This document shows positions 1-64,000 of a stretch of 64,000 nucleotides of DNA, in pieces; the first letter of the stretch is position 1, and each line of letters opens with the position of its first letter. Position numbers and translations under genes: made by a program. The notes under the pieces were generated by a model. The model did not search any database. It had not been told where the DNA came from and was given only the letters and a program-made list of their open reading frames with translations. The DNA is from Candidatus Poribacteria bacterium (lineage in GTDB: Bacteria > Poribacteria > WGA-4E > WGA-3G), in NCBI GenBank assembly GCA_028818705.1, contig JAPPNJ010000194.1:10909-74908 (forward strand), read 5' to 3'.

Positions 1-450
1 AACGCAACGGAATCGATAGATTCGCTCTTCAAGCGGCATCTGTTTGATTAAGTCGTCCACATCCAACGTCATCGGCTTTTCAACGAGTCCCGATATTTCG
101 ACCTCCCAAGGACGTGCTCTAAATTTTTTCACTTTTTGCCAAACACGACTTTTAGAAGTCGTAAATTCGTAGTAATTATTGTAAGTAGCAGCAACGACTT
201 CGTCAGTCATCTGTCTCTTTACGGTGAAGGCGGTGTTATTTTTCGCAGCAAGTTTTTGTGCTCGGTAGGGTACTAATTGCTTTTCAACGCCTCTCTCTTG
301 AGCGCAAGCATTTGAACCCGAAAACAGTAAGGTGCCTGCACTCGCCAAGCCCAAATCTTTGATGAATTTCCGACGATTGATATAGTCTGACTCAGATGTT
401 GCCTGATTTTCCGGGATTTCCCATTCCTTTGGAATCTTAATATATGGCAT
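1..450 (-). CDS. msrP: Protein-methionine-sulfoxide reductase catalytic subunit MsrP (YedY-type molybdoenzyme), N-terminal 150 aa. The ORF runs off the window start.
   Basis: Own translation from ATG 450..448, with AAGGAGG 8 nt upstream. The sequence is MPYIKIPKEWEIPENQ..INRRKFIKDLGLASAG (twin-Arg Tat signal) ..YNNYYEF..LEERIYRFRCV. It matches the YNNFYEF and LEERIYRxRCVE blocks of E. coli MsrP. It is absent from the ORF track because there is no stop in the window. Confidence 0.8.
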   Translation of the reverse strand, partial: MPYIKIPKEWEIPENQATSESDYINRRKFIKDLGLASAGTLLFSGSNACAQERGVEKQLVPYRAQKLAAKNNTAFTVKRQMTDEVVAATYNNYYEFTTSKSRVWQKVKKFRARPWEVEISGLVEKPMTLDVDDLIKQMPLEERIYRFRCV

Positions 451-760
451 GAGACCTGCCTCCTTTTCATTTAAACTGCAGCGGCTTGATCCAGTTATCT
501 ATTTTGTTTTCTAAAAAATAGAGCATGGCATTTTAGAATATCACAGACTTAGGTACGTGTGATATAGTATATCTCATTTCTATCTGCAATGCAACTGGAA
601 TTCTGATTTTTAGTAGGCGTTTAGCCGCCACAGTCCTATGGAATCTCCATAATGTAGTGTTCCTATAAGAAAACGATATGCATTCTTATGGAGTTGACCG
701 ATGCAATCTGCTATAGTTTAAAAAAGTAAAAAATAACACGTTAGGCTGTTTAGTTTTTTT

Positions 761-790
761 TTGCAACTTTTTTAGATTTTAGTGTATAAT
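761..790 (+). promoter_or_regulatory. Sigma70-like promoter (TTGCAA, 18-nt spacer, TATAAT) upstream of the metal-efflux locus
   Basis: TTGCAA lies at 761-766 and TATAAT at 785-790 in an AT-rich intergenic region. The first ORF of the locus starts at 849. Confidence 0.45.
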
Positions 791-848
791 ACCCTAAAGT
801 GTTTATTTGGTTCCTACTTTCTGACGAAACAGCGGAGTTTATTGAACA

Positions 849-1289
849 ATGTTGCAGAAACATCGACAAGTTCTCATTGTACTTCTGGGGCTTTTATACG
901 TTTATTCGATATGCCCATTCCTCTGTGCAACTTTAGAGCAGAAGTTTTGCCACGATGTGTCTCAAGAGGTCCTGAGTGAAAATACTGAAACTCACTCAAT
1001 CTGCTGCCAAAGTCCCAAAACAGGCGCAGCAGGTGACGCCGAGGTTCCATCAGAAAGCGGTAAGCCGTGTTGTTCAACTGATTTAGAACTTGTGATTCCA
1101 GACGACAGACACAGCTCGTCCGAGTTCCATGAATTAATCGGACAGTCTCTCGTCTCAATTCTTCCTATCTCAGCAACTTTACCTGTTGCACCGTCGGAAT
1201 CGTTCAAGAATTCCCCCGCACCCCTAACTTCCACGTTTTTCCCCGACCATCCTCTCTCCCATAGAGGTCCTCCGTTTATCCAGTGCTAA
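849..1289 (+). CDS. Hypothetical Cys-rich membrane-anchored or secreted protein (146 aa)
   Basis: It has an N-terminal hydrophobic segment (VLIVLLGLLYVYSICPFLC) and paired cysteines (CPFLC, HSICC, KPCC). It leads the Cus-type cluster. I recognised no family, and the RBS is weak. Confidence 0.45.
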   Translation: MLQKHRQVLIVLLGLLYVYSICPFLCATLEQKFCHDVSQEVLSENTETHSICCQSPKTGAAGDAEVPSESGKPCCSTDLELVIPDDRHSSSEFHELIGQSLVSILPISATLPVAPSESFKNSPAPLTSTFFPDHPLSHRGPPFIQC

Positions 1290-1405
1290 GTGAATTCCAC
1301 AAAAAATCTTAAGCACGCTCCTATTTCTTGTCCCATTACCTTTTTCATAGCGTTTTCCTGAGCTTTCTTTTCATGAGGGTTTACAAGGAGAACTGTTAAT
1401 CAACC

Positions 1406-1439
1406 TGTAGCGCGAGATTTCGTGTCTCGCCGCGCTACA
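1406..1439 (+). other. Strong GC-rich hairpin 12 nt upstream of ATG 1451 (TGTAGCGCG...CGCGCTACA). It could be an attenuator, a terminator or a REP-like palindrome.
   Basis: A 9-bp outer stem (1406-1414 with 1431-1439) is extended by a 3-bp inner stem and followed by CTACTTTTC. It belongs to the TGTAG-palindrome family seen elsewhere in the window. Confidence 0.4.
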
Positions 1440-1582
1440 CTACTTTTCAAATGAGAAAAATTACAATTATGAAAATACGTCTGTTTTTATACGCGATGTT
1501 GTTCAATTGGGTTTTTATCTCTCTCGGATTCGCACAAGAAAGTTGTCCCGCTTGAAGTAATCCTGTCTTACCGCCCAGCGGT

Positions 1583-2518
1583 ATGATGAGTGAAGTCAGT
1601 TTGGCTTCAAAAGAGATGGAACAATTTCGAGTAAATGTCAATATGTTGATGTCACCTGATGCACGAGGTGGACACCTTGCTTCAACAGGACTTTCACCGA
1701 CAGGACGGGTGGTGGATGTTCCTTTACATAGGCACCGTGTGACATTGAGTACTTACCGGGTTGATGTTGGATTACAATACCTGCTTAACGATCAATGGAC
1801 GCTGCAGGCAAATGTTCCGTACGCTGTCAAAGACCAAGACGCAAGTATTGAATGGATAGATTCGGTAAGTTCTGAGGAGGAGCAAGCCATTTTACGGAGT
1901 CGGGATATTCATCATCGAGATGAAACCTATACCGGGCTTGCCGATTCAGATCTGTTTTTAGGTTATAAAATTCGTGGACTCTTTAGAACGGGTGACATAT
2001 TAATTACTCGGTTAGGCACGACGATTCCAACCGGCAGAACCGAGGAAAACCCGTGGAAACTTGGAGATGCAGGTATTGAACACCTCCATATCCAGTTCGG
2101 GACTGGGACCTTTAATCCCATTGCTAATCTGCGATACAGTCTACCACTCTACCGAGGTGTGACTATTACTGCTTCCGCACGTGGGACGTTTCCGTTCTAT
2201 GAAAATAGCAAGACTTATCGGGGGCCAGTAGAGTTAAGCTATACGGCTGGCTTTACGTATCGGCTTTTCGATTCGCTTTCGTTTAACGGGAACTATCTCG
2301 GATTTTATCAATCCGCTGCCGCTTGGGCTGGCGAGCGCGATATCAATACCGGATTGCGTTACAGCATGGCGGCATTGGGTATGTCCTTGGCAACGTTAGA
2401 TGGTATTGTCGTGTCCGCGAACGTTATGTTTCCGTTGACGCAAGAAACGCTTTATGATCAAGGTGATGCGATTGAATTTGGCAATTTGGTTTCTTTGACC
2501 ACAACCTATTCATTTTAA
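1583..2518 (+). CDS. Outer-membrane beta-barrel protein. Its signal peptide lies upstream (1451-1552) in the same frame, separated by an in-frame TGA at 1553-1555.
   Basis: The sequence has an alternating amphipathic beta-strand pattern and ends in ...TTTYSF, a terminal aromatic typical of barrel OMPs. The tracked ORF lacks a signal peptide. The upstream in-frame segment MRKITIMKIRLFLYAMLFNWVFISLGFA/QESCPA is a canonical Sec signal. Confidence 0.6.
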   Translation: MMSEVSLASKEMEQFRVNVNMLMSPDARGGHLASTGLSPTGRVVDVPLHRHRVTLSTYRVDVGLQYLLNDQWTLQANVPYAVKDQDASIEWIDSVSSEEEQAILRSRDIHHRDETYTGLADSDLFLGYKIRGLFRTGDILITRLGTTIPTGRTEENPWKLGDAGIEHLHIQFGTGTFNPIANLRYSLPLYRGVTITASARGTFPFYENSKTYRGPVELSYTAGFTYRLFDSLSFNGNYLGFYQSAAAWAGERDINTGLRYSMAALGMSLATLDGIVVSANVMFPLTQETLYDQGDAIEFGNLVSLTTTYSF

Positions 2519-2649
2519 TTTCGCAGAAGGGCAAACACAATCTAAGCATTTCACGTTTTTCTATTTTGCGTTCTACGAGAAGGTTTACTTATCTGTCTTG
2601 CGTAGAAGAACCCTACAACCAGTAAGGCAGAATAAAAAAGGAGTATAGT

Positions 2650-3282
2650 ATGAACACGAAATTAACGCGACGCATCGTCGCATCTTTCTTAGCAATTGCT
2701 GTCGTGATGCTGTTCTCAGTTTTTTCGCTTAATGCAGAGGACGCTCACAAAGAGCATAGTGCCCATCATCACGGCGATCACATGGCAGCGGATGATGAAA
2801 AAGTGCGCTGCGCAGTTGACGGCATGATGATGAAGCCTTCGGCAATGGTCAAGGTCGAACAGGATGGAAAAGCCTACTATTTCTGCAACGACATGCAGGC
2901 AGAAATGTTCAAGGCGAATCCAGATAAGTTCCTCCAAACAATCTCCGTGGGAAGTTTGACGTTTGATCTCAATGTGTTAACTACGGAGGCCTACGAAATG
3001 ATGATGTCTCACATGGGAATGGGAGGCATGATAAAAGCCGATGCGATTAAGGGAAAAACACACTATTTCAGTGTGTACCCGATACAAGATCACGGGGAGA
3101 TCGAGTTAGGCGATGTTAAACTCGCCCTTCAGGTTACCAATGTCGAAGGCGAGACGAAAATGGCATTGCTGAAATATAGCAAGATGTCACGCACCTACGA
3201 GGGGTTCATTGCTATGCCAAAAGGTGAAGAACATGAGGTTCGCATCCGTGTGACAAGCCCTGCTGTCAAGATTTCACTTTAG
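2650..3282 (+). CDS. Periplasmic YHS/TRASH-like metal-binding protein with a His/Met-rich N-terminus and an Ig-like (YtkA/FixH-like) C-terminal domain
   Basis: It has a signal peptide, then HKEHSAHHHGDHM, then a YHS-like block (VRCAVDGMMMK..GKAYYFCNDMQAEMFKANPDKF) and Met clusters (MMMSHMGMGGM). Confidence 0.7.
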   Translation: MNTKLTRRIVASFLAIAVVMLFSVFSLNAEDAHKEHSAHHHGDHMAADDEKVRCAVDGMMMKPSAMVKVEQDGKAYYFCNDMQAEMFKANPDKFLQTISVGSLTFDLNVLTTEAYEMMMSHMGMGGMIKADAIKGKTHYFSVYPIQDHGEIELGDVKLALQVTNVEGETKMALLKYSKMSRTYEGFIAMPKGEEHEVRIRVTSPAVKISL

Positions 3283-3285
3283 AAT

Positions 3286-3411
3286 GGTTGTCAGTTATCG
3301 GTGGTTGGTTATCGGTGAAGAGGTTTTCGCTAACAAGGGAAATCTACAGAAACACCCAAGCAAAAATACCGTCTTGTAACCGACGACCGACAACCGATGA
3401 CCGATAACCAC
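3286..3411. repeat. Inverted pair of degenerate decamer arrays (GGTTRTCRGT x3 at 3286-3317; complement AACCGAYRAC x3 at 3377-3411)
   Basis: Read directly from the sequence. The A/C-rich arm abuts the AAGGAG RBS of the TolC gene. Related arrays occur at 8381-8414, 12844-12864, 16459-16486, 62751-62784 and 62815-62830. Confidence 0.8.
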
Positions 3412-3424
3412 TAAGGAGACCATA

Positions 3425-4777
3425 ATGCGTGAAATTAGTTTACTCCATCAAGTAACAGCAATTGTTATCGGCATCATGCTGGCGTTGGGCATTCTGATGC
3501 AAACGGAAGCATACGGAATGATTCAGACAGCGTCAACCGTAGAACAGACTGATGTGACAGCCTTGTTCGCTGAAACTCTTGAATTGCCGAGCTTAATTCA
3601 GGTTGCTGTCGCGCGAAGTCCAAAGATCAGCGCTGCAAAGGCACGGTGGCAAGCGACAGTTGAGCAGTACCCACAAGTGACGGCATTGCCCGATCCGATG
3701 TTCATGTATGGCTACTACATGCGAAGCGTGGAGACACGGGTCGGACCTCAACGCCATCGGGTCAGTTTTTCACAAACATTTCCATATCCGGGTACGCTTG
3801 ATGCAGCTGGGGAAGTTGTTAAAAAGGCAATTGAGATTGAGCGTGTGAAGCATGAGCAGGTGATACGAGATCTCATTGTTGAACTGAAATTGAGTTACCA
3901 CGAATTGGCATACCTCCAACGCGCAGTTGAGTTGACACAACAAAATCACGATCTGATAGCTTCTATTCTCACGATTGCTACTGCGCGCTATGCCGAAGGG
4001 AAAGCGGGACTCAATGATGTGCTGAAGGCGCAAAGCCAACTCGCACAATTGGAATACGATCTTATCCTGCTGAGGGAATTACAACTCGTTGAACAGGCAA
4101 ACATCAAGGGGATCCTATCCATGCCTTCAACAACCTCGCTTGGTACGACGGTTCCTGTTGCGTACGAACCGCTTGATGTGACGTTAGCCGATATTGAAAA
4201 ACAAGCATTATCAAAACGACAAGAGTTGCGAATTGCGGAGTTAACCATCGAGAAAGCCACCAAAGGGATTGCCCTTGCCGAGTTCCAAACCAAGCCCATG
4301 CTCAAGTTTGACCTAATGACAGTAGAAACAGGTAAAGCCTTGATGTTCGACACACCCGGCAGTGGTAAAAACCCGTTTAGCATCGGGTTTGGTGTGACAA
4401 TTCCGTGGTCAAGTTTGAAGAACAGCAGCAAAGTTCGCGAGGCACAACAAAATCGCGAGACTGTCACAGCGAACAAGCGCGCCTTGGAGGACGAAACGAA
4501 AGTTGCCCTCCAGAAAGTTTACTTTCGGCTTGAAAACGCGCGGCGCCTGATCGAACTCTATGAAACCACGCTTATTCCGCAGGCTGGGGCTGCTATTGAA
4601 GTTGCTGAGACATGGCATCAAGAAGGACCCAAGAGCATCACAGGATTTCTTGAGACACAAAGTGTTTGGCTGAATTTTAATCTTGCGCGCCTACGTGCAA
4701 CTGCGGACTATCAACAGAATGTAGCTCGGTTGGAACGTCTCGTTGGAGGAAAGATCGATGATTCACACATTCAGTAG
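3425..4777 (+). CDS. TolC-family outer membrane efflux protein (CusC-like), copy 1
   Basis: It has a signal peptide and two repeats of the OEP-type coiled-coil/barrel pattern (LSLPSLIQVAVARSPKI..., LKAQSQLAQLEYDLILL, ADYQQNVARLERLVG). Confidence 0.85.
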   Translation: MREISLLHQVTAIVIGIMLALGILMQTEAYGMIQTASTVEQTDVTALFAETLELPSLIQVAVARSPKISAAKARWQATVEQYPQVTALPDPMFMYGYYMRSVETRVGPQRHRVSFSQTFPYPGTLDAAGEVVKKAIEIERVKHEQVIRDLIVELKLSYHELAYLQRAVELTQQNHDLIASILTIATARYAEGKAGLNDVLKAQSQLAQLEYDLILLRELQLVEQANIKGILSMPSTTSLGTTVPVAYEPLDVTLADIEKQALSKRQELRIAELTIEKATKGIALAEFQTKPMLKFDLMTVETGKALMFDTPGSGKNPFSIGFGVTIPWSSLKNSSKVREAQQNRETVTANKRALEDETKVALQKVYFRLENARRLIELYETTLIPQAGAAIEVAETWHQEGPKSITGFLETQSVWLNFNLARLRATADYQQNVARLERLVGGKIDDSHIQ

Positions 4778-6353
4778 TTATCAGTCAGCCATTAAAATCG
4801 CTCTCATAATGCTCGCTGTTTTGGTAGGCGGATGTGCGAGTCAGCGATTGGAAACGTACCAAGCGTTGCGCGGCACTGAGGTCCAACGACCGGTATATTA
4901 CTACACCGAAGTCGAAACAGAGGCTTCCGATACGGCAAGCGGACCGACCGTGGAACCAGATCCGTTTCTCAGCGAGATTGAAGCGAAGGTGTTGAAGTAC
5001 CAGAAACAGTGGCAGGCACAATTGGAAAGTGAAACACCGATGCCAAACCTGTTTTACGATCTTTCGGCAGACACTATGAAAGCCTATCGAGAATTGGCAG
5101 CCTCCCCCGAAGATGCGAAAGCCAGACTTGCGCAACCGATTAGTTTAGAACTCCTTGTGGCACTTGGATACGAGTGGAACCCGGGGTTGAAATCTGCTCG
5201 TGAAAAAATTTGGGCGGTCCTGGAGCAATATCCGCAAGCCGTCTACTTAGAGAATGTGTTGCGTCAATATAACGCTTTCACAAAACAACTTGATACAAAA
5301 GTTGGACCGTTGACCCATAAAGAGATGATCGCAATGAAATTTCCGTTCCCAGGGACCTTGGCGTTGAAAGGGCAGGTTATTACTGAAGATGTGCTAATCG
5401 CCCAAAAAGAATTCGAGATCGTCCTACGGAATTTGGTAACCGAGATCAAATTAGCTTACTACGATTATCTTTTTGTCGTTGAGACAATCCATATTAACAA
5501 AGAAAATCAGGAATTATTGCAGCAGATGATTGCTATTGCGCAGGCGAAGTTTCGTGTCGGGCAAGGCAAATATTCAAACGTCATTATGGCGCAGGTGGAG
5601 TTATCGAAGTTGGCGAACGTGATTATTACGCTTGAACAACAACGGGAAACTATCATAGCGCGTCTTAATACGTTATTGAACACTTCAGCAGATTTGCCGT
5701 TAGGAATGCCTATACCACTTGAAAAGGAACGTATTATATCTACTTTGGATGAGTTGTATGAATTGGCAATTCAGAAACGTCAAGAAATCCAAAAACAGAA
5801 ATTGGCAATCACTAAAATGGGCTTGGTTGTTGAAATGGCAAAGCAAATGACCTATCCTGACCCGACGCTCGGTTCAAGCTACTTTGAAAACCGGAGCATA
5901 GGCGAATTAAAACACACAGAAAAAATGCCAATGACTTTTATGACGCAACGCACATTAAATCCGACAAATACAGCGTGGTTCGGCCACCGAAATTCCTACA
6001 TCCATGAAATGGGTGTAAAAATTGAGGCAATAGAGCATCGAATTGAAGAACTTGAGAGCAGTCTCCGCTTTGTTGTGAAAAAACATCATTTTGGAATGGA
6101 AACCGCGAATCGGAGTATTCGTCTCTATCGCCAGACACTGCTTTCACAAGCACGGCAAGCATTGAGTGCCGCGAATACAGCATATCAGGCAGCGCAAATC
6201 GACTTTTTGAGTTTCCTTGATGCCCAGCGCACTTTGTTAAATTTGAGGATTGAAGAACAGCGAGCATTGCGTGATTATCACCAACACCTCGCACAGTTAG
6301 AACAGGCAGTTGGCATGATATTGCCCAAACAACCACTGGTCCGAAATTTTTAA
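4758..6353 (+). CDS. TolC-family outer membrane efflux lipoprotein, copy 2
   Basis: ATG 4758 is preceded by GGAGGA (4745-4750). A lipobox (LVGGC) and OEP repeats (LIAQKEFEIVLRNLVTEIKLAYYDY; RALRDYHQHLAQLEQAVG) are present. The track start at 4743 is a TTG. Confidence 0.8.
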   Translation: MIHTFSSYQSAIKIALIMLAVLVGGCASQRLETYQALRGTEVQRPVYYYTEVETEASDTASGPTVEPDPFLSEIEAKVLKYQKQWQAQLESETPMPNLFYDLSADTMKAYRELAASPEDAKARLAQPISLELLVALGYEWNPGLKSAREKIWAVLEQYPQAVYLENVLRQYNAFTKQLDTKVGPLTHKEMIAMKFPFPGTLALKGQVITEDVLIAQKEFEIVLRNLVTEIKLAYYDYLFVVETIHINKENQELLQQMIAIAQAKFRVGQGKYSNVIMAQVELSKLANVIITLEQQRETIIARLNTLLNTSADLPLGMPIPLEKERIISTLDELYELAIQKRQEIQKQKLAITKMGLVVEMAKQMTYPDPTLGSSYFENRSIGELKHTEKMPMTFMTQRTLNPTNTAWFGHRNSYIHEMGVKIEAIEHRIEELESSLRFVVKKHHFGMETANRSIRLYRQTLLSQARQALSAANTAYQAAQIDFLSFLDAQRTLLNLRIEEQRALRDYHQHLAQLEQAVGMILPKQPLVRNF

Positions 6354-6432
6354 TTTATTAAATATGAACGTTGTTCCTCTATTCTCACTGCGAAGCAATT
6401 TCCCCTATGGGATTCAAGAAGGAGTTCACAGA

Positions 6433-8298
6433 ATGCTTAAAAATTTCTACCTCGCAACCACACTGATGCTTATTGTGTTTTTCATATTCGGTTGTGGTCA
6501 GCAAGAGAAACCTGAGATGAAGCATAGTGTTAGTGAAAAACGTGAAACGCTATCAGAGGACATATCCGGTATGGATGAACATGCTGATCATGCACCAACT
6601 GAAAAACGTGAAACTCCATCGGCGGACGCATCAAGCATGGATGAACAGACCGACCATGCCCCGATGGTAGCATCTTCAGATGGCACAAAAACAATCCGGT
6701 ACTGGACTTGTGTTATGCATCCTACGGTCAAGATGCCAGAACCCAGCAGTTGTCCAGTTTGTAAGATGGATCTAATTCCGATCTACGAGGGTTCAGGATT
6801 GGAGCTAACTGAACAACAGAAAGCATTGATTCCAATCCGTACTGAACCTGTCGCTTTCCGAGAGGTTTCGCGTGAAATCCGAACTGTCGGTGTTCTGGAT
6901 TATAATGAGACACGCATGGCTTACGCTTCAACACGAATTTCTGGGTGGATTGAGGACTTGCACATTGATTTCACAGGTATCAACGTGCGTGAAGGCGATG
7001 AGCTCTTGTCCATCTACAGTCCGGAATTGGTCACGGCACAAGAAGAATATTTGACAGCACTTAAAAGTATTGAGGAACTTCAAAATACAGAATACGCAGA
7101 ACTGCGCAGATCCGTTGAACAGACCCTTGCCGCTGCAAAATCCAAACTTGAATTGTATGGATTAACCTTAAGTCAGATTGAAGATATTCGCAACCGTGGA
7201 GAAGTCAGTACGACCTTGCCGCTGTTTGCACCGATGGCTGGGACTGTGGTTCACATGAACGTCACGCAAGGTCAACACGTGAACAAGGGTATGAACCTTT
7301 ACCACATTGCCGACCTTAATAGTTTATGGATTATGGCGGACGTTTACGAATATGAGCTGCCATGGATCTACATGGGGCAGGCAGTTGAAATTGCTGCACA
7401 ATCAATGCCGGGGCAGACATTTTCTGGTAAAGTCACCTACATTTACCCCTTCTTTGACACACAAACGCGAACCCAGAAAGTCCAAATAGAAGTCCCCAAT
7501 CCGACCGGACGACTCCGTCCAGGAATGTACGTGACGCTTCAAATAAAACCGACACTTGCAGAAATCTATACCCAAGGTGCCATCTCAAAAGCACCCTATG
7601 CATGTCCAATGCATCCATGGATTACTTCTGATCATCCCACTGAGTGTGAGATATGTGGTATGGATCTGGAGCCAACACATTCCGATATCATTGAATCTGA
7701 ATCGGCATCTGAAACAGAGGGAAAGTGGGTCTGTCCGATGCATCCCGAGGTGCAGTCTGATGATTTCGGGGAGTGTCCTATCTGCGGTATGGATCTTGTT
7801 GAAAAACAGTCAATAACGGGAACTGGGGAACATTCGCACGCGCACCAATCATTGGCTGCGCCTACGATCCGTACAGATCAGCCGCCGTTGATTTTCAAAT
7901 ACGAATGTCCTGACCATCCCGATGAGTATGCGACTGTTCCGGGGCTGTGTCCACGTGATGGAAAACCCCTCCGCATGACGGGTGAAGTCCTAACTGTACC
8001 GAAAAGCGCAATCATTGACACCGGTTTACGAAAAATAGTCTTTGTGGATCGCGACGAATCCGGTTATGAGCAAGTCGAAGTCGAAGTAGGTCCCGAGGCT
8101 TGGGGACCATCAGCCGACTCAGAAACCAAACGTCGATACTATCCAATTGTGAGCGGACTTACGCCTGGCGATAGGGTCGTCACCCACGGCAACTTCCTGA
8201 TAGATTCGCAGACGCAATTAACAGGCTCGGCATCCGGTGCTTATAGCGGTGCGCTCGGCGGTGAAGAAGAATCAAAACCCCCTGTCCATCAACATTAA
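6433..8298 (+). CDS. cusB: CusB-like RND periplasmic adaptor (membrane fusion lipoprotein) carrying four HMBD-type Cys motifs
   Basis: ATG 6433 follows AAGGAG, and a lipobox (FIFGCG) is present. MFP barrel-sandwich/beta-barrel blocks are visible (PLFAPMAGTVVHMNV, LWIMADVYE, RPGMYV). The four Cys motifs are listed in the findings. Confidence 0.85.
   Translation: MLKNFYLATTLMLIVFFIFGCGQQEKPEMKHSVSEKRETLSEDISGMDEHADHAPTEKRETPSADASSMDEQTDHAPMVASSDGTKTIRYWTCVMHPTVKMPEPSSCPVCKMDLIPIYEGSGLELTEQQKALIPIRTEPVAFREVSREIRTVGVLDYNETRMAYASTRISGWIEDLHIDFTGINVREGDELLSIYSPELVTAQEEYLTALKSIEELQNTEYAELRRSVEQTLAAAKSKLELYGLTLSQIEDIRNRGEVSTTLPLFAPMAGTVVHMNVTQGQHVNKGMNLYHIADLNSLWIMADVYEYELPWIYMGQAVEIAAQSMPGQTFSGKVTYIYPFFDTQTRTQKVQIEVPNPTGRLRPGMYVTLQIKPTLAEIYTQGAISKAPYACPMHPWITSDHPTECEICGMDLEPTHSDIIESESASETEGKWVCPMHPEVQSDDFGECPICGMDLVEKQSITGTGEHSHAHQSLAAPTIRTDQPPLIFKYECPDHPDEYATVPGLCPRDGKPLRMTGEVLTVPKSAIIDTGLRKIVFVDRDESGYEQVEVEVGPEAWGPSADSETKRRYYPIVSGLTPGDRVVTHGNFLIDSQTQLTGSASGAYSGALGGEEESKPPVHQH
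6535..6666 (+). repeat. Perfectly phased 2 x 66-nt tandem repeat inside cusB, encoding two 22-aa Asp/Glu/His/Met-rich units
   Basis: Unit 1 is 6535-6600 (EKRETLSEDISGMDEHADHAPT). Unit 2 is 6601-6666 (EKRETPSADASSMDEQTDHAPM). Confidence 0.9.
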
Positions 8299-8380
8299 GG
8301 AGGCGTCAGTTGTTAGTACGGATTTTTTCCAAGATCCTTTCAGGCATCAGATAAGAGGCGTTGTTAAACGAAAATCTCTT

Positions 8381-8414
8381 AACCGATAACTGATAACCGA
8401 CAACCGATAACCAC
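8381..8414 (+). repeat. A/C-rich decamer array (AACCGATAAC TGATAAC CGACAAC CGATAAC) immediately upstream of the cusA start
   Basis: Read directly from the sequence. It ends 6 nt before ATG 8420. Confidence 0.8.
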
Positions 8415-8419
8415 TAAAA

Positions 8420-11400
8420 ATGATTAACCGCATTATTGAAATCTGTATGAAAAACCGCCTGCTGGTATTGGTTATCTTTGTATTTGTAACAATGGCGGGT
8501 TGGTGGGCATTGAACCGAACACCAATTGATGCGATGCCTGACATCGGTGAAAATCAAGTTATTGTCTTCGCTGATTGGCCCGGGCGAAGCCCGCGGGATA
8601 TTGAAGATCAGGTTATCTATCCGTTGAGTATTACCATGCTTGGGATTCCCGATGTCAAAGATGTTCGCTCGACTTCAATGTTTAGTTTTGGCTACATTAA
8701 CATTATCTTTAAAGATGATGTCGATTTCTATTGGGCCCGCACACGGGTCCTGGAGCGAATGAATCTTGCCCAAAAGGACATGCCGGAGGGTGTTGTACCG
8801 ATCCTCGGTCCCGATGCAACCGGTGTTGGACAGGTGTTTTGGTACACCGTTGAGAACGGGTACTATTGCCCTAATCATCCAACGAAACGGTATGCAGCAC
8901 CCGGTAAATGTCCAGAAGATGGAGAACCACTTGTTGCTTCCAATTTAGATCTTCATGAACTTCGGACGCTCCAAGATTGGACGGTTCGTTACTATCTCGC
9001 CTCTGCCGATGGCGTTTCCGAGGTGGCCTCGGTCGGTGGGTATGTTAAACAGTATCAGATCGACATTGATCCGAACACTTTATTAGCGTACAATGTGCCG
9101 CTGTCCACTGTTTACAACGCTATCCGTGGGAGTAATCTTGATGTTGGAGCAAAGGTTATTGAAGAAGGCGGGATGGAATTCTTAATTCGGGGCTTGGGCT
9201 TTATCAAAAACATCACGGACATAGAAAACATTGTTGTTAGGGAACATGACGGTGTGCCCATCTACGTAAAAAACCTTGGAATAGTTAGCGAGGGACCTGA
9301 CTTTCGGCGTGGTGCTTTAGACAAGGCGGGAATCCCCGCAACAGGCGGAGTCGTTCTAATGCGCTACGGTGATAATCCGCTGCGCGTCATCGAGAACGTT
9401 AAGGCGAAAATAGCAGAACTCACGCCTGGGCTTCCGTCAGGCGTCCGAATTGTCCCGTTCTATGACCGGAGTGATCTCATTCACCGTGCAACGGACACGC
9501 TGAAGGAAACGCTAACAGAGGAAATCATCGTCGCGGCAGTTGTTATCCTGCTTTTCTTGGGGCAAGTTTCAAGTAGTTTGATAATAGCACTCGTCTTACC
9601 GATGGGAGTTCTGCTTTCGTTTGTGGGCATGCGGATTATTGGTTTACCTTCGAACATTATGTCGATGGGGGGTATTGCCATCGCGATTGGGGTGATGGTA
9701 GATGCCGGTATCGTAATGACCGAAAATATCACCCGGCATTTACGGGAACCGCACCCAGGTGAAACCAAACTTCAGGTTGCAACCCGTGCCGCTAAAGAGG
9801 TCGGACCCCCCATTTTCTTTGCAATGCTCATTGTGATTGTTGCTTTCATACCTGTCTTTTCTCTTACCGGTCAAGCGGGTAAACTCTTCAAACCCCTTGC
9901 CTATACAAAAACTTTCGCGATGATTGGTGCAGCCCTCATAGCGATTAGTCTGGTGCCAGTTTTAGCGTCATTTCTACTCACGGACCCAACCCGTACCCGG
10001 ACAGGTATAGTTTCTAAAATAGTGGCACAGGTCTTAGCGATACTGGGTTGGCCCCTAAGAAAATTAGCCGATGGAATTACGTGGGTACTCAGAACTGCCT
10101 ATCGTCCGATTATTCAATTGGCTGTAAAAAATATTTGGACGAAACTCGCTGTTGTTGCCTTAGCACTACTGATTTTTGGCGCAAGTATACCACTAACGCC
10201 TTTCTATAAAAATATTGGGCAAGAATTCATGCCACCCCTTAACGAAGGGTCCCTGTTATTTATGCCGGTCCTACTCCCGGGTGCCTCGATTACGCAAGCA
10301 AAAGATGTGATGGCAAAACAGGATTTGATTATGAATCGATTCCCAGAGGTTTCGCTCGTTGTTGGAAAACTGGGGCGAGCGACAACAGCAACCGACCCTG
10401 CCCCAATTGGCATGTTTGAAACCATTGTCAATATAGTTGATCCAACGGAGTGGCCCCGGCGGGCGGTTAAACGCAATTCAACAGAAGAGCTTGTGGCTCA
10501 TCTCGTCCAACTTTTAACGCGCGAGGGGCTGCTAAGCGAGGAACATGCCAGTCATATTAGTGCTGATTTTCTGGGTGCTATTGTTACGGGGACCGTAAAC
10601 CGGTTTGATACCTTAGCGACAACGTATCACAACTCTTATCTGTCAGTTGATGAGCGTGAACAACTGTATCGCATTTGGTTATTACGAATCCTGTTGGAAG
10701 AGCTCCTCACTGAAAAGCAAATGGGTGGGATGGGATTGGAGCAAGTTAAAATAGGTGAATCTGAGACCGAAGCGAAACTTCATCGGATTGCTGAAGAAAT
10801 TGAGCCTACCCTCAAGCATAAAACTTACTTCCGGACCAAAAACCGTAACGAACTCATCACCGAACTAACAGAGGCTACCCGAATGCCGGGAGTTTCTCCT
10901 ATTATGACGCAGCCCATACGAAATCGCGTTGATATGCTCGCAACGGGTATACAAACCCCAATTGGAATAAAAGTGTTTGGTAAAGACTTAGCGAAAATTG
11001 AAGAGATTGCCGTCCGGATTGAGCAGGAACTCCTTAAACTTGAGGGAGCATTGGGGCCTTATGCCGAACGTATTGGAAATAAGCCATACCTTGAATTTCA
11101 TATTGACCGGGAAGAAGCCGCGCGCTACGGTATCCAAATCCGAACGGTTCAGCAAATCATCATGACAGCGATCGGCGGCATGAATTTAACCTATACCGTT
11201 GAGGGACGAGAGCGATTTCCGATTCGTATCCGCTACATGCGAGAATTGCGGGATAATATTGAAGCACTCAAGCGTGTCCTCGTGCCAGCACCAAAGGGAC
11301 TGCATATTCCGCTTGAGCAACTCGTGAAAATTGAGAGACGGCCCGGGCCCGCGAAGATCGCGAGCGAAAATACTTTACTCTTTTCTCGCGTCTTTTGTGA

Positions 11401-12088
11401 TGTAGATGTTGACACTATCGGGCTGGTTGACTTTGTCGCATTAGCCCAAAAGACGCTTGATGAGAAGATTAAACCAGCCTTACCTCAGGGCTATTTCTAC
11501 GCCTTTAGCGGACAGTATGAAGCGGAACTTGAAGCCCGCAATAGGTTAGCAATTGTTGTACCGGTATGTATCGCCGTCATCTTCATGTTGCTATACCTCC
11601 AGTTCAAGTCGCCTTCTGCGATGTTTTCAATCTTCCTTGCGATTCCCTTTGCCTTCATCGGGGGTATGTGGATGCAGTGGCTGATGGAATATGTACCAGA
11701 AGCACTCGGCGGTGGTTACGCCATTAAATACAGTACAGCGGTGTGGGTAGGATATATAGCCTTATTTGGCATAGCCGTTGAAGATGGAATCGTCTTAATT
11801 GAATACTTACTGGAACGCGTCCGCGGGGGTGAATCTATTGACGAAGCCGTGATTAATGCTGGCTTATTGCGCGTCCGGCCCATCATTATGACCACAGCAA
11901 CGACAATCTTGGCGTTATTACCAATTATGTTAGCAGAAATCAGCACGACGACTGGCGCCGAATTGATGAAACCTATCGCAGTCCCTACCTTCGGTGGCAT
12001 GGTCTCGGCAACAGTCGCGAACCTTATCTTAGCACCTGTGTTATTCTCTCTCTTCTATCCCGTTGAACGTTGGATTCGCCAGCGGTAA
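8420..12088 (+). CDS. cusA: CusA/CzcA-family heavy-metal efflux RND permease (1222 aa, enlarged)
   Basis: It is collinear with E. coli CusA as I recall it (GPDATGVG, MSMGGIAIAIGVMVDAGIVM, RNRVDMLATG). The three-Met Cu(I)/Ag(I) site appears conserved (LLFMPVLLPG, APIGMFET, RNRVDML). There are two insertions relative to E. coli CusA. Confidence 0.9.
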   Translation: MINRIIEICMKNRLLVLVIFVFVTMAGWWALNRTPIDAMPDIGENQVIVFADWPGRSPRDIEDQVIYPLSITMLGIPDVKDVRSTSMFSFGYINIIFKDDVDFYWARTRVLERMNLAQKDMPEGVVPILGPDATGVGQVFWYTVENGYYCPNHPTKRYAAPGKCPEDGEPLVASNLDLHELRTLQDWTVRYYLASADGVSEVASVGGYVKQYQIDIDPNTLLAYNVPLSTVYNAIRGSNLDVGAKVIEEGGMEFLIRGLGFIKNITDIENIVVREHDGVPIYVKNLGIVSEGPDFRRGALDKAGIPATGGVVLMRYGDNPLRVIENVKAKIAELTPGLPSGVRIVPFYDRSDLIHRATDTLKETLTEEIIVAAVVILLFLGQVSSSLIIALVLPMGVLLSFVGMRIIGLPSNIMSMGGIAIAIGVMVDAGIVMTENITRHLREPHPGETKLQVATRAAKEVGPPIFFAMLIVIVAFIPVFSLTGQAGKLFKPLAYTKTFAMIGAALIAISLVPVLASFLLTDPTRTRTGIVSKIVAQVLAILGWPLRKLADGITWVLRTAYRPIIQLAVKNIWTKLAVVALALLIFGASIPLTPFYKNIGQEFMPPLNEGSLLFMPVLLPGASITQAKDVMAKQDLIMNRFPEVSLVVGKLGRATTATDPAPIGMFETIVNIVDPTEWPRRAVKRNSTEELVAHLVQLLTREGLLSEEHASHISADFLGAIVTGTVNRFDTLATTYHNSYLSVDEREQLYRIWLLRILLEELLTEKQMGGMGLEQVKIGESETEAKLHRIAEEIEPTLKHKTYFRTKNRNELITELTEATRMPGVSPIMTQPIRNRVDMLATGIQTPIGIKVFGKDLAKIEEIAVRIEQELLKLEGALGPYAERIGNKPYLEFHIDREEAARYGIQIRTVQQIIMTAIGGMNLTYTVEGRERFPIRIRYMRELRDNIEALKRVLVPAPKGLHIPLEQLVKIERRPGPAKIASENTLLFSRVFCDVDVDTIGLVDFVALAQKTLDEKIKPALPQGYFYAFSGQYEAELEARNRLAIVVPVCIAVIFMLLYLQFKSPSAMFSIFLAIPFAFIGGMWMQWLMEYVPEALGGGYAIKYSTAVWVGYIALFGIAVEDGIVLIEYLLERVRGGESIDEAVINAGLLRVRPIIMTTATTILALLPIMLAEISTTTGAELMKPIAVPTFGGMVSATVANLILAPVLFSLFYPVERWIRQR

Positions 12089-12134
12089 AAGAGTTTGTGA
12101 AGATTACTTTCTTTCTGTAAATATTGGAGGAATC

Positions 12135-12749
12135 ATGAAACTTCTGACTACATTCAGCATCTCTATACTTATTGGTCTTGTGGGGTTTCCAACCATCAGT
12201 ACTGCCCTTGAACTTGAAAAATACTTGCATGTTGCAAAGGGTGGTGTAATAAGCACGGGACGCGGATTAGCAATCACCGATGATGAACTGGAAACCGCAC
12301 GCACTGAAGAATTCTCATTAGGATTTCAATTGACATCTGCACTCCGGTTTTCGGTCCCGTTCAGTAATTACGTCGTGGATACGCGCGGAGGCAGTGGGGA
12401 TATTCTGCCTTTTGGAATGTTGGATGTTGAAACTGTTGGCATGATGCTGACGCTAAGTGGACGTGGGAAATGGGCACCATTCATTGGTCTCGGAACAAAC
12501 TTTTATGCCTTTAGAGAACAATTCGCTTCACCGGCGAATATTGAGAATACTTTTGGCGCGGAAGTATCTACTGGGATTAACAGAATACTGATTGACAGCA
12601 TCTTCGGCGTCGCTCGGTTGTACGGATCGTTTGGCTATCAATTCAGTTATTTAAGACCGCGGATTAGCGTCCCTACCAGACCTGACGTTGAAGTGTTATC
12701 GTTAGGTCGCCATAGCATCGGTTTCCGGTTAGAGGTCTTGGGGTTGTAG
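12135..12749 (+). CDS. Small secreted beta-barrel-like protein (hypothetical)
   Basis: ATG 12135 follows GGAGG. A signal peptide (MKLLTTFSISILIGLVGFPTISTA) is followed by an alternating beta-strand pattern. I could not assign a family. Confidence 0.5.
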   Translation: MKLLTTFSISILIGLVGFPTISTALELEKYLHVAKGGVISTGRGLAITDDELETARTEEFSLGFQLTSALRFSVPFSNYVVDTRGGSGDILPFGMLDVETVGMMLTLSGRGKWAPFIGLGTNFYAFREQFASPANIENTFGAEVSTGINRILIDSIFGVARLYGSFGYQFSYLRPRISVPTRPDVEVLSLGRHSIGFRLEVLGL

Positions 12750-12900
12750 GTGGATAGATGCGAAACCTAACAAAAATCTTGTAAAAATAGGCATTTCTGA
12801 TAGACTTACAGAAGAAATAACTAAAAAAGTCTCGTATCCAGTTAACTGACAACGGACGACGGTCAAAATCTCAGTAAAATAGGCGATAAGGAGATTACAA

Positions 12901-13893
12901 ATGAGTTTTCAAATCTACCGCCAGTTTCGTGTAAATATCTTGTTAGTACTCATCTTTTTCTTGTTGGGTGCGCCACTGATCAGTAACGCCGATGAAGCGG
13001 AGTCGCCTAATCAAAAACTGATGGTTATCTTCCCTGAAGCGAAGAAATTCGTTCTGAGAAGTCCTATACTTACGCCGAACCAAATTGCTGCAATTGAGAG
13101 AGAATTTGGTGCTGAACTTCGGGCGGAGGATCAGAAACCGGTATTCTATATTCCTATTAGTGACAGTAAAAAGCCTATGGGATTGGTGTTGTTCACGAAT
13201 GCTGCGGGACCGGGCGGTGTTATTGAAGGTGCCGTTGGACTGGATATGAGGGGGAAAGTCGTGAAGGTGGAGGTCTATGCGCACAAGGAATCAGACGCGA
13301 TTACACAAGCAGATTTTCTCAAGCAATTCATTGGTATGGGTGTAGACAACGCTTTCAAAGTTGGTATAGACGTTGAAACTATTGGCGGGGAGGAAGCTGC
13401 TTCAAACGCCGTCGCTCTGATTCCAAAAAAGACGTTGGTGATGAGTTATGCCCTGTTTCTGAAAAAGAAGCCGAAATTGGATGGAGAAAAAACACGAGCA
13501 TCTGATACACCAGAGCTCGATATTCCAGAGGAAGAGATGCCTGATGTCGAAGACCTTAAGGCACTGATGATGTTGATGATAGATGACTATTTCGTTGTCG
13601 TTGATTACTTCGATGACAAAGAGAGCAAGACGAATGCTGTCGAAGCGTCAAAACGGCTCGCCAGATATGCAAAGAGCATCTCAAACTTCGAGCCTCCAAA
13701 AAACGCAGATCAGACTGAGGAGTATGTCTACTTGCAAAGCAAGTTTAGTGAAGCTCTTCTTAAATTCGCTGCAGCACTTGAGAAAGAAGGTATTTCTGAC
13801 GAAACACGCGAGCAGTGGGACAGTATTGTTACCTTAATCAATCAGTCACACCTCCGATTTAGCGAGGAGGAGATTGATCTGGACACGTATTAG
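12901..13893 (+). CDS. Secreted FMN-binding-domain protein with an acidic linker and a helical C-terminal domain
   Basis: It has a signal peptide and a block resembling the FMN_bind domain of RnfG/NosR-type proteins (GLVLFTNAAGPGGVIEGAVGLDMRGKVVKVEVYAHKES). The C-terminal part is unassigned. Confidence 0.5.
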   Translation: MSFQIYRQFRVNILLVLIFFLLGAPLISNADEAESPNQKLMVIFPEAKKFVLRSPILTPNQIAAIEREFGAELRAEDQKPVFYIPISDSKKPMGLVLFTNAAGPGGVIEGAVGLDMRGKVVKVEVYAHKESDAITQADFLKQFIGMGVDNAFKVGIDVETIGGEEAASNAVALIPKKTLVMSYALFLKKKPKLDGEKTRASDTPELDIPEEEMPDVEDLKALMMLMIDDYFVVVDYFDDKESKTNAVEASKRLARYAKSISNFEPPKNADQTEEYVYLQSKFSEALLKFAAALEKEGISDETREQWDSIVTLINQSHLRFSEEEIDLDTY

Positions 13894-14044
13894 ATACATT
13901 AAATAGAAAACAAGGAAAGCTATTACTTGCACGTCCAAATTCCCTTGACAGAGACGGTGAGTGTTCGGTTAAAATATAATATATGGAACTCAGATAGGAA
14001 AAAATATAGGGCATTTAATTTCATAAGTTTAGATTGGAGACAGC

Positions 14045-15421
14045 ATGCGAAAATGGATATATTGCTTGTGTGTAGTTGGTATATTAGTAGGAATACTGCA
14101 AGCAACAGCACAGGTTCGTCCGCCTCGGCGAAGGCATAGAATAATGGTAGATCCGAGCGCGAAAAAGAAAAAAGATGTAGTAAAAGCGGATATAGGTGCA
14201 AGCCTCAAGGACATTGCGCAACGGACAACACAACACGTCCAAAATCCGAAAGTAGACATTGTGTTTGTCGTTGACGGCAGCAAGCGGATGGTGCCACATC
14301 TCATTGATCTTGAAAAGAAAATCGTTGATATGCTCTCCGTTATAGAGGCAAAAACGCTTGACTACAGATTCGCGCTGGTGGGTTTCCATTCAATGCAAGG
14401 TGAACCGCGGGCTACGCTCCATCAATGGACATTTGACTATCTCGGCATTACCAACGCCCTTCAAGATATGAGGATTGAATCCGGAAATAACATTGCATCT
14501 GGATATGGACTTGATGCGGTCATGAAAGGGCTAAGTGAGTTGGAGTTCCGCGCGGAGGTTACGACCCAGTTTGTTGTAGTTACCAACGCGCGCATGCGTA
14601 CCTCATGGACAGACGCAAAAGCCAAAAATAGGATTAGTGAACAGATTATTGATGTATCTCGTCGAAATGATGTTCAACTCAATTTCATCGGTCTTAGTGA
14701 AAGGGTCCAAGCGGAGCTTACAGATGAAACAAATGGAAAATGGTATCCGATTGATTCAAAGCAGCGGCGGATGGATGGGCAGCGGATTCAAAGTGGCGAA
14801 ACAATTGCGGATAAGGCACTGCTTCGAGTGGACGGGTTGTTCAAACGGATCGCGGAAAACCTTGTTGCGAGTCTTCCGGGGAAAGTGGATGTCGTGTTTA
14901 TCTTTGATTACAGCAAGAGCATGGAAACCAAAACGGATGCTGCCTGTGAGGGATTAGATATGATGGTTTCTGTGTTTAAGTCGGCAGGATTGGATTATCG
15001 GTTTGGGATGATCCGGTTTTGGGCGTCGGTTGGCGGAGGTGAAAGCACAATTGTTGTAACCAACCCACCCTTAGAACAGGAGCAAGTAAAATCTCTATTT
15101 CGCCTCCCAAAATTGGGAGATGAACATCTGTTAGATGCTGTTATTGAGGGTGTGCCAAAACTTCGGATAGATTCAGAGCGTGAACTTGTCCTTATCATTG
15201 TTACAGATGAATCAACGAGTAAACGAACCGAAAAAGGGTATACCGTGGGGCAGGCGATTTCGGTTTGTCGAGGGGCTTACGCGAAAGTGTATGTTATCGG
15301 GGGTGTCACCTCTATGCGAAGCAGCTCTATTTCGGATAACTTCCAGCGTCAGGTTGCGCAGTTAACCAAGGGCGAACATTACATCATGCCAGGATCTATT
15401 ATTGCTGACGAGAGCCGGTAA
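14045..15421 (+). CDS. Secreted protein with two tandem von Willebrand factor A domains
   Basis: It has a signal peptide and two vWA starts: DIVFVVDGSKRM, and DVVFIFDYSKSM with a DxSxS MIDAS motif. Confidence 0.7.
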   Translation: MRKWIYCLCVVGILVGILQATAQVRPPRRRHRIMVDPSAKKKKDVVKADIGASLKDIAQRTTQHVQNPKVDIVFVVDGSKRMVPHLIDLEKKIVDMLSVIEAKTLDYRFALVGFHSMQGEPRATLHQWTFDYLGITNALQDMRIESGNNIASGYGLDAVMKGLSELEFRAEVTTQFVVVTNARMRTSWTDAKAKNRISEQIIDVSRRNDVQLNFIGLSERVQAELTDETNGKWYPIDSKQRRMDGQRIQSGETIADKALLRVDGLFKRIAENLVASLPGKVDVVFIFDYSKSMETKTDAACEGLDMMVSVFKSAGLDYRFGMIRFWASVGGGESTIVVTNPPLEQEQVKSLFRLPKLGDEHLLDAVIEGVPKLRIDSERELVLIIVTDESTSKRTEKGYTVGQAISVCRGAYAKVYVIGGVTSMRSSSISDNFQRQVAQLTKGEHYIMPGSIIADESR

Positions 15422-15425
15422 CCTA

Positions 15426-16436
15426 TCACTCCAATGCAAGCTCATCCGCTGTTTTGGCGTGGATAGCGATGAGGACAAAACAGGTTGACTGCAAATTGGC
15501 GACTGGTTTTGTCAATTCCACTGGTGTATTGCTGACGAAGCTTCCATCTTCCTGCCGGACGGTTGTCAAGTAGTTGATAGCAACACGGCGAGTATTGAGT
15601 GGATCGTTTCCCGCAGCAAGCGCCATAATCGCGATGGCAGTAATTTCTGGATCGCTGGGACTGTTTCTATATCTGCCGAACCCACCATCGTCATTCTGTA
15701 GCTGCTTTAACCATGCAATTTGTGCGTCGATGTCGTAGACGGGCTCTAAGCCTTGTATCACCCAAGATGTAACAAAAATATCGGATTGTGTTCCACGTTG
15801 CATTGCCCAACCGCTGTCGAAATTGATACCTTCCGCGAGCCAATCGGCACCTTTAGAGACTGGCTCAAAACTCTGTTTGAAACCGAGCCGTCTGAAGCCT
15901 GCTAAGACAGCACCAGTGTAGAGCACATTGTCGGGAGCGCGTTCTTTTTTTCCCCAAGCCCCACTCGGATTCTGCGCTTTTTTCAACCATTGGAGTCCTT
16001 TAAAACGGACTTCGGGATCTGTTTCTGCTGTTGCTAAAGCGATAAGGGCAAAGGTAGTGTGAGCAGTGTTGTTGTTCCAACTTCCATTGTCCCATTGTGT
16101 ATTTCGGAGATACAAAACACCACTTCGGATTACTTGAGATCCGGTCCCCCATCCTGCGTCTATTAACGCCCAAATCGCGAACGCCGTGCTTTCGACATTA
16201 CTATCGCCACCAGGAGTCAGTGGCCAGCCGCCATCTCGGTTTTGGTGCTGCACAATGTAGGTTTTCGCGCTTTCTATGGTTTTATAAAGGGGTGGTTCCT
16301 CCGATGCCTTATAGGAAGGAATATCTGTGGCAGGAAGTGCTTCGTTCTGGGCAAAAGCATCCCCTTTAATCCCTGTAAAAAAAATCAGCAGCATGTAGCA
16401 AAATATCAGGATGCGCATGCGTCTATAGTGCTTCAT
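15426..16436 (-). CDS. Secreted prenyltransferase/squalene-oxidase-repeat (alpha-alpha toroid) protein
   Basis: It has a signal peptide and repeated motifs: QNRDGGW, DNGSW, NPSGAWG, FDSGW, NDDGGFG, QEDGSF. Confidence 0.7.
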   Translation of the reverse strand: MKHYRRMRILIFCYMLLIFFTGIKGDAFAQNEALPATDIPSYKASEEPPLYKTIESAKTYIVQHQNRDGGWPLTPGGDSNVESTAFAIWALIDAGWGTGSQVIRSGVLYLRNTQWDNGSWNNNTAHTTFALIALATAETDPEVRFKGLQWLKKAQNPSGAWGKKERAPDNVLYTGAVLAGFRRLGFKQSFEPVSKGADWLAEGINFDSGWAMQRGTQSDIFVTSWVIQGLEPVYDIDAQIAWLKQLQNDDGGFGRYRNSPSDPEITAIAIMALAAGNDPLNTRRVAINYLTTVRQEDGSFVSNTPVELTKPVANLQSTCFVLIAIHAKTADELALE

Positions 16437-16481
16437 TTTTAGTCCTACCTATGATTTTGGTTAGTTGTCAGTTGTTAGGTT

Positions 16482-16504
16482 AGGTTGCTATGCAACCCTT
16501 TCAG
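16482..16504 (+). repeat. Hairpin-TTTCAG motif, copy 1 (AGGTTGC-TAT-GCAACCC-TTTCAG)
   Basis: The same motif occurs at 62922-62944, and in reverse orientation with a compensated stem at 63426-63446. Confidence 0.75.
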
Positions 16505-16528
16505 CAATCCGGTGAAGCCTACATGGGC

Positions 16529-16619
16529 TTCATACCGTTGATTCTGATTTTGAATGCCATAAGGCATGAATACCTGGGGAATTCCATTAAGGCATTCATA
16601 CCGTTGATTTTGATTCTGA
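16529..16619. repeat. Two 25-nt direct repeats (TTCATACCGTTGATTYTGATTYTGA) with starts 66 nt apart
   Basis: The copies are at 16529-16553 and 16595-16619, with 2 mismatches. They lie in the ADH / prenyltransferase-like intergenic region. Confidence 0.8.
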
Positions 16620-16641
16620 TTTGTAGCGAACGCCCTATCCG

Positions 16642-17766
16642 CTACAATTGCGGCTCAATTACAACCTTGTAAACGCCTTCTTGCCCAAGCATGTCAATGC
16701 CTTTTTCCAACTGATACAGGGGCAGATGATGCGTTATCAATTCGCTCAAGGGCGCGCGCGTTATCTGGAGGAAATCCAACGCCGTTTGAAATTGAATCTG
16801 TGGATATGCCCACACACCACAGACATCCAGATCTTTATTACAGATTTGGTGCGGACGCACTTGGATATCCCCGGAATCTGTATAGTGTCCGACTTCAATA
16901 ACCTTCCCGCCGCGTCGCACGACGTCCAATGCTTCGGAGAAAACCATCGGCAATCCCGCACACTCAATCGCGATGTCCGCACCGACCCCGCTTGTGAGAT
17001 CTTGGATCTGTTCGATTCGTTCTTCACGTGTTGTCTCTCCGACATTGATGACCACATCTGCTCCCATCTGCTTCGCCATGTCTAATCGGCTATCGACGAG
17101 GTCGGTGGCAATGATAGTGCCAGCGCCACTCTCCCGTAATACTGCGACGACAAGCAGCCCAATCGGTCCACACCCCAGAACTGCAACCCGATTGCCGATG
17201 CTATATCCATCACCGACTTGCGGCACGCCTGGCGCGCAAGCGCGTTCAACGGCACGCGTCGCTACGGCTACAGGTTCTGTTAACACCTGAATCTCTTCCG
17301 GGATACTTTCTGGCATCTTATAGACCCAAGAATTCCCGTGAATGTAGGTATACTCAGAAAATTCGCCGTTCAGATAGGGGGGTGTTTCGCTGTTGCTGAA
17401 CCCATAGATAGTCCGGCCGGAACACAGGGTCGGACGACCCGGTACATGCAGACAATAGTAGCATCTACCACAGTTCTTTGATCCCGGTACCACAGTTACG
17501 CGATCGCCTGCTTTGATTGGACCGCCTATCACATTCATGACGTGATTCGCATCTTTGCCGATCTCAGCAACTGTGCCGACGACTTCGTGTCCTGGAATGA
17601 CTGGGAATTTCAGGGCAGTGTGCCCGAGGTACATGTGCTTATCACTCCCACATATACCGACTCGGTCGACTTGTAACAGGAGTGCATCGTCAGCAGGCGT
17701 AGGTTTATCGAATTCGTGGATTTCTATCTGCCCCGGTTGGAGCATCACTGCCGCTTGAACTTGCAT
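16642..17766 (-). CDS. Zinc-dependent alcohol dehydrogenase family (MDR; sorbitol/threonine dehydrogenase-like)
   Basis: Catalytic Zn region (GICGSDKHMYLGH, GHEVVGTV), structural-Zn cysteines (CGRCYYC) and a Rossmann motif (VLGCGPIGLL) are present. ATG 17766 follows GAGGAAAG. The track start at 17790 is a TTG. Confidence 0.85.
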   Translation of the reverse strand: MQVQAAVMLQPGQIEIHEFDKPTPADDALLLQVDRVGICGSDKHMYLGHTALKFPVIPGHEVVGTVAEIGKDANHVMNVIGGPIKAGDRVTVVPGSKNCGRCYYCLHVPGRPTLCSGRTIYGFSNSETPPYLNGEFSEYTYIHGNSWVYKMPESIPEEIQVLTEPVAVATRAVERACAPGVPQVGDGYSIGNRVAVLGCGPIGLLVVAVLRESGAGTIIATDLVDSRLDMAKQMGADVVINVGETTREERIEQIQDLTSGVGADIAIECAGLPMVFSEALDVVRRGGKVIEVGHYTDSGDIQVRPHQICNKDLDVCGVWAYPQIQFQTALDFLQITRAPLSELITHHLPLYQLEKGIDMLGQEGVYKVVIEPQL

Positions 17767-17818
17767 AGTTAACTTTCCTCGTTTTCTCAATATAAAAATT
17801 ATCTTATTGTTTTTTATT

Positions 17819-18976
17819 TTATTTCGCCCAGAGCGGGATCAATATCTTTGTTAATTCCGCCAAACTTTCCAAATTGTGTGCTGGAAGGAAATAGTCGACA
17901 TAAGGCAGTGCGGTGCGAATACCCCGACAAATCGGTTGATAGCCGTCACTACCGAGCAACGGATTGAGCCAAATTAACCGATAAGCGTGCCGATGCAACA
18001 TCTCCATTGAGTACCGCAGCACCTCTACATCACCTCGGTCCCAACCGTCGCTGATGAGAATAACCACCGTGCGATACGCCGAAAAAGAAGGGGCGAACTG
18101 CCGATAAAATTCCAGCAGACTTTCACCAATTTTTGTCCCACCCGACCAATCCGGTACAACATCCGCCACTTCATTTAAGCCCTCTGCCAACCCTTTCCGT
18201 CTCAGGAGTCCAGTAATGTCGGTCAGATGGGTGCTGAAGACTGCGACTTCCACTTCCTTTAACTCTTTCTGCATGCCGTATATAAATTGGATGAGGAATT
18301 TGGCGTAACAGTCCATCGATCCGCTGACATCACAAAGAAGCAGGATCTTCGTCTTTTTAATTTTTTGCTGTTTCCGAATTAATTCGAGCGGTTCGCCACC
18401 GTGTACAAGACTCTTTCGCCAACTCCGTCGGAAGTCGATGATTTTGCCTTTTTTTCCTACAACTTTCCTACGACTCAATCTTGTAGCCAAGAGTGCAGCT
18501 AATTTCGCTACAATCTCCCGTGCTCTCTCCATATCCTCTGTCGTGAATTCGCTAAAATCTTTTCGGGTCAGGACCTCTTCTACGCTATAAGCAGTTGAAT
18601 CGTCTTCCTCGCCTTCCGCGTCATCTTCTGTTTCTGAGTCTAACCACTGTTCCAGCATGTCCTGTTCATCACTTGTATCGGAGAGATCTTGGAGACTGGA
18701 CGCTTCGGATGTTTCGCTTTCCGCGTCAACGGCTTCAAATTCGGTGCGCGGGTATCGCCAAAACAGATTAAAAGCGAGGTCGAATGTTTCTATATCGGTG
18801 TCTTTAGAGATAAGGTTTGTCCGTGCTGTGTGATAAAACGCGTCTCGTTCACCGATATCGATGAGTTGAACGCTTCTGCACCAGCTGAGTTGATTGGTTG
18901 TTGTTACATTAACACCCATCTGTCGGAGCAAAGCGCAGAAGTCAGTGATCTGTTGGAGTAAGGTCTGTTCAGTCAT
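17819..18976 (-). CDS. CoxE-like vWA-domain protein
   Basis: It has an acidic linker followed by LLCDVSGSMD ... VVILISDGWDRGD ... LIWLNPLLG, the layout typical of the VWA_CoxE family. Confidence 0.7.
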   Translation of the reverse strand: MTEQTLLQQITDFCALLRQMGVNVTTTNQLSWCRSVQLIDIGERDAFYHTARTNLISKDTDIETFDLAFNLFWRYPRTEFEAVDAESETSEASSLQDLSDTSDEQDMLEQWLDSETEDDAEGEEDDSTAYSVEEVLTRKDFSEFTTEDMERAREIVAKLAALLATRLSRRKVVGKKGKIIDFRRSWRKSLVHGGEPLELIRKQQKIKKTKILLLCDVSGSMDCYAKFLIQFIYGMQKELKEVEVAVFSTHLTDITGLLRRKGLAEGLNEVADVVPDWSGGTKIGESLLEFYRQFAPSFSAYRTVVILISDGWDRGDVEVLRYSMEMLHRHAYRLIWLNPLLGSDGYQPICRGIRTALPYVDYFLPAHNLESLAELTKILIPLWAK

Positions 18977-19067
18977 TTTTCTCTTTTTTTAAGCAAGCAA
19001 TGAAGGCGTCAAGTTCTTTAGAGAAACGGTTGAACAACTTGCCAACTTGCTTGGCATTTCTCTCCGT

Positions 19068-19865
19068 TTATTTGTAAACTAATTCCTCTCCATAGATATT
19101 ATTGAAAACGTGGCGGAATTCTAAGAGTTCCTCCAAAATTTCAAAGGTTTCTTGAGAAATCACTGGTTGTCGTTCTGCTTGCGGTTCTGCCATTTGTGTT
19201 AGTAATTCCTTATGCCATTTACTACCGTCAGGTATGCGTAAGTCAACATCAAGGGCGATTCGCCGAAAAATGTTCTCCATCTCTCTATAGCAGTCGACCA
19301 GATTTTTGGCAATCGTTGTTTTTATCTCTTCTCTGTATTCAGCAGGAGCTGTTTTGATTTTTTCTAACCTTTCCGCGATTTTTCCTATGGTCTCCTCTAT
19401 TTTATTTCGTTCATCAGAGATACGTTGGATTAACGCGTTTCTGGCCACCTTATAGATTACTCCTTTTTCGATGGGGATCAATTGGCTCTGAATTTTCTCG
19501 CGAAACAGCTCTTTGCTATTTTCAAAATCGACTAAGTCGACTTTAAACAACCCACTGATGTTCACTGCCTCTGACACTGCCCGAAAATATTTATCATTCG
19601 GAATACCCCAGATAGCAATATCGATATCCGACCATTTTGAGAACGACTTTGGTTCGGCAAGCGATCCGAACACGGCGACCTGCGTTGCACCAAACTCCTC
19701 ATAAAGCATGGCAGCAACCCGATGTGCGGTGTGCCATGCGCGTTGAAGTAACGCCTCATCCACCTTCCGGTTTTGGAGGTGTTGATTGAGCCGTTGGCGG
19801 TATTCCGCTAATTCTTCAGGCGATAAATCTTTTGCTTTCTGATGGATATCTGTGGGTTGATGCAT
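19068..19865 (-). CDS. Fusion of an MNT-type nucleotidyltransferase domain with a C-terminal HEPN/HepT-like helical domain
   Basis: The NTase signature is VAVFGSLAEP..SDIDIAIWG. The C-terminal region (IFRRIALDV..WHKELLTQM..LEFRHVFNNIYGEEL) resembles HepT-like or NTase-substrate-binding helical domains. Confidence 0.6.
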   Translation of the reverse strand: MHQPTDIHQKAKDLSPEELAEYRQRLNQHLQNRKVDEALLQRAWHTAHRVAAMLYEEFGATQVAVFGSLAEPKSFSKWSDIDIAIWGIPNDKYFRAVSEAVNISGLFKVDLVDFENSKELFREKIQSQLIPIEKGVIYKVARNALIQRISDERNKIEETIGKIAERLEKIKTAPAEYREEIKTTIAKNLVDCYREMENIFRRIALDVDLRIPDGSKWHKELLTQMAEPQAERQPVISQETFEILEELLEFRHVFNNIYGEELVYK

Positions 19866-20405
19866 ATCCTATCTCCTTGGAGAATAGAATAGCATAAAGT
19901 TGATTTGAAGGCAAGAAAAGAAAATTGAGCGATATAGCGTGAATTTCTGTCAGTTAGGAGGTAATTGATTCGTTGTTTGAACCTATTTTCTTAGGAACCG
20001 CCTTGTCGATCTGAGGTAAGTTAAAAAACATATCTGCATAGTTTGTCTTGAGAGTGAATTTCTCGATGAAAAAGCCGGCCGCTGAAGGTATCACTATTCT
20101 TGAGTAAGATGAGGGTCTGCAGTCTGAGGTGTCCTTAAGAGATCTCCACATTGTTTCAGCTTCATACGACCAATGACTTCTTATTACAATAAGATTTCCA
20201 TACTTCGTGTGCTAAAGTATGGTGTTCCCGTAACTACATCTCCAGGATATGCAGGAACCCTGATTCTTGTTAAGTTAGGGCACCTGGACCAATAGCAATG
20301 ATCATGTGTAAAGCACCTTGCTTACTCTTGTAGTAAACGCTAACAGATCAATACAGTTGTATATCTGATCCAAGTTTCATACCCCTGGCATACCGTAAGT
20401 GGTTA

Positions 20406-20990
20406 TTACAGCATACCTATTGATGATTGAGGAACATGTTGCTGTGGGCCGGCTGATACCCAAAAAATTTCCTCTATCTGTGCCTTATGAGATGACCAAT
20501 GGTTAGTTCTCCATTTCTTACCGCGATGGTAATATACTTCAAAAAGAAACTCACCATTACTATAAGACAGTGGATTACTCTGGATTGGTGCTAAGTTACT
20601 CATCAGATTGGGAATAGCTTGATTGTAAAGCCTGGCTGCCCGAAGCCTGATTGTTGATAGATCATAGCACGCAAAGTAACAGAAACGATTGGATTCAAGC
20701 AAACGGTCAGCGAAATCCTCATTTGACGCTCTCAGCTCTACATGGAACGCTAAACGCTCCATATTGTTGTGTATCTGATGTAATGTTCCGGCTTTTTCTG
20801 CATGCACTACATAGTCTTGGGCAATAGTACCAGGACCAATTTGAGGATTGTCGGAGCGTAGTCTGGAGTTGGACCAAGTATCCAACGTGACCACGACTCC
20901 CCTATTAGAAAGATGCCAATTGCTCTGCTGAATGTTGTGCCAAACAGAATTTCTAAAGTAAATGAAGGGTTTTTGACTCTCAAGCAACAT
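20406..20990 (-). CDS. Hypothetical protein (194 aa) in an AT-rich islet
   Basis: This is the long ORF of an AT-rich stretch. I recognised no motif, and no signal peptide or TM segment. Confidence 0.45.
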   Translation of the reverse strand: MLLESQKPFIYFRNSVWHNIQQSNWHLSNRGVVVTLDTWSNSRLRSDNPQIGPGTIAQDYVVHAEKAGTLHQIHNNMERLAFHVELRASNEDFADRLLESNRFCYFACYDLSTIRLRAARLYNQAIPNLMSNLAPIQSNPLSYSNGEFLFEVYYHRGKKWRTNHWSSHKAQIEEIFWVSAGPQQHVPQSSIGML

Positions 20991-21095
20991 ATTTTTTCCG
21001 CCCCTTTACTCAAGTAGTGGATTACTTACTAAAGTCTAACATACCTATAGGCAATTTTACAAATTAAAATGTGCTGAAATTTGATTGGGATCCCT

Positions 21096-21160
21096 CTACG
21101 GCCAGAAATTATACATCGGTTGCTACGTCACAACACTGGTAGGACTTCAGGTACTCCCAT
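21096..21160 (-). repeat. Decayed duplicate of the 3' end (last ~20 codons plus stop) of the membrane gene ending at 21851
   Basis: 21100-21138 matches 21855-21893 at 37 of 39 nt, and similarity decays over the next ~25 nt. The relic reads ..SVVT*QPMYNFWP*, with CAG changed to TAG. Confidence 0.85.
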
Positions 21161-21183
21161 GTTTCGAGATTGTTGAAAACCGT

Positions 21184-21212
21184 TTGACTTGCGGGAGAGC
21201 TTGTGATATACT
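21184..21212 (+). promoter_or_regulatory. Sigma70-like promoter (TTGACT, 17-nt spacer, TATACT) of the toxin-antitoxin cassette
   Basis: TTGACT is at 21184-21189 and TATACT at 21207-21212. Confidence 0.45.
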
Positions 21213-21331
21213 TTCTTTGCGCACAGGATTTTTTCATTCGTTAGCATACATGTATCGCAATTCGGAATCGGGGATTTTCACTTATAGGAACAAACGTGAG
21301 AAGGAGCAGAGTTCTTCTATCGATCCAGTAA

Positions 21332-21585
21332 AAAGTCGTTAGGAATTTCTATCAAATAACTGAACATGCCCTGGATGAGATGCGAAAGGACGCACTCTCA
21401 ATGGTTGATGTGAAGCACGCAATTCGGAAAGGTCGGGTGGTTCAGAGATTTACACATGACCGGAGAGGTATCCGATATAGACTCCAGGGTCCTGCACGCG
21501 ATGGGAGAAAGATTAACGTGATTTGTCGTTAGACTCAGGAGAATTGCGGATCATAACAGTCTACGCAACAGAAGGGACACAATAA
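21332..21585 (+). pseudogene. DUF4258-family toxin gene, degraded: no start codon and a -1 frameshift at about 21529
   Basis: The first frame reads KVVRNFYQITEHALDEMRKDALSMVDVKHAIRKGRVVQRFTHDRRGIRYRLQGPARDGRKINVICR*. It continues in the -1 frame as LDSGELRIITVYATEGTQ*. A TAA sits directly upstream and there is no ATG/GTG/TTG. Its stop overlaps the antitoxin ATG (TAATG). Confidence 0.7.
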
Positions 21586-21821
21586 TGAAAGCTTCTGAAT
21601 GTGAATATTGCAGTGGTGAGATTCACCAGAAGAAAGTTACCGTTGATCACTGGTATGAGGAGAAGTTGGTAATCATTAAAGATGTACCAGTCGGGGTCTG
21701 CCAAGAGTGTGGTCAGCGGTATTATGCAGCTGCAACCTTAGATCATCTTGATGCTATGGCGCGGAATAGTGATACCGCGCCGGAAAGAATATCTGTCCCG
21801 GTCATGGTGATGGGTACTTAA
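21585..21821 (+). CDS. YgiT-type zinc-finger protein (MqsA-family antitoxin-like)
   Basis: It carries CEYC..(x29)..CQECG with the characteristic VPVGVCQECGQRYY block. This family is a typical partner of DUF4258 toxins. Confidence 0.75.
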   Translation: MKASECEYCSGEIHQKKVTVDHWYEEKLVIIKDVPVGVCQECGQRYYAAATLDHLDAMARNSDTAPERISVPVMVMGT

Positions 21822-21850
21822 TTATTGGCGTGTAAGGGCAATGCTACTCC

Positions 21851-22312
21851 CTAGGGCCAGAAATTATACATCGGTTGCTGCGTCACGACACTGACAAGAC
21901 TCCAGATCCCTCCAACAGTAAAATCGCCTAACATCAACCCGATCGCGAACATCACTAACTGCTGAGATGCTCGCGGTCCTCCAATTTTCAAGACACCCCA
22001 CTTAATAATTGAACTCACCAACATACAACTCCACAGATACCGCATGCCCCAATCGCTGGAAACAACAAACCCAATCGGATGAAAGGGCCACCAGAAAAAA
22101 CGTGCCCGCATAAACATCAACAGGGTCGAAAAGAGTAAGCCGAACACAATACCGCCGGTAGCATAGAAATTTGGTTCTGTCGGATAATAGAGCCACCGTT
22201 GGAGTCCGTTAAAGACGCGTCCACCGAAACCTGTTGCCCAACCGCTGCCACCGCTCATGTTCAAAGCACCATAAGTATAGAAGATGTAGGCGATGACCCC
22301 GAATACCATCAC
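21851..22312 (-). CDS. C-terminal fragment of a large polytopic membrane protein, probably the same gene as 22333..23778
   Basis: It encodes 4-5 hydrophobic helices. The only available start is a GTG inside a TM-like segment. The reading frame stays open upstream to 22381 and overlaps the end of the upstream ORF. Confidence 0.6.
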   Translation of the reverse strand: MMVFGVIAYIFYTYGALNMSGGSGWATGFGGRVFNGLQRWLYYPTEPNFYATGGIVFGLLFSTLLMFMRARFFWWPFHPIGFVVSSDWGMRYLWSCMLVSSIIKWGVLKIGGPRASQQLVMFAIGLMLGDFTVGGIWSLVSVVTQQPMYNFWP

Positions 22313-22332
22313 AGCAGCGAACGCTGAAATTC

Positions 22333-23778
22333 CTAATAACGCAATAATCGCCTCGGCGCAATGCCTGAACGCTCCGAGAGTTTAAAACCTTCTAACTGGT
22401 GCGGCATCGGATTGCTTGTGTAACTCCGATTAAACCAACGGTAGAGTGTTAGGGCAACAAGGTTATTTGTGCCTAACAGCCGTGTGCCGAAGCCGTCAAC
22501 GAGGATATGATGGTTCGGCATGTTTTCCATCGCATGCACAGGAAACCCTTGCTCGGCGCGCATCCGCGTTAACACCAAGACAATGATGAAATAGATTGCG
22601 AAAAACAATGGAATTAACCAGGGCGACATGCCGATGCGTTTGGAGAAGACAAAGAGTATTACGAGTCCACCAACAATACCCCACAGCGCGAATCTATATG
22701 GAATTGGCTCATCGGCATCTTCACCAGTCCTGTGTCTCACGATGCGAAGGACACCGCGAAGGTGGCGAAGGTTCAACACTAACACGGAGATAAAAATTCC
22801 AATGGCGGCACCGAAACACTGCCGATCAATGTATGGAAATCCAGGTAGGCTGGATAGTCCGATAGCACTCGTCAGTACTAACTGTGCCTTGTAGAAAATG
22901 AAGAAGAACCAACTGGAAAACGAAAGATCTAACGGCATTAGAAGCCCAAGTCCTATGACGAAGGGATAGTAGGACATGCTAATACCGCCGATGGCGTTCC
23001 ACGGTTTTTCTGTGAATAGATGCCCAAACCCGCGCCAGCCACCGATACGCTTAATCGGTAGGGTAGGAAGGGTCGGGTACAGAAAACTGAAACCGTTGAG
23101 GATTGCAATGGATGCTGCAATCCCGAAACCGAGCCATGTGATGCGGTGTGAAAACAGTGATTTCGTGTTGTGGGTAACGTGAAACGCGATTTGGGTGATG
23201 GGATAAGCGAGACGTTCGCGTTCTACCCACTGTTTTCGCAGGATGACGTTGATGCACAACATCACGAGCACCAGAACCGTCATGAATCCCGCCCAAGATA
23301 GTGTTGGCACTAACCACGCACCGATGATATCCAATGTGGAAAGATTGGATTCGCCTACATAGTAACCTGCGAGCACTTTTGGATCATCAACAAGGAGCCA
23401 TTTGGGAAGGTAATCCCAGAAAAGCTGCTTCCACTCATTTTCGGGAGTTGCAAACCAGAAGGCGTGTCCAACGGTTGTGACAAGGATTGTCATCAGTGTA
23501 ATAGATGGAAAAGCGCATGCTGTGCTGAGTAGAATGTATATCGTGAGGAGTTCCGCGTCGGTGAATAAGCGTCGGCGAACGGTGAAATTGAGGAGGGTAA
23601 AAGCAAAGACGACGAAAACAACGTTGTAAAAGGGGACTGCATACGTGTTCAAGGCATAACCGACGAGTCCGACTTCGCCCGCGATGATCCAGTAAAAATT
23701 AAACGGAATCAGCACGAGCGTAATGGCAATAGATTTCCATGTGACACCGTGCGATTTTGGACGATCGTCTTCTCTCAT
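22333..23778 (-). CDS. N-terminal part (481 aa) of a large polytopic membrane protein of unknown function
   Basis: It has about 11 predicted TM helices and no motif I can assign. It ends 21 nt before the next ORF, in a different frame. Confidence 0.65.
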   Translation of the reverse strand: MREDDRPKSHGVTWKSIAITLVLIPFNFYWIIAGEVGLVGYALNTYAVPFYNVVFVVFAFTLLNFTVRRRLFTDAELLTIYILLSTACAFPSITLMTILVTTVGHAFWFATPENEWKQLFWDYLPKWLLVDDPKVLAGYYVGESNLSTLDIIGAWLVPTLSWAGFMTVLVLVMLCINVILRKQWVERERLAYPITQIAFHVTHNTKSLFSHRITWLGFGIAASIAILNGFSFLYPTLPTLPIKRIGGWRGFGHLFTEKPWNAIGGISMSYYPFVIGLGLLMPLDLSFSSWFFFIFYKAQLVLTSAIGLSSLPGFPYIDRQCFGAAIGIFISVLVLNLRHLRGVLRIVRHRTGEDADEPIPYRFALWGIVGGLVILFVFSKRIGMSPWLIPLFFAIYFIIVLVLTRMRAEQGFPVHAMENMPNHHILVDGFGTRLLGTNNLVALTLYRWFNRSYTSNPMPHQLEGFKLSERSGIAPRRLLRY

Positions 23779-23859
23779 GGATGCCTTAGGTTTTGGTCAA
23801 AAAAGGCGAGGTTGCGAACCTCGCCAGCAGATATGAGTTACTTATAGGTTTTGCTATAA

Positions 23860-24846
23860 TCAGGGCTGAATGGAACCAGCATAGAGGTCGTTCAGCGCAT
23901 CTTCAGGAAGCGGTTCGGGACTGTTCTTGGCAAACTCGAGTGCCTCGTCAAGTTCATTTGAAAGTTCTTCTTCAAGTGCCAAGAGTTCTTCTTGGCTTAC
24001 ACCCACTTCTTCGATGAGGACTTGGGCGAGTCTCCGAATCGGATCGCGTTGTCGTTCTTGCTCTTGAACCTCTTCGCGGTCGCGGTAGGAAGTTCCTGGA
24101 TCACCGATATGATGCCCTCGAAATCTATAGGTATCGCAGTTAAGGAGCGTCGGGCCGCCACCATCACGTGCCCGTCTAACAGCTTCGCCTGCTGCGGCAT
24201 AAACCTTGAGGACATCGTTCCCGTCAACCGTGACACCGGGCATATCATAGGCAGGCGCGCGGACAGCAGCGATATCTTCTACACGCTGGTGGTCGCGTTG
24301 TGGTGTTCCCATGCCAAATCGGTTGTTTTCGCAGACGAAAATGACTGGTAGATCCCATACGGCGGCGAGGTTAAGCGTTTCATGGAAGACCCCTTGGTTC
24401 GTGGCACCATCACCAAAGAAAGATACTGCAACCTGCTTTGTGCCGCGGAGTTTGGCGGAAAGCCCAGCACCCGCTGCGAGTGGAATACCGGCACCGACGA
24501 CGCCGTTGGCACCCAAAATGCCGGTGTCTTTATCGGCGATGTGCATCGAACCACCTTTACCTTTACAGTAGCCGGTCGTGCGAGCGAACAATTCTGCCAT
24601 CATCCGATCACGTTTACCACCCTTGGCAATGAGATGACCGTGGCCACGATGTGTACTCGTGATATAATCATCGTCTTGCAGGTGTGCGCAAACACCAACT
24701 GCGGTGGCTTCTTCGCCAATATAGAGGTGGAGGAAACCGGGAAGCTGACCGCTTTGATAAAGCGTTCCAGCGGCTTCTTCAAATTGACGAATCTCTACCA
24801 TTTTGCGATACATAAAGAGCATCTGATCTTTGCTCGGTTTTGACAT
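23860..24846 (-). CDS. Thiamine-diphosphate-dependent 2-oxoacid dehydrogenase E1 component, alpha subunit
   Basis: ATG is at 24846. E1-alpha blocks are YRGHGH-like (THRGHGH), the TPP-binding GDGATNQG..NN motif and DTYRFRGHHIGDP. Confidence 0.85.
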   Translation of the reverse strand: MSKPSKDQMLFMYRKMVEIRQFEEAAGTLYQSGQLPGFLHLYIGEEATAVGVCAHLQDDDYITSTHRGHGHLIAKGGKRDRMMAELFARTTGYCKGKGGSMHIADKDTGILGANGVVGAGIPLAAGAGLSAKLRGTKQVAVSFFGDGATNQGVFHETLNLAAVWDLPVIFVCENNRFGMGTPQRDHQRVEDIAAVRAPAYDMPGVTVDGNDVLKVYAAAGEAVRRARDGGGPTLLNCDTYRFRGHHIGDPGTSYRDREEVQEQERQRDPIRRLAQVLIEEVGVSQEELLALEEELSNELDEALEFAKNSPEPLPEDALNDLYAGSIQP

Positions 24847-24922
24847 AGTTCTTTTCCCATTTTTGTAGTGTTCAATTGTTTGACGGTTTCCCAATTGCTT
24901 GGGTACGACGCATCGTAAAAAT

Positions 24923-25618
24923 CTAAAACAGACGCGGATCATTAGCTTCAAGTGGGGCAATACATTCTGGAGAATCATTCATAGGACGATTGACAAACCT
25001 CGATACTGGATACGCCTCCATTTCCTCACCGGGGTAAGGAATAAGGAGCGGTTGAAGAGCATCTACTGGCTGTTCATCCGGAGAGAGCCACTGGGCATAA
25101 GCGTCAGCTGGCAAGATGACGGGCATCCTGTGGTGAATTTCCTCCAGCAAGGCATTCGGCGGACATGTAATAATAGTACAAGATTTCAGAGGTTCATCCA
25201 TATCCTTTGACTGCCATACCTCCCATAATCCTGCCACCGCGAAAGGTTTTTGCGATTTGAGACGGATATACACAGGCTGTTTGACTCTACTGCCGGGAAT
25301 CTGTTGCCATTCATAATAGCCGTCTGCTAAGACGAGACACCTTCTACGTTTATAGGCGTTGCGGAAGGACGGTTTCTCCGCAAGAGTCTCCGAACGGGCA
25401 TTAATCATCCGGTTTCCAATCTTAGGGTCTTTCGCCCAAGATGGAATAAGTCCCCAATGAAAAAATTCCACCTGCTTCTCAAGGGTGTTGGGGACAGATG
25501 CTACATCTTGTGTTGGTGAAATGTTGTAGCGAGGAGACAAGTTCATCGGCACCTCAAAGTCAAAGAAAACTTGCTGCAACATTTCGGGGTCGCTTGCGAG
25601 GGTAAATCGTCCACACAT
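24923..25618 (-). CDS. yedK: SOS-response-associated peptidase (SRAP/YedK family, abasic-site processing)
   Basis: It has the invariant N-terminal MCGRF, followed by PRYNISPTQ, FHWGLIPSWAKD, NARSETL and HHRMPVIL. Confidence 0.9.
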   Translation of the reverse strand: MCGRFTLASDPEMLQQVFFDFEVPMNLSPRYNISPTQDVASVPNTLEKQVEFFHWGLIPSWAKDPKIGNRMINARSETLAEKPSFRNAYKRRRCLVLADGYYEWQQIPGSRVKQPVYIRLKSQKPFAVAGLWEVWQSKDMDEPLKSCTIITCPPNALLEEIHHRMPVILPADAYAQWLSPDEQPVDALQPLLIPYPGEEMEAYPVSRFVNRPMNDSPECIAPLEANDPRLF

Positions 25619-25811
25619 TTTTCTGTCCTCAAGACTTACGAGCGTTCTTTGCCTTTACAGGTAAGATTTGTAAAACGCATTCTTTGTAAAGAGATAGATT
25701 TACAGAACGTGCCTGCTGGAATTTGGAGCATCGTCTCTGTGTTAAACGTATCACGAAACCTCAAATCCGTCAAATTGAAAACATTTAAAAGACATCAGCG
25801 TCTGAAGTTTG

Positions 25812-26651
25812 TTATACATCCTTTTTTGACTGAGGGACGAGAATATCGTCTCTCCAGCGGAGACGGAAAGATGGGCGCACAAGTGCCTCTGGTGATTGAA
25901 GCGTCAAGCCACCATCCGCAGTTAACACGATACCGGTAACAAAGTCAGCCTCGTCCGATGCCAAGAAAAGTGCAGCGTTGGCAATATCTTCAGGTTTCCC
26001 GTAGCGTCCGACCGGATAGCAATCACGAGAAGCTTGTTCTTCTAAGGCATCCTCTGCGAGAGAAACTTCGCCGCGTTCCCCAACAATCTGTCCGGGAGCA
26101 ATGGCATTGGCACGAATGCCTTCCCTGCCGTAGTCAAGTGCGATACTCCGCGTCAATGCATTCAAGCCGCCTTTTCCGGCACCATAAAGCCCAAATCCTG
26201 GATTCGTAATCGTTGCGTTAACCGTAGAGATAAATACTAAGGCACCGCCGCCATTACGAATCATTTCGGGGATACAATACTTCGCACCGAGCCACGGACC
26301 ACCGAGGGTCACGCCGAGGCTTTCATTCCATTCTTCGCGTGTGAATTCAATGGCTTTTTTAGTGTAAGAGTGTGCTGCGTTATGAACGAGTGTTGTTATT
26401 TTGCCGTAATTTGACAAAGCAGTTCCGACGAGCTTTTGCCAAGTTGTTTCATCGGCAACGTCACCCATAATTGCAACTGCTTCGCCACCGGCATCTTGAA
26501 TGCGATGGACAGTTTCTGCGAGTTTTTCTTCTCGGCGACGTGTGTTGACGACTACTTTTGCCCCTTCGCAAGCAAACCTATAGGCGGTCGCCGCGCCAAT
26601 ACCGCCCCACGCAGCACCCGCAACGATCGCAACTTTTCCTTCCAATCTCAT
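25812..26651 (-). CDS. SDR-family oxidoreductase
   Basis: It has a GxxxGxG-like motif (VAGAAWGGIGAA), NAA (HNAA), the catalytic YGAGK, and a PG motif (IAPG). Confidence 0.85.
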   Translation of the reverse strand: MRLEGKVAIVAGAAWGGIGAATAYRFACEGAKVVVNTRRREEKLAETVHRIQDAGGEAVAIMGDVADETTWQKLVGTALSNYGKITTLVHNAAHSYTKKAIEFTREEWNESLGVTLGGPWLGAKYCIPEMIRNGGGALVFISTVNATITNPGFGLYGAGKGGLNALTRSIALDYGREGIRANAIAPGQIVGERGEVSLAEDALEEQASRDCYPVGRYGKPEDIANAALFLASDEADFVTGIVLTADGGLTLQSPEALVRPSFRLRWRDDILVPQSKKDV

Positions 26652-26757
26652 AATATAGATCCCTTCTCCTTATGATTCTAGAGACTATCAACTATTATAC
26701 CATATTTTTCATTTTTGTGCTACAATGATAACAATTGTAATGAAGGGAGAAACTCGT

Positions 26758-27117
26758 GTGAAATCAGCGATAGAAGAATGGCTTGATGACTGTATCGAAA
26801 AATTCAATGCAGGCGAGTTGACGGAAGTTGACCTACGCCGTGTGACAACTGCCCTGAATTCTCAGAAGCAGTTGCTCCTCTACCTCTATTCCAAATCAAC
26901 AAGTCTGCGCTCGCCGCTTGGTGGATGGGCGTTGTACGACGCAACTGTTCCGGATGAACCGGTTCTGCCATCACAAGATGTCCCTTATGCATCAGTGCTT
27001 GATGCGGTTAGTGATGGATGGCGGATTGTCCAATTTCCACGTCCTGAACTCTACAACTTTACAGATGTTGACAACGCCTATCTCGGTTATGAGTTTATTT
27101 TGGAGAAATTCGTGTAA
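26758..27117 (+). CDS. Hypothetical protein (119 aa)
   Basis: GTG 26758 follows AAGGGAG. An extended -10 (TGCTACAAT, 26718-26726) overlaps the track ATG at 26725, which argues for the downstream start. No family recognised. Confidence 0.45.
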   Translation: MKSAIEEWLDDCIEKFNAGELTEVDLRRVTTALNSQKQLLLYLYSKSTSLRSPLGGWALYDATVPDEPVLPSQDVPYASVLDAVSDGWRIVQFPRPELYNFTDVDNAYLGYEFILEKFV

Positions 27118-27128
27118 AGGAAGACGCA

Positions 27129-27923
27129 ATGATTAATGTTGAGCCAACCCTAAATGACCATGAAGTTAGGCAGTTTATTCATAACGGCTATATCACATTG
27201 GAAAACGTCGTTGACGAGGATTTCAATCGTGAGTGTGAATCCGTACCCGGGGGTCATCTCACCGATTTTGTTCTCACAGACGAATTTCGCCGAAATGTGT
27301 TGCTACATCCAGAAGTTGCTGGTGTAGTGCGCTCGCTGTTAGGAGCGGATTTTCTTGTGCCGACGAGCGCACACCATCATCTGTTTGAAGCCGCGCACCG
27401 CGGGCAGACGTGGCACTCCGATGGACTCACCGAATACGGATACGGCATCACACATCTTCAGTGCTACTATTACCCGAAGGCGGTGAAAATTGAGGATGGC
27501 CCGACGATGATATTGCCCGGTTCGCATCATCGACTTGTGGACCGGGAGGCAATCGCGCATTACGGTGATATTCTCGGACAGCTTTCCCTCACAGTTCCCG
27601 CGGGCACTGTCGCAATGACTCGCTACGGCATCTGGCATAAGGCGGGTCCAAAACTGAATGCCAATAGGCGCGGGATGATAAAATTCTCTTATTTCCGAAC
27701 AGCGATGCCTAAACGGGATTGGGTCCGAGATTCCGATGAGATTCCACCCTATCAACACGCTGGTAGGCACCCGTATGTTACGGAAGTGGAATCCTATCGC
27801 GACCGACGTAGAGGTGAACTCACGTGGCGATGGCTATGCGGGTTGGCGGAGGTGGAAGAGCCGCTCCCACCGGTACAGATGTTTAACAGTGGAATCCCTT
27901 TATCGGAAGTCCGGCTTCAGTAG
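27129..27923 (+). CDS. Phytanoyl-CoA dioxygenase (PhyH) family Fe(II)/2-oxoglutarate oxygenase
   Basis: The recognisable blocks are WHSDG, MILPGSHH and YGIWHKAGP. Confidence 0.7.
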   Translation: MINVEPTLNDHEVRQFIHNGYITLENVVDEDFNRECESVPGGHLTDFVLTDEFRRNVLLHPEVAGVVRSLLGADFLVPTSAHHHLFEAAHRGQTWHSDGLTEYGYGITHLQCYYYPKAVKIEDGPTMILPGSHHRLVDREAIAHYGDILGQLSLTVPAGTVAMTRYGIWHKAGPKLNANRRGMIKFSYFRTAMPKRDWVRDSDEIPPYQHAGRHPYVTEVESYRDRRRGELTWRWLCGLAEVEEPLPPVQMFNSGIPLSEVRLQ

Positions 27924-27941
27924 GAGCGGTATGTGTTTTAA

Positions 27942-28739
27942 TTAACGTGCCCCGCACGCTTGTAAGCATGCTTGCATGTGACCGCGCGACTCTGCTGCAA
28001 TCGTGCAACACTGCTCTAAACTATACTCTTTCGCACCGATGACTTCGAGGTTCAGCGGACCGGTATAGCCGTTTTCATGCAAAACACGGATATAGCCTAC
28101 AAGGTCGATGTCACCTCGCCCATTCGCCTGCAATTCAGGGTCGCCGGGACCGCGCTGCGTTCCTTTGCAATCTCGAATATGCACATGTTTCACGCGTGAA
28201 ACTACGGCAGCGATTGCCTCAACCGGATTCTCGTCTGCGCGGTGGATATGAGAGGGATCCATATCAATACCAAACGCAGGTGATGAAATCTCTTTCATTG
28301 CGCGGAGGGTTGTTGGTGTATTATAGATGCTTGCACCGACGTGTGCCTTGACACAAAGCGTTACGCCGTAGTGTTCCGCACGTGCTGAGAGGCTGCCCAA
28401 TGAATCAATGACCTCGGGCCAGGCGGATTCGTCATCCGATTTGCCCCCAGGACCACAGTTAATAATCGGAATACCTATCTCGACTGCCGATTGGAAGGCA
28501 AGCTCCATTCGCTCTGGGTCGCGTGAGGGTTGCTCCATCGCCAGTAGTTCGATTTCATAGTCTTTCGCCAGGCGTTTGATCTCGTCAGCCAGCTCTTGCC
28601 AATTTGTGAGGACAAGGTGCTGGCTCATCCCGTCAATCGCTGAGAGTTCAATACCGTCGTAACCAGCCATAGCGATGTGCTTAAAGGCGGTTTCCATGTC
28701 GTAACCGCCGAACAGCACTGAATTGGCTCCTAATTTCAA
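27942..28739 (-). CDS. Sugar phosphate isomerase/epimerase (xylose isomerase-like TIM barrel)
   Basis: The pattern is AGYDGIELS ... HVHIRD ... LNLEV, typical of the AP_endonuc_2 fold. Confidence 0.8.
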   Translation of the reverse strand: MKLGANSVLFGGYDMETAFKHIAMAGYDGIELSAIDGMSQHLVLTNWQELADEIKRLAKDYEIELLAMEQPSRDPERMELAFQSAVEIGIPIINCGPGGKSDDESAWPEVIDSLGSLSARAEHYGVTLCVKAHVGASIYNTPTTLRAMKEISSPAFGIDMDPSHIHRADENPVEAIAAVVSRVKHVHIRDCKGTQRGPGDPELQANGRGDIDLVGYIRVLHENGYTGPLNLEVIGAKEYSLEQCCTIAAESRGHMQACLQACGAR

Positions 28740-28765
28740 ATGTAATTCTCCTTCTGTTCTACGGA

Positions 28766-29665
28766 TTATCCTTTTAATGGGGGAAGCGGGTGTGGACGCA
28801 CCAAGATACCGCCCTGTTCATAGGACTCCATTGCTGCCCAAGTATATTCAAGTGCTGCGAGTGCATCTCTGCCGGAGGCGCGCAGCTGCTCTTTCGGCAC
28901 ACCGTTTGTGATATCCTCTAAGAACGCATGAATCCGCAAGGGGAACGTCTGACCGAAGTCGCTGATGCCGGATTCGGTGACAATCGGTTCTCCGTCAGGG
29001 AAATCGGGCGCACCGGGAGAGGGCCAATAGGTTACCTTTTCAATGCAGTTTTCGATGCAGAATGTGCCGCGCGTGCCAGCAAGTTCAACGCTCCACCAGC
29101 CGCCGAGACCGAAAGTGGCATCCCTACGCTGGCTCAGGAGATAACCGATACATCCGTTCTCAAATCGGAGATGAATGCTGTTGCCGCCAGGGAATCCCAT
29201 TTTGTGAAGACAATAAACCTGCTCCCCGATATGTCCATCTTCTATATATTTTTTTGCTTGTTCGGCAGGGGGTGTGAGATAGTGATTCAGATTACAGCCC
29301 AAATAAAGGTCTTCTTCCGCAGCTTTGGCTACCATTTCTCGTGCCTGTCCGATGTCGTTAGAAAGCGGTTTCTCGACGAGGACGTGTTTCCCGTTCTCCA
29401 ACGCCTCCATCGTCGGTTCGTAGTGCCAACTCCCGTTTTCATATCCGCCAGTGCCGACATCAACAATGTCTAAATCCGGTTCGCCATCAATCATGTCAGA
29501 TAGGCTATAGTATGCTTTTACACCGAGACGTTCTGCTGCGGTATCCGCACGCTCTTTCACGATATCGCACACCGCGACCAATTCCGCCAAGTCGTCATTC
29601 GCGTGGCAATTCGCATGATTATTCCCGATGCCGCTCATGCCGACAACGCCAACTTTTAATGCCAT
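28766..29665 (-). CDS. Gfo/Idh/MocA-family oxidoreductase
   Basis: It has an N-terminal Rossmann motif (KVGVVGMSGIGNNH) and the EKP motif (VLVEKPL). Confidence 0.8.
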   Translation of the reverse strand: MALKVGVVGMSGIGNNHANCHANDDLAELVAVCDIVKERADTAAERLGVKAYYSLSDMIDGEPDLDIVDVGTGGYENGSWHYEPTMEALENGKHVLVEKPLSNDIGQAREMVAKAAEEDLYLGCNLNHYLTPPAEQAKKYIEDGHIGEQVYCLHKMGFPGGNSIHLRFENGCIGYLLSQRRDATFGLGGWWSVELAGTRGTFCIENCIEKVTYWPSPGAPDFPDGEPIVTESGISDFGQTFPLRIHAFLEDITNGVPKEQLRASGRDALAALEYTWAAMESYEQGGILVRPHPLPPLKG

Positions 29666-29820
29666 TTATTTATTCCTTCCAATAGATGCAGTTTGATCTC
29701 ATCTGTAGCGAAAACTTGCACTCTGAACATACTTATGCCAGTAGTATGCTACAGCAGATTTTATACTTAACATTATAAGCAGGTTGGCAGTTTTGTCAAT
29801 AAATATCTTTGGAAATATGC

Positions 29821-29849
29821 TTGACAGTATTCCTGATACATGCTATTTT
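29821..29849 (+). promoter_or_regulatory. Sigma70-like promoter (TTGACA, 17-nt spacer, TATTTT)
   Basis: TTGACA is at 29821-29826 and TATTTT at 29844-29849, 34 nt upstream of ATG 29883. Confidence 0.45.
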
Positions 29850-29882
29850 CTCATCTAAAGAGTGCTGAAGGAGGAAAAACGG

Positions 29883-30977
29883 ATGGGTATTGGTGTCGGT
29901 ATGGTAGGCTTAGGGATGTTCGGACCGTCGTTTATCCAATCGTATAAGTTGCATCCAGATGTGCATCGGCTTGCGCTGTGTGATTTGCGGTCTGACAGGT
30001 TGTCAAAATGGGCTGAGCAGTTTGAGATTTCTGAGACGTATTCAAGCCTTGATGAGATCTGCAAATCGGATTTAGACGCGCTTGTAATTATTACTCAGCA
30101 TTGGATGCACGCGCCGCAGGCGATTCAAGCAATGGAATCGGGAAAGCACGTTTATACTGCTGTCCCCGCCGCGGCATCCTTAGATGAGTGTGAGGCGTTG
30201 GTCAGGACTGTTGAACGAACAGGGATGATCTATATGAATGGAGAGACGAGTTATTTCCGTCCGGAAGCGGTCTATTGTCGTCAAAAGGCAGCAGAAGGTG
30301 CATTCGGAGAGTTCGTTCACTGCCGCGCTGAATATTTTCACGATATGGACCACGGGCTCTACGACGTGGCGAAGAATCGTTGGGGTGCAGATTTTGGTCG
30401 AGATAAGATGGGTGGAATTCCGATGCACTATCCGACACATTCGACCTGTTTCCCGATCTCCGTTATGAAAGCGCATGCCACATCGGTTTCAGCACAAGGA
30501 TATGTCTATCCAAATGATGACTGGTTTCGGGAGGATACCATCCACAAAAATCGGTTTTCTAATGAAGTTGGACTTTTCACAATGAGCAATGGGGCAACAA
30601 TGCAAATCTGTGAGTTTCGACGAGTTGGGCACCCCGGATCTGAACGCGTCAGCGGTATTTATGGAACGGAAGGTAGTTACGAACAGAGCCTTGCAGGCAG
30701 TGTCTGGACGACTAAAAATGAACGAGAAAGCGTTCAGCCTCCAAGATTACACGAAGACCTTCCCGAAGCTCTCGCTGCAGATCTCGGCGGACACGGCGGT
30801 TCGCATACCTATCTTGTACACGAATTTGTTGATGCTGTCAATCGTCAGCGATTACCGCGTGTTAACGTTTGGGAAGCGGTTCGGTACTGCGCGCCCGGAT
30901 TTGTCGCACACCAGTCAGCGCTGCGGGATGGGGAGTTGCTCCCGATTCCGGATTGGGGAGATGCGCCAAAAATTTAA
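29883..30977 (+). CDS. Gfo/Idh/MocA-family oxidoreductase
   Basis: ATG 29883 follows AAGGAGGA. An N-terminal Rossmann motif (GIGVGMVGLGMFG) is present. Confidence 0.8.
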   Translation: MGIGVGMVGLGMFGPSFIQSYKLHPDVHRLALCDLRSDRLSKWAEQFEISETYSSLDEICKSDLDALVIITQHWMHAPQAIQAMESGKHVYTAVPAAASLDECEALVRTVERTGMIYMNGETSYFRPEAVYCRQKAAEGAFGEFVHCRAEYFHDMDHGLYDVAKNRWGADFGRDKMGGIPMHYPTHSTCFPISVMKAHATSVSAQGYVYPNDDWFREDTIHKNRFSNEVGLFTMSNGATMQICEFRRVGHPGSERVSGIYGTEGSYEQSLAGSVWTTKNERESVQPPRLHEDLPEALAADLGGHGGSHTYLVHEFVDAVNRQRLPRVNVWEAVRYCAPGFVAHQSALRDGELLPIPDWGDAPKI

Positions 30978-31011
30978 AATAGCAGATAGGACTTGCTTTT
31001 TATTCCAATTT

Positions 31012-31028
31012 ATAGTACACTGTACTAT
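31012..31028. promoter_or_regulatory. Perfect 17-nt palindrome ATAGTACA-C-TGTACTAT (candidate operator)
   Basis: Read directly from the sequence. It lies 120 nt upstream of the sulfite reductase start. Confidence 0.35.
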
Positions 31029-31148
31029 TTAAAAGGTTTCTAATCGGGGATACTGTGCAATATCGGCTTGCAAGCTTCGCCTAAATAGAAGCAATCGGAC
31101 ATCAATTAACGCGCACTAAGAATCTGAGGTTATTACAAGGAGAATAGA

Positions 31149-33596
31149 ATGGCTATTGAATACGCGGGTCCCTTCGATGCATCAGCGATTCCACCAGATG
31201 AAGCCCGCGCCATTGAAATTTACGAGATTCAGCTCGGTCGGGTACAAGCCGGCCAAGTTGAAGAGGCTCTCTTTACTGAATTTAGACTTCGGCACGGGGT
31301 TTACGGGCAGCGCGATGATCGATCGCAGATGATCCGCGTCAAAATTCCCTTTGGTGGACTCACGGCTGTTCAACTTGAAATGTTAGCGGATGTTGCCGAA
31401 GAATTTTCCGATAACATCATTCATATCACCACCCGTCAAGACGTGCAATACCACTACGTCGATATCAATAACACACCGGAACTGATGCGTCGTCTCGCCA
31501 GTGTTGGCATTACCACAAAAGAAGCGTGCGGTAATGTTGTGAGAAACGTCACGGCATGTCCTATCAGTGGTGTGTGCGAAGATGAGACGTTTGATGTCAC
31601 TCCCTACTCTAAAGCGTTATCGGCGTTCCTTTTGGGACACCCGGATGCCCAAGATTTCGGACGTAAGTTTAAAATAGCGTTTTCGGGGTGTGAAGAACAC
31701 GCTTGCGGCTTAGCAAATATGCACGACATCGGTGCGGTTGCTGCGGTCAAAGAGGTTGATGGTGAGGTCAAACGCGGCTTTAAGCTCTATGTTGGTGGCG
31801 GACTTGGTGCAGTCCCGCATCAGGCGAAAGTTTTTGATGAATTCGTTTCCGCAGAGGAACTGCTTCCGATTTCACAGTCGATTTCCAGGGTTTTCACGCG
31901 TTTAGGTGAACGCAGAAATCGGAATAAAGCACGATTGAAGTTCGTCATCGCCAAGTACGGCATTGATGAATTTAAAAGACAGGTGCTTGAAGATCGGGAG
32001 ACGCTGCGACACGATCCAGCATGGACGGCTTACCTTGACAATCTCGACGATTACAAGGAAAGTCCACTCAAAGCACCGACGCAGCTTAACGGCACGGCAA
32101 AGCCTGAAGGTTTTGAGGAGTGGTATCAATCCAACGTGCGGTTGCAGAAACAACCCGGCTACGCTTTTGTAACGATTACGCTCCCGCTCGGCGATATTAC
32201 TGCGGACCAGACGCGTGCGTTAGCGGAGATTTCTCGGAAATACGTCAAAGACACCATCCGTGCTACTGTCGAACAGAATATCGTTCTTCGCTGGGTGACA
32301 ATGACGGATCTCCCCGCACTCTATCGCGAACTGAAAGAGATCGGTTTGGGCGACTCGGGTGCAGAATCTTTGGTTGATATTACGGCTTGCCCGGGTACGG
32401 ATTCTTGCAAACTCGGTGTCTCTTCTTCACGTGGGTTGGCAGCGCATTTGAGAGGTCATTTCATAGAAGCCGGTGTTCAGGATGAGATTAAGGGCTTCCG
32501 GATTAAGATTAGCGGCTGCCCAAATTCTTGTGGACAGCACCACATTGCCAATATTGGTTTCTTTGGTTCTTCCCGACGAATGGGTGAGCATATCGCACCC
32601 TACTATCAGGTACTCCTCGGTGGACACATGATTGAGAACGCCAGTTCTTACGGACTCGCTACCGGGAAAATCCATGGCAGATATATTCCAGCGTTTATCG
32701 AAGAGTTGACCGGTAGGTATACCGCTGAACGGAATGACGAAGAGACTTTCACTGACTATGTTGCACGTCTCGGTAAAGCGGAAATCAAGCAGATCTTATC
32801 CAAGTACGATAAGATTCCTACCTATGAGGAAGCACCAGAATTCTATGTAGACACGGGTGACACCAAAGATTACCAACTCAAAACAGGTGTCGGTGAGTGT
32901 GCAGGAGAGGTAGTAGCGCTTGTCTCCATGAAGTTGGAAGAAGCAGATCGGCTTATCTATGAATCTGGCTTGGACTTAGAGAAGGGCGAATATCAGGATT
33001 CCGCGGAGTTGGCTTTTAATGCAATGATTAGAGCCGCAGACGGAATCTTAACGACAGTGGGGTTGCAATATATTGACAACGCGACCACTGTCAACGAATT
33101 CCGCACCCACTTCTTTGAACCCGGTAACTTCTTCCCGGGTTACGGTGCGCATATCTTCAAGGCAACGGAAGAGGATATCTCTACGTTTGATCACGAATTG
33201 GCACACCGTCGCGTTGAAGAAGCCACCCTCTTTGTAGAAGAATCGCATAACGTGTATAATCGTATGCGTATCAAGCAAGAGGAAGAAGAGGCGAGTCGAA
33301 AGAAAGCGCGTCGCTCGCGTCGTTCGGCACGGAAGCCGAGGGTCGTCAGAAAGGCGAAACCTGTTGAGGAGATAGTTGATAGCCTTGATCTCAAAGGTGT
33401 TGCTTGCCCGTTCAACTATGTCCAGGCAAAAATCCGCTTGGAAACGATGGATCTCGGTCAGCTTCTCGAAGTTACCATTGACGATGGTGAACCGATTCAG
33501 AATGTGCCTACGAGTCTCACCAACGACGGTCATGAGATCGTTGACACCAAGAAGGTTGGACAGCACTATCGCCTTACCATCCGTAAGGGTGAGTAA
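31149..33596 (+). CDS. Ferredoxin-type sulfite/nitrite reductase hemoprotein (NirA/Sir-like) fused to a helical domain, a K/R-rich linker and a C-terminal TusA-family sulfur-carrier domain
   Basis: NIR_SIR repeats and siroheme/4Fe-4S cysteines are present (TACPGTDSCKLG ... ISGCPNSCGQHH). The last ~75 aa (LDLKGVACPFNYVQAKIRL..LLEVTIDDGEPIQNVPTSL..GHEIV...HYRLTIRKGE) are collinear with E. coli TusA. Confidence 0.85.
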   Translation: MAIEYAGPFDASAIPPDEARAIEIYEIQLGRVQAGQVEEALFTEFRLRHGVYGQRDDRSQMIRVKIPFGGLTAVQLEMLADVAEEFSDNIIHITTRQDVQYHYVDINNTPELMRRLASVGITTKEACGNVVRNVTACPISGVCEDETFDVTPYSKALSAFLLGHPDAQDFGRKFKIAFSGCEEHACGLANMHDIGAVAAVKEVDGEVKRGFKLYVGGGLGAVPHQAKVFDEFVSAEELLPISQSISRVFTRLGERRNRNKARLKFVIAKYGIDEFKRQVLEDRETLRHDPAWTAYLDNLDDYKESPLKAPTQLNGTAKPEGFEEWYQSNVRLQKQPGYAFVTITLPLGDITADQTRALAEISRKYVKDTIRATVEQNIVLRWVTMTDLPALYRELKEIGLGDSGAESLVDITACPGTDSCKLGVSSSRGLAAHLRGHFIEAGVQDEIKGFRIKISGCPNSCGQHHIANIGFFGSSRRMGEHIAPYYQVLLGGHMIENASSYGLATGKIHGRYIPAFIEELTGRYTAERNDEETFTDYVARLGKAEIKQILSKYDKIPTYEEAPEFYVDTGDTKDYQLKTGVGECAGEVVALVSMKLEEADRLIYESGLDLEKGEYQDSAELAFNAMIRAADGILTTVGLQYIDNATTVNEFRTHFFEPGNFFPGYGAHIFKATEEDISTFDHELAHRRVEEATLFVEESHNVYNRMRIKQEEEEASRKKARRSRRSARKPRVVRKAKPVEEIVDSLDLKGVACPFNYVQAKIRLETMDLGQLLEVTIDDGEPIQNVPTSLTNDGHEIVDTKKVGQHYRLTIRKGE

Positions 33597-33618
33597 GGTA
33601 GAATGTGTTGTTTTCTTT

Positions 33619-33648
33619 TGTAGGAGAGGTCTTGTTTCCTCTCCTACA
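33619..33648 (+). terminator. Perfect 11-bp hairpin (TGTAGGAGAGG-N8-CCTCTCCTACA) 23 nt after the sulfite reductase stop
   Basis: Read directly from the sequence. The T-tract is weak (ACCTTTTAC). It is a member of the TGTAG-palindrome family, so a REP-like role is equally possible. Confidence 0.4.
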
Positions 33649-33702
33649 ACCTTTTACTACTTCAGCAATGAAAAAGACAATTTTTCTCAGAAAATAAAAC
33701 GT

Positions 33703-34191
33703 GTGCAAACTCTGCTTCAAAACTGGAAAATTTATCTTGATACCTGTTGTTTGAGTCGTTTCTTTAATGATCAGACCCAACCAAGAATTCGCCGAGAAAC
33801 TGAGGCTGTGGCAGAAATTATATCTCATTTTATCCTAATGGATTGGCAATGGATATCCAGCGAGATTCTGGTATACGAAATCAACCAAAATAAGAATCTA
33901 AGGCAGCGTTTGTACATAAAAGGTTTGTTGGGTTACGCACATCACACTGTCCCTGCTGCACCAGAAAGATCCCGAGCAAATCGGATTGCATCGTTGGGTT
34001 TTCAGAACAGGGATGCCCTGCATATTGCTTGTGCTGAAAGTGTGAATACAGATATTCTTCTCACAACAGATGACCGAATGCTTAAAAGAGCGGAACGCTT
34101 TAGAACCCAACTTCGCGTCAGTGTTGCAAATCCTTATAGTTGGTTAATGGAGGTGATTCAAAATGAGCAGTCTCAATCGAAAACTGAATGA
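33703..34191 (+). CDS. PIN-domain nuclease (VapC-like toxin)
   Basis: GTG is at 33703. Acidic PIN residues are in IYLDTCC, RRETEAV, DALHIACA and LLTTDDRM. The track ORF extends upstream only because the frame stays open inside the sulfite reductase gene. Confidence 0.7.
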   Translation: MQTLLQNWKIYLDTCCLSRFFNDQTQPRIRRETEAVAEIISHFILMDWQWISSEILVYEINQNKNLRQRLYIKGLLGYAHHTVPAAPERSRANRIASLGFQNRDALHIACAESVNTDILLTTDDRMLKRAERFRTQLRVSVANPYSWLMEVIQNEQSQSKTE

Positions 34192-34372
34192 ACTCCGTCA
34201 GCGTGATCCTGAACTTGCTGGGATTTTGGATGAACTCCTGAATGACAAAGGTGGACGAGGTGATTATACTGTTGACCGATACAACCTCCCTGATCTTGAT
34301 GTTGACACGATTCTACTGGAGATTCAAAAGGCACGTGAGGCAGAACAGAAGAAATCCGATGCTGCCGACTAA
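34163..34372 (+). CDS. Small acidic hypothetical protein (69 aa), possible partner of the PIN protein
   Basis: It overlaps the PIN gene's 3' end by 29 nt. It looks helical, and no family was recognised. Confidence 0.4.
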   Translation: MSSLNRKLNELRQRDPELAGILDELLNDKGGRGDYTVDRYNLPDLDVDTILLEIQKAREAEQKKSDAAD

Positions 34373-34432
34373 TATACTGGAGATCTAACAATGGAGTGAA
34401 AGGTGTCGGTTTATCACGACTAAGTTTACACA

Positions 34433-34486
34433 AAGGCGATAGCCGCCCGCGCCCGAAACGGGCAGGGGTGCGTAACCGCCTTTTTT
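34433..34486 (+). terminator. Putative intrinsic terminator (AAAGGCG ... CGCCTTTTTT with an inner GCCCG-AAA-CGGGC hairpin)
   Basis: A GC-rich nested hairpin is followed by T6, 60 nt after the 34372 stop. Confidence 0.45.
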
Positions 34487-34534
34487 CAATTTTATTTCCA
34501 AGCAACATCCGCAAAATGTTCCGAATTTTTGCTT

Positions 34535-35326
34535 ATGAAGTTTAGTAAAACATGGTTCATTATCTCAATAACGGTGATGTTGGTCGGTGCTTTCTACTTA
34601 GTTGTGCATACCTTCTTGGTAGTAGAGGGATCAAACCGAGCGTTGAGACAACAAGGACGCACTTTAGGGGAAATCCTTACAGAAGATCAGCTCTTACACC
34701 TTGAAGACCTACTGAACCGTAGCAAGATCACGAGGGGCTGGATAGATTCTGTCTTCATTCCGCGTCTGTCTGACGAACTCGATCATATTGACTGGGTTGA
34801 AAGCGGGTGGCGGGCTATAGACCCGGATGATCCGAAGTATGCGCGTCACCGGGTAGCTTACGAGAAAGAACGCGATAAAGTACTTATTGTGATGAAGGAA
34901 CGCCGCGCAAATGCGTTCAAGCGTGCGCTTGACCCAAATATATTCCAGCTTGCAGAGACGGAACTTCAAAACGCATACCGCGCGCTTCTGACAGGCGAGG
35001 TAGGAAATACGTGGAAACGGTATCTGAAAGAGGAGGGCCCTGTCGGTGTTACGCGGGATGTAGGGAAAAGTATTGTTACTTTTATTCCACGTGGTATCGC
35101 TACTACCGCAAGAACATTCAGCGAAGGAGGGTTCGGAGAATACCCTATGAAAAGTCTCGCTGAAATAAGCGTGGCGATGCCGTCTATGATTGCTCTGGTC
35201 AGACTGATTTTGAGGATATTGAGACGGATTGTTCTACGATTTATTTTCTCAATACCAAAAGTTCTGTGGAATTTCATATTGGATAGAGTCCGGGAACTGG
35301 GCAAGGCTGTACGAGGTGAAGAGTGA
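34535..35326 (+). CDS. Hypothetical membrane-anchored protein
   Basis: It has an N-terminal TM segment (WFIISITVMLVGAFYLVVHTFLVV) and a basic/hydrophobic C-terminal helix. No family recognised. Confidence 0.5.
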   Translation: MKFSKTWFIISITVMLVGAFYLVVHTFLVVEGSNRALRQQGRTLGEILTEDQLLHLEDLLNRSKITRGWIDSVFIPRLSDELDHIDWVESGWRAIDPDDPKYARHRVAYEKERDKVLIVMKERRANAFKRALDPNIFQLAETELQNAYRALLTGEVGNTWKRYLKEEGPVGVTRDVGKSIVTFIPRGIATTARTFSEGGFGEYPMKSLAEISVAMPSMIALVRLILRILRRIVLRFIFSIPKVLWNFILDRVRELGKAVRGEE

Positions 35327-35385
35327 TTTCTGTTTCTGCAGGACACAGCGTCTCAGGAAACTCTCTGACCGCAACGGAATAAAAA

Positions 35386-35414
35386 TTGACTTTTCCACAA
35401 ACATACGGTATAAT
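35386..35414 (+). promoter_or_regulatory. Near-consensus sigma70 promoter (TTGACT, 17-nt spacer, TATAAT)
   Basis: TTGACT is at 35386-35391 and TATAAT at 35409-35414. Confidence 0.5.
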
Positions 35415-35471
35415 AAGGAAACAGTGAATTCGGAAACGATACTGAAACACAATATACCTACAGAAAAATAA

Positions 35472-35693
35472 ATGACAACAATCGTTAAACATAAAGAGAT
35501 GGGCAAACGTTACTGTCTGCTCGGCGCGGGGTTTGGTATCTTTCAATCCTCAAAGCCGAATATATTTCTCGGAAATTTGATGGCTGATGTAGAAGAAGGC
35601 GAGTACGCATTAGTCTGCGTCTGTAATAGCAAAAGGGAGATTTTCTGGTTAGAGGCGACACAAGTTACTGTGAACTCTCAACCCAATAGATAA
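35472..35693 (+). CDS. Small hypothetical protein (73 aa)
   Basis: It is the first ORF after the near-consensus promoter. No clear SD sequence and no family. Confidence 0.35.
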   Translation: MTTIVKHKEMGKRYCLLGAGFGIFQSSKPNIFLGNLMADVEEGEYALVCVCNSKREIFWLEATQVTVNSQPNR

Positions 35694-35767
35694 ATCTCAG
35701 GACTTTTTTATAGAGGGTGCCTCTGACTACCTTGTTATTCACTCAGGAAAGGAAATTATTTAGCAGA

Positions 35768-36346
35768 ATGGATCTACAACAGATTAATGTTAAGGTTTTT
35801 ACAACCGAAGAGAGCGAAATCAACTACACCAACTTCATCAAGGTCTTCAACCGCTGGATGGAGGAAGCTGATTCAGACGATTACTTGAACTACGCCGACT
35901 ATTCGCATGTCGATGCAGGACCGGGCGTCCTACTGATTTTGAAGCAAGCCAACTACAGCATTGATAATGCTTACCATCAACATGGATTCCTCTACAATCG
36001 GAAGCATGCAGTCGAAGGGGATAACGCCGACAAGATCCGCCAGGCATTCGCAGAAGTGCTCTCTAAATGCGAGCTGCTTGAAGCAGCAGCAGAATTAGAA
36101 AATGCTGTCCATTTTAATGGCGCAGACCTTCTGTTTATGATAAACAACCGGCACGTCGCACCGAATACACCGGAAATCGCAGCTTCCATTCAAGCAGAGC
36201 TCGCACCTGTCCTTGAACAGATGTATGGTGGAGACGACTTCACGGTGGAGCGCACCTCCGAAGATCCACGCGAACGCTTTGCGTTACGGATCTCAGCAAG
36301 TTCAGACAAACCGATTTCAGAACTTCTCGCCAATCTGGGAGACTAA
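35768..36346 (+). CDS. Hypothetical acidic protein (192 aa) co-transcribed with moeB
   Basis: ATG is at 35768. Its stop lies 5 nt before the moeB ATG. No family recognised. Confidence 0.5.
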   Translation: MDLQQINVKVFTTEESEINYTNFIKVFNRWMEEADSDDYLNYADYSHVDAGPGVLLILKQANYSIDNAYHQHGFLYNRKHAVEGDNADKIRQAFAEVLSKCELLEAAAELENAVHFNGADLLFMINNRHVAPNTPEIAASIQAELAPVLEQMYGGDDFTVERTSEDPRERFALRISASSDKPISELLANLGD

Positions 36347-36351
36347 GATAC

Positions 36352-37158
36352 ATGTTTAATTTCAACAACGAGCAGATTGAACGTTACAGCCGACATATCA
36401 TCCTCAAAGAGGTCGGCGGGATGGGTCAGACACGGCTGCTCGAATCGAAAGTACTACTTATTGGTGCGGGTGGACTCGGTTCTCCTGTTGGGGTCTACCT
36501 TGCTGCTGCTGGCGTTGGCACACTTGGTATCATAGATGATGATGTAGTTGACCTCAGCAACTTGCAACGCCAAATTTTGCACGGCACCAGCGACATCGGC
36601 ATCCCGAAGACGAAGTCTGCAGAAGCCACGATCACAGAAATGAACCCCGATGTCAAAGTGATCCCTTACAACGAACGTATCACCTCGGAAAACGCCTTCC
36701 AAATTCTGGAACAATACGATCTAATTGTGGACGGATGCGACAATTTACCGACACGTTACCTCCTCAACGACGCATCCGTTATGTTAGGTAAACCGATCGT
36801 GCATGGAAGCATCTTTCAGTTTGAAGGACAGGTCACTGTACTTTATCCGGGTAAGGGACCCTGTTACCGATGTCTCTATCCTGAGCCACCGCCACCGGGA
36901 ATGGTGCCGAGCTGTCAAGAAGCCGGTGTCTTTGGTGTGTTACCCGGTATTATTGGAACGATTCAAGCCGTTGAAGCGATTAAAATCCTGTTGGATATCG
37001 GCGAGCCGTTGATCGGAAGTCTTCTGCTTTTCAACGCGCTAACGATGGATTTCAAGCGGTTAAAACTCCGTCAAGATGAGGGTTGTCCGATGTGCGGTGA
37101 AAATCCCACGATCCACGAATTAATTGATTACGAGGAATTCTGCCAGGTGCGGTGGTAG
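36352..37158 (+). CDS. moeB: MoeB/ThiF-family adenylyltransferase (E1-like)
   Basis: The recognisable blocks are RYSRHIIL, VLLIGAGGLGSPVGVYLAAAGVG, DDDVVDLSNLQRQ and two Zn CxxC pairs (CYRC, CPMC). Confidence 0.85.
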   Translation: MFNFNNEQIERYSRHIILKEVGGMGQTRLLESKVLLIGAGGLGSPVGVYLAAAGVGTLGIIDDDVVDLSNLQRQILHGTSDIGIPKTKSAEATITEMNPDVKVIPYNERITSENAFQILEQYDLIVDGCDNLPTRYLLNDASVMLGKPIVHGSIFQFEGQVTVLYPGKGPCYRCLYPEPPPPGMVPSCQEAGVFGVLPGIIGTIQAVEAIKILLDIGEPLIGSLLLFNALTMDFKRLKLRQDEGCPMCGENPTIHELIDYEEFCQVRW

Positions 37159-37432
37159 GTACCGGGGCATTTCCAAAAGACGCAGCCAATAGAGGAGGGG
37201 CAGTGCAGTTAGATTTTAGTTTTCTTCTTCGCAGCCTCTTCACTTTTTTTTCGGCGCGATTTGCTACTATCTCGTGGTGGTATACAGAGAACTTGAGGCT
37301 GTCAAAAAACGTTTGGAGGAGATTGAAATACATCTTGAGCAAACTAATGAAGCAACAACCGAATTAGGGGCGCGTCTTCTCCCAACAGTCTCATGTTTCC
37401 TACCTTCTAAGTTATTGCAAAAGTAAGTTTAT

Positions 37433-39565
37433 TCATTTCCGAATCAGCATCCGCCGAGTTGCCACAAATTCACCTGCCGTTAACGCATAAAAATAAATAC
37501 CGCTCGACACAGACTCACCGAGTGCATTCTTACCATCCCAATATGCGGCGCGACTGCGATTCACATAATTCCCCGCATTCTGATGTCCTAAATCTAACTT
37601 TCTGACCACCTGTCCGTCCGCAGCATAAATGGTAATTGCAACGTTCGCGGGCAGCCCAAGTTGATAAGGTATCCATGTCTCTGGATTGAAAGGATTTGGG
37701 TAGTTTTCCAAAAGCAGCGTTTTTGTAGGAACCACAGGACCAAATAACAAGTTAAACACGGCAATGCCTCTATTCACAACCGTATTGGGCAGAACAGCAT
37801 AAGCCTTCTGCCAGTCTTCGCTGTTCAAAATGGATCGGTGAGCGTTTGGTAGTGGTGGAGCTCCGTCGATTGGTGGCATACCTTGTGTAATTAGAATAAT
37901 ATCCTTAATATCGACAATACCGTCCCTATTGACATCCGGGTTCGGGTGCGGATTACCGGCAATCTTTTCGCCGTATCTGGATGCGACAATTACCAGATCG
38001 ACTATATTCACAAATCCATCGTTGTTGACATCTGTATAGTTGTTGAATTCGGTAATAAGAGGTTTGCGATGCAACAAATGTGCATTTGCGATAATAAAAT
38101 GATCACACCCATTACCATCACCAGCATCGGTTACATTAATAATGAGTGTTCTGGTACCCGCCGGAATATCGAATGAGATATTTATATTTTTTGCTTGAGC
38201 ACCTCTCAATACACCAGAATTATAGATCTCCGCACCGTCAGCGAGACATATAAATTCAACAGAGGCGATACTTCCGCATGGATTCGGCATGTAGAAAAAA
38301 GCATCAAATTTGGCATAGTCCCTACCTTCCAGATCGTAAACAATACGGCTTACAGCATGGGCATAAGACCAGTAGTCCCATTGGTGATCTAATAAGTGCT
38401 TATACCCCGCACGTATAGGATCCATAAAACCGTTTGGTTTTCTTGGCATCAGACCATCAGGTGTTTTTTCCCACGTTAGACGTTCCTGCCAACCCGCCCA
38501 TTCTGTAGACGGATTTGTCGGAATTAGCGCATCGGGACTATCATAAGTTAACGTTAGATACGTTTCTGTTCTGTCTGTGTTAATTGTTTTTGTTTCGGTT
38601 GTTTTCGTTGCACTGAGAGTCCAACTTTTTCCTGATACATTTCCATTCTGGTCAACAACACGGATATAGACGTTATTAACTGGGGCTATCGTTGCCCCGG
38701 TTGGCATATCAAATTTAACTGTTGTGTTTTGTATATTGTTAAAATTTTGGCAACTCATTAAACTTGTTGCTTCACCGGGAATAGAAAGTAAAAATTGAAC
38801 TTGATGAATACTATTCGCATCGCTAACACTGAACCGGAGCGTCCAGTTTTCTTCATTGGCCGGGTAAGTCAATGGCGTTAGCATTTGAATCGTAGCCAAT
38901 GCGTTTGCAATGTTACCGGCATTTCCGCCCTGGTTGAAAAATGGGTTGACATTCAACATTGATGCTGCACATGCTGATAATTGTTCTCGTGCGGCACCAT
39001 AAGACATTATATATGCATCATCACGGAAATCGTGTTCCAGGTTTAAAGCGTGCCCAAGCTCATGTGCTATCAAATCCACACCGTGGTCCCCTTGAACACA
39101 ATCGCCAGTCGCAGGAACCATCATGGGTCCGCCATCAAAGGGTGCTATACCGCAGTTCCCCTGAATCCGCTCTGTGCTGACATCTACAATAACGATATAG
39201 ATATCTTTCTCTATATCATATTGATCATCAATTTCATCAGTAATTTTGCTGAGTGTATCTGTGTGGTAATACGCGTCATTAAAATTTCCAGTAACAGGAT
39301 ACACAATTAACTTTCCACCAGCGTCGTTTTCAAGGTTAAAAGTTTTTCTGCTGTATCCATGTGCTTCCATCTGCTCCGCGTAAAAGCGTTGTACCGCTTT
39401 TATCTGTGTATCGAGTGCAGCTGGTATATTCCATTGGAACGGACGATCACGTGGTACAAAGTATACAACTTTCACCATTCGATTTGCTGCTGCAGTAGGC
39501 ATATTTACGACAGTGAAAGTAAGTCCGTAAAGCAAGATGATGAAAATTAGATCAGTCTTTTTCAT
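37433..39565 (-). CDS. Secreted multidomain metzincin-like zinc protease with an NPCBM-like module, dockerin-type repeats and a T9SS-type C-terminal sorting domain
   Basis: It has a signal peptide and the zinc motif HELGHALNLEHD. An NPCBM-like block (ASVEFICLADG...NVTDAGDGNGCDH) and dockerin repeats (DVNNDGFVNIVDL, DVNRDGIVDIKDI) follow. The tail is LLENYPNPFNPETWIPYQL...SGIYFYALTAGEFVATRRMLIRK. Confidence 0.75.
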   Translation of the reverse strand: MKKTDLIFIILLYGLTFTVVNMPTAAANRMVKVVYFVPRDRPFQWNIPAALDTQIKAVQRFYAEQMEAHGYSRKTFNLENDAGGKLIVYPVTGNFNDAYYHTDTLSKITDEIDDQYDIEKDIYIVIVDVSTERIQGNCGIAPFDGGPMMVPATGDCVQGDHGVDLIAHELGHALNLEHDFRDDAYIMSYGAAREQLSACAASMLNVNPFFNQGGNAGNIANALATIQMLTPLTYPANEENWTLRFSVSDANSIHQVQFLLSIPGEATSLMSCQNFNNIQNTTVKFDMPTGATIAPVNNVYIRVVDQNGNVSGKSWTLSATKTTETKTINTDRTETYLTLTYDSPDALIPTNPSTEWAGWQERLTWEKTPDGLMPRKPNGFMDPIRAGYKHLLDHQWDYWSYAHAVSRIVYDLEGRDYAKFDAFFYMPNPCGSIASVEFICLADGAEIYNSGVLRGAQAKNINISFDIPAGTRTLIINVTDAGDGNGCDHFIIANAHLLHRKPLITEFNNYTDVNNDGFVNIVDLVIVASRYGEKIAGNPHPNPDVNRDGIVDIKDIILITQGMPPIDGAPPLPNAHRSILNSEDWQKAYAVLPNTVVNRGIAVFNLLFGPVVPTKTLLLENYPNPFNPETWIPYQLGLPANVAITIYAADGQVVRKLDLGHQNAGNYVNRSRAAYWDGKNALGESVSSGIYFYALTAGEFVATRRMLIRK

Positions 39566-39637
39566 ACCTTAGATCTCCGAAACCTGAAATCACAACTATG
39601 GTGAATTCTAAAAATAAGTTTACACTTCAGGAGTTCT

Positions 39638-39663
39638 TGTAGGAGGGATTTCCTAATCCCGAC
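39638..39663 (+). repeat. Dispersed ~25-nt repeat TGTAGGAGGGATTTCCTAATCCCGAC
   Basis: A second copy lies in reverse orientation at 62838-62861 (GTAGGAGGGCTTCCGAATCCCGAC after reverse-complementing). Confidence 0.7.
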
Positions 39664-39738
39664 TTCTTCTATCTCCCATCTGTGAGGTAAAAATAATTCT
39701 AATATCTACTATAAATACCATTCGTTAGGCAATATCCT

Positions 39739-40917
39739 CTAATGGATTATTTGGCTGAGACTAAGAAGTCGATATTTCGTTTTAGTTATTTCACTTGTAG
39801 TTTTGCTTCTTTCAGTGACTTCTTGAATTTCTGCAGTGTATTCTCGGTTCAATGTTGCGTTTCTCACAGTTTTCAAGGCTTCATAGGCAATGTGTCCTTT
39901 ATAGGTTTTTTTCCGAGTTTTTATTTCAAATGTTTTAGGTCTTAAAAAGGCACCTATTAAAGTACCAGTGATAGTGAATGTTGATAAATTTTCTTCATGA
40001 GATTTTTCAAGAATTTCGATCGCCTCTCGCATTTTGAAGGCGGATAAATATGCTGTTCCACCTTGATTTGGGTTTGGTGATACCCATTCAAATTCGGTGT
40101 CCGTTACAGAGCCATTGAGTGATTTGAGGAAATCAATATAATTTTTTGCCACCTTTGATTTTGGTGCCAGAAGTTCTTTAAGTTGTTCATAATTATCTCC
40201 TGCTTTAAGAAGCTTAAGGAATTCTTCGATTGCTTTCCCACAATAAGAATAGCCCTGAAGATCAAGTTGAGTGATTTCTGTAGAGGCAACTTGAATGACG
40301 AATGATCCCGTACCAACATCTGATAGCGACATCTGCATTTTACGCTTTACATCTTTTATACGCTCTGACTTAAGGAAGGTCATTCCAATTGTATCAATTA
40401 CACCTTGGAGTTTTCCGAGAATATTGCTTAGGATGGCTATAGGTGCTTGAGTTTTAGGACCTTCGGCAAAGTTGAGAGTTAGGTTCAGAATTTCTTGATT
40501 TTCGGATTTTGGTATTTTTTCTACATTGCTGGGCACTGGGAGTATTTCGGTTTCAAAATCAAGACATTCACCGGACACTGGAAGCATATCCTCAGGTATC
40601 TGGCTTGAGTAAGTAAAATCTGTTTGAACTGAAGTTTCTTCCTCGTATGGAACCCTTACTTGAATTGCATGCGGATTTTCAGAATTGACGAAGGCATCAT
40701 GGAGGTCAATTTTGCCAGATCGGATGAGGTTAAGTCGTTCAATAGAGACTGCAACACAGAGCCAAGTTAGAAATTGGTCATCTTCAGCAGCAGCCACAAC
40801 AAGGTAAAAATGCCCTGAGGCGTTTTTGCAGGAGTAAAGAACAGGTTGGTCATAGTATTCGTATACTTCTACAATCTCGAGTTTGCCTAGCTCTGGAATG
40901 TTGAGTATGTCAAGCAT
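39739..40917 (-). CDS. Hypothetical protein (392 aa), large component of an orphan two-gene cassette
   Basis: It is AT-rich. GGGGG lies 7 nt upstream of the ATG. No catalytic motif was recognised. Confidence 0.6.
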   Translation of the reverse strand: MLDILNIPELGKLEIVEVYEYYDQPVLYSCKNASGHFYLVVAAAEDDQFLTWLCVAVSIERLNLIRSGKIDLHDAFVNSENPHAIQVRVPYEEETSVQTDFTYSSQIPEDMLPVSGECLDFETEILPVPSNVEKIPKSENQEILNLTLNFAEGPKTQAPIAILSNILGKLQGVIDTIGMTFLKSERIKDVKRKMQMSLSDVGTGSFVIQVASTEITQLDLQGYSYCGKAIEEFLKLLKAGDNYEQLKELLAPKSKVAKNYIDFLKSLNGSVTDTEFEWVSPNPNQGGTAYLSAFKMREAIEILEKSHEENLSTFTITGTLIGAFLRPKTFEIKTRKKTYKGHIAYEALKTVRNATLNREYTAEIQEVTERSKTTSEITKTKYRLLSLSQIIH

Positions 40918-40950
40918 CTTATACCCCCTTTCTGTATTACCTTCTGCTTT

Positions 40951-41361
40951 CTATTCACTGATTACCGTAAAAACAAGCCAAGGTTCTGTTTCAATGGGTA
41001 TCCACCATGTATGATGAGATTTTTCAAATGATGGTGTATGTTGAATCACACCAAGCGTCGGATTGAGTTCACCTTTGGCTGTTTTCCTGTTTCTTAAGTG
41101 CCCTATTCTGTTCTTGAGTCGCTCAAAGAGTCGAGGAATATCTTTCGGATCAGTATAAACGGAGAGTCCACTAATTCTGATATTTGGTTCTGGAAATCTA
41201 CCCGGGAATTCTTCCCAAGTAGATAGGAAATCTTTTGCTTGTGGTGGATTGTGCTTTACAAGTCGGTAAACTGTTCCAGAAGCCGGTTTAGCTTCCGCAG
41301 GAGGACAATTTTCTGAATAAAAATCTGGCCATTGCAACTCGGTATTCCTTCCATTTCGCAT
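40951..41361 (-). CDS. Hypothetical protein (136 aa), small component of an orphan two-gene cassette
   Basis: It is AT-rich and sits 33 nt upstream of the 392-aa ORF on the same strand. No family recognised. Confidence 0.55.
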   Translation of the reverse strand: MRNGRNTELQWPDFYSENCPPAEAKPASGTVYRLVKHNPPQAKDFLSTWEEFPGRFPEPNIRISGLSVYTDPKDIPRLFERLKNRIGHLRNRKTAKGELNPTLGVIQHTPSFEKSHHTWWIPIETEPWLVFTVISE

Positions 41362-41485
41362 GCTATTGATTACCGAGTGCCGCGTTTTGTATTTTTAACA
41401 CTACGGATATTATAACATACACACATAAATTAAGTAAATATATTTGTAAGTGCTGAAAAACGTGCTTACTCTATAAATTAATTAT

Positions 41486-41514
41486 AGGATACACTGTTGT
41501 TTGGAACAAGTCAA
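41486..41514 (-). promoter_or_regulatory. Possible promoter of the two-gene cassette (TTGACT, 17-nt spacer, TATCCT with an upstream TG)
   Basis: The reverse complement of 41486-41514 reads TTGACT-TGTTCCAAACAACAGTG-TATCCT. Confidence 0.3.
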
Positions 41515-41591
41515 CTCTTTTCTATAACCTCGAAAATCTGTGAATTCTGGCTCAGATGATATTTTCACAACGCTCAAACTGCTCACCAGAC

Positions 41592-42929
41592 TTATACTTT
41601 CTCATCACAATAGGTTATCGCAGATTTCATGAGTTGCAATGCGGCGTGAATCTGAGGGAGTTCCTCAAATCCATAGGATATACGGAACTGTCGTTTTCCA
41701 ACCTCAACCATCTCACCTCTTGGATGCACGCAGTATTCACCGGGAATATAAATCACTTTCGGATGTTGAGCGTGTGAAGGGCCATCAACATTTTCTTGTC
41801 CAGTCGTTCGCGTCAAAAACCTGAAGAAATCGGAGGTCGAATTGGTTGAGGTTTGCTTCAACGTCAAATAGTAGTAGAATCCGGCACTTCCACCTCGGCA
41901 TTCTTGAATATTGTTACCCAATAATTCCGTTATCCAGCTTTTAACCGCTTCTGCCTTCTGGTGGTATCCCTTGTTAACCTTCTCTATTTGCGTTTCAATA
42001 CCGTGGTCGAGTAGGTAACTTGCAATTTCCTGATTGATTAGCGGCGCGCTAAAGCCGATGTCGCTTGTGCGTTGGACTATGCTGTTTAGGAAGGGTCCCT
42101 TGGGTCCGATGAGATAACCGATACGTAGTCCAGGAGCGAGAATTTTTGACAACGTGCCAATTTCGTATACAATACCGAGTTCATCATAGCATTGCGCGGA
42201 TTCCAAAGCTTCAACGGTGCTGTCATGCACGAGATCGCTATAGGCGTTGTCGAAAAAGATTGGGATTTTCCGTCCGGCTTTGTACGAGAGTTGCGTAACA
42301 ACATCGACGAGTTCTTTCTTACGGTTATTGGACAGAATGGCGCAGGTTGGGTTGTTAACCGTCACGACGTAAAAGAAACGGATAGCGTCTTGTTCGTCCC
42401 CGAGTGCTGCGAGTCTTGCCTTAAGAACTTCGGCGTCAAGTCCTTGGTCATCTTCGGGTATTGCTATAACGGTGAAGCCTTTCCGCTCCAAGTCGTTGCA
42501 GTAGATATAGTACATCGGGTCTGCAGTAAACATAATGCCAGCGGGAAGGACGTGCGTGATGCTCTCTAACAGACTCGTTGCCCCGTTTGCCCCGATAACG
42601 ATGTCTCGGTTGTCCAAAATCTGTGCAGTTATACCACCGATCCGGTTTTCGATATGGAACCTTCTGAGGGACGCAATCAGGTTTGGAGAACCCTGCGCGC
42701 CGCCGTAATTGAGAGAAGCGCGATATTTTTCGGGGTGGGCAAGAACTTTTTCGCAAGCAAGTTGGATCTGTTGACGAGGAATTGTCTGTTCATTAACATA
42801 TCCTACGCCGAGATTAACATCACGTCCGTCTCGAAAACCGACAGCAAAATCGGTCATCAGTCGATTAACTGGTGACGGAACGCTTGATGCTTTTCCATAC
42901 GCAGAAAGCAGAACATCGCGAATCTTCAT
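41592..42929 (-). CDS. PLP-dependent aminotransferase, class I/II fold
   Basis: The recognisable blocks are NLGVGYV, YGGAQGSP, FFDNAYSDL and the PLP-lysine context GTLSKILAPGLRIGY. Confidence 0.8.
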   Translation of the reverse strand: MKIRDVLLSAYGKASSVPSPVNRLMTDFAVGFRDGRDVNLGVGYVNEQTIPRQQIQLACEKVLAHPEKYRASLNYGGAQGSPNLIASLRRFHIENRIGGITAQILDNRDIVIGANGATSLLESITHVLPAGIMFTADPMYYIYCNDLERKGFTVIAIPEDDQGLDAEVLKARLAALGDEQDAIRFFYVVTVNNPTCAILSNNRKKELVDVVTQLSYKAGRKIPIFFDNAYSDLVHDSTVEALESAQCYDELGIVYEIGTLSKILAPGLRIGYLIGPKGPFLNSIVQRTSDIGFSAPLINQEIASYLLDHGIETQIEKVNKGYHQKAEAVKSWITELLGNNIQECRGGSAGFYYYLTLKQTSTNSTSDFFRFLTRTTGQENVDGPSHAQHPKVIYIPGEYCVHPRGEMVEVGKRQFRISYGFEELPQIHAALQLMKSAITYCDEKV

Positions 42930-42955
42930 ATTTGTCGTGTGTTGAGGTTGTCTAC

Positions 42956-43864
42956 TTATAGCAGGGCGTTGAGAGCAGACTCAAGCGTCCGATAGTAAAA
43001 TTCGTAACCGCTTGCTTCGGTTCTCTCTGGGATAACATTTTGGCTCAGCACAATGAAATCCGCAAATTCACCCATCATTAGTTTTAACCCGAAAACAGGG
43101 ACTGGAAAGAGTGTGGGGCGTCTTAGTACTGCGCCGAGTGTTTTCGTGAATTCTGTGTTCCTAACTGGGGTGGGAGCGGTTGCGTTCAGTGCCCCATAAA
43201 TTTGAGTGCTGTCCAGAGCGTGCAGCACAATACCGACGACGTCGTCAATATGGATCCAAGACATCCACTGCTTGCCATTGCCGAGTATACCGCCGACTCC
43301 CATCTTGAAAGGTGGTAGTACCTGTTGCAAGAGACCACCACCTAACCCAAGCACGAGTCCGATTCGAACCATGACAACCCGTATACCAAGTTCACTCGCT
43401 TTTTGGGCTTCTGTTTCCCATTCTTCGCAGACTTCAGCGAGGAAATCCGTACCGGCAGGAGATACCTCTGTAAGACTTTCGCTGTCGTTACCACCGTAAT
43501 ATCCGATTGCTGACGCACAGACAAGCGTATCAGGCTTAGTATCCATATCGGCAAGAGAAGCGACGAGGTTTCGTGTGGAGAGAATCCGACTGTCTCGTAT
43601 TTTTCGTTTTTTTTCAGCATTCCATCTACCGGCAATGGTTTCGCCTGCGAGATGAATGACTGCATTTATATTTGATGTAGCTTCTGTGGGCAGTTTTTCG
43701 GTTTCTGGGTTCCAACCGTAGACTGCTTTTGATGCGTTTAATTTATTTTCGGCACGTGCCGGATTGCGAGATAGGACGTAAGTCGTATCACCTTTTTGGT
43801 GGAGAGCATCACAGACTCGACTTCCAATAAAGCCAGTACCGCCGGTGACCAATACATTTGCCAT
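42956..43864 (-). CDS. TIGR01777/YfcH-type epimerase-family SDR protein
   Basis: ATG 43864 follows GGAGG. The N-terminus is VLVTGGTGFIGS, and the C-terminal region resembles DUF1731. Confidence 0.8.
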   Translation of the reverse strand: MANVLVTGGTGFIGSRVCDALHQKGDTTYVLSRNPARAENKLNASKAVYGWNPETEKLPTEATSNINAVIHLAGETIAGRWNAEKKRKIRDSRILSTRNLVASLADMDTKPDTLVCASAIGYYGGNDSESLTEVSPAGTDFLAEVCEEWETEAQKASELGIRVVMVRIGLVLGLGGGLLQQVLPPFKMGVGGILGNGKQWMSWIHIDDVVGIVLHALDSTQIYGALNATAPTPVRNTEFTKTLGAVLRRPTLFPVPVFGLKLMMGEFADFIVLSQNVIPERTEASGYEFYYRTLESALNALL

Positions 43865-43884
43865 TTTTTCCTCCACGATGTCTC

Positions 43885-44616
43885 TTATTTTGAAAGTTCA
43901 GCGATAACAGTTTCCAGTTGCCGATAGTCGCCAACAACAGCATCGCTAAGTGTATCATTTGTTTCTGTTTTATTAAACCCTGTGAAGCGAATTGCCTTCA
44001 TGCCGGCGTTTTTCGCGCCAACAATATCTGTTCGGAAAATGTCGCCGATATGCACTGATTCTTCTGGTGTGGCATTCAGTTGTGCTAAGGTTGAATGGAA
44101 CTGAGGCACTTGAGGTTTTGTATACTCGGTTTCATCCGAGAACGTGAATGCCGTAAAAAATTGTAGGATACCGTGTTGGTCCATTAGTTGCCGTGCGAAA
44201 CTTCCAGGTGTTAGTGCTGAGTCTGAGATAATTCCGAGCGGATAGTTTTCGCTCAATCGCGAAACGACAGGTTTGACGTTTGCGATCATAATTGGCGGTG
44301 CTTCTAAGAAAGCAGCACCGAGGCAGGCAACTAAATGATCCAAATCAGTCTCTTCGAGCTGAATCTGCAGTGCTTCTGCGAACCGCATCATGCATCGCTT
44401 TACAGATATTCCTCGGTGTTGATGCCATAAGGTGTTTACTAAGCTGTATGCCTCTTCAAGCCCGAAACCTACTTCATCTAACCTGCAAGCGTAACCACGG
44501 CTCTTTAAGTAAGTGTGGTACTTTTTCGTGCGTATTGCTTGACGTTTGCGCCAGTTTTCTTCAGAGTCAGCATAAAGGGTCTGCCAAAAATCGAAAGTAA
44601 TCGCTTTGAGCATCAA
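43885..44616 (-). CDS. HAD-superfamily hydrolase (subfamily IA-like)
   Basis: Motif I-like is ITFDFWQTL, motif II is IISDS, and motif III/IV is K..(x)..GDIFRTDIVGAKNAG. Confidence 0.7.
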   Translation of the reverse strand: MMLKAITFDFWQTLYADSEENWRKRQAIRTKKYHTYLKSRGYACRLDEVGFGLEEAYSLVNTLWHQHRGISVKRCMMRFAEALQIQLEETDLDHLVACLGAAFLEAPPIMIANVKPVVSRLSENYPLGIISDSALTPGSFARQLMDQHGILQFFTAFTFSDETEYTKPQVPQFHSTLAQLNATPEESVHIGDIFRTDIVGAKNAGMKAIRFTGFNKTETNDTLSDAVVGDYRQLETVIAELSK

Positions 44617-44987
44617 GTATTCCTTTAGGTTGTGTTTTTCTCAAACTCACTTTATATCCGGAACAGTGTACAGTAATGCATCCGCGTCTGTCGGTAGTGA
44701 TTTCTTTAGACACGACGGCAAATATAGGCACTGGATCCTGTAATCTTAAAATTCTATCTTACGATATTTATTGAAAAAAGTCAATTGATATGTTGTTTTG
44801 TTGGAACAAAATGGTGTAAATAGAAACGACACCAGCAGGTGACAGAACGCCTTTTAAATAGAAATTGTGGAAGAGAATTTTGATCCAAGAACGCGCGAAA
44901 ATCGAAATAGGCTTGCAATTTCCTCTCAAAGATGATACCATTAATATGTAGATGTATTGCATCCGATGTATGCGGAGGAATACTATA

Positions 44988-46478
44988 GTGCGGCTGAATC
45001 GTCGAATTATTCCAGGGTATACGACTACCCGTCTAATATTCGTCTATTTCATCGTTGGGCTTAGCATGCTGATTTTTGGATTTGTCTACTACAACGGGCA
45101 AATCTCACAGCTGAACGCCGATATAGATGCACAGATAGACATCTTCGCTGATCTGGCAGCGGAACTCCCCAGCGTCGAAGACCGGGAGTTTCAGTTGAAA
45201 TTGATCGAGATTGTCAGGAAATCATTCGCTGAAGAAAGAGCACGCACATTTTCATTTATCATCACGGATGCACAAGGAAACGTTTTAATCTCGCGAGGAG
45301 TAGACCTAAAATTAGACGCGAAGATTGACAATTTGGATATACAGGTCAACCAAAATCAGGAGATTTCGTTAACAGAAGATGAGAATGGCTTGTTGCGATC
45401 AACATTGGCACGGATGCAGGAAAAGAATGCCCCACGCGAAATACCGATGCTCCTCGAAGATAGGCAGCTAAAGGGGTATATTTACTATGGCGACGCTGCA
45501 CCCAGTGAAATGGAACATCTGCCTTTTGTGATAACTGATACTACCGGTGCTCCACAGAAATGGCAGATATGGGGCGATGTTATTACTGCTGACAAGGCAA
45601 CTGTGCAACAACGCGAACGAGCGGAAATTTTCGTTCAGAATGCCCAAGCATCTTCTGTGATTGAAACGACACCCGAATGGCATGACGGCTATTTCTATTA
45701 TGAAAGTAAGCCATACTACGGGTTGATAGTACCCTTCGTAGTCCCGGTAATCCTATTAGCATTCGGTGTCGTCTGTTTCCTCGTCTATCAACGAATAAAA
45801 TCTTATGAACATTCGGCAATTTGGGGTGGCTTAGCTAAAGAGACAGCGCATCAACTCGGCACACCGATTTCGTCATTGTTAGCGTGGACAGAACTCTTGC
45901 ATGAACGTAGCAAGGAGACAACCGATCCGACGCTTACTGAGCTTGCCGAGAGTATGCAAAACGACCTTGAGCGATTGCAGAAAACGACTGCACGCTTCGG
46001 TATGATCGGCACTCAACCCCCTCGGACCGAAGTCAATTTGGATGAAATTTTTCAGGAAGTTCAAATCTACTTTGAAAAACGGCTACCGCATATTAATCGT
46101 CGTGTTGAAATTCGACTGATACCGCACAAAATACCGTCTATCCTCGCGAATGCACAACTGTTGCACTGGGTGTTTGAAAACCTAATTCGCAACTCGCTGG
46201 ATGCCATGGATAAAGCAGAGGGATGGATTCAGATTGAAGCAACACACGACCAACGTTCCAGCGATATTGTCATACGGTACGCCGATAATGGAAGCGGCAT
46301 AGCCCGCGAAAATCAACGAAAGATCTTTGAACCAGGGATGTCTACTAAGGCACACGGTTGGGGACTCGGATTGACAGTTGTCCAACGCATTATCCGTGAG
46401 TATCATCACGGAAGTATCCGCATTGTTAAAACGAGTCCTGAAGGAACGACTTTTGAAATTCGGTTGCCTGTAGCATAG
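44988..46478 (+). CDS. Sensor histidine kinase (PorY-like by context)
   Basis: Two TM segments flank a ~220-aa extracytoplasmic domain. The H-box is ETAHQLGTPISSL, the N-box NLIRNSLDAM, and the G-boxes DNGSGI and GWGLGL. GTG 44988 follows GGAGGA, and the track start is 44952. Confidence 0.8.
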   Translation: MRLNRRIIPGYTTTRLIFVYFIVGLSMLIFGFVYYNGQISQLNADIDAQIDIFADLAAELPSVEDREFQLKLIEIVRKSFAEERARTFSFIITDAQGNVLISRGVDLKLDAKIDNLDIQVNQNQEISLTEDENGLLRSTLARMQEKNAPREIPMLLEDRQLKGYIYYGDAAPSEMEHLPFVITDTTGAPQKWQIWGDVITADKATVQQRERAEIFVQNAQASSVIETTPEWHDGYFYYESKPYYGLIVPFVVPVILLAFGVVCFLVYQRIKSYEHSAIWGGLAKETAHQLGTPISSLLAWTELLHERSKETTDPTLTELAESMQNDLERLQKTTARFGMIGTQPPRTEVNLDEIFQEVQIYFEKRLPHINRRVEIRLIPHKIPSILANAQLLHWVFENLIRNSLDAMDKAEGWIQIEATHDQRSSDIVIRYADNGSGIARENQRKIFEPGMSTKAHGWGLGLTVVQRIIREYHHGSIRIVKTSPEGTTFEIRLPVA

Positions 46479-46586
46479 TGTCAATTAACCAGCGTTGTTC
46501 GTTAAACGGGAATACTCTGCTGCTCGGCTTCCGCTGAGAAGAAATTTGACAATATGCTGCGACTGGGCAGGTTGTCTAACTTAAGT

Positions 46587-48155
46587 ATGTCACAAGCACA
46601 CCAAATCTTATGGATTGATGATGAAATAGAAGCGTTGCAACCGCATATTCACGTGCTACGCGAACGAGGTTATACCGTCACACCTGCCACAAACGGTGAG
46701 GATGGAATAGCGCTTTTAACGAATGACAATACACAGTACAGTGCCGTCCTTCTCGATCAGGTCATGCCCGGTAAAGATGGGATGGCGACCCTTGATGCGA
46801 TCCGTGCTATTGACGGGCAAATTCCTGTCGTCCTCGTCACGCAATCCAGCGATGAACAGTTTGTCGAAGTGGCCCTCGGTAAACAGGTGACCGACTTTTT
46901 GGTAAAGCCGATCGGCGTAGCCCAGATCGCCTCAACATTAAAACGTATTCTCGATCAACCGCAAATAGTTGTAGATCAAATACCCAACCGGTACACTGCT
47001 GACTTCAATGCTATACGCACCCTAAAGGATTCGGCGCCCGACTGGAAAGATTGGGTTGATATCTATGTGAAACTATTACAATGGGATTTGGTCTCTGAAC
47101 GGTTAGCTGAAGGCGGACTGGAAGAGACGCACCTCGCACAGAAAAAGGAGTGCAATGCTGAATTCTCCGATTTTGTCGAGGCACATTATCCCGACTGGGT
47201 CGCAGGCAGCCCAGACGCCCCACCCCTTTCAGTAAATGTCTTAGACCGATATGTTATACCCCAACTTCAAGCAGGAAAATCCGTTTATTTTATTGTCGTT
47301 GACTGCTTCCGTTTAGATCATTGGCTGGCAGTGGAACCACTGCTGTACCCCTATTTTTCCATTGATCGCCAATATAGCTGTTCAATCCTACCGAGTGCAA
47401 CAATGTATTCGCGAAATGCGTTGTTTAGTGGATTGTTTCCAGCAGAGGTGGCGGAGCGCTATCCGCAGTATTGGCAAGAGGAATCTGATGGGAGTACCAG
47501 TACGAATCGATATGAGCGGCAGCTGCTTGAAGCACATCTGGAGCGCAGAGGCATCAAGTTGAAACCAGGACTTCAATACTTCAAGATTTTCGATGCGCGC
47601 GGTGGAAATACATATAAAAAACGGGTCGCGGCGACGAAGCGCACCAGTCTCTCAGCTTTGGTCATCAACTTTATTGATATCTTGACGCATCAGCGTTCAC
47701 AATCGGATGTCCTACAGCAGCTTGCTCCTGATGAAGCGGCATTCCGTACCTTGGCGCATTCATGGTTTTCACATTCGGTCCTTTTTGATATTTTGCGCAT
47801 CGTTGCATCACAAAATGCCACCGTCGTACTCACAAGCGACCACGGTTCCGTCTTCTGCAATCGCGCAACGCCTGCTTTTGGAAATCGCGAGACGACCACC
47901 AGTCTACGGTTTAAAATCGGTGCTAATTTGGGGTGCGAAGAGGGCAACGCCGTCTATCTCCGCAACCCACAGGATTATCGACTACCTGCGGAGACAACAA
48001 GCAAGGACTATATTCTCGCAAAAGACGATTATTATTTCGTCTATCCGAACGATTTTTATAAATATAAACGGCAGTTTCAAGGAGGGTTTCAGCACGGCGG
48101 CATTTCGATGGGTGAACTGATAACGCCTGTCGTGACGCTGACACCGCGGCTGTAA
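46587..48155 (+). CDS. Response-regulator receiver fused to a PglZ/alkaline-phosphatase-like domain (PorX-like)
   Basis: The receiver region reads ILWIDDE ... VLLDQVMPGKDG ... KP. The PglZ-type blocks are VVDCFRLDHW, NFIDILTHQRS and LTSDHGS. Confidence 0.85.
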   Translation: MSQAHQILWIDDEIEALQPHIHVLRERGYTVTPATNGEDGIALLTNDNTQYSAVLLDQVMPGKDGMATLDAIRAIDGQIPVVLVTQSSDEQFVEVALGKQVTDFLVKPIGVAQIASTLKRILDQPQIVVDQIPNRYTADFNAIRTLKDSAPDWKDWVDIYVKLLQWDLVSERLAEGGLEETHLAQKKECNAEFSDFVEAHYPDWVAGSPDAPPLSVNVLDRYVIPQLQAGKSVYFIVVDCFRLDHWLAVEPLLYPYFSIDRQYSCSILPSATMYSRNALFSGLFPAEVAERYPQYWQEESDGSTSTNRYERQLLEAHLERRGIKLKPGLQYFKIFDARGGNTYKKRVAATKRTSLSALVINFIDILTHQRSQSDVLQQLAPDEAAFRTLAHSWFSHSVLFDILRIVASQNATVVLTSDHGSVFCNRATPAFGNRETTTSLRFKIGANLGCEEGNAVYLRNPQDYRLPAETTSKDYILAKDDYYFVYPNDFYKYKRQFQGGFQHGGISMGELITPVVTLTPRL

Positions 48156-48399
48156 GGCGCAGTTTACAAACCCGTATTCGGTGAATAGATAGTATGTCTC
48201 TTATAAGTCACTCCCATTAGAGGCAACCGCACACTTGCTAATGTTGCTGAAGCGTTCGCCCCGACAGTACATGCCTCACTACTGTCAACCGAAACGCAGC
48301 ATGCAATGCTTCAATGCCCTCGATGCTTTTTGCGACGCTGCCGATTTTTGACATGACAATTAACCGAGGTGCCTTTTAAAAAAGGCACGATAGGAGGTA

Positions 48400-49965
48400 A
48401 TGATGGAAAAGGAGATACTTATTTCTGATGATGAGTATGAAACGCGCTGTGCGGTGCTTGAACAAGGAGTGGTGACGGAAATTTATATTGAACGGAAAGC
48501 TGCTACGCAAACGTTGGGAAATCTCTACAAAGGGCGAGTTGAAAATGTCTTACCTGGCATGCAGGTAGCTTTTGTTGATATCGGATTAGATAGGCATGCA
48601 TTCCTGCATATCTCTGATCTCAAATACGAGAGTGTTAACGAAGGAGAGATCGAAAATGGGAATGGAAAATCCTCAAAGAACGCCGCTATAGTGGATTTAA
48701 AGGCAAAGCAGCAATCTCGGGGGGGACGCGGTTTTCCATTTTTGATAAGCGACCTCATCTCGAAAAAGCAGGAATTGCTTGTACAGGTTGGCAAAGAACC
48801 TATAGGGACAAAGGGTGCGCGCGTTACAAGTAACATCACGCTCCCTGGACGTTATGTTGTCTACATGCCGAACTCCTCAAATATTGGGGTGTCACGCCGG
48901 ATTGAGTCACCTGCTGAACGCGATAGGCTGCGTGATATGGCGAAGGCGATTAAAGCTGATGTTGAAGGCGGTTTTATTATACGCACTGCTGCCGAAGGCT
49001 TGAGTGAAACTGAATTCGCCGCTGAAATCCGATATCTCATTGATCAGTGGAAACAGACTTGTAAACGTGCCAAACGTAAATCCGCGCCTTCCCTCATCAG
49101 CGAAGATCTTAGCTTTACCAACAGAATTGTTCGCGATATGCTCACCAAGGAGGTCAAGCAACTCCTGATTGATTCAAAAGCCGGCTGCGAGGAAGCTATG
49201 GATTATGTTTCTTCTGTTATGCCTGACTTACAACCAAGGGTGTCGCTCTATCAAGGCAATACAACGCTCTTTGATGCCTATGGCGTAGAACGTGCACTCA
49301 AGGATGCGCTCAGCGAGAAAATTTGGCTCAAGTGTGGTGGCCATATTATTATTCAACAGACCGAGGCTATGGTTTCCATTGATGTGAACACCGGACGGTT
49401 CGTCGGAAAATCCGATCCGGATAACACAATTCTTAGTGCTAATCTTGAGGCTGTCGAAGAGGTCGTCCGCCAGATTCAATTACGAGATTTAGGTGGTATT
49501 ATCGTCGTCGATTTTATTGACATGGAGGAAGCATCGCACCGGAAGCAAGTCTTTAAAATGCTCCAAGAAGCACTGCGCAAAGACCGGGCGCGCACTAACA
49601 TCCTACACTTCTCCGATTTAGGGCTTGTCGAAATGACACGTCAACGCACGAGACCGAGTCTTGCTACCTTATTAATGGAAGATTGCCCGTACTGCGATGG
49701 ACACGGCACGATCTTGTCCATTGAGACTGTTGTTATTCAGCTGCTCCGTGCAATAAAATTGGCACATCAGCAAACCCAACAGGCCGAATTGCGAGTTATG
49801 GCTAATGATTATGTCGTTTCGCATATAAAGTCGGAGATGGCAAATAAATTGCGTGACCTCAGGCATTCGTTGAAATTGAACCTTACGCTCGAATCTGATG
49901 CTGACCTGCACCTCGAAGATTACCGAATCTTTGTCGGCAGAGGCAAGGAGTTATTTTTGGATTAA
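48400..49965 (+). CDS. rng: Rne/Rng-family ribonuclease (RNase G-like)
   Basis: The S1 domain reads GNLYKGRVENVLPGMQVAFVDIGLDRHAFLHISD. The catalytic core reads SIDVNTGRFVG ... GGIIVVDFIDM. The Zn-link-like motif is CPYCDGHG. Confidence 0.9.
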   Translation: MMEKEILISDDEYETRCAVLEQGVVTEIYIERKAATQTLGNLYKGRVENVLPGMQVAFVDIGLDRHAFLHISDLKYESVNEGEIENGNGKSSKNAAIVDLKAKQQSRGGRGFPFLISDLISKKQELLVQVGKEPIGTKGARVTSNITLPGRYVVYMPNSSNIGVSRRIESPAERDRLRDMAKAIKADVEGGFIIRTAAEGLSETEFAAEIRYLIDQWKQTCKRAKRKSAPSLISEDLSFTNRIVRDMLTKEVKQLLIDSKAGCEEAMDYVSSVMPDLQPRVSLYQGNTTLFDAYGVERALKDALSEKIWLKCGGHIIIQQTEAMVSIDVNTGRFVGKSDPDNTILSANLEAVEEVVRQIQLRDLGGIIVVDFIDMEEASHRKQVFKMLQEALRKDRARTNILHFSDLGLVEMTRQRTRPSLATLLMEDCPYCDGHGTILSIETVVIQLLRAIKLAHQQTQQAELRVMANDYVVSHIKSEMANKLRDLRHSLKLNLTLESDADLHLEDYRIFVGRGKELFLD

Positions 49966-50020
49966 CGCTAATCCTCTGGCGTGTCCCTTGAGCCTTGTCA
50001 GTGTTTGCGTGAAATCTAAA

Positions 50021-50049
50021 TTGACATCGGCAGGTTTTTAGGGTATAAT
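50021..50049 (+). promoter_or_regulatory. Consensus sigma70 promoter (TTGACA, 17-nt spacer, TATAAT) of rplU-rpmA
   Basis: TTGACA is at 50021-50026 and TATAAT at 50044-50049. Confidence 0.65.
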
Positions 50050-50085
50050 TTTAAGTAGAAAGCACGAAAGGAGTGATTTTCAAAA

Positions 50086-50412
50086 ATGTATGCAGTTTTT
50101 GCAAGCGGAGGGAAACAGCATCGGGTAGAGATTGGAAGCCTTATTGATGTTGAAAAACTGGATGCTGATATCGGCGAAAATGTCACATTCCCATCTGTCT
50201 TGGCTGTTCTTGATGAGGACGGCAATTTGCAAGCCGGTGCGCCGTACCTTGAGAACACGGCAGTTACTGGTGAAGTTATTCAGCAAGCGCGCGCGAAAAA
50301 GACAATTGTGTTCAAATCGAAGCGACGCAAAGGATACAAACGGAAGTTAGGACACCGTCAGCCATTTACACGTGTGAAAATTACCGCAATTGGCGCGGTG
50401 GAGGGAGAATAA
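50086..50412 (+). CDS. rplU: 50S ribosomal protein L21
   Basis: The sequence begins [25 protein letters not shown] and contains [14 protein letters not shown]. Confidence 0.95.
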
Positions 50413-50416
50413 TCCG

Positions 50417-50683
50417 ATGGCACATAAAAAAGGTGGTGGAAGCACCCGCAACGGACGCGATAGCATCGGAAAACGACTTGGTGTTAAAAGGTTTTCCGGG
50501 AATTACGTCACCGCGGGGAGCATCCTCGCTCGGCAGCGTGGAACGCACATTCACGCCGGCAACAACGTCGGTGTTGGAAGAGATTATACACTCTACTCGA
50601 AAGTCGATGGATATGTATGGTTCGAGCGAAAAGACAAATATCGCCGGAAGGTGAGTGTCTATACAGAGCGTCCTGAATTTTAG
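50417..50683 (+). CDS. rpmA: 50S ribosomal protein L27
   Basis: The sequence begins [26 protein letters not shown] and contains RQRGT. ATG 50417 follows GGAGGGAG. Confidence 0.95.
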
Positions 50684-50716
50684 CGAATATTCCGGCGTCA
50701 GGAACGAACGACGAGA

Positions 50717-50767
50717 AGCCTCGCCTGAGGGAGGTGCATTGACGCACCACCTGAGCGGGGCTTTTTT
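50717..50767 (+). terminator. Intrinsic terminator after rpmA
   Basis: A long imperfect GC-rich hairpin (AGCCTCGC..GGTGC-ATTGAC-GCACC..GCGGGGCT) is followed by TTTTTT. Confidence 0.65.
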
Positions 50768-50829
50768 AATCCAACATGTAGTCGTATAACACTGTTGGTA
50801 CTGCTGCAGAACAGACGTGAGAAATTAAG

Positions 50830-51234
50830 ATGAAATCGGTAATTTGTCTTGTTATTCTGGTAATGCTCGCCGGCTGTGGTGGACAATTACAGCAGCTCGC
50901 TGTAGAGACTATGGAAAACGCCCAAGTCGCGCTCACTTCCGCAAACGCGATGGGGGCACAGGAGACCGCAGTGACACCGCTGCGTACTGCCGAAGAGATG
51001 CTTACCAATGCCCAGAATGCAATGGATGCAGGTGATGCTGAACAGGCGTACCGGTTGGCGCTACGGGCATACCTCCATGCGCGTATTGCAACTGAGACCG
51101 CCATTGCTATTCGCGAAGAGGGGCGCGTTCAGGAAGCCGATGAGCAGCTTACAGCCAGTCAACAGCGCGTCGCTGAGGCACTTCAAAGGCTGGAGGCTAT
51201 AAAAGCGGAACTTGACGCGTTGCGAAAGTTGTGA
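50830..51234 (+). CDS. DUF4398-like helical lipoprotein
   Basis: It has a lipobox (VMLAGCGG) and an Ala/Glu/Gln-rich helical repeat typical of the DUF4398 proteins that precede OmpA-family genes. Confidence 0.6.
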   Translation: MKSVICLVILVMLAGCGGQLQQLAVETMENAQVALTSANAMGAQETAVTPLRTAEEMLTNAQNAMDAGDAEQAYRLALRAYLHARIATETAIAIREEGRVQEADEQLTASQQRVAEALQRLEAIKAELDALRKL

Positions 51235-51244
51235 GGAAAAGGTG

Positions 51245-52891
51245 ATGAGATTTTACGGTTGGTTATTTTTATTTGCATACCTTTCTATCTTTGGATGCGG
51301 CGTGCCAGAGATTGATGAAGTTATGCTGGCGACGCAACTTCAGGACGCACAGCAGGCGATTAATAACGCAGCCGAATTGGAAGCTGAGCCTTTGGTGCCA
51401 GAGGAGTTCGGGCGAGCCGTAAAGCTCCTAAACTTCTCACGCAATGCGCAGGAAGAAGGCAACATCCCGCAGAGCGCGGAGTTTGCGTATCAGGCGGAAT
51501 TGGTCGCACAGGTTGCAATCGCGAAGGCACGACAGCATCACGCACAGCAACAGGTTATTGATATCCGAGAAAAGGTATATCAACAAATTATAAAGGCGCA
51601 GGAGCATGAACGCGAAATTGCGAACATCCGCCAAGTAATTACGGAAGAACAGCTGACTCGCGCTTTGAGTTCGCACGACAAAGTCCAACAGGTCAGAGAG
51701 CAGCTTTTAGCCGAAATTGCTGATTTGAAGATGGCGCTGCGTCAAGCCGAGCTGCGTTTGCCGGTCACAAACTTGGATTCGCTGATCGGTATTACTGCCT
51801 ACATATATCCAGCGATTAAAACGACTGCTGATTACGAACGAGCCCAAGCAGCAATCGCCTCGATAGTTAATCTCGTTGAACGTGGGGAGTTTGCTGAAGC
51901 AGAGAAGGCTATTGATAAAGCACAGACGGCGGTAAACAGTCTTTACGAATTAGCGATACAGAGACAGAAGTTGGAGGCGGAAGCGAAACTCAAGGCACAA
52001 ATCTCAATTACCCGGGTTGAGGTAATGATCGAGCGGGCGCAAATTCTTAATGCCAGTGAGCATACACCAGAGTTATTCCAAGACGCAAGTGCACAACTGA
52101 GACGTGCCAAGCAGGCATTGACAAACCGCCGCTATGAGCAGGCGGATCAATTCGCACAGCAGGCGCAACGGGTGGCAGATGAGACGGTCACAACCGCAGG
52201 CGTAAAAGAATTCCAACGGCGGGCAAAAGAGGCGTTAGATCGGATAATATCGCGAGCAGAACGAGAAGTTCGCGCCTTGAATGAAAAGATTAGGGCGCAG
52301 TCGGAAACACAAGTGCCGCGAATGGAGACGCGACTGTATGAACTTGCAAATTCCGCTTATGCAGGGGCAAAATCCGCACTGGCAGCAAAAGAATATCAGA
52401 CAGCAATCGAAGCAGCAGCGGAGGGCAACGATTACTTAGAACGTGCTATCGCCAACACGCAGCAGGTGACCTCTATCAAATCGGAATTAATAGAGGCAGT
52501 GAGACAGATTCCTAAGGTTTCGGATGTCATGGAAGAACAAAATAGCGTGTTAGTTCGTATTAACGGAGGCACGTTTGCCTCTGGGAGTGCCTCCCTCCAA
52601 GAAAGTTTTGCTCCTACATTTGCACAACTCGCAGAGGTCCTACAAAGAGATGATTTTCGTGACTATCCTGTCCGAGTTGAGTCGCATACAAGTTCCTTGG
52701 GGAATGCCAGCGTTAATCGAAAAATAAGTATGGCGCGCGCCGACACAGTGAAGAATACTCTTGTGAATAAGGGCATTGATGTCAGACGACTCACTGCTGC
52801 CGGTTTGGGTGAAACTCAGCCTGTTGCTACAGAGGGGCCAGACAAAGAGGCGCGAAATCTCAGAATCGATGTAATTATTACAACAAATTGA
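51245..52891 (+). CDS. OmpA-family peptidoglycan-binding lipoprotein with a long coiled-coil N-terminal region
   Basis: ATG 51245 follows GAGGA. A lipobox (SIFGCG) is present. The C-terminal OmpA-like domain reads RVESHTSSLGNASVNRKISMARADTV...LTAAGLGETQPVA. Confidence 0.8.
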   Translation: MRFYGWLFLFAYLSIFGCGVPEIDEVMLATQLQDAQQAINNAAELEAEPLVPEEFGRAVKLLNFSRNAQEEGNIPQSAEFAYQAELVAQVAIAKARQHHAQQQVIDIREKVYQQIIKAQEHEREIANIRQVITEEQLTRALSSHDKVQQVREQLLAEIADLKMALRQAELRLPVTNLDSLIGITAYIYPAIKTTADYERAQAAIASIVNLVERGEFAEAEKAIDKAQTAVNSLYELAIQRQKLEAEAKLKAQISITRVEVMIERAQILNASEHTPELFQDASAQLRRAKQALTNRRYEQADQFAQQAQRVADETVTTAGVKEFQRRAKEALDRIISRAEREVRALNEKIRAQSETQVPRMETRLYELANSAYAGAKSALAAKEYQTAIEAAAEGNDYLERAIANTQQVTSIKSELIEAVRQIPKVSDVMEEQNSVLVRINGGTFASGSASLQESFAPTFAQLAEVLQRDDFRDYPVRVESHTSSLGNASVNRKISMARADTVKNTLVNKGIDVRRLTAAGLGETQPVATEGPDKEARNLRIDVIITTN

Positions 52892-52897
52892 AGACCT

Positions 52898-53185
52898 GTG
52901 CCACACAAACAACCTTATGTCATCCATCAGATTGCGCTCAACCTGTTTGGTGACAGATATATCATCATTTACGGGAATACAATTCAGTTCCACAACCACT
53001 GCTACCATGTGAGACGTATAGATGTCCCTGAACATCTATATCATGGATGCTACTACCTACAAGACGCGAACACGGGCTTGGCGATGTGGAGCGATGTTGA
53101 CTTCGCACCACCAGGAAGCTACGGTGTAATCTTCGAGCCAGAAACCGGTGAGATTATTGACCGTGAACCCGTCCATAACGATTAA
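52898..53185 (+). CDS. Hypothetical small protein (95 aa), doubtful
   Basis: It has a GTG start with no RBS and overlaps the long-frame extension of guaA. No family recognised. Confidence 0.3.
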
Positions 53186-53228
53186 TAACCGCGTGCAAGC
53201 CGTTAAAGATATGCCCTACACCGATAAT

Positions 53229-54782
53229 ATGAAATCAGAACAGCAAGAGACTATCCTTATTTTGGACTTCGGCTCGCAGTACACGCAGCTAATTGCGCGA
53301 CGTATCCGTGAGCAAAACATTTATTGCGAAATTCATCCGTATGCGCTATCGCTCGCGCAGATTGAGGCGATTGCGCCGAAGGGAATCATCCTCAGTGGTG
53401 GACCGGCGAGCGTCTACGAAATCGAGTCCCCGAAGATAGACACCAAACTTTTTGAATTAGGTATTCCTGTATTGGGTATCTGCTACGGCATGCAGCTCAT
53501 GGCTGCACTCCTAACGGGTGGAAAGGTTCAGGCAGCCACCGAGCGGGAGTACGGACACGCACCCCTCCAAGTTCTTGACGCATCAGAGCCGCTATTTGAT
53601 GGGCTTTGCTCCGAATTTTCTGCCTGGATGAGCCATGGGGACCGGATTGACAAGCTCCCAATCGGATTCCAGACGATTGGACAAACAGAGAATGCTCCGA
53701 TTGCTGCTATGGTAGATTCCAATCGTGCCTTTTACGGTTTACAGTTTCATCCTGAGGTTGAGCATACACAGGATGCTGACAGGATTTTGCAGAACTTTAC
53801 GCGAAAAATCTGTCAATGTCACAGTGCTTGGACAATGCGAGCCTTTATCGCCCGCGCAATGGCACAGATTCAGGAACAGGTTGGGGATGAACGTGTCCTA
53901 TGTGCAGTGAGCGGAGGGGTCGATTCTATGGTGCTCGCAACGCTTCTCCATAAGGCGATAGGTGATGCTCTTGTGCCTGTCTTTGTGGACAATGGACTCC
54001 TTCGTAAGAACGAAGCGGCAGAAGTCGTTGCAACATGTAAGCAGCTTAATATTCCTCTCGTCGCTGTTGATGCAGTCGATCCGTTTCTGAGTGCTTTGGT
54101 AGGGATCACCGATCCTGAAGAGAAACGAAAGGTAATTGGAGCGCAGTTCATTGAGACCTTTGAATCAACAGTCCTCAGAATGAAACATAACTTCCGATTC
54201 CTCGCGCAAGGCACACTCTATCCGGACGTAATAGAAAGTGTCTCTGTGAAAGGACCTTCAGCTACGATTAAGACACACCACAACGTTGGTGGACTACCGA
54301 CTGATATGCCGTTTGAATTGCTTGAGCCTTTTCGGGAACTCTTTAAGGATGAGGTACGCGCAGTCGGTGCTGAACTGAATATGCCAGCGCATGTGCTCGG
54401 GCGACATCCGTTTCCGGGTCCTGGACTGGCTGTACGCGTCTTGGGTGAGGTCACTTATGAGCGATTGGAGGTGCTCCGCGCAGCGGACGCTATTTTTATC
54501 TCTGAAATTAAGGAGGCGGGATTGTACAACGAAATTTGGCAGGCTTTGGCAGTACTGTTGCCGGTCAAAAGTGTTGGTGTCATGGGAGACGCGCGGACGT
54601 ACGAGAATGCCGTTGCGTTGCGAGCCGTCACCAGCAGCGATGCAATGACCGCTGATTGGGCACGCATCCCTGCCGATGTACTCGCCAGAATCTCCAACCG
54701 TATTATTAACGAAGTGCAAGGCATCAACCGTGTCGTTTACGATATTAGTTCAAAACCGCCCAGCACTATTGAGTGGGAGTAG
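53229..54782 (+). CDS. guaA: GMP synthase (glutamine-hydrolyzing)
   Basis: The recognisable blocks are [27 protein letters not shown], the PP-loop SGGVDS, and the C-terminal PPSTIEWE. An alternative start exists at 53211. Confidence 0.95.
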
Positions 54783-54804
54783 CAAAAAATTGGCGGATAG
54801 CAAA

Positions 54805-55980
54805 TTACGCCGCGTAAGCCTGTGAGGCGGCCTCAACAGCTGCACCCCGTTTCACGCTATGTCCAGAGGCAATCAAAAGTTTCTCCAGCGCGTTGAGGAA
54901 TAACATAACATTCCGTTCGTTGGATGAATCGCCCATCAGCCCAACCCGCCATGCCTTTCCGGCAAAGATTCCCAAGCCACCACCGATCTCTATCCCGTAG
55001 TCCGCAATTAACTGTCCCCGAATCGTCGCATCGTCAATACCATCAGGGATACGTAATGTGGTTAACATCGGTGCGCGGTAGCCTTCCTCTGCAGCGGGTT
55101 GCAGTCCGATCGCTTTCGCACCTGTGAGCAGTGCACCCGCATTACGCTCATGCCGTTTATAGCGATCCGCTAAACCTTCTTCTAATATAACGCGCAACCC
55201 TTCACGTAACGCGTAAATGAGCGACATCGAAACGGTGTGATGATAGCCTCGCTTTTCACCGTGCCAATAGTTTTCGAGCAGCGTCATGTCGAGATAAAAG
55301 CTCTGAATAGGTGTCTTTCGGTTCTGAATCACTTCGACGGCACGTTCACTGAAACTAATCGGCGAAAGTCCAGGAGGACAGGCGAGGCACTTTTGGGTAC
55401 AGCTATAGGCAACATCAATACCACGGGCATCCAAGTCTACAGGTTGTCCGCCAAGAGTGGTCACACAGTCTGCGAGAAAGAGTGCCCCGTTTTCGTGGGC
55501 GATCTGAACTGCTTCTGTCAGCGGTTGGAGAATACCAGTAGAGGTTTCCCCATGCACGAGTGCAACCAGTTTCGGCTTGGAAACCTTCGCGACGGTTTTG
55601 GCAATTTTTTCAATAGGTATGTGTTTACCCCATTCTGCTTCCACTGTTGTTACCGCCGCGCTGCACCGTGCAGCGATATCAGCGATCCTGCCGCCAAAGT
55701 AGCCGTTGACGCCGACAATGACTGAGTCCCCGGGTTCAATGAGGTTAGCGAGTGCCGCTTCCATTCCGGCTGTTCCTGTACCGGAGACTGGTAAGGTGAG
55801 TCTGTTTTCGGTTCCAAAAACTCGGCGGAGGAGTTCCACCGTGTCATCCATTATCTGGACAAATTCGGTGTCTAAATACCCCAGCATTGGGGTTGTCATT
55901 GCTTTGAGAACCCGCGCGTTGGCTTCACTTGGTCCCGGACCGAGTAGCACGCGCGGGGATGCTATTAATTCGTCAAACAC
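54805..55980 (-). CDS. Class V aminotransferase (serine-pyruvate / alanine-glyoxylate type)
   Basis: The recognisable blocks are LLGPGPS, SGTGTAGMEA, VHGETSTG and the PLP-lysine context YSCTQKCL. Confidence 0.85.
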   Translation of the reverse strand: MFDELIASPRVLLGPGPSEANARVLKAMTTPMLGYLDTEFVQIMDDTVELLRRVFGTENRLTLPVSGTGTAGMEAALANLIEPGDSVIVGVNGYFGGRIADIAARCSAAVTTVEAEWGKHIPIEKIAKTVAKVSKPKLVALVHGETSTGILQPLTEAVQIAHENGALFLADCVTTLGGQPVDLDARGIDVAYSCTQKCLACPPGLSPISFSERAVEVIQNRKTPIQSFYLDMTLLENYWHGEKRGYHHTVSMSLIYALREGLRVILEEGLADRYKRHERNAGALLTGAKAIGLQPAAEEGYRAPMLTTLRIPDGIDDATIRGQLIADYGIEIGGGLGIFAGKAWRVGLMGDSSNERNVMLFLNALEKLLIASGHSVKRGAAVEAASQAYAA

Positions 55981-56142
55981 TTTTTGATAGGCTCCTCAGA
56001 CATTGCCTAAATCACAGACTTTCATAATCAAGGGATAGGCAAGAGTTAAGGCGAGTTAACAAGGAATGGAGGATGCCGTGAGGCACCCTCCATTAAGAAA
56101 CCTCGTTCAGGAAACCGAGGTTACAGATAAAAGCGTTGGCGA

Positions 56143-59100
56143 TTACTCACCACCGCCGCCACCACCGGCTGCATCACGAATTTCCAGATTATTCGCTCTC
56201 ATATAGCTTTGAATTGTCTGAATCTGGCTGATTGCGTACGTGAGTGCCTGGTTGACTTTTATGTCAACAGGTGGGGTTGCCTCATATTTCGCCCACAACC
56301 GGTTGAAGTAATCCAGCGCCTCGTTAAAGTAGGCATCGTCGCTATCCGCTAATACCATATACGCTTCACCAATCTGCACGAGACCCAAGTCAGCGTACTT
56401 AGTGGTCGGATAGTTTTCAATAATCATACTATACGCAGCGATAGCGGCTTCGATAGCAGGTTTCTGCTCTTCACCCCTGGCGAGCTTGGCTTCGTTGAGG
56501 AGATCCGTTGCGACCTCATACTCGTAGAAGGTCAGAGCGTTTGCCGTATCGGTGAGATAGTTGTATGCTGTCGATTTTGATTCGGTACCGATGCCAGGTG
56601 TATCAAGTGCTTTCTGATAGTGCTCAATTGCCATCTGATAGAAACTGATACGTTCCGCCTGTTCGATGCCTTGATCGGAACCGGAGTTGTAGTACTTGTT
56701 ACCGATGTTAATAAGCGCATCAGCGGTGTACTGGCTGCTCGGATACTCAGCGGCGAGTGCTTCGTTCGCCTCAAAGAGGCGATTATACCAGCGCTGTTTC
56801 GCCTCTTCGTCGCCTGTCTTTTCGGCGGCTTCACTCAGGAGCTGCGCACAAGTCGAGATCGCATACAACGATTCCGGAGCGCTCTTGTGAGTCTTGTTCA
56901 CAGAACGGACCTTCTCGTACTCTGTGATTGCCTTCTCAAATTGCTGCGCGGCGTAGTGAGATTCACCGACGTGATACTGCCAGAAGGCGGCATCATTGGC
57001 ATTCGGATAGCGGCGAACCATATCCCGGAACGTATCACCGGCGGCGAGGAAGAAATTCACCGCTTTTTCTGACATTTCACCGTCCATACCTACCTGCATC
57101 CGACCCAATTCAAAGTTGGAAGCAGCAAGGTAATTCAGCGCTGTCTCTGTGTTCTTCCGGAGCCCGTCCGATTTCGGGAAGAGTCCTTTATCGACGTAAC
57201 TCACGAACGTTGTCAGCGGCGAAAGTGCACTCGTCAGATCTTGCGGCAGCTTCACACCGATACCAACGGAGTAGTAAATCTGTCCGGCTTGGAAGAGCGA
57301 ATTCTGGACATACGGGATGACCGTCTGTTTATCCGCTTTTTCTACCGGGGCGGCGATTGATGCTACTTCAAAGAACGAACCGGCAGCCAGTCGACTCGCA
57401 TCAATGTACGGTTGCAGATCTGTACCGGCTACTGTTGAGAAGAGAGAGCGCGCTTTGTCGGAGTAGAGGAACCCTATGTTATATTGCGCTGCAGCTTTCT
57501 CAGCCACTGTGGCTTGCGAATTCGCCATGGTCCGATCGCGTGCCTCAACCGCTTCAGCGATAGCTTCATCTAAACGTCCCAATTCAACATAGAGCGTAGA
57601 GCGACGGATACCGGCGTCCGCTACCATTGAGGCAACGTTTGCATTGTCCGAACCGCTATACTCACCAATCAAGGTCTGGAAAGTATTCAACGCTTTGTCG
57701 GGTTGCTTGAGTTGATCTTGATAAATCAAACCCATCCGATAGTAGGACTGTGCTTTGACGAGCGTATCTTCCACCAGTTCAATGGCGTTCTGGTAACTCA
57801 TCAAGGCTTCTTGATAGTTTTTGAGTTGTTCCTCTTGCGCGAATGCCATTGCGAAGTAGGAACGTCCCTTCATATCTGCCTCTTGGGTGTTTTCGATGAT
57901 ATACTGGTACTCTTGCACTGCTGCGGCGTGGTCGCCGAGCGTTCCGTTGAGTTCAGCCAGACGTGAGTGTGCTTGGAAGATAAGAGACTTCCGTGCTTCG
58001 TCCTCAGTCTTTCCTTCTAATGCCGTGACCGCTTTGAATGCGTCCGCTGCACCTCTGTTGTCTTCTAAGCCAAGCTTAGCCAGACCGGCAGTGTAATTCG
58101 CGCTAATCAGGTTGTCGGCATCATCTGTCAAGGTTGCCACTTTTTCTGCAGCACTGACGGCATTCTGGAGACCCAGCTGCTTGCTACCAGCATCTGTCGC
58201 AGCTTGTGCGATTTGATAATGGCAGACTGCCGCTTGGTACTGTGCATTTGGTGCCAGTTCGCTGGTCGGGAAAGTTTGCACAAAGGCGAGATATTCTGCC
58301 AGTGCTTCCTCGTAGCGTTTAGCACTATAGTAGGTGTGCCCGATTTTCAGCTGCGAACGGCTGCGTGCCTCTTCGGGTGCACCAGTGTTATCTACAATCC
58401 GCTTCAGAGACGCCACTAAGGCATCAACGTCAACCTCTTCACTACTATTTTCGATAGCGGTGGCTTTAATTAGGTCGATGTGTCCGAGCGTCTTGAGGAC
58501 GAGATCGTTATCACTTGAGGAATACTTGCTGCTCGCTTCATCAGCGAGTTGAAGGATAAGTGGCCATTTCTCGGTATCGTTCTGTTTTTGAGCAGCATCA
58601 CGATAGGCGAGTGCCAAACCGTAGTAGGCTTCAACGGCGTTTGGACTATCGGCGTAGTCTGAAATCACGCTTTTGAAGGCTCCCTCAGAGGACGCCAAAA
58701 GATCTGGATTATCACTGGCGGCTTGGTAGTAGCAGAGCCCTACGAGGTAGAGGGCGTCGTCTGCATATTCACCCGACGGATTACCATCAACCACAGCTTG
58801 ATACTGGACGGCAGCTTCTTCAAACCGTTTCTCTGCACGTAGCAGGTCAGCGAGTTTAATTTCTGCCAACGACCGGTTATCCGCATCGTCAAGTTTATCC
58901 AAGATGCTGTTGTAGTAACTGATCGCAGCCTCTTTATCGCCCTGTTTGACATGACTGTTAGCGACGAGGAGGAGTGCGCGTTGGTAGTATTCACTCGTAT
59001 CTGGAATAGAGGCATACCGATCGCGTGCCTGCTCCCAGTCACCAAGCATTTCGTGCGAGAGTGCTTCGTTCATGATACAGGCTTCTACCTGCGCGACACG

Positions 59101-60843
59101 TTCGCCGAAGTCGTCGTAACGTTCCTCGGCAACACCCGGGAGAAAGGCTTCGTCGTTAAACATGCCGATAGCATCTTGATACGCGGTAACGGACTTCTGG
59201 AGGTATTCTGGATTGAAGTTCGCCTCTGGATCGCCTTCCTGATAGCCTTCGGGTTTGGCGGCTTCATAGTAAGAACGTCCTTCGAAGAACTTACCCATCA
59301 ACTTGACGAGGTGGAACTTCGGAAGTGGACGATAATCCCACAACTTGGCGTATTCTTCAGCGGCTTCAATGTACTGTTTGAATTCAGACCGCTTGATGTC
59401 GGCAAAACGGAGTTGAACCTCTGCGGCGAGAATATCGAACTCATTATCGTTCTTGTTTTTATCGATAAACTCGCGTGCCACGGTTTCTAACTCTTCTTTA
59501 CGACCGAGATCGTTGAGCGCCCAGATTGCGCCGTAGAGGGCGTGGGGTGCGACAGGATCCTGCGGGAAGTTATCGATGGTTTTCTGATACCACTGCAGCG
59601 AGAGTTCAAGCGTCACCATACCGGTTTCAGTTTCCCCAGCTTGGTTCTGCTCTGTGCCGAGTTTGTAGTATGCCTCACCAATCTGATAGGAGCAATAGGG
59701 AATGAAATCGGTGGCTTCTGCATGTTCGTTGATGACACGTTCGTATGCCACAGTCGCTTGACTCCAATTCGACAACCGGAAGTAACTATCAGCGATACCG
59801 AGCTTGGCTTCAGCGATATAATCGCTCTCCGGGTATTCTTCAAGGAGGGTGGTGTATGAAACGATAGCGTTTTCATAGTCACCTTGGTCGAAGTAGGTAC
59901 GTCCGATAGCCGACTGGATTTCTGACTGTAGCGTCCGATCCGCCGTATTTTGGAGTGCCAACTCGTAGTTAACGCGTGCGTTGTCATAGTCCTTCTGACG
60001 GGCGTAAATCGCGCCTTGGTCGAAGTATGCGGCTGTAACGTATTGGCTTTCCGGGAACTGCGTGATGAAGTTGGTGTACCTACCGATAGCTTCGTCATCT
60101 CTGCCGAGTTGGTTCAAGCTATAGGCGGCTTTGTACATCGCTTCAGCTTGCAAGTCCGGATAGTTCTTGAATTCCTCTGTCGCAATCTTATCGAATTCCT
60201 GATAGGCTTGCTCATAGTTGGATTCGTTCAAGAACGACTGTGCGATGAGATGTTGCGCGTCATCTTTAAAGTCGGAATTCGGGAAACCATCAAGGACGGC
60301 TTTGAATGCTTGTCGGGAGTCTTCATAGTTCTGTAGTTTAAAGTTCAGCTGCCCGATAGCATACCACGCGTTCTCAACGAACAGGCTGTTCGGGAAGTTC
60401 TCAATGAGCTGCGTGAACTTGGGTTCTGCCAATTCAAACTGCTCGGTACGATAGAGGATGTGTCCCCAGAGATAGGTTAATCCCTCTTGGTGTTTGGGAA
60501 TAGTCGCAGTCGGGGCAACTTTTTCAATGTACTCGATTGCAGTGTCATAGTAATTGACATCACCGGTCTGTTCAGCGAGTCTCGAATAACTAACAGCGAT
60601 CTTATAGTTGGCGAGGGTTGCGAAGTCTTTGTCAATAACTTCGGTTTTAACACCTCGTTTTGTTGATTCTTCGAGTGCTTCAGCGTACTTGTCAATCGCG
60701 CCTTCATAGTCCGCTTGCCCACGTAGGTCTTCAGCGTCTTGATAAAGCTGCTCCACCTTTTTGGAGCTTCCCATCATTAAAGGTGAGATGAGAGCAATTA
60801 TCAAAGCGAGACCGCCAATAATGCCCAAAATCCTTGGGTTCAT
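56143..60843 (-). CDS. Giant membrane-anchored tetratricopeptide-repeat protein (1566 aa)
   Basis: It has an N-terminal TM anchor. More than 30 TPR/YbgF-like units follow, with the recurring FP(N/E)S(D/E)Y..A.Y..G pattern. It ends in a Gly tail (AAGGGGGGE). Confidence 0.85.
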   Translation of the reverse strand: MNPRILGIIGGLALIIALISPLMMGSSKKVEQLYQDAEDLRGQADYEGAIDKYAEALEESTKRGVKTEVIDKDFATLANYKIAVSYSRLAEQTGDVNYYDTAIEYIEKVAPTATIPKHQEGLTYLWGHILYRTEQFELAEPKFTQLIENFPNSLFVENAWYAIGQLNFKLQNYEDSRQAFKAVLDGFPNSDFKDDAQHLIAQSFLNESNYEQAYQEFDKIATEEFKNYPDLQAEAMYKAAYSLNQLGRDDEAIGRYTNFITQFPESQYVTAAYFDQGAIYARQKDYDNARVNYELALQNTADRTLQSEIQSAIGRTYFDQGDYENAIVSYTTLLEEYPESDYIAEAKLGIADSYFRLSNWSQATVAYERVINEHAEATDFIPYCSYQIGEAYYKLGTEQNQAGETETGMVTLELSLQWYQKTIDNFPQDPVAPHALYGAIWALNDLGRKEELETVAREFIDKNKNDNEFDILAAEVQLRFADIKRSEFKQYIEAAEEYAKLWDYRPLPKFHLVKLMGKFFEGRSYYEAAKPEGYQEGDPEANFNPEYLQKSVTAYQDAIGMFNDEAFLPGVAEERYDDFGERVAQVEACIMNEALSHEMLGDWEQARDRYASIPDTSEYYQRALLLVANSHVKQGDKEAAISYYNSILDKLDDADNRSLAEIKLADLLRAEKRFEEAAVQYQAVVDGNPSGEYADDALYLVGLCYYQAASDNPDLLASSEGAFKSVISDYADSPNAVEAYYGLALAYRDAAQKQNDTEKWPLILQLADEASSKYSSSDNDLVLKTLGHIDLIKATAIENSSEEVDVDALVASLKRIVDNTGAPEEARSRSQLKIGHTYYSAKRYEEALAEYLAFVQTFPTSELAPNAQYQAAVCHYQIAQAATDAGSKQLGLQNAVSAAEKVATLTDDADNLISANYTAGLAKLGLEDNRGAADAFKAVTALEGKTEDEARKSLIFQAHSRLAELNGTLGDHAAAVQEYQYIIENTQEADMKGRSYFAMAFAQEEQLKNYQEALMSYQNAIELVEDTLVKAQSYYRMGLIYQDQLKQPDKALNTFQTLIGEYSGSDNANVASMVADAGIRRSTLYVELGRLDEAIAEAVEARDRTMANSQATVAEKAAAQYNIGFLYSDKARSLFSTVAGTDLQPYIDASRLAAGSFFEVASIAAPVEKADKQTVIPYVQNSLFQAGQIYYSVGIGVKLPQDLTSALSPLTTFVSYVDKGLFPKSDGLRKNTETALNYLAASNFELGRMQVGMDGEMSEKAVNFFLAAGDTFRDMVRRYPNANDAAFWQYHVGESHYAAQQFEKAITEYEKVRSVNKTHKSAPESLYAISTCAQLLSEAAEKTGDEEAKQRWYNRLFEANEALAAEYPSSQYTADALINIGNKYYNSGSDQGIEQAERISFYQMAIEHYQKALDTPGIGTESKSTAYNYLTDTANALTFYEYEVATDLLNEAKLARGEEQKPAIEAAIAAYSMIIENYPTTKYADLGLVQIGEAYMVLADSDDAYFNEALDYFNRLWAKYEATPPVDIKVNQALTYAISQIQTIQSYMRANNLEIRDAAGGGGGGE

Positions 60844-61020
60844 TCGTGTTCTCCTTGTTTACGTCGCCTGCTGTAAAAGCACGGCTACGGAATTAAATAA
60901 GTTTAACTTCAAAAATTCGATACCGAGGTTCTAAACCTCGAAAACAAACATTTAACCTTTGCTGGTAGCGTTCCAGATTCACACCAGCATAGGCTGGACA
61001 TCATATAACTATATATTTAC

Positions 61021-62034
61021 TTACAATTCTATTGAATCGTAGACTTCTGTAATAGAGAGGGTTTCCAACGGTACATCCAGTAATTTCCTTGAAAAACCGT
61101 CGAATTGGCTCCATTTGCGTTTATATTGTTGGAGCGCGTGCTGTCCTGAGCGGATGCCTTGTAACAGCAAGACGGTGTACCTACCGTCAGTTAAAACCTC
61201 TCGTGCTGTCGGATATTCCCACGGCGCACCTTGTGTCGGCAGTTCAGCATAGGTTAGCAATTCCGAATCGATGTTCAAGGCGACGCTGGGAAGCGTATCT
61301 TTACTGTCTTTACGGAGTGTCGCGAGGATGTATCCTTCCGCCGCCGGATCATCAGTGAATTGCCAGACATCCGAACCTGAATCTACAGTCGGTGTTTCTG
61401 TTGTCCGGTTTCTACTGACATTGCGACGTATCTCGGCGGGTTGCGCTACAGCCTTATCCTGTTGAATGGCAAGTGTTGCCTCGGGCTGGCGCGAAACGGT
61501 GGTTGACGTAGAAAACAGTCGTGCTTTTGCCACTGTGTATAGACGCCCAAGGGCGTGTTCTCCATTCTCACCTGATGGCATCTGCTGTAAAACAAACGGT
61601 GCCGCAAGGAGTACCATCATCGTTGCGACGAGTGCGTAGTAGGGCAGCATTTTGTGCCGAACAGTGATGGATCCGGTCGGGACGCAACGGTCAATGTATC
61701 GGCGGACTCGCGCCGACAATTGCCACGTCCACCGAGCACCGATGCCGCGGATCTGTTGCTGGAGGGTAGTGGGTGCACTCTGGTCAATGCGTTGCTGGAG
61801 GGTTTTTGTAAACCGAGCATAATACGCATCGGACGCTTCGGGTTCAACGTAGAAATTTTCGAGGAGATGGCACGTCTTTTTCAGATTAATGGCTTCGCGT
61901 TTACACGTCCGGCAGGCGTCGAGATGCGATGCCACATTCTTCATCTGCCGTTTGGAAAGCGTCTCATCTATATAGTCTGATAAAAGGCGTTGTATTTTCT
62001 GGCACTTCAAGCTCATCGGTATTCTCCACGACAT
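61021..62034 (-). CDS. Anti-sigma factor (zf-HC2 type) with one TM segment
   Basis: The zf-HC2 region reads CQKIQRLLSDYIDETLS...HLDACRTCKRE, followed by a TM segment (YYALVATMMVLLAAPFVL). An alternative start at ATG 62016 follows GGAG. Confidence 0.7.
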   Translation of the reverse strand: MSWRIPMSLKCQKIQRLLSDYIDETLSKRQMKNVASHLDACRTCKREAINLKKTCHLLENFYVEPEASDAYYARFTKTLQQRIDQSAPTTLQQQIRGIGARWTWQLSARVRRYIDRCVPTGSITVRHKMLPYYALVATMMVLLAAPFVLQQMPSGENGEHALGRLYTVAKARLFSTSTTVSRQPEATLAIQQDKAVAQPAEIRRNVSRNRTTETPTVDSGSDVWQFTDDPAAEGYILATLRKDSKDTLPSVALNIDSELLTYAELPTQGAPWEYPTAREVLTDGRYTVLLLQGIRSGQHALQQYKRKWSQFDGFSRKLLDVPLETLSITEVYDSIEL

Positions 62035-62097
62035 GGCGGGCTTTCAGGTGCTTACAGATTTCATGTCGATACCAAGGATCGCTATTTAGATGAAAAA

Positions 62098-62682
62098 CTA
62101 AATCGCACCGGCATCCACATACGGTTTGAGTAAAGTTCGGAGTTTTTTACGTGCGTAGTGCAGGCGGGACCGGACTGTCCCTTCGGAGCAGTTAAGAATT
62201 GAAGCGATCTCGGTGTGTGTTAATCCTTCAAACTCATGTAGAATTACCACTGTCCGATGTTTCAGCGAAAGGCTGTTGACCGCCTCTGTAACGTAGCGGC
62301 GCAGTTCAACTTTTTCGGCATAGACGTGTGGGTCACTGGCACGTGCCGCGCGATACCGCAAATCCGCCTCAAATTCAGCCTCTGCTGTTGTCTCAATTGT
62401 GCGTTCCTGTCGGCGTTCCCGGCGTTTGACGAAGTTCAATGCTTCGTTCACAGCTATCCGGTAGACCCACGTCTCAAAAGCAGCGTCCTTTCGGAACGTA
62501 CGAATTGAGCGGTACACCTTAAGAAAAGTCTCCTGCATCACATCCTCGGCGTCTGCATGATTCTTTGTAATCTGCATCGCGAGTCGATACACCATCCGTT
62601 TGTACTTTTCTATTAGGGGTGCCAACGCCGTCTCATCGCCTTCACACAGGTCGGCTATGAGCAAGGCTTCAGTTCTTTCCAC
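62098..62682 (-). CDS. ECF-family RNA polymerase sigma factor
   Basis: It has a GTG start. Region 2 reads DAEDVMQETFLKVYRS...WVYRIAVNEALN. Region 4 reads LTHTEIASILNCSEGTVRSRLHYARKKL. Confidence 0.9.
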   Translation of the reverse strand: MERTEALLIADLCEGDETALAPLIEKYKRMVYRLAMQITKNHADAEDVMQETFLKVYRSIRTFRKDAAFETWVYRIAVNEALNFVKRRERRQERTIETTAEAEFEADLRYRAARASDPHVYAEKVELRRYVTEAVNSLSLKHRTVVILHEFEGLTHTEIASILNCSEGTVRSRLHYARKKLRTLLKPYVDAGAI

Positions 62683-62750
62683 CGAACTTTTCTCCTTAGG
62701 TGTTCTAATTGTTTAGACAACGCCTTTTCAAAAACCGTTCAAAAAAAATT

Positions 62751-62830
62751 GGTTATCAGTTCTCGGTTGTCAGTTATCAGTTAGATGTTTTCCGTGATAT
62801 AAAAATTCTTTTTACCTGACGACTGATAAC
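62751..62830. repeat. Inverted decamer arrays (GGTTATCAGT TCTCGGTTGTCAGTTATCAGT at 62751-62784; complement CCTGACGACTGATAAC at 62815-62830)
   Basis: Read directly from the sequence. The A/C-rich strand is in sense orientation 70-100 nt upstream of the ECF sigma start. Confidence 0.75.
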
Positions 62831-62921
62831 TTTTAAGGTCGGGATTCGGAAGCCCTCCTACTATTTATCATAGCATTATTCCCAAAATTGTGTAAAGAAA
62901 AAAATAAATGGGGATCAGGTC

Positions 62922-62944
62922 GGGTTGCTACGCAACCCTTTCAG
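62922..62944 (+). repeat. Hairpin-TTTCAG motif, copy 2 (GGGTTGC-TAC-GCAACCC-TTTCAG)
   Basis: It is near-identical to 16482-16504 and sits 18 nt outside the stop of the four-helix-bundle gene. Confidence 0.75.
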
Positions 62945-62961
62945 GGGTCAGGAGTCAGCCG

Positions 62962-63321
62962 TTAGACCTGAGTTCTAATATTTTTTAGTAACGCGGTCAA
63001 CATTTTCTTTATGCTAACGATTTCGTCAGTGAGTTCGACGTACTGATCAGCATTGAAGTATTTGAGGTTATGGGAAAGTTGAATGAGATATTCTGTTTCA
63101 CTTGCGGAACCCATTGCTATCTGAAGAAAGCGAGCGAAGTCAGCGGGTGTCTCTCTTCCGCAGCCTTCGGCGATATTTGTTGGAATCGAAGCACAAGCGC
63201 GTCGAATTTGGCTTGTCAACCCATATATCTCTTCACGCGGGAATTCGGATGTTAATTCGTATATCCTCAGGGTTAATTCATGAGATTTGTCCCACACCTG
63301 TAATTTTCTGAAATTTCGCAT
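62962..63321 (-). CDS. Four-helix-bundle protein (the family annotated as 23S rRNA intervening-sequence protein)
   Basis: ATG is at 63321. The sequence reads FRKLQVWDKSHELTLRIYELTSEFPREEIYGLTSQIRRACASIPTNIAEGCGR...FLQIAMGSASETEY. Confidence 0.85.
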   Translation of the reverse strand: MRNFRKLQVWDKSHELTLRIYELTSEFPREEIYGLTSQIRRACASIPTNIAEGCGRETPADFARFLQIAMGSASETEYLIQLSHNLKYFNADQYVELTDEIVSIKKMLTALLKNIRTQV

Positions 63322-63425
63322 GTTTATTCTTATGTTCAGGACGTTCCGCTGCACTCCACTTTCAGGGGTCAGTAACTTGCTTGTGTCATGAAAAAGCGTT
63401 TCTAATAACCACACACCACTGACCG

Positions 63426-63446
63426 CTGAAAGCCTGCGTAGCAGGC
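63426..63446 (-). repeat. Hairpin-TTTCAG motif, copy 3, inverted, with a compensated stem (GCCTGC-TAC-GCAGGC-TTTCAG on the minus strand)
   Basis: Read directly from the sequence. It is flanked by CTGACCGCTGA-type units (63417-63465). Confidence 0.7.
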
Positions 63447-63476
63447 GACCTGACCGCTGACTGCCGTAATATACAT

Positions 63477-63509
63477 AAAAAAGGGCAACGTATCAAAAAT
63501 ACGCTGCCC
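63477..63509 (-). terminator. Intrinsic terminator of the Ig-like protein gene
   Basis: The minus strand reads GGGCAGCGTAT-TTTTG-ATACGTTGCCC followed by TTTTTT, 24 nt after the stop at 63533. Confidence 0.65.
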
Positions 63510-63532
63510 TAATCATCGAAATAGCCTCGAAT

Positions 63533-64000
63533 TTACTCTTTACCCTTGGTTACAAAGGTGATTTTAATCTCAGCTTCATTGCCTGCGGCGTCAGAGACTT
63601 TACCTGCAATAACGTAGGTGGTTTCATTACCAATCTCTTTGCCCTTGACAAGTTCGAGTGTGCCTGTGGTGCCTTCAACCTTTCCAAGCCAACCGACGTC
63701 CTCGCCGCCTTCGGTTTGGAGCGCGATGTTTCCGGATACATCTTCACTGAAGGTGATCTCAATCTTTGCTTCGGTGTTGATAGCTTCTGGATCGACGTCT
63801 TTGTCACCATCTTTGACTGTTCCACCAGTGACTGCCGGCGGATCTGAGTCAGGAGCGGTAACGGTATAGGTAAGCGTCTGCGTTCCATCAGCCCAGGTAA
63901 CTGTCAGACTGAGAGGACCGGGGGTGAATGGACCGTTGACGGTCACCGTTTTACCGGAAGGCGCGGCGGCACCGGCACTTACCGTGACATCAGCGGGTGC
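63533..64000 (-). CDS. Bacterial Ig-like (SbsA/Big_5-like) domain protein, C-terminal part. The ORF continues beyond the window end.
   Basis: The frame stays open through 64000. Repeated beta-sandwich patterns are present (PPAVTGGTVKDGDKDVDPE...IEITFSEDV...LVKGKEIGNETTYVIAGKVSDAAGNEAE). Confidence 0.6.
   Translation of the reverse strand, partial: APADVTVSAGAAAPSGKTVTVNGPFTPGPLSLTVTWADGTQTLTYTVTAPDSDPPAVTGGTVKDGDKDVDPEAINTEAKIEITFSEDVSGNIALQTEGGEDVGWLGKVEGTTGTLELVKGKEIGNETTYVIAGKVSDAAGNEAEIKITFVTKGKE

Follow-up and report, generated by a model that had tools for sequence, protein, structure and literature searches.

A DUF6575 gene pair related to PD-T4-10 in a Poribacteria genome as a candidate toxin–antitoxin-type abortive-infection cassette

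The gene pair and its surroundings

The window analysed here, a stretch of 64,000 nucleotides of a Candidatus Poribacteria genome, contains two co-directional genes on the minus strand, in which a small gene, A, is followed by a larger gene, B, with a ribosome-binding site in the 33-nt gap between them. The features of the locus are as follows.

41362..41591, minus strand: upstream spacer, GC 0.33, the presumed site of the cassette promoter
41514-41486, minus strand: promoter candidate TTGACT-17-TATCCT, 9/12
41438-41409, minus strand: promoter candidate TTTACT-18-TGnTATAAT, 10/12, with an extended TG
40951..41361, minus strand: gene A, from the list of open reading frames, small protein of 136 aa, homologous to PD-T4-10_A
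40918..40950, minus strand: intergenic gap of 33 nt, holding a Shine-Dalgarno-like GGGGG run
39739..40917, minus strand: gene B, 392 aa, Pfam DUF6575
40543..40917, minus strand: N-terminal domain of B, aa 1 to about 125, a β-rich DUF6575 core homologous to the N-terminus of PD-T4-10_B
39988..40542, minus strand: linker and middle domain of B, predicted in the AF2 model to be disordered at aa about 121-137 and α/β at aa about 140-310
39739..39987, minus strand: predicted C-terminal OB-fold domain of B, aa about 311-392 and stop codon, β1-β2-β3-α-β4-β5 in the model
39566..39738, minus strand: downstream spacer, GC 0.35, with a 6-bp hairpin at 39645-39660

The first-pass annotation described both open reading frames, their 33-nt spacing with a GGGGG run ahead of the second ATG, and peptide blocks in the two proteins, and all of these are present; the run is located at 40928-40924 and ends 6 nt 5' of the ATG of gene B (40917). 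The pair was also described as foreign in composition, which is borne out by the calculated values. The GC content is 0.386 for A and 0.414 for B, and GC3 is 0.305 and 0.292, respectively, compared with a mean of 0.479 (sd 0.046) for the other 42 genes of the window, which gives z values of −3.8 and −4.1, the two lowest in the window. The dN/dS ratios of A and B relative to their orthologues are 0.15-0.43, with values of 0.18-0.47 also obtained for A, corresponding to purifying selection, which indicates that both open reading frames are real genes. The neighbours are housekeeping or secreted-protein genes, in line with the earlier description, and include aminotransferase, epimerase, HAD hydrolase, ThiF and secreted metalloprotease genes. 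No defence island was found around the cassette in the window, where the immediate neighbours are of the housekeeping kind.

The two spacers are AT-rich, as had been reported, although the GC content of other intergenic regions in the window also goes down to 0.33-0.38. The promoter that had been placed at 41514-41486 is outscored by the site at 41438-41409, and five promoter-like sites were observed compared with 6.1 ± 2.3 in shuffled sequences; because such sites are not enriched over the shuffles, the promoter assignment is tentative. The dispersed repeat proposed at 39638-39663 was rejected, as the 25-mer has no second copy in the window at up to three mismatches, and the 16-nt core of the hairpin has one other match in the window, with 3 mismatches, which is at the chance level. 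The hairpin at 39645-39660 was also considered as a canonical terminator on the coding strand, and it is not one. No element was found at the locus with Rfam or in scans for tandem repeats and tRNAs, and both an RNA antitoxin and a tRNA-linked integration site were therefore rejected.

Homology and predicted structure of the two proteins

Neither protein was considered assignable in the first-pass annotation, whereas B belongs to the Pfam family PF20215 (DUF6575), which it matches over residues 9-179 with E = 3.7e-31. The pair matched neither a metabolic nor a structural family in the Pfam and NCBIfam searches, of which the latter gave nothing useful, and PHROGs returned families of unknown function only.

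PD-T4-10 consists of two overlapping ORFs, of which B is a DUF6575 protein (Vassallo et al. 2022, PMC9519451). In that system, B is toxic, A neutralises B and is not deletable, no toxicity was reported for A, and abortive-infection (Abi) protection is provided against T-even phages in E. coli (PMC9519451). The system originates from E. coli ECOR65 (record QOYX01000006; A is RCO36089.1 and B is RCO36088.1), and the comparison with its proteins was made through the PADLOC profile models (PDLC04023 and PDLC04024).

Both proteins of the window match the PD-T4-10 models weakly. A matches PD-T4-10_A with E = 1.4e-4 over residues 17-132 (model positions 23-142 of 148), and B matches PD-T4-10_B with E = 1.9e-4 over residues 20-122, which correspond only to model positions 24-123 of 353, and the C-terminal 270 aa of B are outside the match. 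The PD-T4-10_A model is matched by 39 of the 51 A homologues (best E = 2.2e-8), and the PD-T4-10_B model by all 45 B homologues (best E = 5e-9). The PDC-M63B model, on the other hand, is matched by B almost from end to end (E = 2.4e-9, residues 117-386, model positions 37-307 of 309) and by 44 of the 45 B homologues, with a best value of 8e-20 in the family. The DUF6575 N-domain is missing from PDC-M63B, and neither protein of the window matches PDC-M63A at E values up to 1. PDC-M63, located in a prophage of E. coli NILS69, is an unvalidated candidate, which did not protect its native host when challenged with 10 phages (bioRxiv 10.1101/2024.12.20.629700).

Judged from the profile matches, the cassette is a distant relative of PD-T4-10. 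Both consist of two tightly coupled co-directional genes, with a small A located 5' of a DUF6575 gene B of roughly 390 aa, and both are carried on mobile or accessory DNA; the cassette of the window is 1623 bp in size and PD-T4-10 1604 bp, A is homologous over its full length, and B is homologous in its N-domain. The differences are that the matches at E of about 1e-4 would fail PADLOC calling, that the C-terminal part of B is unmatched by PD-T4-10_B, that the genes are 33 nt apart instead of overlapping, and that the host belongs to a sponge-symbiont phylum. Profile searches and searches of E. coli genomes yielded only other, divergent E. coli prophage pairs of a small gene and a DUF6575 gene (L110 and L111), with weak PADLOC matches; the PADLOC models at present catch only a narrow slice of the family. 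Of the earlier proposal of a previously undescribed orphan defence or toxin–antitoxin (TA) module, the foreign composition, the coupling and the TA- or defence-like character stand, whereas a DUF6575 protein with a small partner had already been described as a defence system. What is new is the modular build of the family and the lead on the fold of A.

The AF2 model of A (pLDDT 89.6) has a predicted α/β fold, and the conserved residues are C19-P20, R33 (YRLV), S67 (GLSV) and H116 (SHHTWW). Cys19 and His116, the latter at the start of the presumed β5, are invariant, and R33 and S67 are nearly invariant, with Tyr at the R33 position in 2 of 23 diverse homologues. The best Foldseek matches of A in the PDB are the ART toxins pertussis S1, cholera A1, EcPltA, RES and ParT, all weak (E 0.09-3, TM about 0.4), and the BFVD search gave Tpt1 and Arr with E values above 0.4; among the named matches, those that recur in the two structure libraries are ART proteins, all of them weak. 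None of the 51 A homologues matches a Pfam ART family, no Glu corresponding to the catalytic one of the R-S-E ADP-ribosyltransferases is conserved, and the PDB sequence search with profiles of A and B gave nothing below E = 0.5. The models weakly predict an ADP-ribosyltransferase-like fold without the catalytic Glu for A. By this prediction, A would share the fold and the order of the core strands with the ART-fold TA toxins (RES–Xre, ParST and DarTG) and the R-S-E ADP-ribosyltransferases, together with the Arg on β1, the Ser on β2, the small size and the two-gene TA context. However, A has His116 at the position of the catalytic Glu, its R33 is not invariant, it has no sequence-level family match, and the homologous A of PD-T4-10 is a neutraliser.

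In the middle domain of B, Q171 and G204-S205-F206 are invariant, and no catalytic residues are obvious; no conserved catalytic constellation was seen in the C-terminus among the homologues. The Foldseek search of the PDB with B returned IF1, SSB, RPA, RMI and RuvA domain I with a probability of about 1.0 over 72-98 columns, and the OB fold is placed at residues of about 311-392 on the basis of the order of strands and helix, as the Foldseek table is without query coordinates. An M16 peptidase (insulin-degrading enzyme) fold for B was dismissed (probability < 0.35, rmsd > 11 Å).

Distribution and modular build of the family

The co-occurrence of the two genes was confirmed, as all 65 intact A genes have a DUF6575-N gene downstream (71 genome loci in at least 8 lineages). 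In all seven distinct distant loci that were sampled, with GC contents from 0.30 to 0.61, A is directly upstream of B, and among the distant homologues, A overlaps the start of B by 4-11 nt in at least four loci. The family comprises about 2,900 clusters at 50% identity in many phyla, including uncultivated sponge symbionts. The junction between the aminotransferase and ThiF genes is empty in 64 of 78 Poribacteria species (82%), and the cassette is an accessory insertion between conserved housekeeping genes in Poribacteria, where several copies occur per genome; as a defence gene, it would cleanly illustrate this kind of accessory position. The E. coli and Rahnella homologues are located in the accessory-gene slots of lambdoid prophages, either from the Q antiterminator to the lysis genes or from the lysis genes to the terminase, and their homology has an hhalign probability of 99% (E 1e-16 to 1e-18). 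A tblastn search of a phage genome database with the large protein gave no match.

The identity of A tracks the identity of the N-domain of B (Spearman 0.64, partial r 0.85), so that these two vary together and the C-terminus recombines. At the level of sequence identity, this shows that A is inherited as one unit with roughly the first 125 aa of the DUF6575 protein, and the family is divided into this co-inherited core and exchangeable C-terminal modules. The C-terminal forms are the α/β+OB-fold module, a short N+OB form, the N-domain alone and the complete Type ISP restriction enzyme. Fusions of the last kind, with a whole Type ISP RM enzyme behind the N-domain, were seen in 3 species (L062, L064 and L079), and at least 4 further loci have a Type ISP gene immediately 5' of the cassette; B of the window contains none of the Type ISP domains (Mrr nuclease, SF2 ATPase, coupler, methyltransferase and TRD).

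A is kept with 16 of 17 full-length B and with all three ISP fusions, but roughly one in two truncated forms has it, which is expected if A is needed where an effector is present. Intact A is missing beside 31-39% of the DUF6575-N genes, and one genome has an intact full-length B without A (L023/L004). In Poribacteria, many copies are truncated or have no A, and several of them adjoin transposase genes of the IS3 type. The pairs of A with an N-domain-only gene, as well as the N-domain-only genes without A, have dN/dS ratios of about 0.22-0.26, and the view of truncated DUF6575 genes as plain pseudogenes was rejected on this ground.

In PrrC–EcoprrI, a latent toxin is silenced by a restriction enzyme. 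Some Poribacteria loci are similar in that the unit of A and the N-domain is fused to, or adjoins, a complete Type ISP RM enzyme; they differ in the protein families involved and in the enzyme, which is Type ISP and not Type Ic, and the copy in the window is without an RM enzyme. By this analogy, the Type ISP fusions and neighbours suggest that a TA-like module is coupled to the restriction enzyme.

The C-terminal module is also found in proteins that lack the DUF6575 N-domain and are encoded immediately 3' of PIN-like and Gp49/HigB-like genes, i.e., in the antitoxin position. The PIN and Gp49 labels of these partner genes are 'weak' or 'faint' precomputed matches, and phmmer searches of the PDB with them gave RelE at E = 0.4 only. 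The N-terminal segments of two such homologues (P0246 and P0244) may resemble antitoxins, for which PDB sequence searches with these segments gave no support. Panacea (PanA/DUF4065), reportedly described by Kurata and colleagues in 2022, is said to be a hyperpromiscuous antitoxin domain. In a similar way to Panacea, one module, here the α/β+OB C-terminus, recurs behind small partners that are unrelated to each other, namely ART-like, PIN-like and Gp49/HigB-like ones; the fold and family are different, a separate N-terminal segment is partner-specific here, and the antitoxin role of the C-terminal module is putative.

Possible roles of the two proteins

On balance, and with moderate confidence, the cassette is read as a horizontally acquired two-gene TA-type abortive-infection module of the PD-T4-10/DUF6575 superfamily. 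A would bind the N-terminal DUF6575 domain of B to form a conserved, co-inherited 'safety-catch' unit, which would hold the C-terminal α/β+OB-fold module of B inactive in uninfected cells. The module is probably not an enzyme but binds nucleic acid or protein, and we infer that the effector activity of B is mediated by the OB fold. Phage infection would disturb the A–B complex, either because A is lost or titrated away or because of a phage trigger, and B would then arrest the cell. By homology to the E. coli PD-T4-10 experiment, B would be toxic and A its neutraliser in the cassette of the window as well.

This reading is supported by the family-wide matches of A and B to the two proteins of PD-T4-10, with B a DUF6575 protein, by the experimental validation of PD-T4-10 (PMC9519451), and by the linkage of A and B in 65/65 loci. 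The prophage slots of the E. coli and Rahnella relatives, the accessory insertion with its deviating GC3, the Type ISP fusions and adjacency, the retention of A with full-length B, and the co-variation of A and the N-domain with a recombining C-terminus point in the same direction. Against it stand the weakness of the HMM matches, the match of the C-terminus of B to the unvalidated PDC-M63B, the C-terminal module at the antitoxin position, the predicted ART-like fold of A, which is typical of toxins, and the lack of a defence island. The intact B without A is unexpected if A is an essential antitoxin, and the N-domain-only genes under purifying selection are not predicted by a simple model in which the C-terminus of B is the toxin.

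Several of these points agree with a reversal of the roles, which we consider rather doubtful. In that case, A would be an ART-fold toxin, possibly NAD+-using, the N-domain of B its cognate antitoxin, and the α/β+OB C-terminus a sensor that frees A on infection; with the Type ISP fusion, A would be a latent backup toxin, as PrrC is when silenced by EcoprrI. The positions of YR on β1, LSV on β2 and H on β5 of A fit the ART core order, and its best Foldseek matches are ART toxins in the PDB and Tpt1 and Arr in BFVD. A is never an orphan, whereas many DUF6575-N genes are without intact A, an asymmetry typical of toxin and antitoxin, and the pairs of A with the N-domain alone resemble minimal type II TA systems under purifying selection. 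The lack of a conserved catalytic constellation in the C-terminus of B, its position behind PIN-like and Gp49/HigB-like genes, and the one intact B without A are also in accord with the reversal. However, the one relative that has been tested shows toxicity of B by itself, with A as a neutraliser that is not deletable (PMC9519451). The fold matches of A are all weak, no A homologue matches a Pfam ART family, the catalytic Glu is not conserved and R33 can be Tyr, and the labels of the PIN-like and Gp49-like partners are themselves weak or faint, with RelE in the PDB at E = 0.4 only.

It is unlikely that the cassette is a selfish addiction module or a relic nearing loss, kept by post-segregational killing or simply acquired recently, without a present anti-phage role in this genome. 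The housekeeping neighbours, the frequency of truncated and A-less copies with IS3-type transposases beside several of them, the multiple copies per genome and the lack of defence by PDC-M63 in its native host would fit; however, both genes of the window are intact and under purifying selection, as are the truncated forms, members of the family are found repeatedly with Type ISP RM enzymes and in the accessory-gene slots of prophages, and a homologous system defends E. coli. An ordinary metabolic, structural or regulatory pair that is merely AT-rich is effectively refuted, since its location among metabolic genes is the sole point for it, whereas no metabolic or structural family was matched, the site is empty in most Poribacteria species, and the homologies are to defence and TA systems.

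A further reading, possible but clearly less probable than the abortive-infection module, is that A and the DUF6575 N-domain form a portable two-part control unit placed on unrelated defence effectors. A would then be an ART-fold protein with a Cys/His pocket, which modifies its partner enzymatically like a type VII antitoxin, or a latent toxin freed when the phage attacks the effector. PD-T4-10 is a validated anti-phage TA system of unknown mechanism, with no annotated domains beyond the DUF; if true, the control unit would provide the first mechanistic framework for its family and a new case in which restriction enzymes are linked to a switch of the TA kind. The structural leads from the models, a putative ART-like A with invariant Cys19/His116 and a predicted OB fold in the C-terminus of B, make the mechanism directly testable. 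Two effectors are seen behind the N-domain, namely the complete Type ISP enzymes and an OB-fold module that also occurs in TA pairs of the PIN and HigB types.

The gene pair and its insertion site

Both open reading frames (ORFs) of the cassette were found at exactly the positions proposed in the first-pass annotation, as follows.

40951..41361, minus strand: small gene A, ORF of 136 aa
39739..40917, minus strand: large gene B, ORF of 392 aa

The 33-nt spacing from A to B was confirmed, and the GGGGG before the second ATG is present at 40928-40924, at a distance of 6 nt, not 7 nt as first given. The GC3 values of the two genes, 0.292 and 0.305, are the lowest in the window, compared to 0.479 ± 0.046 for the 42 other genes (z = −4.1 and −3.8), and the windowed GC profile is concordant; the compositional anomaly claimed earlier is real. 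The dN/dS of 0.15–0.43 against orthologues indicates purifying selection on both ORFs, and therefore both are genuine genes. No second copy of the supposed dispersed repeat (39638-39663) occurs in the window, and a better promoter candidate than the one first proposed lies at 41438-41409; promoter-like sites are no commoner than in shuffled sequences. Scans of the locus for Rfam families, tandem repeats and tRNAs gave no match.

The host of the cassette is a sponge symbiont of Candidatus Poribacteria, and the insertion site was surveyed in 78 assessable Poribacteria species using the orthologous aminotransferase as the anchor. No cassette is present at this site in 64 of the 78 species, and ThiF often lies 10–60 nt from the aminotransferase at the empty sites; the closest relative (92% identity) has an empty site. 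The cassette is carried there by 14 species, full-length in four, as a short form of N-domain plus OB part in eight and as the N-domain only in two. In the window, what separates the aminotransferase from ThiF is the gene pair together with a protease gene. Because its immediate neighbours are housekeeping genes, the cassette forms an isolated islet and does not lie in a defence island, a location for which a check had been proposed.

The protease gene (37433-39565), which is likewise low in GC3 (z = −2.3), encodes a 710-aa secreted metalloprotease with NPCBM, dockerin and a T9SS-type sorting tail. It falls within the variable aminotransferase-ThiF interval, which in most Poribacteria is empty or contains an SDR gene instead; a version of 1,037 aa is found in L002/L021.

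Family assignment and predicted structures

The two proteins had been regarded as unassignable orphans; the large one belongs to Pfam DUF6575 (PF20215, residues 9–179, E = 3.7e-31), and both match PADLOC-DB models. The small protein matches PD-T4-10_A weakly (E = 1.4e-4), with the model covered almost entirely; the large protein gives a match to PD-T4-10_B at its N-terminus, also weak (E = 1.9e-4, model positions 24–123 of 353), and an end-to-end match to PDC-M63B over residues 117–386 (E = 2.4e-9). These matches, weak in the window proteins themselves, are consistent family-wide: PD-T4-10_A is matched by 39 of 51 small-protein homologues (best 2e-8), and PD-T4-10_B and PDC-M63B by 45 and 44 of 45 large-protein homologues (best 5e-9 and 8e-20, respectively).

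PD-T4-10 was obtained by functional selection from E. coli ECOR65 as two overlapping ORFs with unassigned functions; its B protein (DUF6575) is toxic, A neutralises B, deletion of A was not achievable, and protection against T-even phages is by abortive infection (PMC9519451). A literature search found no mechanism published for it since its discovery. Judging from sequence, the window cassette is homologous to PD-T4-10 and would probably work like it. It fails strict membership because the PD-T4-10_B model leaves the C-terminus of B unmatched. This C-terminus is common to the cassette and PDC-M63B, whereas the cassette has no PDC-M63A homologue; PDC-M63 is an unvalidated candidate, with no defence seen in its native host. 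The system, initially claimed as previously undescribed, is a variant of the PD-T4-10 kind and not categorically new. Its value lies in mechanistic leads and in the view of the family as modular, very widespread and tied to Type ISP restriction enzymes.

The AF2 model of the small protein is confident (pLDDT 89.6), and the closest PDB structures match it weakly (E 0.09–3, TM about 0.4). The recurrent named matches are ADP-ribosyltransferase (ART) toxins (pertussis S1, EcPltA, cholera A1, RES and ParT), and those in BFVD include RNA 2'-phosphotransferase and rifampin ART. The likeness to ART-type toxin-antitoxin (TA) toxins is that of the predicted fold alone, and no Pfam ART family matched the small-protein homologues. 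As judged by secondary structure and not by superposition, the modelled strand order fits an ART core: YR33 would lie on β1 and LS67V on β2, and H116 (SHHTWW), which is invariant, may occupy the catalytic-Glu position of R-S-E enzymes. C19, P20, G65, G104, H116, W120 and F131 remain invariant even between deeply diverged homologues, and 2 of 23 homologues have Tyr instead of R33.

The model of the large protein (pLDDT 77) consists of a β-rich N-domain, a disordered linker (residues 121–137), an α/β middle domain and a C-terminal β1-β2-β3-α-β4-β5 unit, and Foldseek gave many OB-fold matches with a probability of about 1.0 (IF1, SSB, RPA, RMI and RuvA domain I). No conserved catalytic constellation was found in the C-terminal 250 residues, where Q171 and S205 alone are invariant, which points to a putative binding module rather than an enzyme.

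Linkage, distribution and modular architecture

A genome scan with the small protein as the anchor gave 71 loci, from Poribacteria, Thermoanaerobaculia, several cyanobacteria, Anaerolineae/Chloroflexi, Dehalococcoidia, a betaproteobacterium and Desulfarculus. A DUF6575 N-domain gene lies downstream of all 65 intact small genes, adjacent in 64 and about 1 kb off in one; the co-occurrence of the homologues, raised as a check in the first-pass annotation, is essentially absolute. In seven of seven distinct distant loci sampled (GC 0.30–0.61), the small gene is directly upstream of the large gene, and in at least four it overlaps the start by 4–11 nt, resembling the overlapping ORFs of PD-T4-10. 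The large-protein family comprises 2,903 clusters at 50% identity (profile search, E ≤ 1e-3), and most members are full-length, about 390–410 aa.

Plasmid-borne relatives occur in Oscillatoria, Rhodococcus, Arthrobacter, Rahnella and Mycobacteroides, and pairs of Rahnella and E. coli occupy lambdoid prophage accessory-gene slots, in the interval from the Q antiterminator to the holin or from the lysis genes to the terminase. By hhalign profile comparison, the E. coli pairs are clear homologues of the window pair (small proteins, probability 99%, E = 9e-18; large proteins, 99%, E 1e-16 to 1e-18 over the first 200–245 residues). They too match the PADLOC PD-T4-10 models just weakly, and therefore these models span a narrow slice of the superfamily. 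ParE-toxin TA pairs and a Y1 transposase flank a distant copy of the cassette in one high-GC genome (L099:4951-5573 and 12942-13187), which places this copy in a small TA/mobile cluster.

The gene beside the small gene was classified in 80 loci with DUF6575 as the anchor. It is full-length (388–404 aa), a recurrent form of 203–223 aa in which the N-domain is joined straight to the C-terminal OB part, the N-domain by itself (124–166 aa), or, in three species, the N-domain fused to a complete Type ISP restriction-modification (RM) enzyme of ~1,780 aa. The fusion, labelled REase_MTase by PADLOC, contains Mrr nuclease, ResIII/helicase, ISP coupler, N6 methyltransferase and Type ISP C-terminal domains; its start is overlapped by the small gene by ~20 nt, and the dN/dS between the three fusions is 0.12–0.17 (median 0.16). 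At least four further loci have a Type ISP gene directly upstream of the cassette, and remnants of such genes occur in L024, L032, L064 and L079, which suggests tandem arrays and RM-cassette recombination.

Type ISP genes associated with the cassette (locus and coordinates)
L062:7962-13280, L064:2086-7443, L079:3088-8424: N-domain-Type ISP fusions, Poribacteria
L033:2598-7425, L034:68-3273, L059:89-3604, L082:3166-7989: Type ISP RM genes standing alone, immediately upstream of the cassette

The shortened DUF6575 forms have a median dN/dS of 0.22–0.26, which rules out mere decay. Some shortened copies are followed by IS3-type transposase genes (orfA adjoins copies at L059, L063, L070, L085, L090 and L098). 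Single Poribacteria genomes can hold two or three copies of differing architecture (OZ244821.1: L050, L062, L098; OZ253447.1: L042, L090; OZ244563.1: L041, L095).

Between the window and the related locus L020, dS climbs from 0.21 in the small gene and 0.31 in the N-domain to 0.82 in the middle domain and 0.93 in the OB domain. Across 13 full-length Poribacteria pairs, small-protein identity correlates with N-domain identity (Spearman 0.64, partial r 0.85) and not with C-terminal identity (0.12, partial r −0.14). The N-domain is inherited as a unit with the small protein, and the C-terminus recombines; this modularity of the family is new here.

The C-terminal module also occurs without the DUF6575 N-domain, bearing differing short N-terminal segments, and then directly follows small genes of other types, with Gp49/HigB-like (weak) or PIN-like (weak or faint) labels, which it overlaps by 4–35 nt. 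It therefore pairs with several different upstream partners.

N-domain-less α/β+OB modules after weak Gp49/HigB or PIN genes (locus and coordinates)
L192:4673-5987
L193:516-2113
L264:230-1715

Partner roles and genes recurring nearby

The best-supported reading is a TA/abortive-infection cassette of the PD-T4-10 type, in which the small protein would dock onto the DUF6575 N-domain of B, and this docking would restrain or control the C-terminal OB-containing module until infection. By analogy with the E. coli PD-T4-10 experiment, and from the pattern in which A is retained, B is probably the toxic partner: A accompanies 16 of 17 full-length B genes and all three ISP fusions, and just about half of the shortened forms.

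The main rival reverses these roles, with A as an ART-like toxin and B as antitoxin and sensor. The predicted fold of A is ART-like, and the C-terminal module stands in the antitoxin position behind the PIN-like and Gp49/HigB-like genes, but A lacks the catalytic Glu, and the E. coli data speak against the reversal. The orphan asymmetry also favours an A toxin, as A never occurs alone and 31–39% of N-domain genes have no intact A; so do one intact B that lacks A (L023) and the purifying selection on pairs of A with an N-domain-only gene.

A 529-aa DUF6575 protein (L100:4890-6479) has two tandem N-domains before the C-terminal module, at residues 8–130 and from about residue 140; its contig (GCA_028285745.1), probably cyanobacterial, also encodes RuBisCO activase and Raf1. 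A conserved protein of ~770–836 aa, with no match in Pfam or PADLOC, lies immediately upstream of N-domain-only DUF6575 genes (L042:5213-7723; also L028, L039, L066, L072, L075, L080 and L088), and several of these loci lack the small gene or retain a fragment of it; the conserved protein may represent a further partner, or a defence gene unrelated to the system. A 370-aa ParA/AAA_31-type ATPase with a weak PADLOC match to PDC-M28B recurs near cassettes (L071:8507-9619; also L064, L065, L082 and L098); in four loci it follows the cassette on the cassette's own strand, and in L082 it is encoded on the other strand.
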